The notes beneath the pieces are model-generated. The model was not told where the DNA came from, ran no database searches, and saw only the letters and a program-made list of their open reading frames with translations. A DNA stretch of 63,444 bases, filler included, from Rhabdomonas costata (lineage: Eukaryota), in assembly GCA_019059605.1 (NCBI GenBank). It is 39 parts of 39 records of this genome, joined end to end, with 100 filler letters (N's around TTAATTAATTAA, not from the genome) between each part and the next. Parts side by side here need not be neighbours in the genome. Positions count along the whole stretch, not along the records: positions 45,633 to 47,160 come from JAHMHO010013734.1; 38 more parts are not named here. The stretch is one strand, 5' to 3'. How positions within the stretch are numbered: the stretch's first letter is position 1; every line of letters starts with the position of its first letter. This document shows positions 1 to 63,444 of the stretch, one piece after another. A program made the position numbers and the translations under genes.

Positions 1-214
1 TGTTGTTTGGTGCTGAAAGTCACCCCGAATGGCATGCTGGAGTATTTCAGTTCCACTACCCTTACCGAACCGATCGTTGTAATGTTCCTTATTGCAATTG
101 CTAATTTTTCCGCACTGCATAGTGTTCGTCAGTCGATCAATCGAAATGGTTGAGTTTTCAAACTTTACTCGCTGTAAAACGGCAGGACAAGAGGGCTCAC
201 CACACGGCACACAG

Positions 215-1200
215 GTCGGAGGTGGTGGTGTCTTCGGCGCGATGTGTGCTGTGCGGGATCGGCGCGGACGAGACACTGGGGGGCTACGGCAGGCACCGCA
301 CCGCCTTCCACCGTCGCGCAGCCACCGCCCCCGCTCCCTCTGAAGCAGCAGCCGAGGAAGCAGAACCTGAGCCATGCCCGGAAGGAGGGCGTGCATCGGC
401 GGGCGAGGGGTTGGGCGAGGATGGGGTTGCGGTTGGGGTTGGAGTGAGGGGCTGGGCCGCTCTGGCGGCGGAGCTGGAGCGGGACTTCCAGAGGCTGTGG
501 CGGAGGAACCTTGGCCGGGATGACCGTGTGGTCTCCGACACGGGCAGAGAGGTTTGGACTACAGCGGTTTTCTTGGCCTCACATCGGCGTTTCATTTCAC
601 CGTAATCTGGGGAAAGCATTTCCAATCGGGAGCTTTTTATGGGTTTCGTGGCTTTTTGGTATGGGGGGAAGTCGATTTGCGTACCACCACAATGCCAGCA
701 ACTGATTTGTGGAAGTTCAGCGTTTTTTCTTCCTCTTTTTTTTCACCGCGTCTCCAGGATGTCCACTGGAAGGTTTGAAAACCTTTCAACAGAAATTTTT
801 GTGGCTTACCGTATCCACGCTGTGCCGGAAGCTGTTGAGATGTTTGATGATTTTTTTCTTTCCTGAAAGATTTTGACGTGAGTTTGTGGGCCTTTTATTG
901 GAACCCCTCCCGTTTCTTGTGCGCGACAGCTGCGGCTGCCCTTCCTGGACAGTGCCGTGCTGGACGTGCTACGGGGGCTCCCCTGCCCTTGATCTGCGAC
1001 CCCACCTTGGCGCCTGGCTGTGGGGACAAGGCCGTGCTGCGCGGGGTGGCCCGTGCGCTGGGGCTGTCGCGGTGCGCGGGGCTGGTGAAGCGGGCTATCC
1101 AGTTCGGGACCCGGATCGCCAACCGGAAGATCAGTGGGAAGACAGCCTTGGCGGAGCTTGGGGTGAGGGAGGGGCCGAACCCGAGGAGTAGTGGACACAG
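215..1200 (+). CDS. ASNSD1: Asparagine synthetase domain-containing protein 1, C-terminal part (partial, 2 exons, apparent 1-nt frameshift; 3' end approximate)
   Basis: Exon 215-551 encodes VLCGIGADETLGGYGRHR...ELERDFQRLWRRNLGRDDRVVSDTGRE. GT-AG intron 552-929. The exon from 930 reads LRLPFLDSAVLDVL, then shifts frame near 980-983 to PGCGDKAVLR...KRAIQFGTRIA. These are the GADE-GGY-RH, RNLGRDDR, PFLD and KRAIQFG motifs of ASNSD1/YML096W-type proteins. Confidence 0.9.
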
Positions 1201-1530
1201 AGAGAGACCTGTTGGTTGGCGGTTTGTTCGGTTGGTGGTGCTGATGTTAATGGGAAGGTGTGGTGGCCGCTACCCTAACCTCTGTTGTCCTCACTTCATA
1301 GTTTCGGTAGTGGTCCTTTGTTCTGCAGTACCTTTGCTTCAGGCATTGCACTCTTGCATCTGAGCATGCGAATGAGAGAGGGATGGAGAAGCAGAGCGGG
1401 CAAGAAGAACGGAATAAGCCTTCTACATTTGGACAGCTTCCCCAAACCCCATGTCATGCAGTCGAGATCTGGTGGAAGTTGAAGGGAGATCCTGTTTGAT
1501 CAGCGGTGGGAAATTCCGGTGCGCAAGGCC

Positions 1531-1630
1531 NNNNNNNNNNNNNNNNNNNNNNNNNNNNNNNNNNNNNNNNNNNNTTAATTAATTAANNNNNNNNNNNNNN
1601 NNNNNNNNNNNNNNNNNNNNNNNNNNNNNN
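1531..1630. other. Artificial contig spacer (first of 38): 44 N + TTAATTAATTAA + 44 N
   Basis: The same 100-nt block recurs about every 1.63 kb through 61817-61916. TTAATTAATTAA places stop codons in all six frames. Confidence 0.99.
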
Positions 1631-2938
1631 TTTTGGTTTGACCCTGTGTACAAAACATTGCACACCTGCCCTCCGCGGCTTCGGCCACGCGGCTCAACGT
1701 GTTGAACACAGGGTCAAACCGAAGAACGTCATTCAAAACTCCGAAGTGCCTGATTGGAATTAAGAATGCAGGGGGGCAAAAGCAACCTGCAGGGGTGAAA
1801 AGCCTCTTCATTATTGATAAAATATTCGACACACCCGGAGCCAACAGGAGAAGACCGTCGAAAGCGACGTCGCTTTGGACGGGGACACGAACTCCCGGAG
1901 CAGTGTGGACACCCTGCTCCATGGGGATGGAGAGGGTCCTTGCAAACTGAGCAATGAACACAGCAGCACTTCGAACCAACCAGACCTTCTGGAAGTTCTC
2001 TCGACTGGGATGGCCGCGGAGAGCTGATGTGGTGAGCTCCGCTGGAAGCCGAGGAAAAGTTCAGCCCCGTTGGGTCAGGGGAGCGGGAGCGGCTGCGAAC
2101 ACCCGCGGACGACCTCGAAGCTTCCCCACGACAGAGGAAAGAAACGCCTTCCCAGTCGGTGGAAGAACTTACATTGGCTTCCGAATCCGAGGCTCTTTCC
2201 CGGTGGCGATTTGCAGGATGGGCGTTGTGTCGCACTCCGTGGCCCCCAAATACGACAAGAGTCCCCTGTTAAAAAAGATGGTTCGTGGATTCCAATCGTT
2301 GTGAGAAAACGGAAAACGAAATGGTGCAATTGAAGTTGGGGGGGGGGGATGGCATAGGCCTCCCCCAGGTCACGTCCCCGCACCAACCGCCCGCTCCGGC
2401 CTTGGCTTTCGCCCCCAAAACTATTGCTGTCCAACTCGTCCGCCCATATCCCAGCCATTAGCGAGCCCTTAGCCAGCAGTAATTTTCAGGTGCTAAGCAA
2501 AAACAATCATATAGAGGGCACTGGCAAAGCTTACCCCCCCCCACAAAAATAAAGTTATAAAGTTTCGAGACTGCTGGTATATTCTAATTGACCGTTTTTA
2601 GTTAAATGAGCCTTAAATTAGCAAAAACAAAATTTTTTGAAGCAAGTTTTCTGTCACCACGACCCTACCCCAAAATCCCATTGGGCCAGAAAACGGAAAA
2701 GCAAAAGACTGCAGCAAAAGCGCTAGAGTACCAAAGGAGCCACGACGCGAATTCGCCGCGATGAAAACGACACATATCAGGTCAGACTCAATTCATGTTC
2801 GACACGTCAAGTTCGACGCAATTCAAATGCCTGATTTGTGCAACTGAGCGGTGTGCAAACAGCATTGTTGGCAACTGGGGCCCACAAATTCAGCGCCGAG
2901 TGATAATATGCATTGTTCAGTACGGCAGAATGGTGCAC

Positions 2939-3101
2939 CTGATAATGCACAGCTGAATGCCCGTAACGACCTTGTCCTACCCGGGGCAACACCCGCTCCC
3001 AGGTGTTCGTCTCCGAGCAGAACCGGAAAATGTGGTGGCTCAACTCGGGGGCCGACCCCCTGCAGCACAAAAGCCCTCCGAACACAAGCACCGAGAACGC
3101 A
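2939..3101 (-). CDS. Kelch-repeat exon (partial gene)
   Basis: AG/GT-bounded exon encoding VLVFGG...IFRFCSETNTWERV...GRYGHSAVHYQ, with Kelch GG, W and R-x-GHSA signatures. Confidence 0.75.
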
Positions 3102-5712
3102 CTTTCAGGCGGCCCATCGGGAGAAGCAGTGTGACTCGAATTCCGAGCGCCCCAAAAAACNNNNNNNNNNNNNNNNNNNNNNNNNNNNNNNNNNNNNNNN
3201 NNNNTTAATTAATTAANNNNNNNNNNNNNNNNNNNNNNNNNNNNNNNNNNNNNNNNNNNNTTGTGGTTGGTTGCGAAAAATGATTTCACAAATTTACAGT
3301 GTTGCTTTCTGCATCTCTGTAAATATTGCCTTCCACATGACAATTTACCAGTGTGCGCAATGGCTTAGTGGTTCAATTCCCATTTCCAGAGAGTTAAAAT
3401 CAAGAACTTCTCTAGCGTACTCCCCTCTTGTTATGGCTCAGGCAGGTCCGGTAAGAACTGAAGCGTGAGTCCTTCAGTCTCCTTAATCGGTGGCAACGTG
3501 ACAATCCAATCCACCCCCCCCCTCTCTCGTTCGTTGTGTCCTCAAGGGAAGGTAAGTCTATGGGCACAAAACAGTCGTGATCATGAGCAAAGCCGATTTG
3601 TATGGCAATATATTTAAAAGGTTAGCTGAATTCGATTTGTTTTGCATTTATCGACTTTAAAATTGATGGCGGGGAACATTTCTGAACGCGGAAAAGCAGA
3701 AACCAACAACAATCTACTGGTTTAAAGGCGTTGAGGGCATTATTCCAATTGAACTGAACCACCACAACGCGGGACAAACCTAATATGCCTTGAGCGCGCG
3801 CGGGGAACCTAAAGCGACAAGGGTATTGAACCGCACTTCCGCCTTAAATTAAACATACCCAGCGCACTGTTCGTCTTTCACCTGTTCGCTTGCTTTGTTC
3901 AACAACTATTTTGAAACAGGGGTCGGCTGCTCCGCCCCAAAATTGGGGGGCGGGATTTTCGAACAAAGCTCAAGTGCCGAAACGTTCGCCGTGGAGAACA
4001 TACGTACACCAGCGGGGGATGGCACTCACGTATATGTTTCTGTGCCTTTCTTTTTGTGTCTTGCCTTAGTTAGAAACGGCTGTGTTGAACCTGAGAACTT
4101 TACATTAGGAAAGATAATCTTTTTGGGACGGAGTTTTAAATTGCAAAAAATCGGAACAGGAATCACCAGAACCTGGTAAAACCTGATAATTTGCCGCTAC
4201 CTGGTGCCGCGTCGGCCATCAGAAAAAAAATCATGAAGAGCAACCGCGAGAAGAGCGGAATCACATTCCAGCACACCTGATGTCCACGGAGGACCTGTCT
4301 AGTCAAACGACGCTTCCATCAGAAGGCTCAACAGATTGCGGTGGGTCGAATTTGAAAACTTTTTCTTCTTTTTTAGAATTCCGCGCCGCGGGTTGAGTTC
4401 TGCACCTTTGGGGCAAGGCGAAACCCAACGTTTGCAATACTAATTGAAACTGAACACTTGTCCATCACAGGAACATGTTACCGGAGAGTGCTGCAAACTG
4501 AAAGCTCATACAAAGCGGAGCATGACGCAGAGCAGAATCGGAAACCCCGAGCTGATCACTCAGTGCTCAATGCCAGTATCTGTTCCAGGGGCAGCCGACG
4601 CAGGTTGAAGTCACTATCACCAAAATGTCCTCATGGTACCATGAAAGATACCGATCGGAAGGCGAAACCGAAAGCAACACCGAGAATTCATGATGCTTTA
4701 ATCGCACCATTTCGAGGATAAAAGGTTCAACTAAAAATCCTCCAAAAAGATAGAGAAGCGCAACTCTTTGCTTGACTCACCACCACAACNNNNNNNNNNN
4801 NNNNNNNNNNNNNNNNNNNNNNNNNNNNNNNNNTTAATTAATTAANNNNNNNNNNNNNNNNNNNNNNNNNNNNNNNNNNNNNNNNNNNNTGTTGGTAGTT
4901 CTATCTTCGGTACTCTGGCATTTTCTTCATTCTGCGCCTTCATTTTGGTTGGTAATTGTCTTTGTACCAAACGTCGTTCTCTTGTGCCCCACATGTTTCA
5001 GCACATCAACGATAGTCTGTCACATATTTGACCCAGTACGCAGCATTTATTTTCGAATGAAAAGAGCTGAAACTTCCACTATATCTTTCAATTACACTCA
5101 TTTATCTATGCCATTTAATCTATCTACGCAATCAGATCCATTTTCTTCCTAATCCTCTCTCATCACCGCCTCTTTTGTGTTTTTGTTAACTTATTTGCTA
5201 GACAGCAATTTTGCTCGCTCATCTCTATCACATTGCTGAGTACACTTTATCGTGGTTTATTTATCTCATTGTGGTTGAAATATATTTATCACTACTTAAT
5301 TATCGTTCATATTATTGACACTTCCCACATCACCGGAACTTTTTATCGACACCGCCACACAAACTCCAGTTGAGATAGCTCATGGAGTGAAAACAGCATG
5401 CAGGCAGTGCTGCAGCCACCACAAGACCTACACAAGACTCCGAGGTCCAGCTTGATATAAGTGTTCACTTTTTTGTGAAAGCATATGCATTTAGTGACAC
5501 AGTTTCTTTTGCAAAGGCCATCAGTTTGCAGGAGCAACTCTTTCTAACCACATCTCCGTCACAATTCTGACTCCAAGCTGGCACGGGCACGTGCACCACA
5601 CTTGCCTGGATCCACTTAAGATTCGGAGGGGATGTAGGAAACAAGAGGGGGGAGAAATAATAGGGGAATAATAATCCACCACCCCCATCAGATAACATAG
5701 CCTAATAGCCTA

Positions 5713-5780
5713 ATTATGTGGACCACTGTATCAAGTGATTTATGTGGACCCACTATATCAAATGTATTCTGTGGACCCCC
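5713..5780 (+). repeat. About 3 degenerate tandem copies of a ~26-nt unit (TTATGTGGACCACTRTATCAA)
   Basis: ttatgtggaccactgtatcaa / ttatgtggacccactatatcaa / ttctgtggacccc, located upstream of the Merlin-like ORF. Confidence 0.7.
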
Positions 5781-5969
5781 TGTTTTCGGTGTATTTTTAG
5801 GTCCCAAGGTTTCACAGGCATGAAAATACATTGGCAAGTTTTGTGTCCCACGTTCTTCTGTGTACTTCACGTACACAGGCTTTCTTTGAAATTAATAACG
5901 CGGAGATGAGGAGATTTCCTGTGGCGAGGCAAAATAAAGTAAATATATACCCGCAAACCACCATTTACG

Positions 5970-6365
5970 ATGAAAAAAGAGAAAATGACCGCTAAAGACT
6001 GTTCTATGGTTTTCTTCGCGTCAATGGAAGAAGAAGCTCCAATCAAATACTTGCAAGCAATAGGAATACTGAAGGAACAGAAGTCTTGTGAGACGTGCAA
6101 GCAGGAGCTAATACTTCAGGAAAAAGAATAAAGAATGCGCTACCGATGCCCGGTGCAAAAGATGGCAAAACGTGCGGCAGCAAGCTTGATCTGAAGTCGC
6201 TCATGGCCATCACGTACCTGATATGATGTGCTCGCGCTGATTGGAATATTGACGAAGTGCGCTGTCAAGTGGTTTCTGCGTCTGCGCCACATCGTTCGAG
6301 TTAATGTAGAGCGAGCTCAAGAACAAGTTGGGGGTGCAGGCAAGATAATCGAGTTAGGAAGAGGT
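5970..6365 (+). mobile_element. Decayed Merlin / IS1595(ISXO2)-like DNA transposase, N-terminal half
   Basis: Intronless reading interrupted by stops and frameshifts: IKYLQAIGILKEQKSCETCKQELIL...*RMRYRCP (Zn ribbon), SKLDLKSLMAITYL, then AVKWFLRLRHIV...QVGGAGKIIEL, which resembles the Merlin IGGPGxIVEIDES motif. The catalytic D is not seen. Confidence 0.65.
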
Positions 6366-6656
6366 ACAGAGTATGTTGCGCGTGGTGGGGCTCCGACCAC
6401 CCGCTCCCCCCACCCCCACNNNNNNNNNNNNNNNNNNNNNNNNNNNNNNNNNNNNNNNNNNNNTTAATTAATTAANNNNNNNNNNNNNNNNNNNNNNNNN
6501 NNNNNNNNNNNNNNNNNNNGTGGGTGTGGGAGTATAGATGTATAAGAAAGTTGTATCACTTTGACACCTGCCAATTAGATAGTCTGCTGCCCCGTTCTCC
6601 TCTTGACGCACATCGATTGTTTCAATGGGATTGGGCAGACAGGGTGTAGAGCGGAC

Positions 6657-7853
6657 GCGGGCCTTGTCCAGGACTGTGGCGAACACGCGGTCAAAGAACG
6701 AGAGCTCGCCCTCCCGCGGCGCCGCGGTGCCCGCAGGGGCCGGTCCGAGAATCTCCTTGGACCACTCCATCTCCTTCGTCAGCTTCAGAATCTGCGCGTT
6801 GACCACGTTGAGCACGAAGTTGGCGTCGTCGAGGCTGTCCCCGGCATCCGCGAAGGCTAGAAGAATGGGGTCGGTGGAGTAGTCCTCGATGCACTGCCGC
6901 AGGGTCATAAAGTTCCCTGTGGGAGGGAGCGGGGTACACGCACTTTGATAGCATGGTGATAAACACAGAGACATGAGAAAGCCCACAATGGCTGACGTTC
7001 TGGGAAGGCCCAAAGGACTTAAAAAACTTCTCGTCAAGGTTGTCAGCGGTTACCGTTGGTCATCTGGTATTCAAAATCAACTTCAGCGGGAGCAGGATAA
7101 CATAATATCATTACCATGCTGTTGTTTCAGTATAAGGTATTATAAGGTAAACTGCAATGACGCAACCCAGATTTTTCCGAAATGAGCCCTCGGACCGTTG
7201 AGGATCTCATTGCCGGTAAATCTTCTCTCTCGGAATTCCCGGGGACATGTGCATCGTCAGAGTACTGGGCTACAGCGCCCTCTTCACCCAACACACACTT
7301 ACACACAGACCGCACGCACCGACACACTCTCTGCGGTGGGACCACGCAGGGGGACTGGGAGGGCAAGGTGGCCATGGTTCACAGCGAGGACATTCTCTCT
7401 GACATGTAAAAGCCCTCGCTCTGTGCGAAAGAGTGAGTGTGAGTTTAGGAGACCACGGTGTCGCGGCTGGCGAATCATTGGTGGAGCTGGATTTCGCAGT
7501 GGTTCACTGTAAAGTGTCCTCCTGTCCAGTGGGAAATCTTAAAGTTTTCTTCTTTGACATAGGGGCAGTTGTGACTTTTGCCAAACCTCGCTGGGTGGTG
7601 GCCAAATCATGGATCTGCAAACAAAAAGACAGAGAGGGGGAGGAAAGCAGGCCGTGTAGAAACCCTTGGATTTAGCCATCTTCTCCCCGTCGACCAAGAT
7701 GTGGCCGTTGCAGAAGATCGACCTGGGCCAGTGGTGGGGCGGGAAGATCGCGGCGTGATTGTACAGGCACATCGTCAGGTGGTTCTGGATCAGGTCCTTG
7801 CCCGAGCACCGCAGGTCCATGGGATACCAGTACTCGAACTCCGCCCGCATCCG
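6657..7853 (-). CDS. LARS1: Leucyl-tRNA synthetase, cytosolic/eukaryotic type (partial, 2 exons)
   Basis: Exon 7853-7664 encodes [29 protein letters not shown]...[19 protein letters not shown] intron 7663-6917. Exon 6916-6657 encodes [16 protein letters not shown]...[12 protein letters not shown]. The splice rebuilds KMAKSKGNF in frame. Confidence 0.96.
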
Positions 7854-7879
7854 CTGTGGCCATTTGTGCACGTGCATCC

Positions 7880-7945
7880 GTGTGTGCGTGTTTGTGTGTG
7901 TGTGTGTGTGTGTTTGTTTATTTGTGTGTGTGTGTGTGTGTGTGG
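7880..7945. repeat. (GT)n/(CA)n microsatellite in the LeuRS intron
   Basis: Interrupted GT dinucleotide run. Confidence 0.9.
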
Positions 7946-8198
7946 ATGGGCACGGCGCACACTCTCACCCCAATGCCCGTCGTGTCGTCCAGCACGAACA
8001 GCAGCACCGTGAACGCGCCAAAAAACCAACAGGTGTGCAGAACCCCCACAANNNNNNNNNNNNNNNNNNNNNNNNNNNNNNNNNNNNNNNNNNNNTTAAT
8101 TAATTAANNNNNNNNNNNNNNNNNNNNNNNNNNNNNNNNNNNNNNNNNNNNCTATTCTTGTATCATTTTGTGGGCCCAGCGCCTTTTTCCTCCAAAAG

Positions 8199-9221
8199 GT
8201 GATGTTTAAGTGCAGCAAGCTGGTGCCGGTGATGCTCGTTGGGGTTTTCATGCTACGCAAGAGATACAAACCCTTGGACTACGGGGTATGCAGTTGTTTG
8301 TGTATGTGTGTGTCCCGCTTCCTGGTCCCGCTTGTCCTGTATTGTTGTTGGCTTAGTTATCTTTCGAGGTTTGGTCGACACTGCCCCGCAAGCTTCAAAC
8401 CCAAAACAGAACTTTATGTTACAGCAGAACCAAGATGTGATTATGAGGTGAAAAGTGGGGATATCTTTTTGAAGAGGAGTGTTACTTTTGCCTGGCACGC
8501 TGAGTGCCGCTCTTACTTTCTCTTCGGCGGGACTCCATTTGGTGCTTTTCGGATCGTACATGTACACGAACCCTTCCCTTCCCTTGTCTTGTCGCCCCCC
8601 CCCCTATGTCGGAACCTTCTTGCCCAAGGGCGTCTTTTCAGTCTTTGCCTTTGTGCTTTGTGATTCCTGGCTGCACCCACGGCACAGGACAGCGTGGCTA
8701 GGGACGGTAGATGCCGCCGAAAGTTGGGTGTTGCGCGCGGGTCACTGTGTGGGATGCGAAAGGCGGTCAGCGAACGTGTCAGCACTGGAGAGCCGCGGAG
8801 GAGGGATCGACGAAATGGAAAGATTGTGCGTGGTTAACGGTGGCGCCAATCCGGAAGACCGAATGTCGCACGGTGAGCGGTGGGTTGCCACGCGGCGGGA
8901 GTGGAATGACATCTGTCTCTCCTCTCATTTGGTGGGCAAGATCTGGACCTGGAAAATAATTGGCCTGAATTGAACAGAAAATGAATTCGCGTCTGCTGGC
9001 GATCGAGCTGAGATGTCGGACGTCTCTCTGACTGCCGCCGCTTTGTGGGCAGGCTTCCTTCCTGATCACCGTGGGGCTGATTTTGCTCTCCGTGGCGGAC
9101 CACAATGTCTCCCCGAATTTCAACGTCACTGGGGTGACGATCATCTCTGGGGCCCTGGCGGCGGACGCGATCATTGGAAACCTCCAGGAGATGCTCTACC
9201 GGGATTACAGCCCCACAGAAG
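8199..9221 (+). CDS. SLC35B3: UAA-family nucleotide-sugar/PAPS transporter, PAPST2-like (partial, 2 exons)
   Basis: Exon 8199-8285 encodes VMFKCSKLVPVMLVGVFMLRKRYKPLDYG. Intron 8286-9052 (GT-AG). Exon 9053-9221 encodes ASFLITVGLILLSVADHNVSPNFNVTGVTIISGALAADAIIGNLQE. FKxxKLxPVM, SPNF and DAxIGNxQE are PAPST2-type motifs. Confidence 0.88.
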
Positions 9222-11736
9222 GTGTGTTCCCTCTCCCTCCTCGTACTCCCCGCACACAGAATCTGAGAAGGGGGACCAGCGTCAGCGAACTTAATTCGCA
9301 GCCACCAGAGCACTTACTCAGGGATATGAAGAGACGGTGTGAGAACTTTCTCGCAGTTTATGCGGTAGACTTTGTTTTACCCAACGGTGGAAGGTGTGCC
9401 TAAGATTCCGGATTTCTTCGAAGAAGAGACGAGATCCGCCTAGCTTTGACAAAGTTCTTTGCTGAGTACAATCTGGTTGGTACCAGCAACAGCAACATTC
9501 AGTCATGCGGGTTGCCGCCGTCACTCCAGAGGATGAAAGCTCAACCTGTGACAACGGTTTGGTTTCTTACAGTAAAGCCACTCCCGAACCCCCGACGTTC
9601 CCTCTTTCCACAACCTTTCTTCATCACAGAACTTCACTGCATTCTTGAGTTAGCCCCACACAACCAACCACACCCACCACANNNNNNNNNNNNNNNNNNN
9701 NNNNNNNNNNNNNNNNNNNNNNNNNTTAATTAATTAANNNNNNNNNNNNNNNNNNNNNNNNNNNNNNNNNNNNNNNNNNNNGGTTGTGTTGGCAGACACG
9801 CGATGTTTTAAATAAGGTAAATTACTTCCCGAGACTCAGAATTTAGTATGTTACGATTCCAATTGAAGCCCTGGGAATGCTATATGCCGCTGGTCTGGTC
9901 TGGATGCACACGCTATGTTTTAAACGTTTGCATGCTACTGAGGCTAAAAAGCACGTGTTCTGAGTTTACGGTGTAACGTACTATAGGATTACGTGTAGGG
10001 GTTTTTCAAACTGCGATGTGACGGCTGACGTCTCCAAATGGCTGTGGGCTCAGACGGTGCCTGATGGCGTTTCGGCAAAAACCCAATGTCTCCAACGTAC
10101 CTGGCGGGTGCATTCCAACTCACTTCATACATCTTTCGGTGACACTTCCCTTTTATCTTTGCTTTCTCTTTTCCCCGCGCTGCGCTTTGCCATCGTCTTC
10201 AGCAGGATGGTTATATGGTCCCGTGACTCCCCCAGCCATCTTGAATCGCACCCATATCAAGGAAAGGTCTTGTTTTGTGCTGCTACGCACGCACACACAC
10301 CACAGGCGCGAGAAAATTTCGATTTTTGCACCCAGCGGGAACGCTGCCACATCGCGCATGCGGGTTGTGTGAGTTGTGTGAGTCCTCTCACGGGTAGGTT
10401 TTCTGCTTGGGAAGCACAAAACAGCGGAAAAAAAAAGAAGAATTCTGTGGTTCTGAGTTTACATTATAACGTACTTTAGTAAGTAGGATTGGTGCCCAGC
10501 CCCCCCCTCTCACGGCAACAGTGATGTTATAAATCGTTCACAGAAGCAGATGTAAACTTTTAGCCCACCGAAAATGCTTTCTCCGCGCATCATTGATACA
10601 TACACTTTCGGTCATACGAATATTTATCAATATCTGAACTCACCAAAAGGTCCCTCCTGTAGCCCGGTGGGTTGGGCCCCGGCCCTCCCTGGCTCTGAAT
10701 TTGCGGTGCGGAGGGCACTGCGCCACCACTGGGAGGGCCTCCGTCGTTCGTGCTGGGGCTGTGGGGTGGGCGGACTGGCGGAAAGGCTGGGTACTTCCGC
10801 TGGGAGGCGGCGTTGGCTTCGGCGCGGAGCGAGGCGGCGTCGATGCGCCGCTTTGCCTGGAGGTGGACCTGGTGGCCGTCCTGCCACTCCGATTCCGAAA
10901 GCGAGCTCTGTCGTTCATGGTGCGGAACTTCTTCCCCCTTTCCCCTCCTTTTCTGTTTTTGAGCTGTACACAGCGCGTGGCTCACACTTGACTCGTGGAC
11001 CATACTTACCTCCACTCCCTATATGTTCGTCGTTGGGCCCACCGGTACCAAATTTCGCTCTCACCTGCATCCCCATACAACCATTGTGTCCTCCGTTTCG
11101 TCCCCCTATCCCCCGAAAAGTCAATGATAGGTCTACTTGTTGTCCCAACGTGGGCACATTGATCCACGAGGGGAAGAGGGTACAGGGATACAGAATTTGC
11201 CGATTTCTTTTGGATCCTTTTTAATATGCCTAATGTTGCTTTGTTTTCCGCACAACCCACTTTCACGAAAAGGGCGAACGTCATGGAACGTGTACTTGTC
11301 CACACAACACCNNNNNNNNNNNNNNNNNNNNNNNNNNNNNNNNNNNNNNNNNNNNTTAATTAATTAANNNNNNNNNNNNNNNNNNNNNNNNNNNNNNNNN
11401 NNNNNNNNNNNGTTGTTTGGTGGGATCGGTCATCAGCTTCTTCTGCAGGTTAGGGGGTCGACCCACTACAGTGAGGAGGTTTAAAAGTATGCGCACACAC
11501 ACACACCCACGAACGGGGAGGAGAGCAGCACTTCCCCCGTGGATAGACAAACAGTGCTGCTTCCTCAAAGCAGAAACAGGATCCAGAAAAGCACTGCAGA
11601 GCGCGGTCCGCAACATTTCGGCACACAAAGCAATGGGTTACGAGTATTTGGGACCCGGTATTCCACCGTTATTTTCCCAGTTCTGAAGAAAGCAAACATT
11701 TGCGCTCCGAAAGCGCACAATAGCTGATATTCAGAG

Positions 11737-11788
11737 AAGAGGGGCTTCACTACAAGGGGGGCTTCGCTGTAAGAGGGGCTTCACTGCT
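11737..11788 (+). repeat. 3 tandem copies of an ~18-nt unit (AAGRGGGGCTTCRCT)
   Basis: aagaggggcttcact / aaggggggcttcgct / aagaggggcttcact. Confidence 0.8.
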
Positions 11789-12916
11789 GGAAGATGTGTA
11801 CATAGACACTACGGCATAATTCTTTGACTCAGATGTGTGAACCATCCCGTATCGCTGCTCTTTTTGGCGCTTAGCAAGGGCTCTAGAAAATCGGCGTGCA
11901 CGTGAGTGTGTGTCCAGAAACGTTTATAACATTACTAGATGAGAAATAATGTTGAACCGTAACCAACAAACCCCAAAAAAGTGAGTTGTTTCTAGTCAAG
12001 ATTTCAAGAGCGCGGCGCGTCCTGATTTTAGTTTCCATTCACAATTGGCCATAAGGAATCACTCACGCAATTGACACTTCAGCCACCGCCTGGTCTCTCC
12101 ACCTTCCAAACAATGATCGGAGCCGGTAGTTGGACTCGCTCACAGGGACAAACTTCAAATTCACAACAAAACACAGGAAAAAAGTTCAAACCCGAGCACA
12201 CAAGAAAAAGGGAAACCAGTGTGCGCCTTCCAGAATCTTCACCCCCCCCTCGACAACACAGCAACGAAAGGCACTAGCATTCTCTCTCAAGTGGAAGGGC
12301 AAAAAATGGCTGCAACAGTGGGTAATGATGTAGGTAGCGGGTGGGTGTACGGGAAGTTGAAGAGTACAGCAAAGAGGGCCAGGATGAGGGGGGCAAAAAG
12401 CTTGCGAGGCGACATTTGCAAAGAAGAAGCAGGAGGTGTGCATCCCGGCGTAGTGCATGCGCCGGGAAGACTCGCAGATGGGGAGATGGGATGGAATGGG
12501 AGGGCCAGCGGCCTTCCCCAGAAAACGGGCAAAAAAAAGCCAAAGCACGAAAGAAACCAGAAATAAGTCAACATTGAAAGACTGAAGCCCACAGCCGAGC
12601 ACGATTGCACCATGTCACACTCCGACGTGCGTGTGCGGGTAGCATGCCGTGAGGAGTTGATAGATAAAGGGGACAAATAGCGGATGCGAACTAAATCGCA
12701 CGCACCAGAATATGTGGAAGACTGCCCCGATTTATCCTTATCATTCGCCGGTCCCTGATTACAAAAGTAGAGTTAAGCTCACCTCTGCAGGGGTTGGGGC
12801 CCACCGAACCATCTCAGCATCGGATCATTTCACGTTGGATCACAAAGACAACAGCGGATAACACAAGCACATTATCTTTCACAGAAATATCCTGTTCGGC
12901 ATCCGAAATCTGCGCA

Positions 12917-12919
<3 letters not shown>

Positions 12920-12956
<37 letters not shown>
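12920..12956. repeat. (GT)n microsatellite at contig end
   Basis: A perfect GT run ends the contig. Confidence 0.95.
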
Positions 12957-13064
12957 NNNNNNNNNNNNNNNNNNNNNNNNNNNNNNNNNNNNNNNNNNNN
13001 TTAATTAATTAANNNNNNNNNNNNNNNNNNNNNNNNNNNNNNNNNNNNNNNNNNNNGGTTTGGG

Positions 13065-13130
13065 TTAGGGTTAGGGTTAGGGTTAGGGTTAGGGTTAGGG
13101 TTAGGGTTAGGGTTAGGGTTAGGGTTAGGG
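13065..13130 (+). repeat. (TTAGGG)11 telomere-type repeat, oriented as interstitial
   Basis: Eleven perfect TTAGGG units. The G-rich strand runs 5'->3' into unique sequence rather than toward the end. Confidence 0.95.
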
Positions 13131-13157
13131 ACTGAAGGAAATGGCAAGGCACAGGAA

Positions 13158-14005
13158 TTACAGGTAGTTGCGGCGCAGCGCGGTGTCTGAGATCCACTTG
13201 GAGTCCCGGACGTTGCCGTGCTTGAGGTGGCCTTCAAGCGGACGGTACCTCTGGTAGTAGAAGTCGGCCACCTGTGCGGAAGAAAGCAATGAAAAACCTC
13301 ACGGAGACCCTGAAAAAGTTAAATGGAGGGACATTCAAAAATGCAACATACCACACGGCACCCAAAGAATTAGGGGGGGGGTGCTATGCCCTTGCCGAGA
13401 TTGAAATTCACTTTTGTGTTGCATAGAATGTAATACATGTGGTACTCGGAGCAATAAGGGAGAAGCGTGTAGTTGCGCTGAGAGAAGCTTTTACTTGGAA
13501 TCAGGGTTCCATTGAAACGACAGACTTGCGCGCTTACTACCAATTCTCAGACACAACAGCACACAAACCAAGTATGTAATTCCAAAGTTGAATCTAAAGA
13601 GGAGGGAGTTTTCGATCATCACTGAGATGAAGCCGACCCTTCGTCCTCCCACAGACCTGCCCGGAGTCCTCGCCCCCACCCTGGCTGAAGAACTGCTTCA
13701 GGGTGTGAGTGCAGGCGTGCTCGCGGGTGTTCATCGCGCGTTGCTCAGCGGCGGACAGGGCAACCGCGGGGCCCGTGGTGCGGCCGTATGTCGTCAGGGA
13801 GGGGTCCACGGCAACGGAGTACACCCCGGCCTCCATGTGGGCATTGGGGGAGCCCGATGAGGGCTGCGGCTGGTGCCCCGCGTAGCCCGGCATGGCACTG
13901 GCAGTGGTAGTGAGGAGGTTGTCCTTGTGGTGGGTCAGCAAGGGGTCGGCGTCGCCCCGCACCAGAGACATCGCCGACACGGACGAGGGCACGTGACCCA
14001 TGTAC
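13158..14005 (-). CDS. Last two exons of a protein with GYxGHxP motifs, possibly a ciliary microtubule inner protein
   Basis: Exon 14005-13657 encodes YMGHVP...MPGYAGHQP...KQFFSQGGGEDSGQ. GT-AG intron 13656-13272. Exon 13271-13158 encodes VADFYYQRYRPLEG...RRNYL*. PGYxGHxP motifs occur in FAM166-type MIPs; the function is inferred. Confidence 0.65.
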
Positions 14006-14710
14006 CTAGGACGGAAGGGAGAGGGGATGCGAGGTGGTTTCTTCTAATGGTTTCTGATGCTGATACGTCAAAAAAGGTCCCGTTTGTGGTTCCTTCATTA
14101 AATTATTGAGGAGATATTGCCCGGGTCACCTTAAAAGTGAGAGTTTTTTAGATGCACTTTAAAGAAGACGTTCTAACCCTAAAGACTGCTGTGGAATGTT
14201 GAAATGTTGAACAGGTTGGTTGGTGGGAATAGATATCTTCGCAAACGGTGAACTGAAAGGCAACACAGTAACGTAGTTATCTCTGATGGCACGCGACTGT
14301 ATGGGGTGTTTCAGGAAATTTTCAGGCTTTGTCGCACATTAAATCGACCTTAATGAGTGCCATTACATCTGGTCTTTAAGGTTCCATGGTCCGATTTGGG
14401 CGAATTATCGTCTCAGCCGTAACTCTCACTTGTGACATGACCCACACCATATCCCCTCAGCTGCTGAACGATCCCAGATGAAAAAACGTAAATAAAGAGA
14501 TAGAAAGGTAACGAGATATCAATATTAGGCGCGATAACGAAAACAAAATCTCACGGGGATGGCCGAGAAATCAGAAACTAGAAACCAAAAACCNNNNNNN
14601 NNNNNNNNNNNNNNNNNNNNNNNNNNNNNNNNNNNNNTTAATTAATTAANNNNNNNNNNNNNNNNNNNNNNNNNNNNNNNNNNNNNNNNNNNNTTGTGTT
14701 CGGTGTTTAG

Positions 14711-15752
14711 GCCGGGGTGGTCCACGGCAATATCACTCCGGCAAACATTCAGCTCAGCACGAGCTGCGACCTCAAGCTGGGGGGCTTTGGGGGGGCCCAT
14801 GGGAATGACGTGGGCGAGGAGCCCTCGGAGTATGTGGGTTCGCGGCTGTGGAAGGCGCCGGAGCAGGTGATGTGCGAGGAGGAGCTGAGCTTTGTGGTGG
14901 ACATTTGGGCGGTGGGGTGCATCCTGGCGCAGATCTACCACCGCAGCACGGCTGGGCTGAGTCCCCAGTACAAGCCGCTGTTCTCGGGGCCCACTCATGT
15001 GGACCACCTGGAGCAGATCGTTGATCTCCGAGGTCAGCGCTCTTGATTATGTGTTGTGTTCTCATCTGTGAGCTTGTTTTTGTTCTTATCGATGGCTCAT
15101 TCTGTGACAAGGGGACCTGTGGTTTTGAGGCACTTGTGCACGCACGCGCACACTCCCACGCCTGCTAACACTCACACGCGCGGCATCCTCCCGCTGAATC
15201 TCTTGCTCCCTCTTGCTTTTTCGAAGGCACTCCCTCTGAGGACCAGGTCCGCAGTGTCGAGGCGAAGGAATACATCCAGAAGAACCTCAGCGGGCGCCCT
15301 GGCAAGGACTTGTCCACGGTTCTGCACAATCCCGATGGCACGGCGATTCCGAAGGAGGTGGTGGAGCTTCTGGACAGGATGCTGCAGTTCAGCCCCACGA
15401 AGCGTCCGACGGTGGAGGAGGCGGTGCAGCACCCTTTCTTCTCGGAGCACTACGACCCCGAGGACCTGCAGGTATGTGCGAGATGTCTTTTAAGGGGCCT
15501 TGGGAGACTGGCGGGGGGGGGGATCTCAGGCAGCTTTCGTTTCTTCCCGATTGCGGTTGAGCAGCTCTTTTGTTTTTTTTTATTCGTTGGTTTTGTGCTG
15601 TGGGATGTTCGTTTTTTGTTGGTTGAACTTTGCTTTTCTTTCGAGTGGTTTTCCGTCTGCAGATTCCGAAGGACACTTTCCGCGAGCTGGACGACCTCGA
15701 GGTTGCGGCGGAAGCCAAGGCCACTGCGGAGTGCGGCGCAGCAACTTCGCTG
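14711..15752 (+). CDS. MAP-kinase-like pseudokinase, subdomains VI-XI and C-tail (partial, 3 exons)
   Basis: Exons 14711-15032, 15227-15471 and 15663-15752, with in-frame GT-AG introns. Reading: VVHGNITPANIQLSTSCDLKLGGFGG...SEYVGSRLWKAPE...DIWAVGCILA...KPLFSG...GTPSED...LLDRMLQFSPTKRPTVEEAVQHPFFSEHYDPED. The scaffold is MAPK-like, including the HYDPED common-docking region. Confidence 0.9.
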
Positions 15753-16828
15753 GTGAGTCTACTCTTGCGCATGCCTGCTGACACACCTCACATCCATGCC
15801 TGCTGACGTTGATGTGGAGTGGCAATGCCAACCGATGTGAGCCCTGCCCCCTCTTTCGACTCACCCGGAACTGGGTTTCGCTGGTGTTCCAGTGCAGAGC
15901 ATTCGTTGACTGGTTTGTTGGGTGTTGACTGAGGCAACGTTGGCGTCGATTACGACTGTGGTGTGAAGAATTGAGGCCTCGGAGCCGGGTTGAGCACAAT
16001 GATGTGCATTCCGCGATTTTTTCGATGTTGTCCAAGGATGCAGGGCGGCTCCACGACGCGAAAATGATCATAAGTTCGAATATTCTTTCTGCAAATGTCA
16101 AATGTACAGTGAATACAAAAATATGGAAATTTGCGGGTTGTATGCGCGCGTGTGTGGGGGGGGGGGGGATAAGACCATGGCGTGTCGCAGGAAAAAGAAA
16201 AGGAAAATTAAACCAAAAAACNNNNNNNNNNNNNNNNNNNNNNNNNNNNNNNNNNNNNNNNNNNNTTAATTAATTAANNNNNNNNNNNNNNNNNNNNNNN
16301 NNNNNNNNNNNNNNNNNNNNNGGGGGTTTGTGGATACAGTGGATACAATTCTACCTCTTTTTCACTTCTGTTTTAGGTGCCCTTCCAGGTGGACCGCATC
16401 CTTATCAATTGTAGGGAGCCTTACGGAAATCGGGGTGGGGCAGGGTGTGCAAAACGCAACCGAATTCGCAGGATGACATACCCTACTCCGTCGTCCTAGG
16501 TGGGCCGGTGCAAGCTCCATTTATTGCTCGTGTAACAGTACTCCTGGGATGCAGTGATTGGCCGCTTCTCGGCCTCGGTTTCCTTCCCCATGTCCATTAA
16601 CTTCGCTGTCATTCTGTATTAGAATTTTTATCCGCTCGACGAATGTTTCTAACCGGTAACAGCAGTGGGAGCTGATTATCATTCCAGTTGTTGTCCACTG
16701 CAGTCCCTGGTTAATGTGCCACAAGAGGTCAAAAGTCCATCGCCGTGCCGTGCTTTACGTGGTGGGGTTGGAGTTTCAGCGTTCCCTCTGCTCAATCAAT
16801 TGACTCATCGCGTCTTTTTTCTCCAAAG

Positions 16829-17182
16829 GATGTGCGGAGGCCGAAATGAACGAGGACCAGCTGGATACGCTGAGGTCCCTCTTCTCGGTATTTACTTCGA
16901 TGTACCCTCCCCACTGCTCTTGGCAATCGCTCAACTTCAAGCAGCCTGCGGTGGGGTCGGAGAAATGGTGTTCTCCCGCATATCCCAATCCAGGTTCGCA
17001 TGACATCAGATTGTTCTCAAGAAAGTTTAATGCTCTCACCCTCAGGCCATGGACCGGGACCAGAGTGGGTCGGTGGAGTTCCAGGAGTACGTCCTCGCCG
17101 TGGCCGTCATGACGAACCAGGCCGGCGTGGAGAAGAAGATCGAGCTGGCCTTTGCCATGCTGGACAAGGATGGCGACAAAAG
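16829..17182 (+). CDS. EF-hand calcium sensor (NCS/calcineurin B-like; partial, 2 exons)
   Basis: Exons 16829-16887 and 17046-17182 encode LRSLFSAMDRDQSGSVEFQEYVLAVAVM...EKKIELAFAMLDKDGDK, one full EF-hand loop and the start of a second. Confidence 0.88.
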
Positions 17183-17954
17183 GTCTCTCTGCCCCATCCT
17201 AACCACTCGACCGATGCGCATTCACACACATGGTGGCCACAGTGTCAGCAGTAGTATGTATTTTTCAGACCAGCAAGACCCCAGAAGCCGTGAGAAGTTC
17301 AAAGCGGTCGTCTGGTGGTCTCCAGGGTAGTCGCACACCGAAGCATTCGGGCCTGAGTTTGACCCTTGAGAATTTTGATGAGTAATAAGCATTTTCTGCT
17401 GCCTCTGCAGGCCAAAGCTAAGGCAGGTGGCTCAAGAATCAGAAGGCCTCGAAAAAGTGCTAAAGAAAACAAAAGTGAAATGGGCATCAACAGGCCTAAG
17501 CATTCCGGCCCATGTGGATGCCGGGTCTTCCGGTTGGGTTCCTTCCGGATGTGAGAGTAGCTTTGGTTGCTTCCAGTCTTCAGCCACCACAGGTGCAAAG
17601 CGGGCGTCAGCGCGGGTTGGTGTGTCGCTGCTTGGTGGGGAAGCCTTGCGAGCACGCAGTCAATGATGGATCTACAGCTGCTATCGCCACCAAAGCAGGG
17701 GCTGCCCCGACTGAAGTGCACCCTTCCCCTCTGAGGAGTTTCGTCGGCAGAATGACCGGTTGGTGCCTCGTTACGCTGCCAGTGCTGGCAACGGTTGATG
17801 AGTTTGATGACCGGCAAGCGCCGGCAGTGCAGTACCCGCCTACAAAGCCTNNNNNNNNNNNNNNNNNNNNNNNNNNNNNNNNNNNNNNNNNNNNTTAATT
17901 AATTAANNNNNNNNNNNNNNNNNNNNNNNNNNNNNNNNNNNNNNNNNNNNGGTT

Positions 17955-18044
17955 TATTGCCCAACAGCAGGTGAGCGTTTCCTGACCCCTCACAACCCGC
18001 CGAGTGGGAAAGGTCAGGAAACGCTCACCTGCTGTTGGGCAATA
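17955..18044. repeat. 33-bp perfect inverted repeat at contig start
   Basis: 17955-17987 is the reverse complement of 18012-18044. Confidence 0.95.
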
Positions 18045-18627
18045 GACCCCAGGCCTGCTCTTGCCTAGCTCTCAGGAATTGGCTCCTGGATATCTAAAAA
18101 AAATCGCTCTTTTCTGAGGGTGGGGGCCGGTAAAAACTCTTGGGGAGCCTCTGGTGTGGGTTTTGCACACTTTGAACCAACCCGATTGTTGCTACAGATA
18201 AACTACTTGTTTCCTTCGCTAAGGGGCGGAAGGGAAAAACAACAGAAGGCAGCAGAAGCACGTGAGCTTTCTGTATCAGGGAAACCTTCAGCACAGCGCA
18301 AGTAGGGAAAGAACCGGACAGGACAGCGAGGCAGCGCGCGAGCAGGACTCGCAACGGTGAGTGGGAGGGCTTGACCTCCAGCACTACAAAATGAATGAAG
18401 TTAGGGGACCACCAGGCGACAAGATAGTCGAGAAAACACCCAAGGATAGGGGCCAGCACCAATCAAACAAAAAATGAAGAATGTGATGCCAGAGTTCGAA
18501 AACACTTCACCCCCAAATGACTGTTCACTGGGCCCGTCGTCGCTTTGTGCGGCTGCGGGAAGAAAGGAAGGCGTTTCCGCTCTGGAGGTTCCTCTGTGTA
18601 CTTGCCCACGCCATCTCCTTACCACAG

Positions 18628-19395
18628 GGGAGCTCCGCCCGAACTCTGATCTTTACCGCCGCGCTGTGCTCGTTCAACGCGACGTGGAAGGCGAAGTTCG
18701 GGGCCTTCTCGGACAGCTCGGGCTTCGCCCGCTCCCTGGCCATCTTTAAGTTCTTTGACCAACACAACACATCTGCAATGGTGTGTCCCTCCGCCATGGC
18801 ATCCAATGCCACACGGGCCGCGTGGATTTAGGTGTGGATGATCTCCTTCGCTGACGTTCTCTGCGCCATAATCTGAGCGGTAGAATGTGAACGCTCCTTC
18901 AGGCGGCGCTGACAGTCAGCCCGAATGTACATCTTGAATGCGCGAGACTGTTTGTTGGGATGTGAGCTGAAGCCGATGCTCTAAGGCCTTACCAAAACTT
19001 CAAAACAGGCTCCCTGAGATAGGTGGGAGGTTCCCTTCCCGTCTGCGGACCCACCGCCCACAGGTCATTTTTGAGCCAAAAAGCATCATGGAGGCTTCCA
19101 CTTGTGTCGAGCGCTTACCTGTGGGGTGGAGGTTTTCAAAATTTTCAGATCTGCATGATGATTATGCCCTCTCTTTTATCTGAGCAGGCGGATTTGTTCT
19201 TCTGACCTCTCTATGTTGGCATCCCTGCAGGTCTCGAACTTCCCGTACTCCGTCTCTTACGTCCCCTTGCTTGACGTGATTACCCAAGGCACGACCTTTG
19301 CCCGGCTGCTGAACATTTACAGCATGCTGACCCTCCCCCTGCCCTCGCCCGTGTCCGAGGGGTTGCGGGCCACATCGTTCAGCTCAAATATGACG
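18628..19395 (+). CDS. PstS-like periplasmic-binding-protein domain (partial, 2 exons)
   Basis: Exon 18628-18780 encodes GSSARTLIFTAALCSFNATWKAKFG (compare PstS SGTTxIFTxxLSxxxxxWxxxxG). Exon 19231-19395 encodes VSNFPYSVSYVPL...ARLLN (compare VxxTPxSIGYV...AxLxN). Phase-0 GT-AG intron. Confidence 0.6.
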
Positions 19396-19867
19396 GTGCG
19401 GGTGCCCTTCTCCTCATCGCCACCCACAAAACAACACCGGATGTCTTCGTGTGGCAGCTCTATGCCTCACCCACCACACNNNNNNNNNNNNNNNNNNNNN
19501 NNNNNNNNNNNNNNNNNNNNNNNTTAATTAATTAANNNNNNNNNNNNNNNNNNNNNNNNNNNNNNNNNNNNNNNNNNNNTGTGGGTGTGTAGTACTCCCT
19601 CGCTGAAAGCAGTCTTCCACTCAGCGCACACGAAAAGAGAAGCGTGCTGGCTTCCACTTCAAGTGCGGAGTACAGGCCGAGTTCAAAATACGTTCAAAAG
19701 TAGGGACACGTCACCCAAAGTAGACTTTGTGCTTTCATAATTTCATCATTTCCCGTCCCACATAATTCCCATCATAGCCTTTGGACACGCTCAGTAGTCA
19801 GAATTTAGGCGAGCTCACGAAAAATGTGGCAGAGAATCGCAGATGAAAAACGCAACACGAGAGATCC

Positions 19868-21109
19868 TCACCAAGCACGCGTCATGGGATCTCGGAAACG
19901 GGTGTTCCCCTGACTCGAGCCTGAGGTGGACAAGTTTGCAGGGCCACCTCGGTTCCAGGAACCTCCCGGTCCCCTTTTAGGCGCGTTCGCGGGAGGACCA
20001 CCGTTTTGCATTTGAGATCCACCGCCTGGGCGACGGCCATAACCACCGCCTTCGCGCGGGTACACCGCCTTAGCATTCTGAAAGGTGGCCATCAAGTCTT
20101 CTTCTCGAGGCGGGGGTGGGTGGCCACGAAGCCTCTGGTGCTCAAAGAGGTCCTCCTAAAGCGAAAGAAAATGTTGAAGATGAAGTGTGATGGTTTTTGT
20201 GTTTCCACGCACGCACGCGCACGAAGACATCAAAACAAAAAATTAGTAAGTTCTTCAGTAAAACAGACCCGCAAAAATGATGGCAACCGCGAAGAGCGTA
20301 GCATGAGGCACGCATACCTCACTAACGTAGCTGCGAAGACACGGTCCCGAGGCTTCGTTATACTCGCAAACGCAAACGTCTTCTTTATCGATGGAAATGG
20401 TTTGAATGGAGGCGACAAGTTCACCGCATCTTGAGAGGCAAAACAAAAAGAAGAAAGGAAATGAATCAAACTAAAAAAAACAAAAACGAAGCAGAAGCCC
20501 AAAAAGCAGCAACTTGGGACAAGGTTTCCCTTCCATTCTCATCGCACATGTGTGACAAAACAGGTGCTTGCAGTTCAGAAGTCGCCCGAATGTAATCACG
20601 GGGGCGCGACACTGAGAAAAACGGGGCATGGAGAGGAACAACAGAATGGAATGCTGAGACAGAGGCATCTTTTATCCGGTATTTGTTTGCCTCCTGTGAA
20701 ACTCGTGCTCATACCTAATTAAAGACACATACCTCGCCACACGTGAACAGTTTCTTGCTTCGGCAATTGTCGTTGAAGGGCATGAATGTGCCCTTCACTC
20801 CAATCAGGAACACCTCACACGCATCCATCTCAAAATCTTCCTGGCTCACCCGAATGTCCTCATGTGGAAGCACGACTCCGCCACCTGAGTGCAGCGTGGG
20901 TACAATGACACACCCATAATCATGCAGGAAAAATCTGCATGAACTCAGTGAACAATTGTTAAAAAAAATTCACATCAATGGACAACGCGTTCAGCAACAT
21001 CGACAAACTTATGCATGGCCTGGGCAGGGAAAAAGAAAAACGCCAAGGGAACACCGGAAGAGGTGGCAGAGCTGATGGAAAATGTAGGCGCTGCCGGAGC
21101 GGCACCCAC
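19868..21109 (-). CDS. CBLL1: Hakai-like RING/HYB E3 ligase (5'-partial, 5 exons)
   Basis: Exons 21109-21055, 20884-20733, 20611-20514, 20429-20318 and 20155-19868 splice in frame to LFTCGECRAPVITFGRLLNCKHLFCHTCA...PCPKCGELVASI...CVC...PCLRSYVSEEDLFEHQRLRGH plus a Gly/Pro-rich tail. This matches the Hakai pattern CxxCxxPIxxYGRxxPCKHxFCxxCA...CPxC...CxRTYLSxxDLxxH. Confidence 0.82.
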
Positions 21110-21566
21110 NNNNNNNNNNNNNNNNNNNNNNNNNNNNNNNNNNNNNNNNNNNNTTAATTAATTAANNNNNNNNNNNNNNNNNNNNNNNNNNNNNNNNNNN
21201 NNNNNNNNNTTTGGGTAGGTGAAACGCTCCGTTACACTACAATCGTTTTCCAGAGAGCAATGAGAGCGGATAAACGAGCGGAGTGTGAGAACAATGATGT
21301 ATAAATGTAAAATTTGCATGAATGTGTGTGGCGGTTCAGTCATTGTAGCATTTTACATGATCACATATTCTACGCAAGAGACTGACGAGACGGTTGGCGA
21401 AGCTATGGAGATCTGGACTGTTTGAAAGTCGTAAAGCGGGTGCAAGCAATGAAAATTATGCTTCGGTATATTGGGTGGTTCAGGCGCTGGAGAATTGTAC
21501 ACGTTGACGTTTCCGCTAGAGAATGCGATAACCCTGGTGAAGCTATCGAAATGTTTCAAAAAAAAG

Positions 21567-21950
21567 GCGACGAGCTCGCTGGACACGGAGAGTGAGGCCC
21601 TGGTGCAGGAGGCCCTGGATACTTTGATCCATGGCCTGCACGGGGGATGCACCATGGTGCTCGTGGCCCACCGCCTCTCCACTGTGGTCCACGCCGACCG
21701 CATCGCAGTGGTGAGTGAGGGCCGTGTTGTGGAGACCGGCACGCACTCCGAGCTGCTGGCCATCCCGCAGGGGGTGTATGCGCGGCTTGTGGCGCGACAG
21801 CTGACCAAGGAGGCCAACCAGCTGCCCCAGGCGGACATCGACCACCTCCTGGACGAGACGGAAGAGCCGGGCCAGAAGGAGAGTTGCCCGGGTTCCGGGC
21901 CTGTAGGCCTCACTGCGGCCTCGTGCTGTGCTTCGAGTAGCAGCACGTAA
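21567..21950 (+). CDS. ABCB-type ABC transporter, terminal exon of the ATP-binding domain
   Basis: After an AG acceptor: ATSSLDTESEALVQEALD (D-loop), VAHRLSTV (H-loop), GRVVETGTHSELL...GVYARLVARQ, then stop at 21948-21950. Confidence 0.92.
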   Translation, partial: ATSSLDTESEALVQEALDTLIHGLHGGCTMVLVAHRLSTVVHADRIAVVSEGRVVETGTHSELLAIPQGVYARLVARQLTKEANQLPQADIDHLLDETEEPGQKESCPGSGPVGLTAASCCASSSST

Positions 21951-24903
21951 TACGCTACTACAGCTGTTGGAGTGGAGTAAATGTTCTTTTGAGACGGAGC
22001 TGCCTGGGTGGCCGTTGGCCGTTCCGGTGTTTTTTCTCGCGGAAGGTTTCCTCAGCCAAATGTGAGCTGCACGTTTACTACGTCTACTCCATGTGTGTGG
22101 GGACTGCGCAGAGGATGTGCAGGTAGCACCTCTTCCTGGAAAGTGAGAGTGACCCTTCAAAAGCGGGTGTCCACTTTATCAATAATAATTGGTGCGATTG
22201 CAAAGATTATGATAAAATCGCAAATGTGCTCTTCAAGCTGCCAAGCTTTCTCTGGATGCTTTGTTGGACTTGAGGCCAGGGCGCTTCCCACAACACCGGT
22301 GTAAACGGGTGATTGGTGACCTCTCGCTTCCTGTGCACCACCTCTGTTTGCAATGTGTCGTCCATCAGCAAGGAATAATCGAATTGAATCGAATTGCGTT
22401 GCCTGCGTGCTGCAGCCATAACCGCGGCAGATTTGTGACCTTTCCTTTCCTCGCCATCTCGTCATGATATGATTGCCCCACTTCTGTAGTCTCGTTTTTT
22501 TTTCAACGGATTCCCCCAGCTCCATTTGCTCGTGTCTTTGGCCTACGGATGTCATCTTTTTCAGCCTTTTCAAAACCGAACTGCAGAGGATCGGCGTTCG
22601 ATGTTTCCTGTTCACTTCTCTGGAAAAAATTGCAATGTTCCTTTATGAAATGTCATCTCCTCACGACAGCCACTCTCTTTGCTTTGCGGAAGAGGAGTGT
22701 ACTGAACTAAAATGGAGCCTCTTCGACCACACACAACCNNNNNNNNNNNNNNNNNNNNNNNNNNNNNNNNNNNNNNNNNNNNTTAATTAATTAANNNNNN
22801 NNNNNNNNNNNNNNNNNNNNNNNNNNNNNNNNNNNNNNGAGAAGCGCGGAGGCGAAAGAGCCGGCGCAAAACCCACAGGGAGGTAGAGTGTGGGAATCGT
22901 AGCTGCTGGTTTTCCGCTTGGGTGGGCGCTGCTGGCCGGGGCCTCGCGGCCTCAACCTGCATTCTCTGCTTCTCCTCGTTCCGCTGCCCTGCCCTGCCCT
23001 CCGGGACTGCTCCCAGGGCTCCTCGCGCATCCTTCTCGACAAGGCCCGCCGCTACTCGTCAAACTCTTCCTCCACAGCTTGCTCGTCAACAGCGGCGTCC
23101 TCGACACATGCGCTCTGCAATTTCTTCTTTCTCTTCGGCGCTCGCCTTTCCACGCACTTCTCTACTCTCAAAGGTCAGATCCTCACAAAGGTCTTCCCTC
23201 TTTCTTTGCAACTTTCTTGAAAGCTAAGCTCTTGAGCTTCAGCTCTGCTGCCTCTTTGCAACTTCAACACTTCTGCTCTCAACTTGAGAACACTTCATAT
23301 CGGCACCTCACTGATCCCCTGATATTTCACTGATTCTCTCTGCTCTCTCACAACATCTGCAACAGTTCAGCTCTAAGCTGTCTTTCAGTCAATGCAAATG
23401 CTGTTCTATACAAAGACACAGAGCCGGTAAAGCCCGCTCTGAGCTCAACATTCCTTTACGGAATCTCTTTCAAAACCACTTAGCTGTCGCGAAACAACTT
23501 CTCTTGCAAACGTGATACCTAACTGTCCTGAGCCGTTACACCCTCCACTGCTAGGAAGGAGGTGTACTCCACAACCGACGTCCGATCACCTAACGGCTCA
23601 GCTTTTCCTACTGCTCACCATGCAAACGTTGTAGTCTAAGTCAATTCTTCTTCAATCCAATGCAATGTGATACCTTTCTTCATCCGCTGCAACCAATCGC
23701 AATTCCTCTTTTTTTCTTTTCGCTGCGGCTCAAGGCCACTTCTTCCTCGGTAGCAATGCAACACAATGACTGCAACAACAACTGCACCATCACGACAATA
23801 GCAGTAGCACATCACTGTGCTTTGCAACGACAATAAAAGTACAACAGAGTACTTTGCAACCACGACAACAGGCAACAGGGACGAAACTCTTCTATTCATC
23901 GATGCTTCGTAATCTCTTCTGCTTGAAGTCCTCCTTCACGGAAAGTCGTCTCCATCTGAACCACAAGAAAACAGAAAGTGAACTCACTGACCACAAAACT
24001 TACATCCACATCCATAAGACTGCAATGCAACAATCCCAGTAGCTTCAGAGTAGCTTTAAAGCTTTCTGAAACTCTTGACTGCAATGCAAACCTTCCTTGT
24101 CACCATACGGTGATCTTCCTCCTTACGACCTCACACTCCTGCAATCTGTCTCCCTACTACGTAAGAAAACAGCGTCGACCACCTTGGTCGCGGTCTCAAC
24201 TTCCCTGCCTCAGAGAGATATACTCTCACTTTCCACTCCACACTTCTAACCGCCAACATTTCCAGCAATGGAAACCACAGCGCTTCTGGCCAGTTAGTGG
24301 TGACCAACATTAGCCTTGACCCCTCTCTGCAAACTTTGGCCAACACATGTGCAATTATACTCCACGGNNNNNNNNNNNNNNNNNNNNNNNNNNNNNNNNN
24401 NNNNNNNNNNNTTAATTAATTAANNNNNNNNNNNNNNNNNNNNNNNNNNNNNNNNNNNNNNNNNNNNGGTTGGTGGTTTCTTCCTGCCGGCCACGTTCCT
24501 TCGCAACATCCACCTCCACCACAACATGGGTCACCTCGCAACAAGACGCTGAACTTTGCGCAGTTTTCACCGCCTGCTACAGGACGCACTCCACCACCTA
24601 ACCTTTGTTTGCGTATTCACTGATAACTACGCCGTCTTTCACACACTTTCGAACCTTCGTGTGTCTTCATCCAATTCCAACCGCGCTGGAATTCTCCGTC
24701 GAATTATTCGCCTCTGCCTGTCTACGCACATACAGTTTCAATTTATCCTGGTACTCTCCTCCTGCCGACGCTTATATCAGATCACAGTTTTTTTCTCATT
24801 CATACACACCGTTTTGCACCTTCTTTCATCACTCATTCGCATTTTTGGCGTCAGTTCCCGAGCTCTAGCATCGTGATCTTATGGTCCTTCCACATCTCTT
24901 TCC

Positions 24904-25206
24904 CCCAAGAGTCTGAAGTGTCGTTCCTGACATTGTTTCCTTGTGTATGGAGCTAACTGGGGTTTCGTGTGAAACCACTGTTAGCGGTTACCCATGTCCC
25001 ACGCCACTATTCCCTCTCGGCGCACAGTCCCACTTTCATTCTCGTGCTTTTTGGTGCACCACACTCCGCATATGTGCTCTTACTGCACTTACAGATATGT
25101 TTTTGGCATCCTACTGAACGGTTAGCACTGCTTCCCAAGAGTCGGAAGTTTCGTTCCTGACAACGTTTCCTTTTGTATGGAGCTAACTGGGGTTTAGTGA
25201 GAAACT
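24904..25206 (+). repeat. Two imperfect direct repeats of about 72 bp with ~230-bp spacing
   Basis: cccaagagtcKgaagtKtcgttcctgaca...tgtatggagctaactggggttt...gaaac occurs at about 24904-24976 and 25134-25206. Confidence 0.85.
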
Positions 25207-25866
25207 ACATTTCTGCCAACCAGTTAGGCTTTTTTCCATGTTTGAACCTCTCATTTCACTTGCACAGGACACTCCCACGTTTTCCCCACTTCCATGGTTG
25301 ATGTTTTGCGCACCCTTTCCTATGATTCCTCTGCTTTTTCCTCTGCTTTTTTGTTTCGCGGACCATTAGACAATCTGTTTTTATGCGCAACTTCATGTCT
25401 GAGTGATTTGTGGCGCATGTCGTGTGACACATTGTGTTTGCCTGAAGGTAGCGTTGTTTCATTACACGTCGGAGTGTGCATGTTTTTAACCACAATATTG
25501 AGTCAATGATGCTACTAACCTAGAAAGTTACGAACGAAAGCTTTTAAAACACGTTTTATAGAGTTTCCGTTGTGTTGTTGGAAAAAAGAACAAAACTCAT
25601 TCACACGGTAATAAAGTTTGACATCAACGTTACGGTTCTACAAGTCCTACCTTGACCACAGGAAGCTGCGAGTAAAATTTCAGTTGTGGAGTCGTGAATG
25701 GTGACTACCTTTCTGTGCAACTGTGTAATCAACTTTCACTGTGCAAGTCTATATTACGGTCATTCAACGTCAAGCAGATGAATTATGCGTCACGTGGTGT
25801 TTCAGATATTCTTAAAGCTTACAAACGTGGCAATTTTCTACAATGTCTCTCGCCTAATGATGTAAC

Positions 25867-25994
25867 GTTTTGGCCAGGTATCAGTGTGATTTTGGATTGT
25901 AGTCGGAGACTGTTATTAAAACTTCTCCTACAGGGTGCATGATTAATGACTACTCAGACCACAATCCAAAATCACACTGATACCTGACCAAAAC
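25867..25994. repeat. ~40-bp inverted repeat at contig end
   Basis: caggtatcagtgtgattttggattgt pairs with acaatccaaaatcacactgatacctg; the inner and outer flanks are imperfect. Confidence 0.9.
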
Positions 25995-26788
25995 CCNNNN
26001 NNNNNNNNNNNNNNNNNNNNNNNNNNNNNNNNNNNNNNNNTTAATTAATTAANNNNNNNNNNNNNNNNNNNNNNNNNNNNNNNNNNNNNNNNNNNNGGGT
26101 GGGGTGTGTGTTTGGGTTTGGGGTGGTGGGCTGAGGCCCCCGATCCTCGCTGACAGCGCGACGCGGGCCTGCATGGAGCGCCGCTACACCTTCCGCAGTG
26201 CCGCGATCTGTCCCGTCCTTGGCCAGCAAAAGTATGCTGCTGTTGCCTTTTAACGGGGTGGAGCTATGGGAAGCGCCGACCATAACTGTGGACATCACAC
26301 AGATGTTGTTTCCACCGTGACGCGGCGGTATTTCCAGTATTTCCATACAAATGGGGCATCTAGCCGGGCGATGGGGGCAGGGGCTCTGATTCCGGTTACA
26401 AAGTCACAAGTCAATACCTTCGACAGTCTTCCACGTTGTTTGGCTGGGTTAGGCAGCTATCGAATTGGGTATAAGCATTTCCTGGCTCTGTTCGTCTGTG
26501 TGTGTGATAGCTGCATTAAGGTTTTCCAAGAACCTCCGCCCAGAGGGGTGATTCGCACCCCCGAGAAGCGGTCATGCAGCGGAAGAGCGTTTGAAATCCC
26601 GCTGTGGTGGCAGAAAAGACCTCCACCAAAACAATGCCCTTTGCACGTAGTGTGCCTGTGTGTTCCTGTGCTTACCGTGGCAGCAGAGTGCTGTACCAGC
26701 TTCTCCCGTACAGCGGGGGAAGCGCTGGGAAAGCCCCGCGGGCGCGCTCCCCCGCCCCACCTGGGCTGTTCCGACGCTCCTTGAGCAG

Positions 26789-27625
26789 CTGCTTTGAGTC
26801 CGAAGAGTCCCCTCGGCACTCCGCCGTGCCCCTTGTGGCCACCCACGAGACCTACGAGCAGGCGTTCCAGGTTCGTAGGAGGGGGCGGAGGAAGAGAGAG
26901 GGAACGAGGCCGCGCATGCGGTTATGAGCATAACCGAACCATAAGTATCCACAATAGGTGTACGAGAATTCTTTCACCGCAATGCCGTGATGCTGCACCT
27001 GTAAAAAAGTGTACGAATGTGTGGTTCAGACACAAAGATAAAGGTGATGAACCCAATTGAGAGGCAACTTGCTCCCGCGGCCAATGCTGAGCATTTTATC
27101 TATCATCTGTCATCTTTTTCATCTTTAAAGGGACCCCCCAAGATCTGACTCTCGTGCCAGAGTAGGGGCATATGGGCGTATGAGTAGTAGGGGCGTATGA
27201 GGAAACACTCCACCTTTCACGTGTTTATCCTTTGTTTTTGTCCCATCTTCCCTCTCTCCTCTGCAGCTCTTCCTAATGGGGGACCTCCCGCAAGCCCACT
27301 CGCTGGCCCAGGCCTTCGCCTCTCAGCACCCAACAGATGAGCTCGGCTGCTACCTGCTCAGTCACATTGACCGGGCCATGGCATCCGAGCCCTCGCCGAC
27401 AGTCACCACCACAGCCTCCTCCATCTGCCCTTCTCCGGTGCGTTGGGATGGGACTAGAATTTCGGCCGGGTCCCCAAGCCTTGGCTTGCCCCGAGGGACC
27501 CTTCGACGGCGTTGCTCCAGCTCTGGCTCGGCCGCCGCCATGGCGACTGTCTCTCCGGCAACAGTGATGAGCTGCTCCCCAACGCCATCGGTTCCCCGAG
27601 TCGATAGTGGGGCCTACCCCACAAA
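26789..27625 (+). CDS. Helical TPR-like segment resembling the tail that follows class III nucleotide cyclase domains, plus a Ser/Pro-rich region (partial, 2 exons)
   Basis: Exons 26789-26870 and 27267-end encode CFESE...THETYEQAFQLFLMGDLPQAHSLAQAFASQHPTDELGCYLLSHI. The cyclase association is inferred from the YxxAxxLxxxGDxxxA...PxD...YL pattern. Confidence 0.45.
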
Positions 27626-27725
27626 NNNNNNNNNNNNNNNNNNNNNNNNNNNNNNNNNNNNNNNNNNNNTTAATTAATTAANNNNNNNNNNNNNNNNNNN
27701 NNNNNNNNNNNNNNNNNNNNNNNNN

Positions 27726-29026
27726 TGTTGGGGTTGTACGCAGGATGTGTGGTTGCCTCGCAGCGCACCCTTGTGCTGCGGGACCCCCTGTATTCGGGAA
27801 GTTCTGTGGAGGAGCCCACGTCGGTGGTGCTTCGGCTGGCACCCTCTTTCCTAAGATTCGGCAGCTTTGAGGTGGCCCGCCCGGAGCACCCCACCACGGG
27901 ACGGGCTGGCCCGTCCGCTGGGAAGGTGTGCTCCAGGCAGTGGGGGCGCATTTTCTTACAAACTTGAGCGTGTCTGCGCGTAATTCTTAATCCGCCTTCT
28001 CCTCTTTTTGTGGCTCATTCTCTTGACGATGGGAATGGCTTTTTGCGACTCCAGATAATAAATGAAAATAATCGTGGGTTGGTGGACGTATGTTGCAGGA
28101 GGAGCTTGTGAAGCAGCTGTTGGATTACGTAGTTGAGAGGTTCTACCCAGACCTCGACGAGTCCGACCCTTCGCAGCGCTACCTCCATGTATACGGAGAC
28201 ATTGTGCAGCGCACCGCGCAGCTGGTTGCGCAGTGGTAAGATGCCCTCACCCTGCCCCCCGACTCCTTCGCTCTCTGCACCTTCGCACTTGTCGCGCACC
28301 AGCGCTTTCCGTCCCTCACCCCTCCTGCCAACCGTTCCGAGGCTCCGGAACCAGCGAACGGTTGCGAGCTGTTTCAATTACGCTCTTTATGCTGATTCCT
28401 GATACGGTCGTCGAAACAGAGCAACCAACAACATGGCTGGACCCTCACGCTTCACTGTGGTGCTGAGATGGTTCATCCCCACTCTCACCCAATGCAAGGC
28501 TCCCTTTGTCCCGTCCGGCCGTTGCCTTAGCGGCAGATCTTGTGGCTCTGGGCTCGATGCTGAGATGATTCTTTGGCTTCCCTATTTCAAAGGATGCTTT
28601 TGCACTCCCATCGTTTTTGTTTTGTGTTCTGGTCTTTTGCTTTTCAATGCTTGCTGTTTGCCTGCCCCATGGTCACAGACACGTACGCAAGCCCACAAAA
28701 ACACAAACGCGAACGCCCACGCCCCTCGCCCACGCCCCTGCCAACCTCCTGTGCCTACACCTGCATATCCCTTTTTCTTCTGCACCGCTGTTCTGTGTTC
28801 TTGAACTTTCCATCATCTTCTGTTCTTCTTTTCCAAGGATGTGCGTAGGGTTCGTCCATGGGGTGCTCAACACGGACAACATGAGCATCCGTGGGCTCAC
28901 CTTTGATTTCGGACCCTTTGAGTTCATGGAGTATTACGATCCCAAGCATGTCAGCAATCTCTCGGACAAGCAGGGCCTGTACTGTTACGAGAACCAGCCG
29001 CAGATCTGCCGCTGGAACTTGCTCCG
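27726..29026 (+). CDS. SELENOO: SelO/YdiU (UPF0061) protein adenylyltransferase (partial, 3 exons)
   Basis: Exons to 27925, 28099-28235 and 28838-29026 encode VLRDPLYSG...[16 protein letters not shown]...[11 protein letters not shown]...[35 protein letters not shown]...[12 protein letters not shown]. Confidence 0.96.
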
Positions 29027-29899
29027 GTGAGCAAATTGCATTATTATTACTCATTACTTTTTGCGGTAGCTACGGTTAAAGCCTTTTCCTAGGTATCCTC
29101 GGCGCCAAAATGAACCCCCCAAAAAGCAACTTCCTCGGTGAAAGCAGAGGTGCACAAGAAACTTGTTGCGATAGCGACAAGTGCGAAGTGTGGCAGAGAG
29201 CTAATCTTCAGTGGGTACAGTCTGGTTAGCAGCTTCCTCTCACCCCTTTCCCCCNNNNNNNNNNNNNNNNNNNNNNNNNNNNNNNNNNNNNNNNNNNNTT
29301 AATTAATTAANNNNNNNNNNNNNNNNNNNNNNNNNNNNNNNNNNNNNNNNNNNNGGGGGATTAAGGTGCTGGGGGTTGGGATTTTATTTCAGCTTTTTTT
29401 GTCCTATGTGGCCTGGAGAAGAATTAGCTGTCCCCTTCCAGTCAACAAAGCCGTGCCATTTAGCTCCGTGTCATTTCAGAAGTAAGTGGTCGGTTCAAGT
29501 TAGGAATTCGATGCACACTTGAAATCCACTTAAAATTCTTTTTCTTTTCTTTTTCTCCGAAAGTACTGCTGGCTAACATGTGAGCAGTAATAGTTTAGGG
29601 ACCGCACACGTGTGTTCCGGGCGGAAAGGGCGGTGACGTTGCCTGGGGGTAATTTACGAGTCTCCGGTACCTTTGCTCGGATCGGTCTTTCATAACATTT
29701 TAGCCTTGCAGTCCCATTAGCCCATAAAAAGAAAGTTTGCGTGGACCACCAGTTTCATTCTTCACACCTCATCACATTTCTACACCTCCAATACCACTGG
29801 ACGGCATTTTTAAAGTTCCCATCCCATCGCATCTGCATCGCATTTCTTCTCCGGTCATCCACCCTCATCTCGTCATTCTGCGCGATTTTCTTCGCTCAG

Positions 29900-30335
29900 G
29901 GTGGTCCTCGCCTTTGAGGCAATGCACCTCCGAGTGCTCTCTGCACAAGATGAGGACCTTGGCGAGCCTCGGTGGAGGCAAGTTGAGGTGGACCTCGTCG
30001 ACGCCATCATCTCGGACGTCTGCATCCCCCCCCCTCCACACTCCACCGCAACCCACTCAACACCCCTCCTTCCCTGGTGCACTACCTTCCCCATCACCCT
30101 TCTCCTTCCCGCGGGCCCTTCCCTGAACTATAAGTGTTCAACGCGGTTGAGCGCGGCGCATTAATTTCACATCATGTCACTCAGAGGGGAGAGGTGCCTG
30201 TCGTTTCACCGATTTTTGGTTTCAAATCCTTTTGCTGGAAACCGAAGCTGTTTTGCACATGCTTAGGTGCGAAGGCAGCTGAAGGCGCTGCCGGTGAAGT
30301 CCAGCGAGGCGGACATCAAGCGGGTGCGGCAGCAG
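29900..30335 (+). CDS. Hypothetical protein, two exons
   Basis: GC-rich AG/GT-bounded exons 29900-30017 and 30267-30335 join in frame (VDLVDAIISD|VRRQLKALPVKSSEADIKRVRQQ). No family recognised. Confidence 0.55.
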
Positions 30336-31244
30336 GTGGCGCCCCCACAGTCGTCGCGTTTCCTTAAGTCCCTGTGGTATTGCCCGTTACCCCTGAAAAC
30401 TGAGAGGTTGATGAACGTTTTCAAAAGAAAAAAGGAGACACCTCGTATTTACAGAGGTTTGGAAGGTGGAAATTTTTGGTTTTCACCCTTGTTGTCTTGA
30501 TGAAATCCACCTGTGACAGTTTTGCTATGAATTGGGGTGGATGAATTGAGCGCTTTTTTTATCCCAGAAAAGCACCTGTGCTTCCGAGAATTCCCCATAT
30601 TTTGCTAACAGTCGTTGCTTTTAGGCAGTTAAAGGAAACTGTTCATTCGGATGTGCATCTTTTTTTGTAGTTTTGATTGTTTGATGTGGGAAAATCTCTG
30701 TTTTGAGATGAAACGGGCCATGTTTAGGAAATTTTTGCGATTCAAGTGTGCCACGCGCCACCAATGATGACGTTGTTGAGAAGCCGTTGAACCTGCCCAG
30801 CCCTTATGCTTGGGCACAATCTCAGGATTTGTTTCATTGAGTCAGGTGCTGAATTGAATAGCTTGATGAAAAGCCCCCCAACCNNNNNNNNNNNNNNNNN
30901 NNNNNNNNNNNNNNNNNNNNNNNNNNNTTAATTAATTAANNNNNNNNNNNNNNNNNNNNNNNNNNNNNNNNNNNNNNNNNNNNGGGGTGTGGGGTCCAAA
31001 GCCAGATCGCTGCCGCCGGGGTACTAGTTGCGGTTCAGCAGATCCGCGGGTCTCAGCTCAAGGTGTCGTGGCAGGCGTTGCTCCTTGTCAGCAGCGAGAC
31101 CAGCGAATGAACATATCTCGAACATGACGTCGCGCAGGAAAAGAGTGGCCCCGGCCGATAGCCCCGGACTTTTGGCAGACTACGGCATGTTGGCCAGGAG
31201 CATCTGCAGGGCAGTGGCACGCTGGCCTGCGTCTCGCTGTCCAG

Positions 31245-31584
31245 CCCGAGATTAAATTAGGATGGCCTCGAAACAAATCCGAAACACGCTGGATTACACC
31301 AGGGGTGCTAATTCTGTTTAAAAATGAACGGAGGGTAAAAAAGGCTTGGCGAACGTCAACAAACAGCATAAGACAGAAACATTGGAGCATACATTTGTGC
31401 CTTAAAATCCTTCATGATGCTCAGGAACTGATCGTAAACAGCAGGCTGCTCGGAAAAGGTCAATTTTACCTTTTCGAGATAAGCCAGAGCGTCCTCAACA
31501 CGGACTTGCTTAAAAGCGCCATTTTGGCCTGAGCAATCAACGCCTGGGTTTTGGGCAGCGTCGGTTTCAGAAACCTTCGACGAT
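31245..31584 (-). CDS. SIN3: Sin3-type paired amphipathic helix (PAH1) domain (partial; similarity stops abruptly)
   Basis: Exons 31584-31393 and 31313-~31245 (79-nt GT-AG intron) encode [61 protein letters not shown]. Confidence 0.88.
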
Positions 31585-31812
31585 CTAAGAAAAGAAATAA
31601 ATGAAACGGCCAAAAACGGAAAACAGCAAGGGCATTTCCACTTGAATCAGACCCACCCCGAGCATATAAAGCTTCTTTCTGATGTTTCGCCAAATAAAAT
31701 TTGCGGGCAAGTATTTCTCTTTTAGCTGTTTGGGGGGGGGGGGGTCCAAGTTGGTGGCGGTTGAAGGCAAACTCAAGAGTGCGGCAGACGATGGGCACAG
31801 AAGCAAGCATAC

Positions 31813-32301
31813 CTGTGCAGCACTCGGCCTGACTGCACGACAGAGAGGTGCAGAAAGTGCTGGCGCTGCTCGCGGTGTGGCCCGAGGGGCAGGTGACGGT
31901 GCTGCAGTTGGGGTTGGCTGTGACAGCACAGGTAATAAGGAACCAGAAGCACTTCCAAGTTCCGGAGCACACACAAGAGGTTCGAAGTTACCCACACATG
32001 CCGGTTTATCGTCATACCATACAATATCATACCGTACCATGCCCCAACACACCAATTTCGATCGATCCCTCACGGGCACCATTTCTCTGTGATTTTCCTG
32101 AAATTTCTCTTTAGGTTCGACCTCGAAACGAAATCAACACATGCTTAAGGCAATCCAGTATAGTTGCTCTGTAAAGTGGCCCCATCCAGACCAGAACACC
32201 TTTGCAGCACTGCGAGGTGTCACAGGTGGTGCAACCAGTGGAGGCGGCCTTGGCCGTGTGGGTCTTCGGGCAGGGGAAGTTGCTTCCACAGGTTGCCAAT
32301 A
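31813..32301 (-). CDS. Cys-rich repeat protein with one 6-Cys module per exon
   Basis: Exon 32301-32200 encodes LATCGSNFPCPKTHTAKAASTGCTTCDTSQCCK and exon 31917-31813 encodes ANPNCSTVTCPSGHTASSASTFCTSLSCSQAECCT. Both are phase 1-1. Confidence 0.75.
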
Positions 32302-32746
32302 CTATGAGAATTGAGTGCAGGAGGGAGAGAGAAAGCATATGTCAATTTTTTCCTGAGCTATGACCCTCATCTGCACCCCGACCGTCAAAGAGCTACCCCG
32401 AAAGAAACACCAGACCACTTTCTGCAACGATGTCCACATACAATAAGGGCGGCCAACCAATGCGCTGAAAAAAGTCCCGGCCCATTGCTCGCAACCCTGC
32501 ACCCAACCCAACNNNNNNNNNNNNNNNNNNNNNNNNNNNNNNNNNNNNNNNNNNNNTTAATTAATTAANNNNNNNNNNNNNNNNNNNNNNNNNNNNNNNN
32601 NNNNNNNNNNNNGGGTTGGTGTGGGGCGGACGAATGAAAACGAGGAATGAAAACGAGCCTCGCCAACGCGCCCCAACTGCTTATATACGACGGCATGAGG
32701 ATAAACAGATGTGGCATAAAGATCATGCACAGCACAGGCTTGCCAC

Positions 32747-33038
32747 CTTGCCAGGGGCTTCCTCCACCCCACGGAAGCTCAGGTTCAACGTGTCCGCGAC
32801 TCTCACGACGGTCTGCAGCACGCAGTCATGCACGACGGCCTGCAGGGCGCGCGGAGGGGAGGTCTGGCCCTCTCCGCCAAACCCATGCTCCGCCCATGGC
32901 CACTTCTGGGAGAGATCCTCCCACGGCCGCAGGGCCAAAAGGTGCTGCCAAAGCCCGAAGTATTCCTGGGACACCCCGGAGGCATGGCCACCTCCCACAC
33001 CCCCTTCTTCGGCAGCGTCCTCTGTGAGGGAAGCACCA
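32747..33038 (-). CDS. Possible DNA-PKcs N-HEAT region exon
   Basis: SQEYFGLWQHLL...LQAVVHDCVLQTVVRVADTLNLSFR resembles, from recall, DNA-PKcs YxDLFRHLL...LLYDEFVKSVLKIVEKLDL. GT donor at 32746; the acceptor is uncertain (33038 or 33062). Confidence 0.45.
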
Positions 33039-35870
33039 CTGCCGCCGAAATGCCAAATGAAGCTGACTCTCCATCTGCATCTCCCCTCTCTCTTGACTTG
33101 TTCACTTCTTGACCTCTTTGTAAAGATGTGTGGCTTGACGCACCTCACTCTGTTATGCAAAACTTTTCTGGCCTTTCGTCATTGTAACTAAATTGGCTAC
33201 ACTGCCTTAGTACAACCTGTCATACTGAACTTCGCGATTACAATCCATCCAAACAAATCAGTGACTCTCCATACCATTTGACTACTACTTCACAGACGAA
33301 TGCAAACAGTTTTAATCTCCCGATACCCAGACTCACAAATCGCACTTGGCATCCCCACCAAGTTTTGAGAGCACCTTGCAAAGCGCTGCGCAAAGTCATT
33401 CTGTATATTCTCCACCATTTCTCGGAAACTCTCGCAAACTGAGGCGCACGACTTGTTTTTACGCGGCGAGGGAAAGCTTGCGGGGGCAGAACAAAAACCT
33501 ACCAAAGGAAGCAAACAAAGGGTACCAAGGGAAAGGCTCGAGGTGGAGATGCTGAGGGTAATGCCCTTATACACAATCTGAGAGAACAGCCCCCCTAACC
33601 AATAAAACGGCGTTGACTGGATATTTCCAACACTCACATCAGATGCCAGCACTCAGTGGGAGAGTGTTCAGATTAGTTTGGGCGAAGAGGAAGGAGCGCA
33701 ATGTTCCATTCCTGGTGTCGACAGTGCCTACACTGTGTGGATGAGAGTCATGCCGTGGACAGTGAAGGGGCACAGACCTGAGGCAAAACCCGATCCAAGG
33801 CCTCAGGGTGAAGGTACAACGCGGCAATCAGCTGAACGAGGCTGTCACAGCTCGCCAGCCTGGTCTTTGGAAAGAAGAACGGCTTCGGAAACACCTGCGC
33901 GGTGAGCAGCAAACACTTATCCAAAGGGTGCGTCCATCACATCCGAGTTCACCGTTGACGATCTCAGTTAGACGTTTACGACTTTCTTCGAAGGGTCTGG
34001 GGAAACTGAAGGTCTTCGCTCGCACTATCAGAATCGAGGGAGCCCTAGTCAACAAGAAACAGTCGGGGCCATTCCGACCCTTAAGTTGTGGATCACACTG
34101 CCCTCCCTCCCGACACTGTATTACATTATCACCAACAAACCNNNNNNNNNNNNNNNNNNNNNNNNNNNNNNNNNNNNNNNNNNNNTTAATTAATTAANNN
34201 NNNNNNNNNNNNNNNNNNNNNNNNNNNNNNNNNNNNNNNNNGTTTTTTTTGTGGGTGAATAGTACAACTTGCACAACTTTCTTAGGGTTAGGTAGCGATG
34301 CTTCCTTCCTCTTTTTAGCGATGTTTTCTTCCAGTGACTACTTCTTGACTTCCGCCTTTATCTTGTGGCCCTATATAGGAAAACATGTTATTGCACGAGC
34401 AAATGCGCCACAAGCATTGGTGTACCGCGGGAGTGAACGTGTGCCCGCAGGGAGGGATGGGGGATGGAATCCAGTGAGTAGGTGTGGGGATCGTGTAAAC
34501 ACTATAAAGCTTGGCAGATTGCGACGAGAGAGGACTCGGGCTTGGTTTGTTAGCGGCCCCACCTTATCGCGGTGATATAACGATTTTATCTTATTTTCCC
34601 TTTAAAAACATTGTTTATCGCCGCTATAAAAAATTCCCAAATTTTTATAGCGACGAAGTGAAAATTTTAATGAAAAATATCATAGCATTGCAAAAAAAAT
34701 GTGCTTCCAGAGTAAAAAGGCCATTTAACAACCTTAACCGGAGGACTCCATAGGGGGCGGGGGTCTGGTTACAGGACTGGACAGGACAGGGGACAGGACT
34801 GGTGACAGGAGCGGAAGACCATACGCATATCAACAGGGTTGAAGGTCGCCGCGAGTCGGGAAGTAAAAAGTGCGTAGTCATGAGCAGTGGGTCATTTTTG
34901 ATTCTTTTGACCGTTTGCCTGCACAACAGAAACCCAACTCTTTGTATAACTGTCTCACAGGTTGTCGCGACCTGTTGACGTTGTGCGTTTTGTAATCTTT
35001 TTTTTGTGAGTTGGCAACCGCCTTCTCGCAGCCAACCCTGAATGAGGAAGGCTGAAAGGAAAGGATAAACGCGTGTTGAGCCATGTGGGAGTGCTCAACC
35101 AATGAGACCAAGCGAAACCAAAGCTGCCGAAGTGTGCAACCGACAAAGGAGAGATTGCGGAGACTCCCACCCCAAACAATGTCCTGCGCAGGAAACAGGA
35201 TGGACTTTTCGTTTTCCGGCAGGATTGACACCAGTAGCTCGATCCCAGCCGTCAAAAATGCAGCAATGAATGTGTACAAGGAGAGTGTCGTCGATTGAAC
35301 TGCAAGCAGAGAGCTGGAAATATTTGTAGAGGGGCGAGAATTGTTTCTTATGGACTGGGCAAGGAGAGGACTCCAACTCCAGTCGAAAGGAACACGGTGA
35401 GATCCAAAGATGCCCTGATCCGGCCGAGAGAGGAAAGTACCCAAGTGTAGTGGAGAGCTGGGGAATGAAGGCGACCGGAAACAGTTTCGGATGTCACAGG
35501 ATGCCATTCACTGTCTGCGCTGTTGCCCAACTCTGTTGCGCAGCTGCGTTCGGATTCGGGAGCATTTTCTTTGCTTTCACTCATAGGGAGACCGCGCAGC
35601 GGAGAAGGTCCTCCTGGACATAACCTCCGGAGAATTTCCAAAGAAGTAGAGCATCGCCACGTTGCTTGAGTCCCCCTCCCCTCCTCCCGCCCCCAGTGCC
35701 AGAGCTCAAAGTGGTTCCAGAAGGTCAAAAATGCCACACCACCCTACTTCACTGTTATGCCAACACACCCNNNNNNNNNNNNNNNNNNNNNNNNNNNNNN
35801 NNNNNNNNNNNNNNTTAATTAATTAANNNNNNNNNNNNNNNNNNNNNNNNNNNNNNNNNNNNNNNNNNNN

Positions 35871-37097
35871 GGTGGGGGGGGGAGCAGGTCGGAGTCCTCG
35901 TCGGAGCCGTGCCGGGCAATGATGAACAGCATCGAGCCCAAGCCCTTGATCGGCACCCGGTCGCTGCCTGTGGCGAACTTCAGGAACTTCCTCCTGAGGA
36001 TATTTGTTGGTTCAGAGGAACTGAAAGCAGAATCAGACAAAGAAAACCGCACCCACGCGAGGCTGTCCCGGAAGCCCTCAACCAGGCGAGCAAGTGCCAA
36101 CTGTCGCTTCCGGCTTATCTGCCTGACAGGAGACAGATTTATTCGTGGGAGACATAGATAATGCCCCATGCACTTGGTGCACCTGGCCAGGGTGAATTTT
36201 TTCTGACGATTCTTGGTATATTTCCCCCTTGGGCTCCCACCTTTCGACGGGGCATGGGCTCATCGAATTTCACACGGCTGTCGGCCCACGGTGCCTTGTC
36301 CCTCTCTTTGGTCACGTAGGATTGGTTTACCCATGTGACACACACACACAGACAAAATCCCGAGCAGGTGCAGCTGTTCCCACTGTTCTCATATCATTAT
36401 CACTCAGGGAGCACAGCCATTCTAGGCTCGCCAGTTCAGTGAACAAAACGCTGGTATGCCTCTCCTCCTCAGTCATCTGATGGACGGTCTGCCAGAAGCT
36501 CCGCACCACGGGGCTGTCCTTGCTGTAGCCATCGTACCGGCATTCCTTCTCCAGGCTGTGGAAGTCCAAATCGGGGCTTCCACAGATCAGCAGCTCCAGC
36601 TCTTCTGGGCCAAACACCGCCAGGATTTCGCCTCCGCAAACCTAAGATGCCCAACCCCATCCTGCCTGCTGTGGGGAGCCAGGACCTGAGGAGCGGTCAA
36701 AGAAACTGCCTTGCCTCCGTACCGGAGAGTACAGGACAGTCATATGTTTGTGGGTCCATGATGTCTCCGCAAGGCAATACCCAGTCGAGTGGGAACGGCG
36801 GCGTGAACGTTACGATCTAATGACGTCAACGGCCATATCTGTAAAGCCATAATATAAAGCGCCAAAGCTCCCAGCATCACACCTTCCGAATATTCCCGAT
36901 GTGAGTTGGACCAAGGCTCTCTATGTAGCTCTGCAACTAAGCAACGCATACACCACCCCACCTACGTGAACCCTCCCCAAAAAACCCAGAGTGGAAAAAC
37001 CTTAACCACAGACCTCCAGGAAGCCCCTGTTGAAGGCCTCAAATTGACTCTGTATGGAATCCTCCAGGAGGTACTTCACGTAGAGATGCACGTACTC
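35871..37097 (-). CDS. HECT-domain E3 ubiquitin ligase, HERC/UBE3A-like C-lobe region (partial, 3 exons)
   Basis: Exons 37097-37014, 36641-36460 and 35993-contig end encode EYVHLYVKYLL...QFEAFNRGFLEVCGG...FGPEELELLICGS...YDGYSKDSPVVRSFW...RRKFLKFATGSDRVPIKGL. Confidence 0.94.
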
Positions 37098-38253
37098 CTG
37101 CAAAACATCCAAACCAAAGTAAAAAGTCACCCCTTGGGGACACTCATGTGGTGCAGGCAGCACGAACAAGAAGGTCAGTTTGCGCTCCGCAAGCGAACAA
37201 TTTCGGTTCTGTGCACGATACAGCCTCGTGATTCTGTCGCATTCTGTGCGCACCCGATAATGTTGCGCATGGAACAACCTATGACAACCTGCGGCAATGC
37301 CTTGTCAACCCCAAAACGACAAAATGGCAGCAGTTCGCTTTGAGACCCTCTCTTCAACCCACTGCTCTCCCCAAACCCAACTGTTCCCACAAAAACCCCN
37401 NNNNNNNNNNNNNNNNNNNNNNNNNNNNNNNNNNNNNNNNNNNTTAATTAATTAANNNNNNNNNNNNNNNNNNNNNNNNNNNNNNNNNNNNNNNNNNNNT
37501 GTGTGACCCTCCCCTTTGACCCCATCATTTCTTCTCATCAGTTCGAAGGCTTGGGCGCGCTCACGCCTGCGATGTCTGCTTATCCGCTCATTCGCTTAGT
37601 CCCAGCACGCGAGTACAAAGGCCGAATGTGTCAGCGCAGAAGGGGCTGCGTGGAACAAAAAATGAGCTGTTCTGAAATACCGCAGAAATGGGCACCTACC
37701 TTTGGGCAGGCCTTTCCACAAGTTGAGGCTCATATCTTCGCCTGCATTTCCGTGACCCGAGCCGGATACCTCCTCTGCTGCAGGAGAGTGGCTGTATGCC
37801 TTCACGAAAAGCTCGACCGTGGAAGACGCGACGGTGCTGCACGGGCTGTGGGCCAAATGCGTTCAGGCTTTTTTCAAGGGTGTGCTCCCTCCTCCCATGC
37901 CTACGAACGAATGTCTTGTTAGCGCTTGGTAGCGAGAGAGAACTCATGGTCGTTATTCTTTTTTTTGAACAGAGCCCCCACAAACAAAGTTCCCGATGAA
38001 CGGATACATCGATGGCATATTCTCGCGCCTCAGGCTACAATTCAACGCTTTGAGGAATTCAGTAGTTTATCGTTGAATTCGTGAAATTGAATGCCCAGCT
38101 TATGCATATGCGCTTGATAACCTGTGGAAAGTTATATCAGGAATGAGGTCACGCCGATTAAGGCAGCTCCTTCGCACATCTCGCGGCCCGGCATACGCCT
38201 CGTTGGCGAAGGTTTCTGGCAGGTAATAATTCCCAGAAGAAATCGCGTTACAC

Positions 38254-38254
<1 letters not shown>

Positions 38255-38293
<39 letters not shown>
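38255..38293. repeat. (AACT)n tetranucleotide microsatellite
   Basis: About nine perfect AACT units. Confidence 0.95.
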
Positions 38294-39131
38294 AGACGAA
38301 CAAGCAAACAACACTCACTGCTGGTTGCCGGAAACCCTTATTTTGTCCGAACGTGTCATAAATTGTTTGTGCGTGGGGGGGGGGGGGCGCCAAAGGCTTG
38401 CGAAACAAGAGCTGGTTGCATCACAAATGTCTCATACATTAATTATTTAACCCAAAACATTCAGCACCGCTAAATGGTTGTTGGGTTTTAATGATCCCAT
38501 CTGTCTATCAATGATCCTTTAATGTATCTGGCGGGGATAGATAGGAGTGCTGTGTTGTGCAGCCGCGTTCGATAACGTGCGTCGCAACGGACCACGATTT
38601 GAGCTCCCAAACAGCGCGGTTGTCTTGAGGGGCATGTTTACCTTTTTATTCGCGGGGTCCATCCATCCTCCGCCTCTTCCGGGCGGGAGGGGGGGGTTGA
38701 ACCTTTAGCAGTGCTAAACGGTCATAACCACTGCCCCCCTCCTAAATTAATCTATTTCTCTTTAGGGTGCTTAATAAATGGATTTGGAGGTAGTTGACAC
38801 AGCTTCTCTAACCCCCGTGCCCTAAACATTTTACAAAAATGTGTCGTTTAGCACTTGAAATGCTCCGTTTGCGATGCTCCGTTTAGCAGTGCTGAACGGA
38901 GCATCGCCCACCTCAAGGAACGTCCCAACCCATCCGCCCGCTGCTGCCGCGCTGCATCCTGTCCTTCGCACCTAAAATAATCTTGTCCCATTTGCCTGCC
39001 AGCACAACAATGACTATTTCCCACAAAANNNNNNNNNNNNNNNNNNNNNNNNNNNNNNNNNNNNNNNNNNNNTTAATTAATTAANNNNNNNNNNNNNNNN
39101 NNNNNNNNNNNNNNNNNNNNNNNNNNNNGGT

Positions 39132-39252
39132 GGTGGGGCAGATATCTGTCAGAACCAGGACAAGTACGCTTCATTCGCTCGACTGGCCTCAAGCCTCTTA
39201 ACACTTTCAGTCGCTATACTCACTGCTTCTTGTGACAGATATCTGCCCCACC
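39132..39252. repeat. 20-bp perfect inverted repeat at contig start
   Basis: ggtggggcagatatctgtca (39132-39151) pairs with tgacagatatctgccccacc (39233-39252). Confidence 0.92.
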
Positions 39253-42200
39253 TCTTGCCGTTGACAGTGACATTCGCACTGACCTTCCATCATATCGGGT
39301 TTACAATGGCGGAAAGCTCACCGCTGTGGTGAAAGACATTATTCAGGTTTCTGCCTCCTGTCTCTTTCTCTCCGCTCTCCCTGAACCTTAACATTTATTC
39401 AGAACAGCTACCTGTGCGGTTTTCCCTCTCGCATATGGAATTGAGAGTTGAGAGAGTGGTTACCGCGCTGTTGTAAACGCACAGAGGATCGGAGCTAGAC
39501 CCAGGTAACCTGAGGCCTGTACAGAGACCAAGGGCCTGGGGATGCAAGACCGTGACACCTATAATAACGGGTATACTTTTCACTGCCATTTTATCGATCT
39601 CGGCCCTCAGGTTCGGGTCGTATTTTATTCTTTGATTAGGGACAGTTGTGTCAGGCCTTGCATCTATGCATCCCCCTTTTTACATGCCCTACACCTCAAG
39701 TTCCTCATCCCCTGTGCGTTTTCAACGACATTTTTGCATTTATTCTGGTTGCCTGGCAATCGCTCAACCCCCACGTAGATGCATGGGCTCACACTTCGTT
39801 GCATCCAATGGGGTTGAATTTCGGGTGTTGAAATTTCGCTCAGGATAAGTTGAGAATTTGTTGTGAACCTACCGTTACTCCCACACACCCCTGGTTTCTT
39901 ATGGCGCATGGAGAAGGCGAAATAAGACACGGCTAGGTGAACCTGGTCATGGGCGTGGAAACTGGCAAGATACGAAGCCGGAAGTATCACTGGGTCTAGG
40001 GGGTGGAACGGCCAGGCCCACGACGAAGTCATGAACGGATAGTTTGGCAGATTACCCCTTTTTACCCTTTTACCTCTTGCACTATGCAGCGTTAGTAAGT
40101 GGTATATGTCGTGATGGTGGGCTATGGACTGGTTGTGCAGGCTATTCGTGCGCTGTAGTGTGTGCTAGTGCATAGGCTGCCTACTGCATTAGTACTATAC
40201 TATGATGTGGTGTTAGCCATCCCAGCCATTGTGGGGCCGCTACAACCGACCATCACCCAATACCACTACGCCATGGTATACCCGTGTGGTATACTTTGGG
40301 GTGTGGGCGTGATTTTTGGCTCTGGTAGTGTTCCTGGTCATGGCATCACCACCCAACCAGTAGCATGGCATGTTAAGGGCTACGCATCAACCCAACAGTG
40401 GTGGATAATGCATGACATGCCGATGTACAGCATAGGGGCATGTTAAGTACCACTACTGTGTGGTATTACGCGCGTGACCAAATGGCACCCTCAGCCATCA
40501 CAGCAAGGGGGCTATGCAGTAAGACAGAGCGTAGGATGTGAACACAAGTTTTCAAGTTTTGCACTTTTCTTTGATTTCTTTTCGCCTCTTTTGCGTTTAA
40601 GGGCATCTTGACTTGTGCGCATTTTCCAGGTCATCATCGTGGTGCGGAGGCCAGNNNNNNNNNNNNNNNNNNNNNNNNNNNNNNNNNNNNNNNNNNNNTT
40701 AATTAATTAANNNNNNNNNNNNNNNNNNNNNNNNNNNNNNNNNNNNNNNNNNNNGGTGTGGTTGCCGCTGGTACATGACCAGTGCAGGGCAAAACTGGCC
40801 TGCCTTCATTTTAGGTGGTGTGGCGCTTGATCGTTGAAATCAAATGGCCCGTTTCAGTTTCTTGCCGGTCACCGCGCCCACCGCGGGCCAACACCCGCTG
40901 GATCCGTTGGATGTTTTTTGCGGTAGATTGCCCCGCGCATCGTCTCCACTGTGTTGTCGTTACTTACGCGTAAGATTACCGAGAAGTGCCAGCAACTTAA
41001 CGCCCCAATGCGATCCATCCTGTTCCGCGTGTCGGGGTGCCGGCGCCCATCCCATCCTCAGGCCACGTTTGACATATGCAAACCAACCCGCCCTCCGCCC
41101 CAGATCCAGCCGATCTTCTGTAAGACTCATACTACCCATTCCTCTGTGAATTTGTCTTCAGATGGTGGCCTTCTCTTATGCAATGTCCAATGTGGCCTGT
41201 AGTGAACGGTACAATCAGGCTGTGTGGTCACTTTGGATTGAAGAGTTTATTATCCTGGAGGGTGACTCTGGATTCTCCGCTCTAAAAGTTGGTCTCTGGA
41301 TGGCGTGCGTGGTCACATCGAAATCTGTGTGAGTCCATTGGATCTTACCGGGTATCTGGGACTGCCGGTATAGTTATGGTTAACTAATGAGAACGCCGAC
41401 TGACAGATGAAGGCGGTACGCTAAGCCACGTATGTGGCTCTGTGGTCTGTTATTGGATCAGAAAATCATCCAAACCAATCCAAGACTACCTCCTTGCATG
41501 AAATCAAATTAATTTGTGTGTAGGTAAGAGTTCTAGTGATTCATAACATGTGTTTTGAACTTAGCTTAAAGGCTGGGTAATCATAGATTAGTTGGTAGTG
41601 TGCTAGTGATTTCTTATGCCGTGCGTATTTAGATTTCAAACTGGTACATGAGACAAAATATTTGTCGTTAGCAAAGATTCTACGTCCCGTCTCTGCAAAT
41701 TACATTTGGACGTAGCGGATAATACGGGATCTATTATAGAAGAAGAATGTTGCATGCTGCAATGCAGTGGGCTGCTTTTGGGTGATTTTGGGTGACATTT
41801 TAAAAGAAACGCTTCCGCATGAAATCCGGCAGTAAGAGTAGTAAAACTTCAGTGCAAATAAACAAATCCTTCAAAATAAAGCCCATCTTCAAAGTTATTA
41901 GCAAAAGATGGGACCAAAAATTTGGAATAAAAGTCACCCTGCTAAAGCAGGTGATCGAAAACCGTTTACGGGAACTTACTTTGTCTAAAAATACTTTATT
42001 GATAACAATATAAATTTTGTTTTATATGGCGTCTTTTCCAAGAATGCAAAGCGTCGGAAATAACTGAAAACACGATGAACATTATGGAGTTCCATTTTTT
42101 CAATTCCACGCAAACAAATACTTTAAACAACACACGCTTTCACACCAATTTCCACAACAAAAAGCCCTTTTTTCAAAATGAACTTTGTGGACATTCACCA

Positions 42201-42681
42201 CCGACTCTTGATACTTTTACATTAATACACAATACTCGTTGTTTCTTTCGTGCTCTCACAGACGTTGATTTACTTTGGTANNNNNNNNNNNNNNNNNNNN
42301 NNNNNNNNNNNNNNNNNNNNNNNNTTAATTAATTAANNNNNNNNNNNNNNNNNNNNNNNNNNNNNNNNNNNNNNNNNNNNTTGTGGTTTAGGGGCGAGCA
42401 CCGAATGTTCTCTTGCTTGGAGGTGCTGAATCGCCGCCAGGGCCTCGCTTTGTGAGCGCGATCGCGTCTCAATCGCACCCGCCCTGCAGCCTCTCGGCAT
42501 TCAAGGAAAATTGAATGGAGAGAAAGTCACTTTTGGCTAGAAACGATGCAGGAAAGTGGATAGCGCTGCGTTTGGAAGAAGTATTTATCGATTTCTTGCG
42601 CACCGTTTTCTCTGGTTTCCAAATCAGAGCGAGCTTAGGCATCATTATTGTCCCATTATTGATAGATTTGTGGTTCTCTCA

Positions 42682-43356
42682 GCTCAGCCTCTTCCCCATT
42701 CGCGCCACAGTTCCGCCCAAACGCGTTGCCCTCCACTCTTGGATTTCGTACGTGAAATCGGAAGCGGAGGATTGGTGAGCATTTTGGTGTCCATTTTTCA
42801 TCGTCAGGCCAGTCTGTAGGCTTGTAGTGCCTTTCGTTTCTCAGACGGCGAAGATCTCCCTAGAGGTCGAGACGTCTGAGAACGTCGCTCCTGAGGTTTT
42901 CCTGTTCGTGCCGCCGCTTTCTTGCTTTTTGTTTTGCCGCCACCCTCGACGAACATGTCTTGTGATACAGATATCCAGTGAGCATTGCGCAGAACACCGC
43001 TTTTTTTTTTTTTTTGGAAAATCGGCAGGATTCCAAAAAGAGAGACATTTTTTTTACCTTTACTGACGTTTACGGGGAATCTTTGCCGTGCGTTCAATGT
43101 GAACAAAATAGGAATAATACGAGTAGGAGTACCCGCCAGACCCTGACTTTTGCAGTTTGCCAACAAAATTCACCGCGCTACTTTGCGGTATAGCTCATAA
43201 TCTGCCGGGAGCTTTTGCACCGTGGGTTTACTTGCCTCATGCACTTCAATTTAAGTTTGCTCGTTTGTTTTGCAGCCACCTGCTCTTGCTGTTCCGGACC
43301 CTGAGGAGGCGGCTTGTGAAGTCGCGAAGCCCCGAAAGAAGCTTGCTCGAAAGAAG
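42682..43356 (+). CDS. Hypothetical protein, three short exons
   Basis: AG/GT-bounded segments join in phase 0: ...LLDFVREIGSGGL|TAKISLEVETSENVAPE|PPALAVPDPEEAACEVAKPRKKLARKK. No family recognised. Confidence 0.4.
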
Positions 43357-44303
43357 GTACCTCATTGTCGACCTCAAAATGGCATGGATTAAATGTGACG
43401 ATTTCAATTACTTTTCTTTTTGCACACATCACACATCTTGTGTGGGGCAAAGTCTGAACCACCGCCGGTTGACACCTCTCTGCGAGGGAATGCCCTATGG
43501 TGTTGTCGTTGTTGTTAAGGTTTTGTATTGGTAATAGGTTTGCTTTGTGTTTTGTATTAGTAAGTATTGTAAATAGCTTGTGCACGTCCATTTTCATGTG
43601 TACCAAAAGTTGTGTGCTTGTGTGTTCCGGAATCTTGGAGACAAAGGTGGGGTAGCATGTGTTGCCGAGCCCACCCGAGTTCCCTTGCAGTGCTCTCGCC
43701 CAAATCCCTTGCTCATTATTGCCAAGACCAACGTTCCGCATTGACAACATTGAGGGGCTTGTCAGGCTGGCACTCCTACAGTGTTTGATGTCCAACCATT
43801 TTTGCTTCATTGTGTTTCCCTTTTTTTCTTTCGTTTTTTTCCCTGAGTTGTGGGTGCCCCGTGAAACCCTCCGAGCGGAAAAGAGGCGCAAGAATGTACA
43901 ACACACANNNNNNNNNNNNNNNNNNNNNNNNNNNNNNNNNNNNNNNNNNNNTTAATTAATTAANNNNNNNNNNNNNNNNNNNNNNNNNNNNNNNNNNNNN
44001 NNNNNNNGTGGGGGGTGGGAGTGAAACGCATTTAAACGAAGCACATACCCTTCCTTTAGTCTTGCTGACCTTCTGCAGAATGTATGATCATTAAGTGTAG
44101 CGTGCGTAATGGACCTAAACAACTCGCTTCTTTTACCATAAGTTCACAGCAAATAGTGGGACGCATATATAAACTATTGATCTACTAATTGCTTAGGAAC
44201 ATCACCACCACCAACAACAACAACAACAACTTCAGCACCATCTCACGCGGAAAAAGGATACTCGAAGGACTCGGATTTCACATAATAATTTTTGTCGCTC
44301 CAG

Positions 44304-45369
44304 GTTCAGCGGCTGTGCAGTGGGCTGCGCAAGCGGTTTCCCACGCTTGAAATCTCCGTTTTAACCTTCTACAAGGCCCAATCCCTTGAGCTGCAAAAGC
44401 GGCTGGACACCAGCCTTAAGGTGGGCGTCCTCACTGGTACGCCTGCGCTCGTGGGGCTACTTAATTTTTGGGTCGGCTAGTTTTGCACGAGGGGATTTTG
44501 TTTAACTTCTGCTTTTCAAACAGTTTTGTACATGGTTGTAGACTGATCGTTGAGGTGCTCTTGTTCCTGTGGCCGCGGGTGTTGGCTTGTTTGGCATCAT
44601 ATTTTCGCTCCCACACACGTAGTGGATGCCTGTCAGGGGAGCGAGTTCGACATCGTCGTGATCAGCTGTGTGCGAAGCAACCGCGAGCAGCGCATTGGTG
44701 TGCGGCACTCTAGTTTTGCTTCCTGGACCTACTCTTTCGCTTACTTAATATGATAGGTGCCCAATCGTCATGCGTTTGTTTAAAATTGAAACATCTCCCG
44801 TGTGTTCTGTGTGGTTGGGTGTGGGGACTTGGGTTGTTCAAGATTTTTCGGAGTAAGGAAGGAGAGGGGGGGCAACACTGGACTCCCCCGACAACCGCAA
44901 AGTTGCCCCCTCCCCCAGTTTACCAATGTACCACCTCATGGAAAGTGAAAAATGTACTGCTGTATCGGGTGAGCAGCTGTCCCATCTCTGAGCATTCAAC
45001 ACTACACTGCATTACGTTACGTTACGTTACATTCCATTCCATTCCATTTCATTCCATTCCATGCCATTTATGGTTGTGCCATTGGAAGGTGGGAGTGGCC
45101 GTTTTTGAACCCCTCTCACTTGGGCTTTGGTGTAAACATTTACATCGAAGAGTGTCTCTTCCTGACTTCACGTCCTCCCTGTTTTTTCTTGCCCCTCAAC
45201 AGGTTTCTTGAAGGACTCGAGAAGGCTGTGCGTGGCTATTTCTCGGGCGAAGGAGTTGCTTGTAATCGTCGGAAATCCAAGCAGCTTGGGGTGCGATCCA
45301 GATTGGCAGTACATCGTCCAGCACGTACGCTGCATCACTCCGCGCCTTCTCGTTACTCTTCCCAAATGA
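44304..45369 (+). CDS. Upf1/DNA2/NAM7-like SF1 helicase, C-terminal RecA domain (last 3 exons)
   Basis: Exons 44304-44436, 44623-44697 and 45203-45369 encode ISVLTFYKAQ...VLTVDACQGSEFDIVVISCVRSN...IGFLKDSRRLCVAISRAKELLVIVGN...*. Confidence 0.93.
44997..45068. repeat. Compound pentanucleotide repeat, (CGTTA)n grading into (CATTC)n, within an intron
   Basis: cactacactgcattacgttacgttacgttacattccattccattccatttcattccattccatgcc. Confidence 0.85.
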
Positions 45370-45964
45370 AAGCTCGACCTATGGAAGCGCATCTGTTTAG
45401 CAAGCAATGTTTGAATGGCTCCTTTTTTCGCATGACCCGTGTGCATCCCTGCCACTGCATCGGTTGCAGAACTGGCGCTTCCCGGCGGGGCACTTAACAA
45501 CAGCCAAACACACATGAACTTGAACACCCACANNNNNNNNNNNNNNNNNNNNNNNNNNNNNNNNNNNNNNNNNNNNTTAATTAATTAANNNNNNNNNNNN
45601 NNNNNNNNNNNNNNNNNNNNNNNNNNNNNNNNGGTTTGTGGGCATAGGGGGACGAAATCGAAATTCACTAGCGCACAATGGAAAGTCATGTGCTAGAAGG
45701 AATTTCCGAGGGGGCAAAATTTCTTAGAATGAAGAGCACTTTGAAGAACATTTCAGAATTATTTGCCCTCTTTTTTTACCATGGAGAGGATTCTTCTAAA
45801 CTGAGTTTTGTCGTATACCTTACATCTTGCCTATAGGATGAACAAAAACGGCACCAGAAGCTGACTTTCACCCACTTTTTCTGTCGTGGTTGCTCTTTCG
45901 TCTCACTCAAGCGTGCACGCGAGGAGAGAAGAAAAACTAAAAGCACAACATCAGTGAAACAAAC

Positions 45965-46981
45965 CTCGAAGCCAAGATACTTCGCCAGATTCGCTCGCAT
46001 CACCGTGTTGTGCAAGACCAGAGCCTCCTCGAACTCCTTGCCGTAGATGTTCCACAGTCGGGTGCTGTCCTGGATATCTGTGAACTGAAAGAAGAAGAGT
46101 AAAAAGAAGCGGAAGCAAATAAGCCAAAAGAGAACACGTTTCCGAAGTGAAGCAAACCGAAAAAAAAAAGCCTGGAACAAACATTCTCAGTAAAGTGACG
46201 GAAAGCCAACACCCACAAAGCACAACGCAGGGGTGGCGGGAAGTCTTAACACCATCAGTGCGGCGTAGCCCATCGGCGCTGACTTCAGCCGTTGCTGTAG
46301 GGCCCGACTGCGGCGGTAGCTTGTGAAGCCTACCACCCCCAGAATTGCCATCGCCCCAACAACAAAAATCGGCACCAAAATCTCCACCATCCTCATCGTA
46401 CTCCCCGAGTCCGTCGTCCCCACCACAGGATCGGGCTCGTACCGCTGCTTCAGACTGCGTACCAGTGGCGCCGTGCCGTCCGTGTCCACACACCGCATCT
46501 CCCCCACCTTCGCAACAACCTGCTCCATGATCGTGCTCTGGATCGGGGAGAACCCCAGTCCCATCGCCACTGCCTGCGTAGACGATGCGAAGGTAAACAG
46601 GAAGTACCGCTGAAGCCAGTACGCCTTCTCGCATCCCATGCTGGACATCCGCAGGATGAAGTACTCGTACCCCGAGATGGGGTAGGCTGGGTGGGGGGCA
46701 TTGACGATCTGCGCCGAGAAGTCTTCCTCCAAGGGAAACGCCAGCGCGGCCTGGATGGTGGTGTTCTCGTTCAGGACTTGGACTTCGCCCTGGGGGCCCA
46801 CAAACTGCGCCGGGGGGAGGCTCAGCCCAAGCGCCGTGTCGTAGCCCACGTATCCCAAGCTGTACGGCGTCCAGAGCACGGAAACCGCGAGTTGGGAGCT
46901 TCCGGTGATGGGGCAAAGCATGCCGTTGGTATTGGGCCAAGACACACCCGTACCCACAGCACTCCACCCGGAGTCGAACGC
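45965..46981 (-). CDS. Receptor-type adenylate cyclase: PstS-like extracellular domain, one TM helix, start of class III cyclase domain (partial, 2 exons)
   Basis: Exon 46981-46253 encodes W..VGTGVSWP...TPYSLGYVGY...IVNAPHPAYPISGYEYF (PstS motifs), TM ILVPIFVVGAMAILGVVGF, then RRSR...SAPMGYAALM. Exon 46084-45965 encodes FTDIQDSTRLWN...ALVLHNTVMRANL...GFE. The phase-0 GT-AG splice gives ALMFTDIQDSTRLW. Confidence 0.88.
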
Positions 46982-47588
46982 CTGCACAAAGCCAGACAAC
47001 AAGTCAGAAAGAAGAACTGTGCGAACAGAGCTGAGAAAGTGGAGGTAGTAACATCCCCACCTGCAAGGCATTGGTGAACACTGAGGTCGTGCCACTGGAG
47101 TCCTTCCGCACAAAGCGCCTGATCGAAACATTGGGAAGGAGCCCACCCAGCGCGGGGTTCNNNNNNNNNNNNNNNNNNNNNNNNNNNNNNNNNNNNNNNN
47201 NNNNTTAATTAATTAANNNNNNNNNNNNNNNNNNNNNNNNNNNNNNNNNNNNNNNNNNNNTTTTTGTAAATTATGTTGTAGGTGTGGGTGGTTTTAAAAA
47301 AATTATGCTGTAGGTGCTGTGTTCAACCCTCCGCTGAGTAGATCAAGAAGCGGCGCAAAAGGGATACAGAAGAGCCGGGCCCAGGGCCGGGCGAGGGTGA
47401 AAGGAGGAATGTGCTGTGTATACTGTATAAAAGACCCCAGGCCTGCTTTGGCTCAGCCTTGTTTGTCTCATATACCAACAGCTGTAACTACAGCTGTATG
47501 TGTCTGCGTGCGTGGCTGTGTGAGCCAGCGCTGAAGCTGCACAAGTCTTGCTTCTTCTCTGTTGTTAGCCGCGGCCGCCCAAGTGTAG

Positions 47589-47920
47589 GGATCCTTCGGA
47601 TGGCCCTCTTGAAGCCGCTGCTCCCTGTGAGCCCTTGGTTGGTGTTGTGGCCTACGCCCCCACTGCTGCGCGTCCTTCGGCCACCGCCACAGTGTCTTCC
47701 TCCGCCGAAAGCACTGACCGCTCGTGGATGAAGCGCCCCTCCGGCGACGGAGCGGCTGCTGCGGTGCTGCACCTGAGCCCGCTGCCCTCGTGGGCTCTTC
47801 GCGAGGCTCGGCTTGGGGAAGGCTCTAGAGAGGACGAGGAAGAGGAGGCCCGGCAGGAGGCCGGGGTGCCGGTTCTGCCGCAGAGGCAGCGAGGGCTAGG
47901 GACCCGCCAGGGCTTGAGCG
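47589..47920 (+). CDS. Low-complexity exon of a hypothetical protein
   Basis: GC-rich, AG/GT-bounded open frame (...REDEEEEARQEAG...). No family recognised. Confidence 0.4.
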
Positions 47921-49305
47921 GTGTGCCAGCTGATTCTTTCTCTCTTTCCTTAGTAAAAGCTCACTCCCATTAAATTGCAGCATGCTTTCTTTGCGAATGG
48001 TACCCTTTCTTTTCCATCCACTGTTTACAATGTCCTGCGCGACGGGTTTCGGTTGCATTTGTGTCGTTGTGGATTCACTAGCCTCGCCAGCTGGCAAGGA
48101 TGGGCTTCTACGTGCTTCTTCTCTTTCAGGGGACCTCGAGCTGCAGAGCTTGCTTCAGTCCTGCCGAGGGACCTTGGTCTGAGACCTCGCGCCACTCGTT
48201 CATTTTTGCCACATGTGTATAGCGTCACTGTGCATTAGGTGCAAGTGTGTCGAGGGATTTGGGGTTGTCTTTCCATTTTGCTGTAAACTAATGTGATTAA
48301 GACCTTTCGCTGTGGTTAAGACCCACCTGCTCTTGGACCTTTTTCTTTTTCAGCGCTTCGGCGCCGACCGTGTTCCCCGTGCGATAGATCCGTGCTCTCT
48401 TCCGGCGCTTCACACCGTGTGCGCTTTGGCTCTGGCTGAAAACTGGTGTTTCCCAGCCATTAACCATTTCCACATATTAGCAACGCCAAGGTGGGTGTCG
48501 GCTAATATAAGTAAGCCTAGTTTCACCCCAAAATCGAAAACTTAGTCCGTAACATAAGTCTTTTGGCGTGTTTTTTGACCCTGGGCTTGGGTAGCATATG
48601 CTGTCTCTTGTTGAATACGCAAGGTTGTAAACTCTAGATTTACGGTGTAGCCTGCTACAGTAATTCAGATCGGATATGATGGACCCACGAATGACGTCCG
48701 AAGGGCCCACAAAACGACCGTCACCTTTGCCACCCTCGGCTGAACGATACCAATAGGGGCTCAGGACAAACAAGCTACCCAACAAACNNNNNNNNNNNNN
48801 NNNNNNNNNNNNNNNNNNNNNNNNNNNNNNNTTAATTAATTAANNNNNNNNNNNNNNNNNNNNNNNNNNNNNNNNNNNNNNNNNNNNCTCTGGCCCGGGG
48901 CGAGGTCAGGCACAAAGAGGAGGGAAATAAGGCTGGCTGGGGAAAACCCTTCGGAGCTTTTTGTCCGTCACCTGTCATTCACGGATGTGAAAGGATTGCT
49001 CAACTTCTTTACGTCCATCTGTCGGGAAGCTTAGAAGGGGATTTTCCAAAGAGGTCGGCTGTATCCTTTGTATGGCTTGGAATGGGACCGTGGAAAGGAT
49101 ATGACTAAGTGGGCCGCGTTCAGCGTTCAGGTGGCCAGTGACATTTTGTCACCGAAGCCCATTGAATAGTGGCCTGAAACCATGGGTACGGCCCAGACAA
49201 TGGAGGCGTTGGCGTGAGAAGCTGTTTGCCCTGCACCGTTTTGCACCTTTTCTCTCCCCCTAATATCTCTCTCACTCATTCTCTTTCTCTCTGTGCTTGG
49301 CGTAG

Positions 49306-49449
49306 GTGGGCGCCATGGCGGACTACGCTTTGTGCGTGTGCGAGCTTCTCTGTGGTACGCCTGGGCTGGCGGGGCCGATGCGGGCCCTGCTGTGCCGGGC
49401 GGGGCTGCCCGAGGCCCTGCGGAAGTTCATCGCCGCAGAGGCCGTTTCA
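49306..49449 (+). CDS. Hypothetical helical (ARM/HEAT-like) exon
   Basis: AG|VGAMADYALCVCELLCGTPGLAGPMRALLCRAGLPEALRKFIAAEAVS|GT, with GC3-rich codons. Confidence 0.45.
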
Positions 49450-51551
49450 GTACCCAGCTCCCCTGCGAGCCCTTTCACATCGACCGGTGCCTGCCTCCAG
49501 CCGCTCCACTCCACTCCACCCCCGTCCGCTCATCTCTGCACTCCTTCCTTGGGGGGCTGGGGCATTTTCTCGGGGGAACGACCCTTTGAGCTTTTCTTTC
49601 GGATGGGTGAACGGGCAGCACAGGTATCTACAGGCGTTGCCGTGCCAGCACATCACTCTATAGTTGCGTTGCGGGCTACTTCTGCCCTCTTCCGCTGAAC
49701 CTCCTGTACTTCGGTGTCGGGTGTGCGTGTGTGTGTGTGTGTGTGTGCGTGCCCATCAACCCTCTTGTGGGAAGGCCAGCAAGCTGCACAAGTCGATGAG
49801 CACGTCCTCAGCCGCCGCGGCCGGGGAGCACCTCCGCGAAAGCCCGCGCAGGGACGCAGCGATGGTCTGCAGAATCCAAATTCCATGCAATTCACCGCAG
49901 CCCCACAAGAAATCCAATCGCAACGCTCGGCAAAAATGCCCGTGGTCATGTCGTGCGAGCTCTGCGTAGGTGTCGTGAGATACTGAAAGAAACCCCAAGG
50001 TCTGAAAGAATTTCCCTCACACGTTTGTGAGCTTTTTGATGCCATCCATGTCACTGACTGATAAACTGAAAGGCTCAATAGACTAGCCCATGGCAAAAAC
50101 CACATCACAGCACGACAGAACAGCACCTTCAGGCGGTAGTCGGTGTCACTCTGCCCCTCGGCGCCGGAGTCGAAGCTGTCACTAGGCCCTCCAGCAGACA
50201 AGAGCTCCTGCACCCTCCTTGCCGTCGTCTTCAGCTCAGACGACACAACCAGCTCTGAGCCTGGAGCTTGTGAGGGGCCTGAAGCCCACCAGAAGATGCC
50301 ACTTGCAAGCACCGTTGAAGAATAAAGTCAAGGGTGTATCGAGTAAGTTAGAGAGATTGGAAACAATCGATCCGACTTAAAAAGGAATAGTAGAAGCACT
50401 GCTGTGACCAAACCCCNNNNNNNNNNNNNNNNNNNNNNNNNNNNNNNNNNNNNNNNNNNNTTAATTAATTAANNNNNNNNNNNNNNNNNNNNNNNNNNNN
50501 NNNNNNNNNNNNNNNNGGTGGGTTGGGTATTTAGCTTAGGATTAGGGTTGGGGGAAGAAACGTCACAACCGTTGTTACGACTTTCGGGAGTTGATAAACC
50601 GTTTTTAGTGCCCAGAAATCCTGTCAAAACGTCAAAATCATGGGAAATGGGGGGAGTACGGAATGTGCCCTTGAGTCCACCAACTGACGTCTTCAACCAC
50701 AGGCAATGCATTCCTTTTTGCAGACATACCCACAGCGTTTTCAGCCCCAGGCGCAGATGAAGAAGACGGCCTCCGGTGCGAGTGCCCATGCTGCGGGTTT
50801 GCCGAGGCAAACGTGTAAAGCGGGGGCGCTACGAGACGGGTCTCGGGCCGTCTCGGGTCATTAAACCGAACAAAGCTGCGAAGCAAAGGAACCTAAATCA
50901 AGCCGGAAGGGCATGGGCTTCGCACAGAAGGAGCAGAAAAAAGTAACCCCCCACAGGCAACCAAGAACACACCGAGAACATCACCAACGCCAAGAACATC
51001 AGTCCTCCTCCCTTCTACAATGTATATTCTGCACGCACCGCCTCAGCGCACCACACAGTGTCTTTTTACGTCCCTTTCCTCTCGCTGTACCTCACAGTAT
51101 ATGTTCCCCAGATTCCCGTCTATTGTTTCTGATCTTACTACAAATTACCACCGATTTCCTTCAAAGATGTGATTGATGGAGACCGTTTGAACTTACGCGA
51201 CAGACTTCTGTTGGAATTGTCACAATTTTATCTTTCTCAGGGTTCCGGGTGTTACTGGGCGACCTCAGTCTTGGGAAATCCGCCTTCTGCAGCGCCTTCT
51301 AACCTTGCACGATCCTAATTTGCAGGCCCACACAAATACAAACACACTAATTACAAGGCGATGGGAGCTGTTGTATCGGGGACAGGGGTGGGGAGCAAAA
51401 TACTGTCCCAATCGACTCGCAACTCCTAAAACGTTTGACGGCGTTGAAGCTCAACGTTGAACGCCCCCCCCCCCAATACAACACGCAACAGAGCAACACG
51501 GCAATACTCTACCTGTGATCTGCGATAACAAAAACACGCGACGCGACATAC

Positions 51552-52044
51552 GTTAAAAACTCATGGGCGTCCACAGACCCCGACTTGTCGAGGTCGATGC
51601 GGGGGAAAATTTCCTGGACTTGTTGGTGGGAAAAGGGATACCGCATGTCCTGACAAAGCCGGTACAACTCACCAGGACTCAACTTACCTGAGCGACAAAA
51701 GAAAAACATACCAGCAGATCACCCGAAGCCATCAGGTACAGCTGGTTGATGGAACAGCCCCAGCAACCTCGACAAGCGACAACGACAAAACAACTCCGGA
51801 TGGGCAAGGTAAAAATAGAAGACGCAAGGTCAAGCCAAACTTGACCTTGAACTTGACCGACAGCAAATAAACCCCACTTAAAGCACATCGCACGTACAGA
51901 TACCGACTCAACACCTATAAAAAGCCGCGAAAAAAATATGTACACTCACCGTCTTGATTTTCGTCATACTGGTGAAACTGCATCATGAACTGCTCGTAGT
52001 CAATCTGGCTCATCCCGTATAGAATGTCCGGCTTCGGACGCTTG
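51552..52044 (-). CDS. Calmodulin-like EF-hand protein (partial, 2 exons)
   Basis: Exons 52044-51950 and 51687-51552 encode QFHQYDENQDGKLSPGELYRLC...IFPRIDLDKSGSVDAHEFL, two canonical EF-hand loops. Confidence 0.9.
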
Positions 52045-52910
52045 NNNNNNNNNNNNNNNNNNNNNNNNNNNNNNNNNNNNNNNNNNNNTTAATTAATTAA
52101 NNNNNNNNNNNNNNNNNNNNNNNNNNNNNNNNNNNNNNNNNNNNGGCCTGTTCTTTTTGTTGTGTCGTGCCCTTGAATGTAAATATAAAGCGCAGTGTTG
52201 TTGTTTTGGCATTGTACCAACGCTATGACTGATTGTCCTCCCCAGTTTTGTGCAGGGTGGAGGGGTGGGGACGGGAAACCGTTCGGCCTACAGGCTTGAA
52301 AATGGGAGCTGCATCAAATCTTTCATAAGGAAATGGAGCCCCTTTTCCTCCCATAAACGGGCACAGGCGCTGTCATTATTGCCAATGACGGTTAGGAGGT
52401 GCACTTGCAATCTGAATTTTTTGGTGATTTTAACATTATTCTGCCCTGGGGCCAGAAATTCGTAGTGGGGAAGCGCAAAACTCAGTGCATTGGAAACCAT
52501 CTCTTGGTAGATCGGTGAGGTTTCGCAATGCTGGATCTAGTACAGCTTGATTCAAATGAGATGCACGAACCTGCGCTCAAGCGCAGCTTGCACAACTTGA
52601 GCGGCCTACCACTTCTTGACGATTTCGAGGCCTTCTGAGGGGCATTTTGGGTCGGTAACCTCCACATGGTGGCAATGATGCGGGCCGGGAGTCCGCATGA
52701 CTTTGGAGTCATGCAACGTTGAGCTCAAGCTCGCTGCGCGACAGTTGTATTTCAGTTCTCCCCGACACTGCTCGTTCCTCTCATCTCTTTTCAGTTGTGG
52801 GGGACTTCTGGGTGAGCCTCCACTGCTTCACCACCAGTAATCTTTGCTTGGCCATAGGCCTTGCCATTCCCCCGCCCGACCTTGCACACGCATGATACTG
52901 TGGGCGGAAA

Positions 52911-53585
52911 ATGGACCTTGAGGAGAGCCTTCTGGAAAAGCCTTTGGCTCTCTCCAGCGGGGGCCTCACCCTCCGCCAGCACGAGTTTCTCCACTGCTTA
53001 GCCTTTGCAGGGGAGGTCTTCCGGTACACAATCGCTGATCCCCAGTTCAGCCCCCGCTACACCGTCGGAATGGTGCTGAGTGGGCTACAGGCGTTCCGTC
53101 GGAACATTTTTACTCTGCGTGTGCTTCGCTTTGCGCGAGGGGTGCGGCGGGTAGGGCGGTGGTTCCGACGGTGGCTGGACACGCGGAACGCGGAGCTGCT
53201 GAAGGTTATTGTGCCATGGGGTGATGGGTGAGGCCTGATTCATTTCTTTCGGTGGGGTTTTAACAAGGGACTATCTTCCGTCCTGTGAAGGTATCCGATA
53301 CGATTGGAAAATGTGATGAATATGCCGTGGTCATGGGGTGGTGGCGCCTCTCTCATGCCTACACACGAGCCTTACCCATTCATGTTGTTTCATGTCATGG
53401 AAAGCGGGAGGCTTCACGTGTGCACTCCATTACCCATTGCTCCGCTCTTTCGAGCCCGCGCGCGGGGACGTCCTGCTGCTTCCCCACCACCCCCCTCCCC
53501 GGGGTGTGTAGGTCACCCAGAGCTGGGTACAGTACGAGGAGGAGCAGCGGAAAGCCCTGCGGAAGGAGAACTACAAGGACTGCCG
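52911..53585 (+). CDS. Hypothetical protein, two exons (5' boundary uncertain)
   Basis: Open frame to a donor at 53204 (...RWLDTRNAELLK), then an exon from 53512 (VTQSWVQYEEEQRKALRKENYKDC) ending at GTGAGC. Confidence 0.5.
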
Positions 53586-54060
53586 GTGAGCCGTGCCTGT
53601 AACCTCCCCCAACCTCTGTTTTGCTCTGCAGTGAGTTTTTACCAACGTTGACATCCCCTCATCAACACCCCCNNNNNNNNNNNNNNNNNNNNNNNNNNNN
53701 NNNNNNNNNNNNNNNNTTAATTAATTAANNNNNNNNNNNNNNNNNNNNNNNNNNNNNNNNNNNNNNNNNNNNGGTGGTGGTGTGGTTCGCAGGCCCTTTG
53801 ATAGCTTTTGCAGCCTTGGGGTCAGTGACTGTGGAGGTTTTTTCGGTTTTGCCGAACTTTGCCAAGGCTGATGCGTGGAGGTAACTCTGGGCTGCATTTG
53901 TGGCAAGAGCACCTCTTTTTGAGTTTACGATTTGGTTAACTTCACCAGTTTCACGCTTTAGAAGGCCTCCCGTGCCAGTGCACCTTTGGATGGACTTGCG
54001 GCAAGCGCACCTCTCTTTGTGTTGGCACTTTTCTGTCAATGCATTGCTCTCAATCGACAG

Positions 54061-54216
54061 CCTTTCCGTGCTTCGAGGACCAGGCAGAGTGCAACAAATT
54101 CTGCGAGAGCATCGCCAACAAGTGTTCGGTTTGTCCCCACGAACTGGGCGGCGGGTGGATGTGCCTCCCGGGGACCTCCCCCACTGGGGTGGTGAAAGCT
54201 GCTCCTGAGCCGCTGG
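54061..54216 (+). CDS. Small Cys-rich exon
   Basis: AG|FPCFEDQAECNKFCESIANKCSVCPHELGGGWMCLPG...|GT, with six Cys. Confidence 0.55.
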
Positions 54217-55060
54217 GTATCTCTCTCCTGTGGCTTTTCGAGAAGGTTTGGCAGTTTGGGATGCCCGACATCGGGTATACAGTGAAATTTACCTCGAAAC
54301 TGGGAAAAAGGGATGATGATTTTTGGGTGATTCCCCTGGCCATGGTCCCTGCCTCTTCTGGCCGCTGCTGTGCCTGGCCTCCGCCCTTAAAATAATGTTG
54401 GCCCTGTTCATCCGCCATGTCCCCAACGGTTAGTGGTCATGTGTCACGCCTCCCCCCCAAGAAAAATATTTTCTTCATCCTTTTCCTTCGGGGGAATCAA
54501 TGCGTTCCAAAAACACACCCAACCGCGTCCCAAGTACGCAGAAAATGTTTCGAAGTGCTTCTACAAGCATCGCTATAACGCTATAACGGGCCATATCTTT
54601 GCGTGGAAATCAGACGTGCAATTGCTTTGTTCAAAAATTGTCCACGACAATACGGTGAACTCCAACGGAAAGCGTCCGCCGCGACATCTCCCTCTCCAAA
54701 TAAATCGAGTGAAAAGCTTGCGATAGTTTCCAGCGTAATGAAGATGTACAATTTTACAATAGCAGCATTTTTTTTCACAATTTTATTTAAAGGGAAGGGT
54801 TGCAAAAATAAAATCTCTTGGGTACGTTAAAGGCGACCCGGTTGCCATCAGGAAGACTCCAACCTCCTCACGCGAGCTCAGTAAATTCAGCACGGCATGC
54901 AGCCTTCAATACGGGGGGTGGGGAAGGAGACTCTTTATAAAGCTTATGAAATCAATATTGGGCTTGTAACTTTTACAATGTACTGACCACTAGCAAAAAA
55001 AAATGGAACCAAGAGTACCCGTTAGGCGGTATGAAGCCAATATGGGGGGGGGGTACGTAC

Positions 55061-55142
55061 CAGGTATTGGTGGTGCAGCACCACCCACAGCTGTCGGTGG
55101 AGTTGAGACAGTTGTCCATCGAACGATGCTCGCGGCAACGAT
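55061..55142 (-). CDS. PSI (plexin-repeat)-like exon
   Basis: CAG|RCREHRSMDNCLNSTDSCGWCCTTNT|GTACGT, containing a CGWC motif. Confidence 0.6.
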
Positions 55143-55616
55143 CTGAAAGCATGTGTCGGGGGTGTTGCAAGTGTTTGGGGGTGATGATGAATACCGCGTT
55201 TGTCCATAGGAAAACGGGAAGGCACATCGATAAAAGGTCTTTGCAAACGAGTACGAGTGGAAACCAGGCAGATGCAGTGGAGGAACAAATACAACAAACC
55301 CNNNNNNNNNNNNNNNNNNNNNNNNNNNNNNNNNNNNNNNNNNNNTTAATTAATTAANNNNNNNNNNNNNNNNNNNNNNNNNNNNNNNNNNNNNNNNNNN
55401 NATACCCAGGTAAGATATTCGATAGCAATTCGAAATCTTTTCCGAGCTCTGGTTGGTGTTTTAGCATAGCCTTGCGGTGAGAGGCGTAAGTATGGAATTA
55501 TGACTTTCTCCCGACCAGTCGGTGAGCCGATAACGTCCACCGTTACGTTTTTCTGGTTGCCCCCTTGGTGGCTCGGTCGTGCCCTTGGATTGCGTTTATA
55601 TCGCCCCTCTGCGCAG

Positions 55617-55767
55617 GAGCTTTGCCGGGCCGAGGTGGCCCATGAAGGCCTTGGCCACATTGAGCTGCTGGCGAGGTGCTTCCAGCAGGCCGCCAGCCTG
55701 GTCACTGAGGAGCAGCAGCTTCGCGAGGCTGCGGAGAAGCAGGCCCTAGTGGAGCTCTGCGCTGCTC
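55617..55767 (+). CDS. Coiled-coil-like exon of a hypothetical protein
   Basis: CAG|ELCRAEVAHEG...EEQQLREAAEKQALVELCAA|GTATGT. Confidence 0.5.
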
Positions 55768-57729
55768 GTATGTTTGTTTGCTCCCGTATTCGTCTGCGTG
55801 TAAGTAGGTGTGTGCACGTATATTTATGTGTGCTTTGGAGGAGGTTTCCCCCCCTCATCTCGCAGCGCAAAGACAGTGCTTGCCGAAGTGTTTGCGTCTG
55901 CGCACCGGCGGCGTTGCTCTGGGGCAGGTTTTTTGATGAGGGGATGGTGACGGTCACCAATGGTAAAAGCCCTCGAAGTGGGTGAACTTTTGGGGAAATG
56001 ACCAGCAGCTTGCTTCTTAGGTGGGCGGATGGGGCGGGAACGTGGATTTGAGGGGCCTATAATGAATTTTGGCATGATTGGGCTCACTAGAAAAAATTGT
56101 TCCCACTGGTAGCCATTACTACCCCCCCCCCCAACATCAATTGCACCTAACCTTGAACAAAATCCGCCTATTACGAGCATGCACATTTTGATGTTTGAAG
56201 AGTGGTTCTTCTTCCGTTTCTTGTATCCTGGGGGTCAGGCCGCAGGTGCCATTGACTCAAACACGCAGCTGACTGTGCCTGTGACTGTGGATAGGACGGA
56301 TTTGGTGGTTCTGGACCGTGCGTGCATACGATTTTACGGGTGGTGTGCATCTATATTATTCTCTCAGGTGACAAGAATCAGAGCAAAGCAGGGCGAAAGC
56401 ACTGGCGTACATTCACACCTGAGCTGACACACTTCTGGTCCATATCTCGCAGACCTTGCAGGGCAGCGGCGATGGACCGCTGCAGCGTGGCATCACTCTG
56501 GCTCAGCTCAGATTGGTCAATGGCTGCATACTCCTGCACCCATTAATTAAAAGATCAATGCGCTGAAAGCCCACAGCCTTGCACCTTGGATCGGGTTTAA
56601 TGTGGAACGTTTCCAGGTCCCAACTATCGATGGGGCATGGACATTCCCTTTTCTTTTTCCGGGTAACCCCACGTCTCATTGTGCCACGCCATTTCCTCCT
56701 CCGTCATACTTTCCTCTCACATTTCATCATCCCTTGAGCGAAACTGTTTCACGTTTTGGGCGCCACTTTCTCCCGCGCGGAGTTGTCCGTTTCTGGCAAT
56801 CATTGGAGAAATGTTCGTTCGGAATTCCCGACTGGTGCGTCAAGGGACATGTATCTGAGAGCCCAATTGGTATTTGGCCTCATCCTAGGAGAGTTGGCAA
56901 GCCAGAAACAAGAAGTGTTGCTCGGAAGGNNNNNNNNNNNNNNNNNNNNNNNNNNNNNNNNNNNNNNNNNNNNTTAATTAATTAANNNNNNNNNNNNNNN
57001 NNNNNNNNNNNNNNNNNNNNNNNNNNNNNGTGTTGGGTGTGGTTGGGGGGGGTGGGATATGCGTACACACTAGGGACCGCTGGGTCCGTGGGTTTGTGCA
57101 AACGTCCGCGGGTCTATTCACCGACGCATCACGTCCCTCCGCGTTTCGCCAGTGTGGGCACGTCCCTCCGAACAGTTCCCGATGTGCAACTTCCTAGTCG
57201 TCTCCATTATAAACTACACACTGAGACGCATTGACCTGAACATCCAACCTGTGTCAGGACTCCTTCGTGTCTTCGTTAAAGGTTCACAGACCACAAGTCC
57301 GGAGGCGTCATAACATGTAGCCCACTGCGTGAGGCTCTGTGAGACTCGGCAATTGCATTCAGCGCTCAAACCGCGAAAAAACGGACGAAATATAAACACG
57401 CAGGGACCCTCCTGGGTGTTTATACTGGGTCGCGGCCCCATGGCCCGACGTTATGAGGTTGTGTGCTCGAATCGGTGGTCAAGTTCTCTCCAACCTTCAG
57501 ATCTTCATATTGGCATTTAGTATTAGCTTCGAACGTAAGCTTCAAGATTCTAAAAAATCTGAAAACCTGACAGATCGATTTTTGACTGATCAACTGCTGT
57601 TAAAGAACCTCGACGGGTTAAACATGCAAGCGAAACGCCGTCTTCATCCCTCGACCGCCAATAAAGCTCTTGGATGGATCAGAAGACCACCAAGATCCAC
57701 AGACTGTTCTGCAAATTCACTTGAAGTAC

Positions 57730-58558
57730 TCATTGAGGCCGTATCAGTCTGCTCACCACAGCCAAACACGTTCGAGCACCGCTCTCTGAAATTTCTGTTC
57801 CTCTGCAAAGCACTTCTTCGGCAAGTCTTACCCACAGCTGCGACTGAGAGAGACGATGAGGCTTTCGAGGAGCTTGCAAGGTGAGCAGCAGGTGGCTGAG
57901 TTCCTCTGGCTGCATCTGCCGTGCTCGACGGAGCAGAATATTATGAAACTGCTCTCGCTGCGAGGGAAGGAGTTTCACTGAGCATGAACAATTAAAAAGC
58001 GATGCAAGACCTCCGTGCGACAAATCAGGGGACAGCACAGCAAGCCGCGCGATAAGAGCAGCCCCTGCTTGGGGAGTGAGGTTCCCACGGAGCCCACAAA
58101 AGCATCGAAGAAGGTCACGAGAACTGAGATGCGGTGAAACGCTGACAACGCGCTCGCCCAAAACCGAATGCAACCCCTCCAAATGACAGCTGCGCTTGAA
58201 AAATCCATCAATGCACAGCGATATCTCCAAAGCAGAAAAGCTGGAAACACACCTAACTGCACCCTTCGAAAGCAGTTCCCAAAGTAACTTATCCTGAACC
58301 TCGACCTTGGGAAACCCGTTGACACAGTTCGAAATATCCTGCGCATTCATCCGGGCGGATTCTCGGATCGCTCCTTGGGCCAAAGCGCTCCACAGCGCTC
58401 GATCCTGAACCTCGGCCTTGGGAAACCCGTTGACACAGTTTGCAATCTCCTGCGCATTCATCCGGGCGGATTCTCGGATCGCTCCTTGGGCCAAAGCGCT
58501 CCACAGCGCTCGATCCTGAACCTCGGCCTTGGGAAACCCGTTGACACAGTTCACAACC
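57730..58558 (-). CDS. 37-aa helical-repeat protein (HPR/OPR/DUF1601-like), 5'-partial, no intron seen
   Basis: 274-aa ORF with two near-identical units CVNGFPKAEVQDRALWSALAQGAIRESARMNAQ(E/D)I(A/S)N, followed by progressively diverged units. The DNA period is exactly 111 bp (GGGAAACCCGTT at 58309, 58420 and 58531). Confidence 0.82.
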
Positions 58559-58662
58559 NNNNNNNNNNNNNNNNNNNNNNNNNNNNNNNNNNNNNNNNNN
58601 NNTTAATTAATTAANNNNNNNNNNNNNNNNNNNNNNNNNNNNNNNNNNNNNNNNNNNNGTTG

Positions 58663-58808
58663 TTTTGTGGAATAGAACGTGGGGATGTCTTTATGAGATG
58701 CTTCCGCGTGCCCCGTGCGGGCCACGCACGCCGCCAGCTGCGAGGCGGTCGAGCACGGAGCACGCGGAAGCATCTCATAAAGACATCCCCACGTTCTATT
58801 CCGCAAAA
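58663..58808. repeat. 56-bp inverted repeat (2 mismatches) at contig start
   Basis: 58663-58718 pairs with 58753-58808. Confidence 0.95.
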
Positions 58809-59196
58809 GAATATCAATCCTTCCACATTAATCAGTGTGTGTATGAGTGTGGGTGTAGGGGTGTGCGTGCGTGCGTTTGAGGCTCTTTGTGGGAACGTGC
58901 GTGTGCCCAGTAACCCTGGGCCAAGGGCACAAATTGTGTTCATGCCTTACTGAAGCGTTTGTGCGTTTGTGCTTTTCGTTTCGAATGTCGAGGATTGGCA
59001 TGAAGTGGTGTTTTATTCCGTGTTTCCTAAAAGTAGGCAGGCGAGTTCACTCTGCCTTCCCTTTTCCTTCCTGCACTTATCGCTCTGGGGCACCGCTCTT
59101 CGGCGGCATTTATTTTTCCAGCGCATATCGGCCGTTTTCTGGTGGTACCTCGCCCAACTACTTATCGCCTGTCCCTGTTTACCAGTTGCAAATGAA

Positions 59197-59343
59197 GGGG
59201 TTTCGATGGAATGCGGTGGGCGTTGCAGTGACTCTGAACAACCTTGGGTGCATGGAGAAGCAGCGGGGGAACCTTTCTCTGGCGCTGGAATATATGCAGC
59301 GCGCGATCAAAGCCGAGGAGGCACTGCCGAAGCAATCCCCCAC
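59197..59343 (+). CDS. TPR-motif exon (5' boundary approximate)
   Basis: VAVTLNNLGCMEKQRGNLSLALEYMQRAIKAE matches the TPR consensus; GTATGG donor at 59344. Confidence 0.8.
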
Positions 59344-60777
59344 GTATGGGGCGGGTGGTCCAGCCAGAAATAGATCACCACCTTTTTTGTGGGCTTAGCC
59401 GTTACGATTCGAGTTTCAATCGTTTAGGACTTAAAACCCAATAATTTTCAGTGGTTTGAGGAAACGCGCATCTTTGCGCGCGTCCGTTTTTGCACGACAT
59501 CAATCATTTTTTTGGGTGTTAGGAGTGCTTGCTTGAAATGCGGGTGAGCAAGCTAGAGTGTTTCAAGTTTCCGCTGTGCTTCCCCATAAGACAGTTTCAA
59601 GTAAGGTCGCTTTAGGAAAGTTCCTTCCTGCGCTGAAATTCCATTTGCACTTGAACTGCAAGTGCTGTTTCTCACGCAGTTTCAGGGTGCTAGAACACGC
59701 ACAAAATGGCTGCGGTCCCAGATATTATCATATTCGAGCATTGGTGCAGCACTGCTGCCAGGATGTTCTTCAGAATTTGCATCGCGCCAAGCTTCGACCT
59801 TTTGTGCCAAGGCTGTGGCTATCCTGTCTCCTACCCGTGATCACTCGCTTCTGGTGAAATCTTGTGAAGAGAGAGAAGACTACTCAAATCGATGTTTTGG
59901 GTTTTTCCTGGTGGACCAAGCAGTAAAATAACTCTCTTTGAAATAGGACGTCTTATTCCACACGACATGACACTCGCCCTCGCTTATTGTTGCTGGAATA
60001 GCCGAGATGGCTTACAGTGGTTCACACCGGCAACCACAACATCATCATTACCACCTGTTCTCTGCCACTTGCTTGATGGCGGCTAGTTAGAACGTCCATT
60101 GTCCTGCACGGTGCAGCACAAGCAGAAAGCGCAAAGGACGGCAGGGCGTGCACGCGGTTCAGCGTCAACAAGAGGGGAAAGTCAGACNNNNNNNNNNNNN
60201 NNNNNNNNNNNNNNNNNNNNNNNNNNNNNNNTTAATTAATTAANNNNNNNNNNNNNNNNNNNNNNNNNNNNNNNNNNNNNNNNNNNNGTTCTCGCAATAC
60301 AAAACCTCTCCCGTTCCCGTCCCCCCCCCCCCATACAGTGAATATGGAGTGCGAAACCTTGATGGCAGAATGTCCCATCGGGACCTGCGCCTCGCTGGCC
60401 TATATATTGACCAGGCGGAATAGGAAGCACCGAGTTTCAGAATTATTGTCCTCTTCAAGCCCCTTTTCATTTCGAGTTTTGTCAGTTGGTCAGTTGCAAA
60501 CTCATTTCTTGCTGGGCTTTGGCCCGGAAGAAGGAAAGGATTATCTGAGAGGCGGAGGGCTGCGGAAGCCACTCCACGGAGCGGCAGGAGCGGCGGGGAC
60601 GTTTTGTGGGTTTTCTGGGGGTATATCCTCTATGGTAACGTGGTCAAACCTAAGCATTTTCACTGGTGTCGAGCCCCCTTCACATAGTCAAATAGGGTTT
60701 ACAGGCGTCAAACCGTTAACACCCTCCCCACCCCACAAAAAACACGGCAAAGCTGCAATTTACACAAGGAAGCATAC

Positions 60778-61252
60778 CTGTGTAGGCCGGAAGTCCAGTA
60801 TACGACACCCCAAGCATGCTGCCCGACTGCGAGCTGAACGCAAGCTCGATCGCCCTTTGCTGATCCGGGCTCACAGTGCAGCTCCTCCCAGACGGGCAGT
60901 ACCGCAGCGTGCTGGTCACGGCGGAGGTGCTGTTGGGACCCGAGGGCTTCTGCGCCAAAATCATCTCATAGCCCTCCGACAGGCGATTCTGGTTGAATCG
61001 GTTTACAATCTGCGGGGCACTGGCGGTGGTCACCCCGGCTACGGCACAGGCCTCGGTGAGGGTGTTTGCCAACGTACCCATCCGGGTCATCATGCGGTCC
61101 ACGGAGACATCCTCGAAAAGGTCGTCCACAAGTCGAGCCGTGACCTGTGCTGCGTTGAGCTGATGGTCTTGCGTGGTGCGCAGGTTAACGTTGTAGCCGA
61201 CCTGCTCCACCATCGCCGAGAGCATCAGTGTCGAAGAGCGCTGGTTGGAGAG
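60778..61252 (-). CDS. Large exon, possibly a Cache-like extracellular sensor region
   Basis: CAG|...|GTATGC-bounded 475-nt open exon. Its end, AIELAFSSQSGSMLGVSYTGLPAY, resembles the Cache pattern ALxGxxG...xYxGxxV. The domain call is weak. Confidence 0.5.
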
Positions 61253-61916
61253 CTGGAGAAAAACACAAGTAAAAAAGAGACAAAGATCTTCCACAGGGTT
61301 TGGGTCAAACTGGCCCCATGACGATTGGACTGTTCAGACAGTCCAGAGAAAGGGGTGTCTGCGCTTCCCAAAAGGTCTGCTTAGGGAGAGGCACAGAGAA
61401 AATTATTTGTGTAGATTCATGAAACCAAACTCGTGCAGAGCGTCGCCGAGGGTCGAGAGGAGGACCACTGGTTTGGAGAGAAGTAATTGCATGCTAAATT
61501 CCATTTACACGCATCATGCAGGTTTCTTCGCCACCGTACCTTTTAGGTCACCACCACACACTTGAAAAAATACAAAACAGACACCGCACTAGCGGGCAGG
61601 CGGGGAGCCGCAAAAAATCTCCCTGCCTCTGAATAGTCCGAAATGACACAAGCGCATTGCGCGCACCCCTTACACAAATTGGGAAAATGGGTTGATTTCG
61701 TCAGACATCTTCACTCACCCACTCTTTTATTCATACACGTGTGGAAAGAGTCAAGCAGGCAGTTGACTCGAACGACATGCATCCACGTGCTGTGAAACGA
61801 TGTGTTCACACACAACNNNNNNNNNNNNNNNNNNNNNNNNNNNNNNNNNNNNNNNNNNNNTTAATTAATTAANNNNNNNNNNNNNNNNNNNNNNNNNNNN
61901 NNNNNNNNNNNNNNNN

Positions 61917-63110
61917 ATCCACCTTGCACGGCGTAGTGGTCCGGAGGTATGTGGTCAATTCGCGGACCGTGTATATTGCGGTATGGGCTCCTTTTGACAC
62001 GGTGTAAAGTCCATCTGATTTCCATGGAGAAAGTACGCAATTTCTCCAAGTGCATCTTCTTGAGCGCAAAAGTTGGCATGATGCCCTAGTACTTCTTCCG
62101 CAGTGGTGCCAAACAAGCCACAAAACATTGCGCAAGCTCTGCTGGCCAGTGAAATTACGCTGCTGTTAAATATACTGAGCGACCATGCTCACGATATAGT
62201 CCTGGATGTTGCCCAGTGTGCTGTTAGCTAACTGGTGGAAGTGTTCCTCCATCATACCTGACGGTACTGGTGCTGTTCCCGGTACATGTCGGTGTATCAG
62301 ATTGTACGGGTCTTCATCAATGACTTTGCATCTTGTGGTAAATAGATCAGTGGGATCGTCACTTTTGTGGAAGGTGGCCTGGATCTTGTACAGATTTCGG
62401 AGGAAGTCGACGTTCCCTCGTGATCAAATCATTCTGCATCCATTACAAGAACCTAATTTGTCCACAAACTGCGCTGCTTTCCTGAAATTGGCTACTTTCT
62501 GAGTGACTTCGGCCCGGTGCCTGTTGAATTATTACTCCATAACAGCGCGGTGTCCTTCCACAGTCCTAGTATGTCCCATGCCTGCAATTGTAGAAACCGC
62601 TTGCGCAGGAGGCGTTCCAGTGCGCTTGCATTACCATGCCGTCCTCTTACTAGAGTGACCATTAAAAACTTCTAGGTGAAGTACAGACGACTGATGTTGG
62701 GTACGTCTTCACTTATCAAAAACGCGCGTCAATCAAAACAATTGCCGCACGTGTCCTTTGGTGATGTAAGAGATAGTTTCCCAGGAGTCTGCGATCACTT
62801 CTTCAATCGAAGGCATGCTGCCCGGTGCCACTGGTGTTGAGCTGGGACACGCCTCATGGCAAACAGAAGCTGGTCGTTAGCGTTTTGCTGATTTGTGACC
62901 ACTAATCTCAGCTGACGTGCAGGTGGTGAGTATGGAGTGGAATTCGTCAAGATGGTATCCAGCACTACCTGGTTCAAAGGTTATGATTTTGTGGAATGGT
63001 AGCGATACACGGCATGCCTCTGCATTGGCCATGTACGAAGGCAGCAGCAGAGTGTTGTAGAGAGCTTGTAATAAATGGATGTGAGCGTTGCGAAAGCCCG
63101 AATCGTCCAA
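61917..63110 (-). mobile_element. Decayed tyrosine-recombinase-encoding element
   Basis: Intronless, stop- and frameshift-disrupted reading with ordered motifs DSGFRNAHI (R at about 63090), ISGHKSAKR*RPA (HK at about 62895) and IAGMGHTRTV (about 62575). More degenerate coding-like sequence follows. Confidence 0.5.
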
Positions 63111-63444
63111 ATATATAACTTACACCAAAGCGGTGGGAAGAGAGTTTACAGAAACACTGTTATACCCTGTATAGCAATTTGCGCTCAGATAGCAGGCCAG
63201 GTCATGAAAAAGGCCTAAACATTGGAGCTTGAGGTAAATAACAGGTTGGCAGTGATATCTGAAATGTCCAATTGGCAGAAAACATGGAACGTTTTTGGTT
63301 CTAGTTTGGCTATGGCGCCCCCCCACCAGCAGTTCGGCTGAGGCACCCAACCCTCACCATCAGTTTGGTTGAGGCACCTCCCCCATCCTATGACCCGAGG
63401 CAAGAATGAAGGTAAGATACCACACCACACCATCATCATTTAGT

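Follow-up and report, generated by a model that had tools for sequence, protein, structure and literature searches.

The analysed window is a stretch of 63,444 nt from Rhabdomonas costata and consists of unlinked contigs of about 1.53 kb strung together by N-linkers; adjoining contigs are not genomic neighbours. One of these contigs carries the middle of an intron-containing gene on its minus strand, and since the window is built of unlinked contigs, this gene is truncated at both ends. The features are as follows.

45633–47160, no strand: stand-alone contig, 1528 nt between assembly linkers
47061–47160, minus strand: exon A, 5' end lost at the contig edge, frame from 47159, 33 aa of a PstS-type domain
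47085–47108, minus strand: RKDSSGTT, second-lobe phosphate contacts equivalent to R135, D137, S139, G140 and T141 of E. coli PstS, 5/5 kept
46982–47060, minus strand: intron 1, 79 nt, GT-AG, skipped in read run X4
46253–46981, minus strand: exon B, 729 nt, 243 aa, with the remaining PstS-type domain, a stalk, the membrane helix, a basic segment and the first cyclase strand
46508–46960, minus strand: PstS-matching part of exon B, TIGR00975 positions 162–310 of 315, E=1.7e-11, 43.7 bits
46490–46633, minus strand: cysteine pair, codons at 46633 and 46492
46325–46381, minus strand: predicted single transmembrane helix, 19 aa, mean Kyte-Doolittle hydropathy 2.65, the sole segment above 1.7
46283–46324, minus strand: basic segment, predicted to be cytosolic, 5 K/R
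46085–46252, minus strand: intron 2, 168 nt, GT-AG, phase 0, skipped in X4 record 29
45965–46084, minus strand: exon C, 40 aa, beginning of a class III cyclase domain, including the first metal-binding Asp (FTD)
45633–45964, minus strand: intron 3, GT at its start, cut by the contig end, holding a high-copy repeat of about 60 nt

Joined together, exons A, B and C read as one open frame, 316 residues long, in which GC3 is 0.76–0.80. Introns 1 and 2 have pyrimidine-rich 3' ends, and a further GT follows exon C. The first-pass annotation of this DNA had described PstS motifs, a 19-aa helix, a basic segment and the stretch FTDIQDSTRLW...GFE, all of which were found on the minus strand where it had placed them. 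It had also joined 46253 to 46084 in frame, and this splice holds: it is a phase 0 GT-AG intron, it is skipped by an X4 contig, and the resulting peptide is colinear with proteins of the euglenid Entosiphon sulcatum. A donor at 46254/46253 was rejected for intron 2, as it gives a frameshift; the correct donor is the GT at 46252.

Read assemblies were available from four runs of one study (X1–X4), which are possibly the source of the genome assembly. X4 record 29 skips exactly the 168 nt of intron 2, while runs X1–X3 cover the introns and do not show this skip; X4 record 30 joins exon A to exon B, skipping exactly 79 nt. The X4 depth over the introns is little or none (most bins are zero), the repeat in intron 3 excepted. 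Because of this pattern of intron skipping and depth, we read X4 as RNA, the kind of run being unrecorded. Record 29 extends from 46579, where the PstS-like domain ends, across the helix and exon C into 304 nt that are absent from the contig, and the first two bases beyond exon C fit the expected Val. No X4 contig spans 46580–46756, where the genomic exon is continuous. Since the spliced peptide is colinear with the Entosiphon proteins from the first to the last residue, both splices are independently confirmed.

The first-pass annotation had assigned the ectodomain to the PstS type from motifs in one exon, exon B. The type was borne out by the match of exon B to the PstS profile TIGR00975 and by matches of the family profile in PDB. 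Its description of exon B stands as well, but it had missed the upstream exon A, which holds the actual phosphate-contact motif. Exon A matches TIGR00975 at positions 121–151 of 315 (E=1.7e-4, 20.8 bits), so that both ectodomain exons match this profile and do so in order. With Pfam, exon B alone yielded no family at E≤1 and exon C alone no cyclase match; exon A alone gave PBP_like_2 at E=0.06. A PDB search with exon B found residues 160–306 of E. coli PstS (E=0.022), and one with exon A alone had no matches. With the family profile, all 30 PDB matches at E≤1e-5 were phosphate-binding/DING or cyclase-domain proteins. The sequence profiles point to a two-lobed type II fold as the predicted structure of the ectodomain. 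The curated TIGR00975 cut-off of 205 bits lies above both the exons in the window, which are a fragment, and the full-length Entosiphon relatives (182–199 bits).

The motifs TPYSLGYV and NAPHPAYPISGYEY of exon B are structural and are not phosphate contacts. The contacts lie in exon A, whose motif R-x-D-x-S-G-T aligns with R135-A-D137-G-S139-G140-T141 of E. coli PstS. The first-lobe contacts of that protein are T10, F11, S38 and D56; the contig carries the second-lobe set only, and these four positions are known from relatives. In the available text of PMC5381212, the contacts R125/S129/G130/T131 of Clostridium perfringens PBP-1 have the same spacing as in RKDSSGTT.

The cysteine pair is conserved in cyclase-fused relatives and likely forms a disulfide that would tie the end of the domain to the stalk. 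The stalk motif C-x-D...SLK-x-RYEP is conserved between the R. costata gene and its relatives, 37 residues separate the last cysteine from the helix, and two N-glycosylation sequons precede the helix. The search for a single membrane helix returned one hydrophobic 19-mer with a basic flank, as the first-pass annotation had described. Among the 15 residues after the helix there are five K/R and no D/E. Basic residues flank a membrane helix on its cytosolic side (the positive-inside rule), and because the basic segment follows the helix, the predicted topology is N-out, C-in.

The distance from the helix to FTD is 24 residues. Exon C reads FTDIQDSTRLW...GFE and ends just short of the expected V-K-x-x-G-D. 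The claim that this is the start of a trypanosome-like class III cyclase fits its best PDB matches, GRESAG4.1 and GRESAG4.3 (E=0.065 and 0.08, weak values for 40 residues), and its colinearity with the Entosiphon proteins; it shares 43% of its residues with Entosiphon P0091 (E=7e-9 in the pairwise comparison), the cyclase domain of which aligns to GRESAG4.3 with E=1.3e-26. Of the five cyclase positions checked, the first Asp is on the contig and intact, and the other four lie off the contig.

The closest complete relatives are four Entosiphon proteins of 702–751 aa (P0002, P0089, P0090 and P0091). The spliced peptide is 34–39% identical to them, with scores of 158–176 bits, whereas the best of 50 shuffles reached 29.3 bits; this difference and the TIGR00975 E-value of exon B place the similarity beyond chance. 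The four were the only ones among the 38 matches of that search with both Pfam domains, PBP_like_2 and Guanylate_cyc. Full-length euglenid relatives have a signal-like N-terminus, a PstS domain, one helix and a complete class III adenylate cyclase, and in relatives the TIGR00975 match covers positions 1–314 of 315. The adenine-type set FTD, K-x-x-G-D, DYFG and N-x-x-x-R is present in all six complete proteins (the four from Entosiphon, Acrasis kona P0015 and the JGI protein P0057). One more Entosiphon protein, P0004 (453 aa), is a paralog without a cyclase.

The ligand positions were compared in these ectodomains. All five from Entosiphon, including P0004, keep T/S10, S38, R135, S139, G140 and T141. 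The motif RKDSSGTT of exon A recurs in P0090 and P0091. Position F11 is Leu in the Entosiphon relatives; at D56, Glu stands in 5/5 Entosiphon ectodomains and also in P0021 and Naegleria P0005, while D137 has become Gly in three of the five from Entosiphon. Among 30 eukaryote-type domains in which the second-lobe site is covered, R/S/G/T is kept in 21 and lost in nine, so the fold is often retained without the ligand site.

A search of 1.84 billion representative proteins with exon B found 84 matches. All were scanned for domains: 62 had PBP_like_2, eight a protein kinase, seven 7tm_3, four Ephrin_rec_like and three Guanylate_cyc, from which it follows that the PstS-type domain is a common eukaryotic receptor ectodomain. 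P0021 and P0041 have a cyclase start motif after a helix. Beyond euglenids, the PstS-cyclase pairing occurs in A. kona KAL0486379.1 (Heterolobosea) and in metagenome proteins; ESM Atlas holds clusters with both domains that have 102 members (score 0.98) and 84 members (score 0.78), and one JGI record is already titled 'ABC-type phosphate transport system substrate-binding protein/class 3 adenylate cyclase'. Database proteins with PBP_like_2 and Guanylate_cyc have the same domain order and spacing, these being automatic annotations only. The architecture is therefore less unique than the first-pass annotation implied: Heterolobosea, metagenomes and further euglenids have it too, and kinases and 7TM domains carry this ectodomain as well. 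Nothing that the annotation had named as refuting its reading was observed. The locus is a real spliced fragment of a widespread, although uncharacterised, protist receptor design.

Two word-indexed searches, one of longer proteins with exon B and one with alignment A3 of proteins of 1316–3755 aa only, had no match, which is a weak negative in both cases. Viral contigs searched with P0091 and metagenome contigs searched with exon B gave no confirmed locus, both searches being sensitive to close relatives only.

Several outputs other than a cyclase were seen behind PstS-type ectodomains (P0003, P0016, P0033, P0039 and P0010): a TRP-like membrane domain with four ectodomain copies (Chromosphaera), a 7tm_3 receptor with three copies (Clastostelium), Cys-rich repeats (Palpitomonas), a kinase-like domain in a tardigrade, and a chytrid protein. 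The ENA fragment P0041 has the same stalk, helix and cyclase start as the R. costata gene; it reads through at the site of intron 2, and its similarity stops at the place of intron 3, after G-Y-E. This suggests that intron 3 is shared and that intron 2 was gained or lost.

The tree was built on 201 columns. Its starting set of 140 domains was reduced to 116 by removing near-duplicate proteins and rows less than 70% filled; a manual cut of 25 rows from the bacterial side left 91. In the resulting tree, whose bootstrap had not settled, R. costata grouped with Entosiphon and one ENA fragment (97/88) within a looser group with Naegleria and Acrasis (92/87), and a group of 53 rows had 87/79, with three 7TM-linked domains lying among bacterial-type rows. 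The tree supports a euglenid host and a putative inheritance within Discoba. With 87/79 support and the stray 7TM-linked domains, it does not settle a single origin of eukaryotic PstS-type ectodomains. A recent bacterial transfer into R. costata was also considered; since its closest relatives are euglenid proteins, this reading is disfavoured.

There are several paralogs per species, five in Entosiphon and at least one more in R. costata. The end of an X4 contig differs from 46614–46643 at six of 30 nt, all silently, and thus suggests that a paralog is expressed. At 46614–46692, at least one paralog is evident from contig ends of each of the four runs; the X4 paralog piece encodes an identical SMGCEKAYW, and its depth is above that of the contig's copy. 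A second haplotype or near-copy has eight coding differences, three silent and five missense, none of them in the phosphate motif. Within 46915–47038, three of the missense differences fall in one ectodomain loop, residues 47–56, one of them removing the unpaired Cys56, and intron 1 has several differences. These read-assembly differences show no sign of purifying selection (3/8 silent vs 24% expected at random).

Trypanosomatid receptor cyclases (ESAG4/GRESAG4; catalytic domains 1FX2 and 1FX4) are similar to the R. costata family in having an ectodomain, a single helix and one class III cyclase. Their Venus-flytrap domains have a type I fold. As described in the accessible parts of PMC6027212 and PMC10470820, there are one or two, usually two, such ANP-receptor-like domains per protein, whereas the R. 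costata family has a single PBP_like_2/PstS domain with a recognisable phosphate site and groups with euglenid proteins. Bacterial PstS (the binding protein of the PstSCAB importer; E. coli 1IXH; PBP_like_2) shares profile positions 121–310 and the second-lobe contacts. PstS is a free or lipid-anchored importer subunit. Unlike it, the R. costata gene is split by introns, continues in frame from the PstS-type domain into a helix and a cyclase, and has sequons and the cysteine pair, while in its relatives the TIGR00975 score stays below the cut-off and Glu replaces Asp56.

The cyclase-kinases of amoebozoans and giant viruses also connect a receptor domain outside the cell through one helix to a class III cyclase. 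In the text available for PMC4053784, PMC4758236, PMC5804921 and PMC5203793 their cyclase is flanked by two kinases, and receptor cyclase-kinases number 67 in Acanthamoeba (PMC4053784) and 43 in Physarum (PMC4758236). In contrast, FTD here follows the helix by 24 residues with no kinase between, and full-length relatives have no kinase Pfam match; the text available on the cyclase-kinases does not name their ectodomain type. The cyclases listed for the Euglena genome in the available portion of PMC6366073 are of the BLUF, HAMP and Cache kinds, with no mention of the PstS-helix-cyclase type. In bacterial signalling, PstS appears in the available part of PMC8050422 only as a separate partner of a chemoreceptor; a survey of amoebozoan GPCRs has PBP_like_2 in its domain key (PMC10445921, in part), and excerpts of PMC7719234 and PMC3727952 provide general precedent for PBP-type receptors. 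The R. costata family works like a trypanosomatid receptor cyclase but does not have the ectodomain of one, and it is not a PstS by score or by context.

What the protein does can be proposed from its sequence. We give about an even chance to a single-pass receptor, likely dimeric, that would bind inorganic phosphate outside the cell and change cAMP output. The ectodomain is predicted to lie outside and the class III cyclase inside. Phosphate would close the two-lobed PstS-type domain, the disulfide-tied SLK-x-RYEP stalk would convey this closure to the helix, and the dimer's two cyclase domains would be re-oriented, as proposed for trypanosome receptor cyclases; phosphate might switch the cyclase either on or off. 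In trypanosome receptor cyclases, dimerisation of the catalytic domains is required according to the available text of PMC6027212; dimer-dependent catalysis is expected of class III cyclases, this family included. Control by the ectodomain has been proposed for these enzymes, whose ligands are given as unknown in the accessible sections of PMC6027212 and PMC10470820. The splicing, the identity of the PstS profile, the retained R-D-S-G-T, the intact cyclases of the relatives and the tree all support phosphate sensing as the predicted role. The Glu found in relatives at the selectivity residue D56, the Gly at D137 in three of the five Entosiphon ectodomains, the loss of the R/S/G/T set in nine of 30 eukaryote-type domains, the cyclase-less paralog P0004 and the coding differences that bear no sign of purifying selection would argue against it.

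The same substitution at D56 speaks for the reading that the protein is a ligand-regulated receptor cyclase for another oxyanion or for a phosphorylated small molecule (an ester, a phosphonate or polyphosphate), perhaps a prey or food cue. In PstS proteins this Asp sets anion selectivity (PMC5381212, in the available text); the presence of several paralogs per species and the variation of loop 47–56 between haplotypes would also fit such a ligand. Yet all remaining contacts are those of PstS, and Glu retains the carboxylate and is seen in six of 85 other alignment rows (unlabelled, mostly of PstS length). We consider a ligand other than phosphate rather unlikely.

The ectodomain might instead hold at most a fixed structural phosphate, or be a dimerisation spacer, with the cyclase responding to pH, to osmotic or proteolytic stress, or to control exerted in the cytosol. 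Trypanosome receptor cyclases respond to acid, osmotic and proteolytic stress, the known activators in the accessible parts of PMC6027212 and PMC10470820, and the 37-residue stretch before the helix may be loose. PstS can have a nanomolar Kd (PMC8050422, in part), and because of this a PstS-type domain could be saturated in most waters. However, the second-lobe contacts are conserved despite the low overall identity with Entosiphon, and the conserved stalk motif fits a coupling role, so that we regard a passive ectodomain as unlikely.

Distinctly improbable is a dead or truncated cyclase acting as a regulatory partner, or a surface phosphate scavenger feeding a transporter. Just 49 cyclase residues are visible on the contig, and P0004 exemplifies a paralog without a cyclase; against this, the first catalytic Asp is intact, the transcript-like contig continues well past exon C, and 6/6 complete PstS-cyclase relatives are catalytically intact. 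That the fusion is an assembly artefact, a wrong splice call or a bacterial contig is hardly credible, since the very fragmented assembly, of which the read runs may be the source, is countered by two canonical introns both skipped in X4, by a peptide that stays colinear over the two joints with proteins of independent origin (Entosiphon, Acrasis and metagenomes), and by the absence of 80% coverage of the fused relative P0091 in any of the 168 matching plasmid records or 88 matching phage records, in which the rows shown are stand-alone PstS-region matches.

To our knowledge, a dedicated receptor for external phosphate has not been established in microbial eukaryotes. According to the available text of PMC6027212 and PMC7719234, no ligands are known for the receptor-type adenylate cyclases of protists, and no characterisation of a PstS-helix-cyclase protein was found in the open-access literature searched. 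The family is best described as a variant among receptor-type adenylate cyclases whose ligand can be predicted, phosphate sensing being the predicted function. One testable protein thereby ties the question of the cyclase ligands to that of an external-phosphate receptor: its ligand site can be recognised, its output is readily measured, and Entosiphon supplies complete natural copies. The value of the R. costata locus itself is lowered by its being a fragment and by the presence of the domain pairing in databases. If the phosphate-cAMP response is true, the family would serve as a model of flytrap control over single-pass cyclases, and its design could be taken up directly for a phosphate biosensor. 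Tentatively, and with somewhat less than even confidence, we propose that an old Discoba family (euglenids and Heterolobosea) may form a direct eukaryotic cell-surface receptor for external phosphate that acts on cAMP within a single polypeptide, which would be the first receptor cyclase with a ligand readable from sequence, and that the clade-wide change from Asp to Glu might retune a transporter's tightly binding protein into a sensor.

Within the contig 45633–47160 no internal repeats were found, and Rfam gave one match only, at chance level (E=0.76). In intron 3, a stretch of about 60 nt (45875–45935) reaches a summed contig depth of up to 13,000, compared with about 10–50 elsewhere, and because of this depth we take it to be a very high-copy genomic repeat; it could form a hairpin and has no second copy in the window and no Rfam match. 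Two unlinked contigs of the window also carry coding pieces. The adjoining one has two exon-like pieces on the plus strand (44547–45366) that match the C-terminal domain of Upf1-like helicases (AAA_12, E=1e-7 and 9e-9), and another has an exon with an EF-hand pair on the minus strand (51512–51718, E=1.4e-8).
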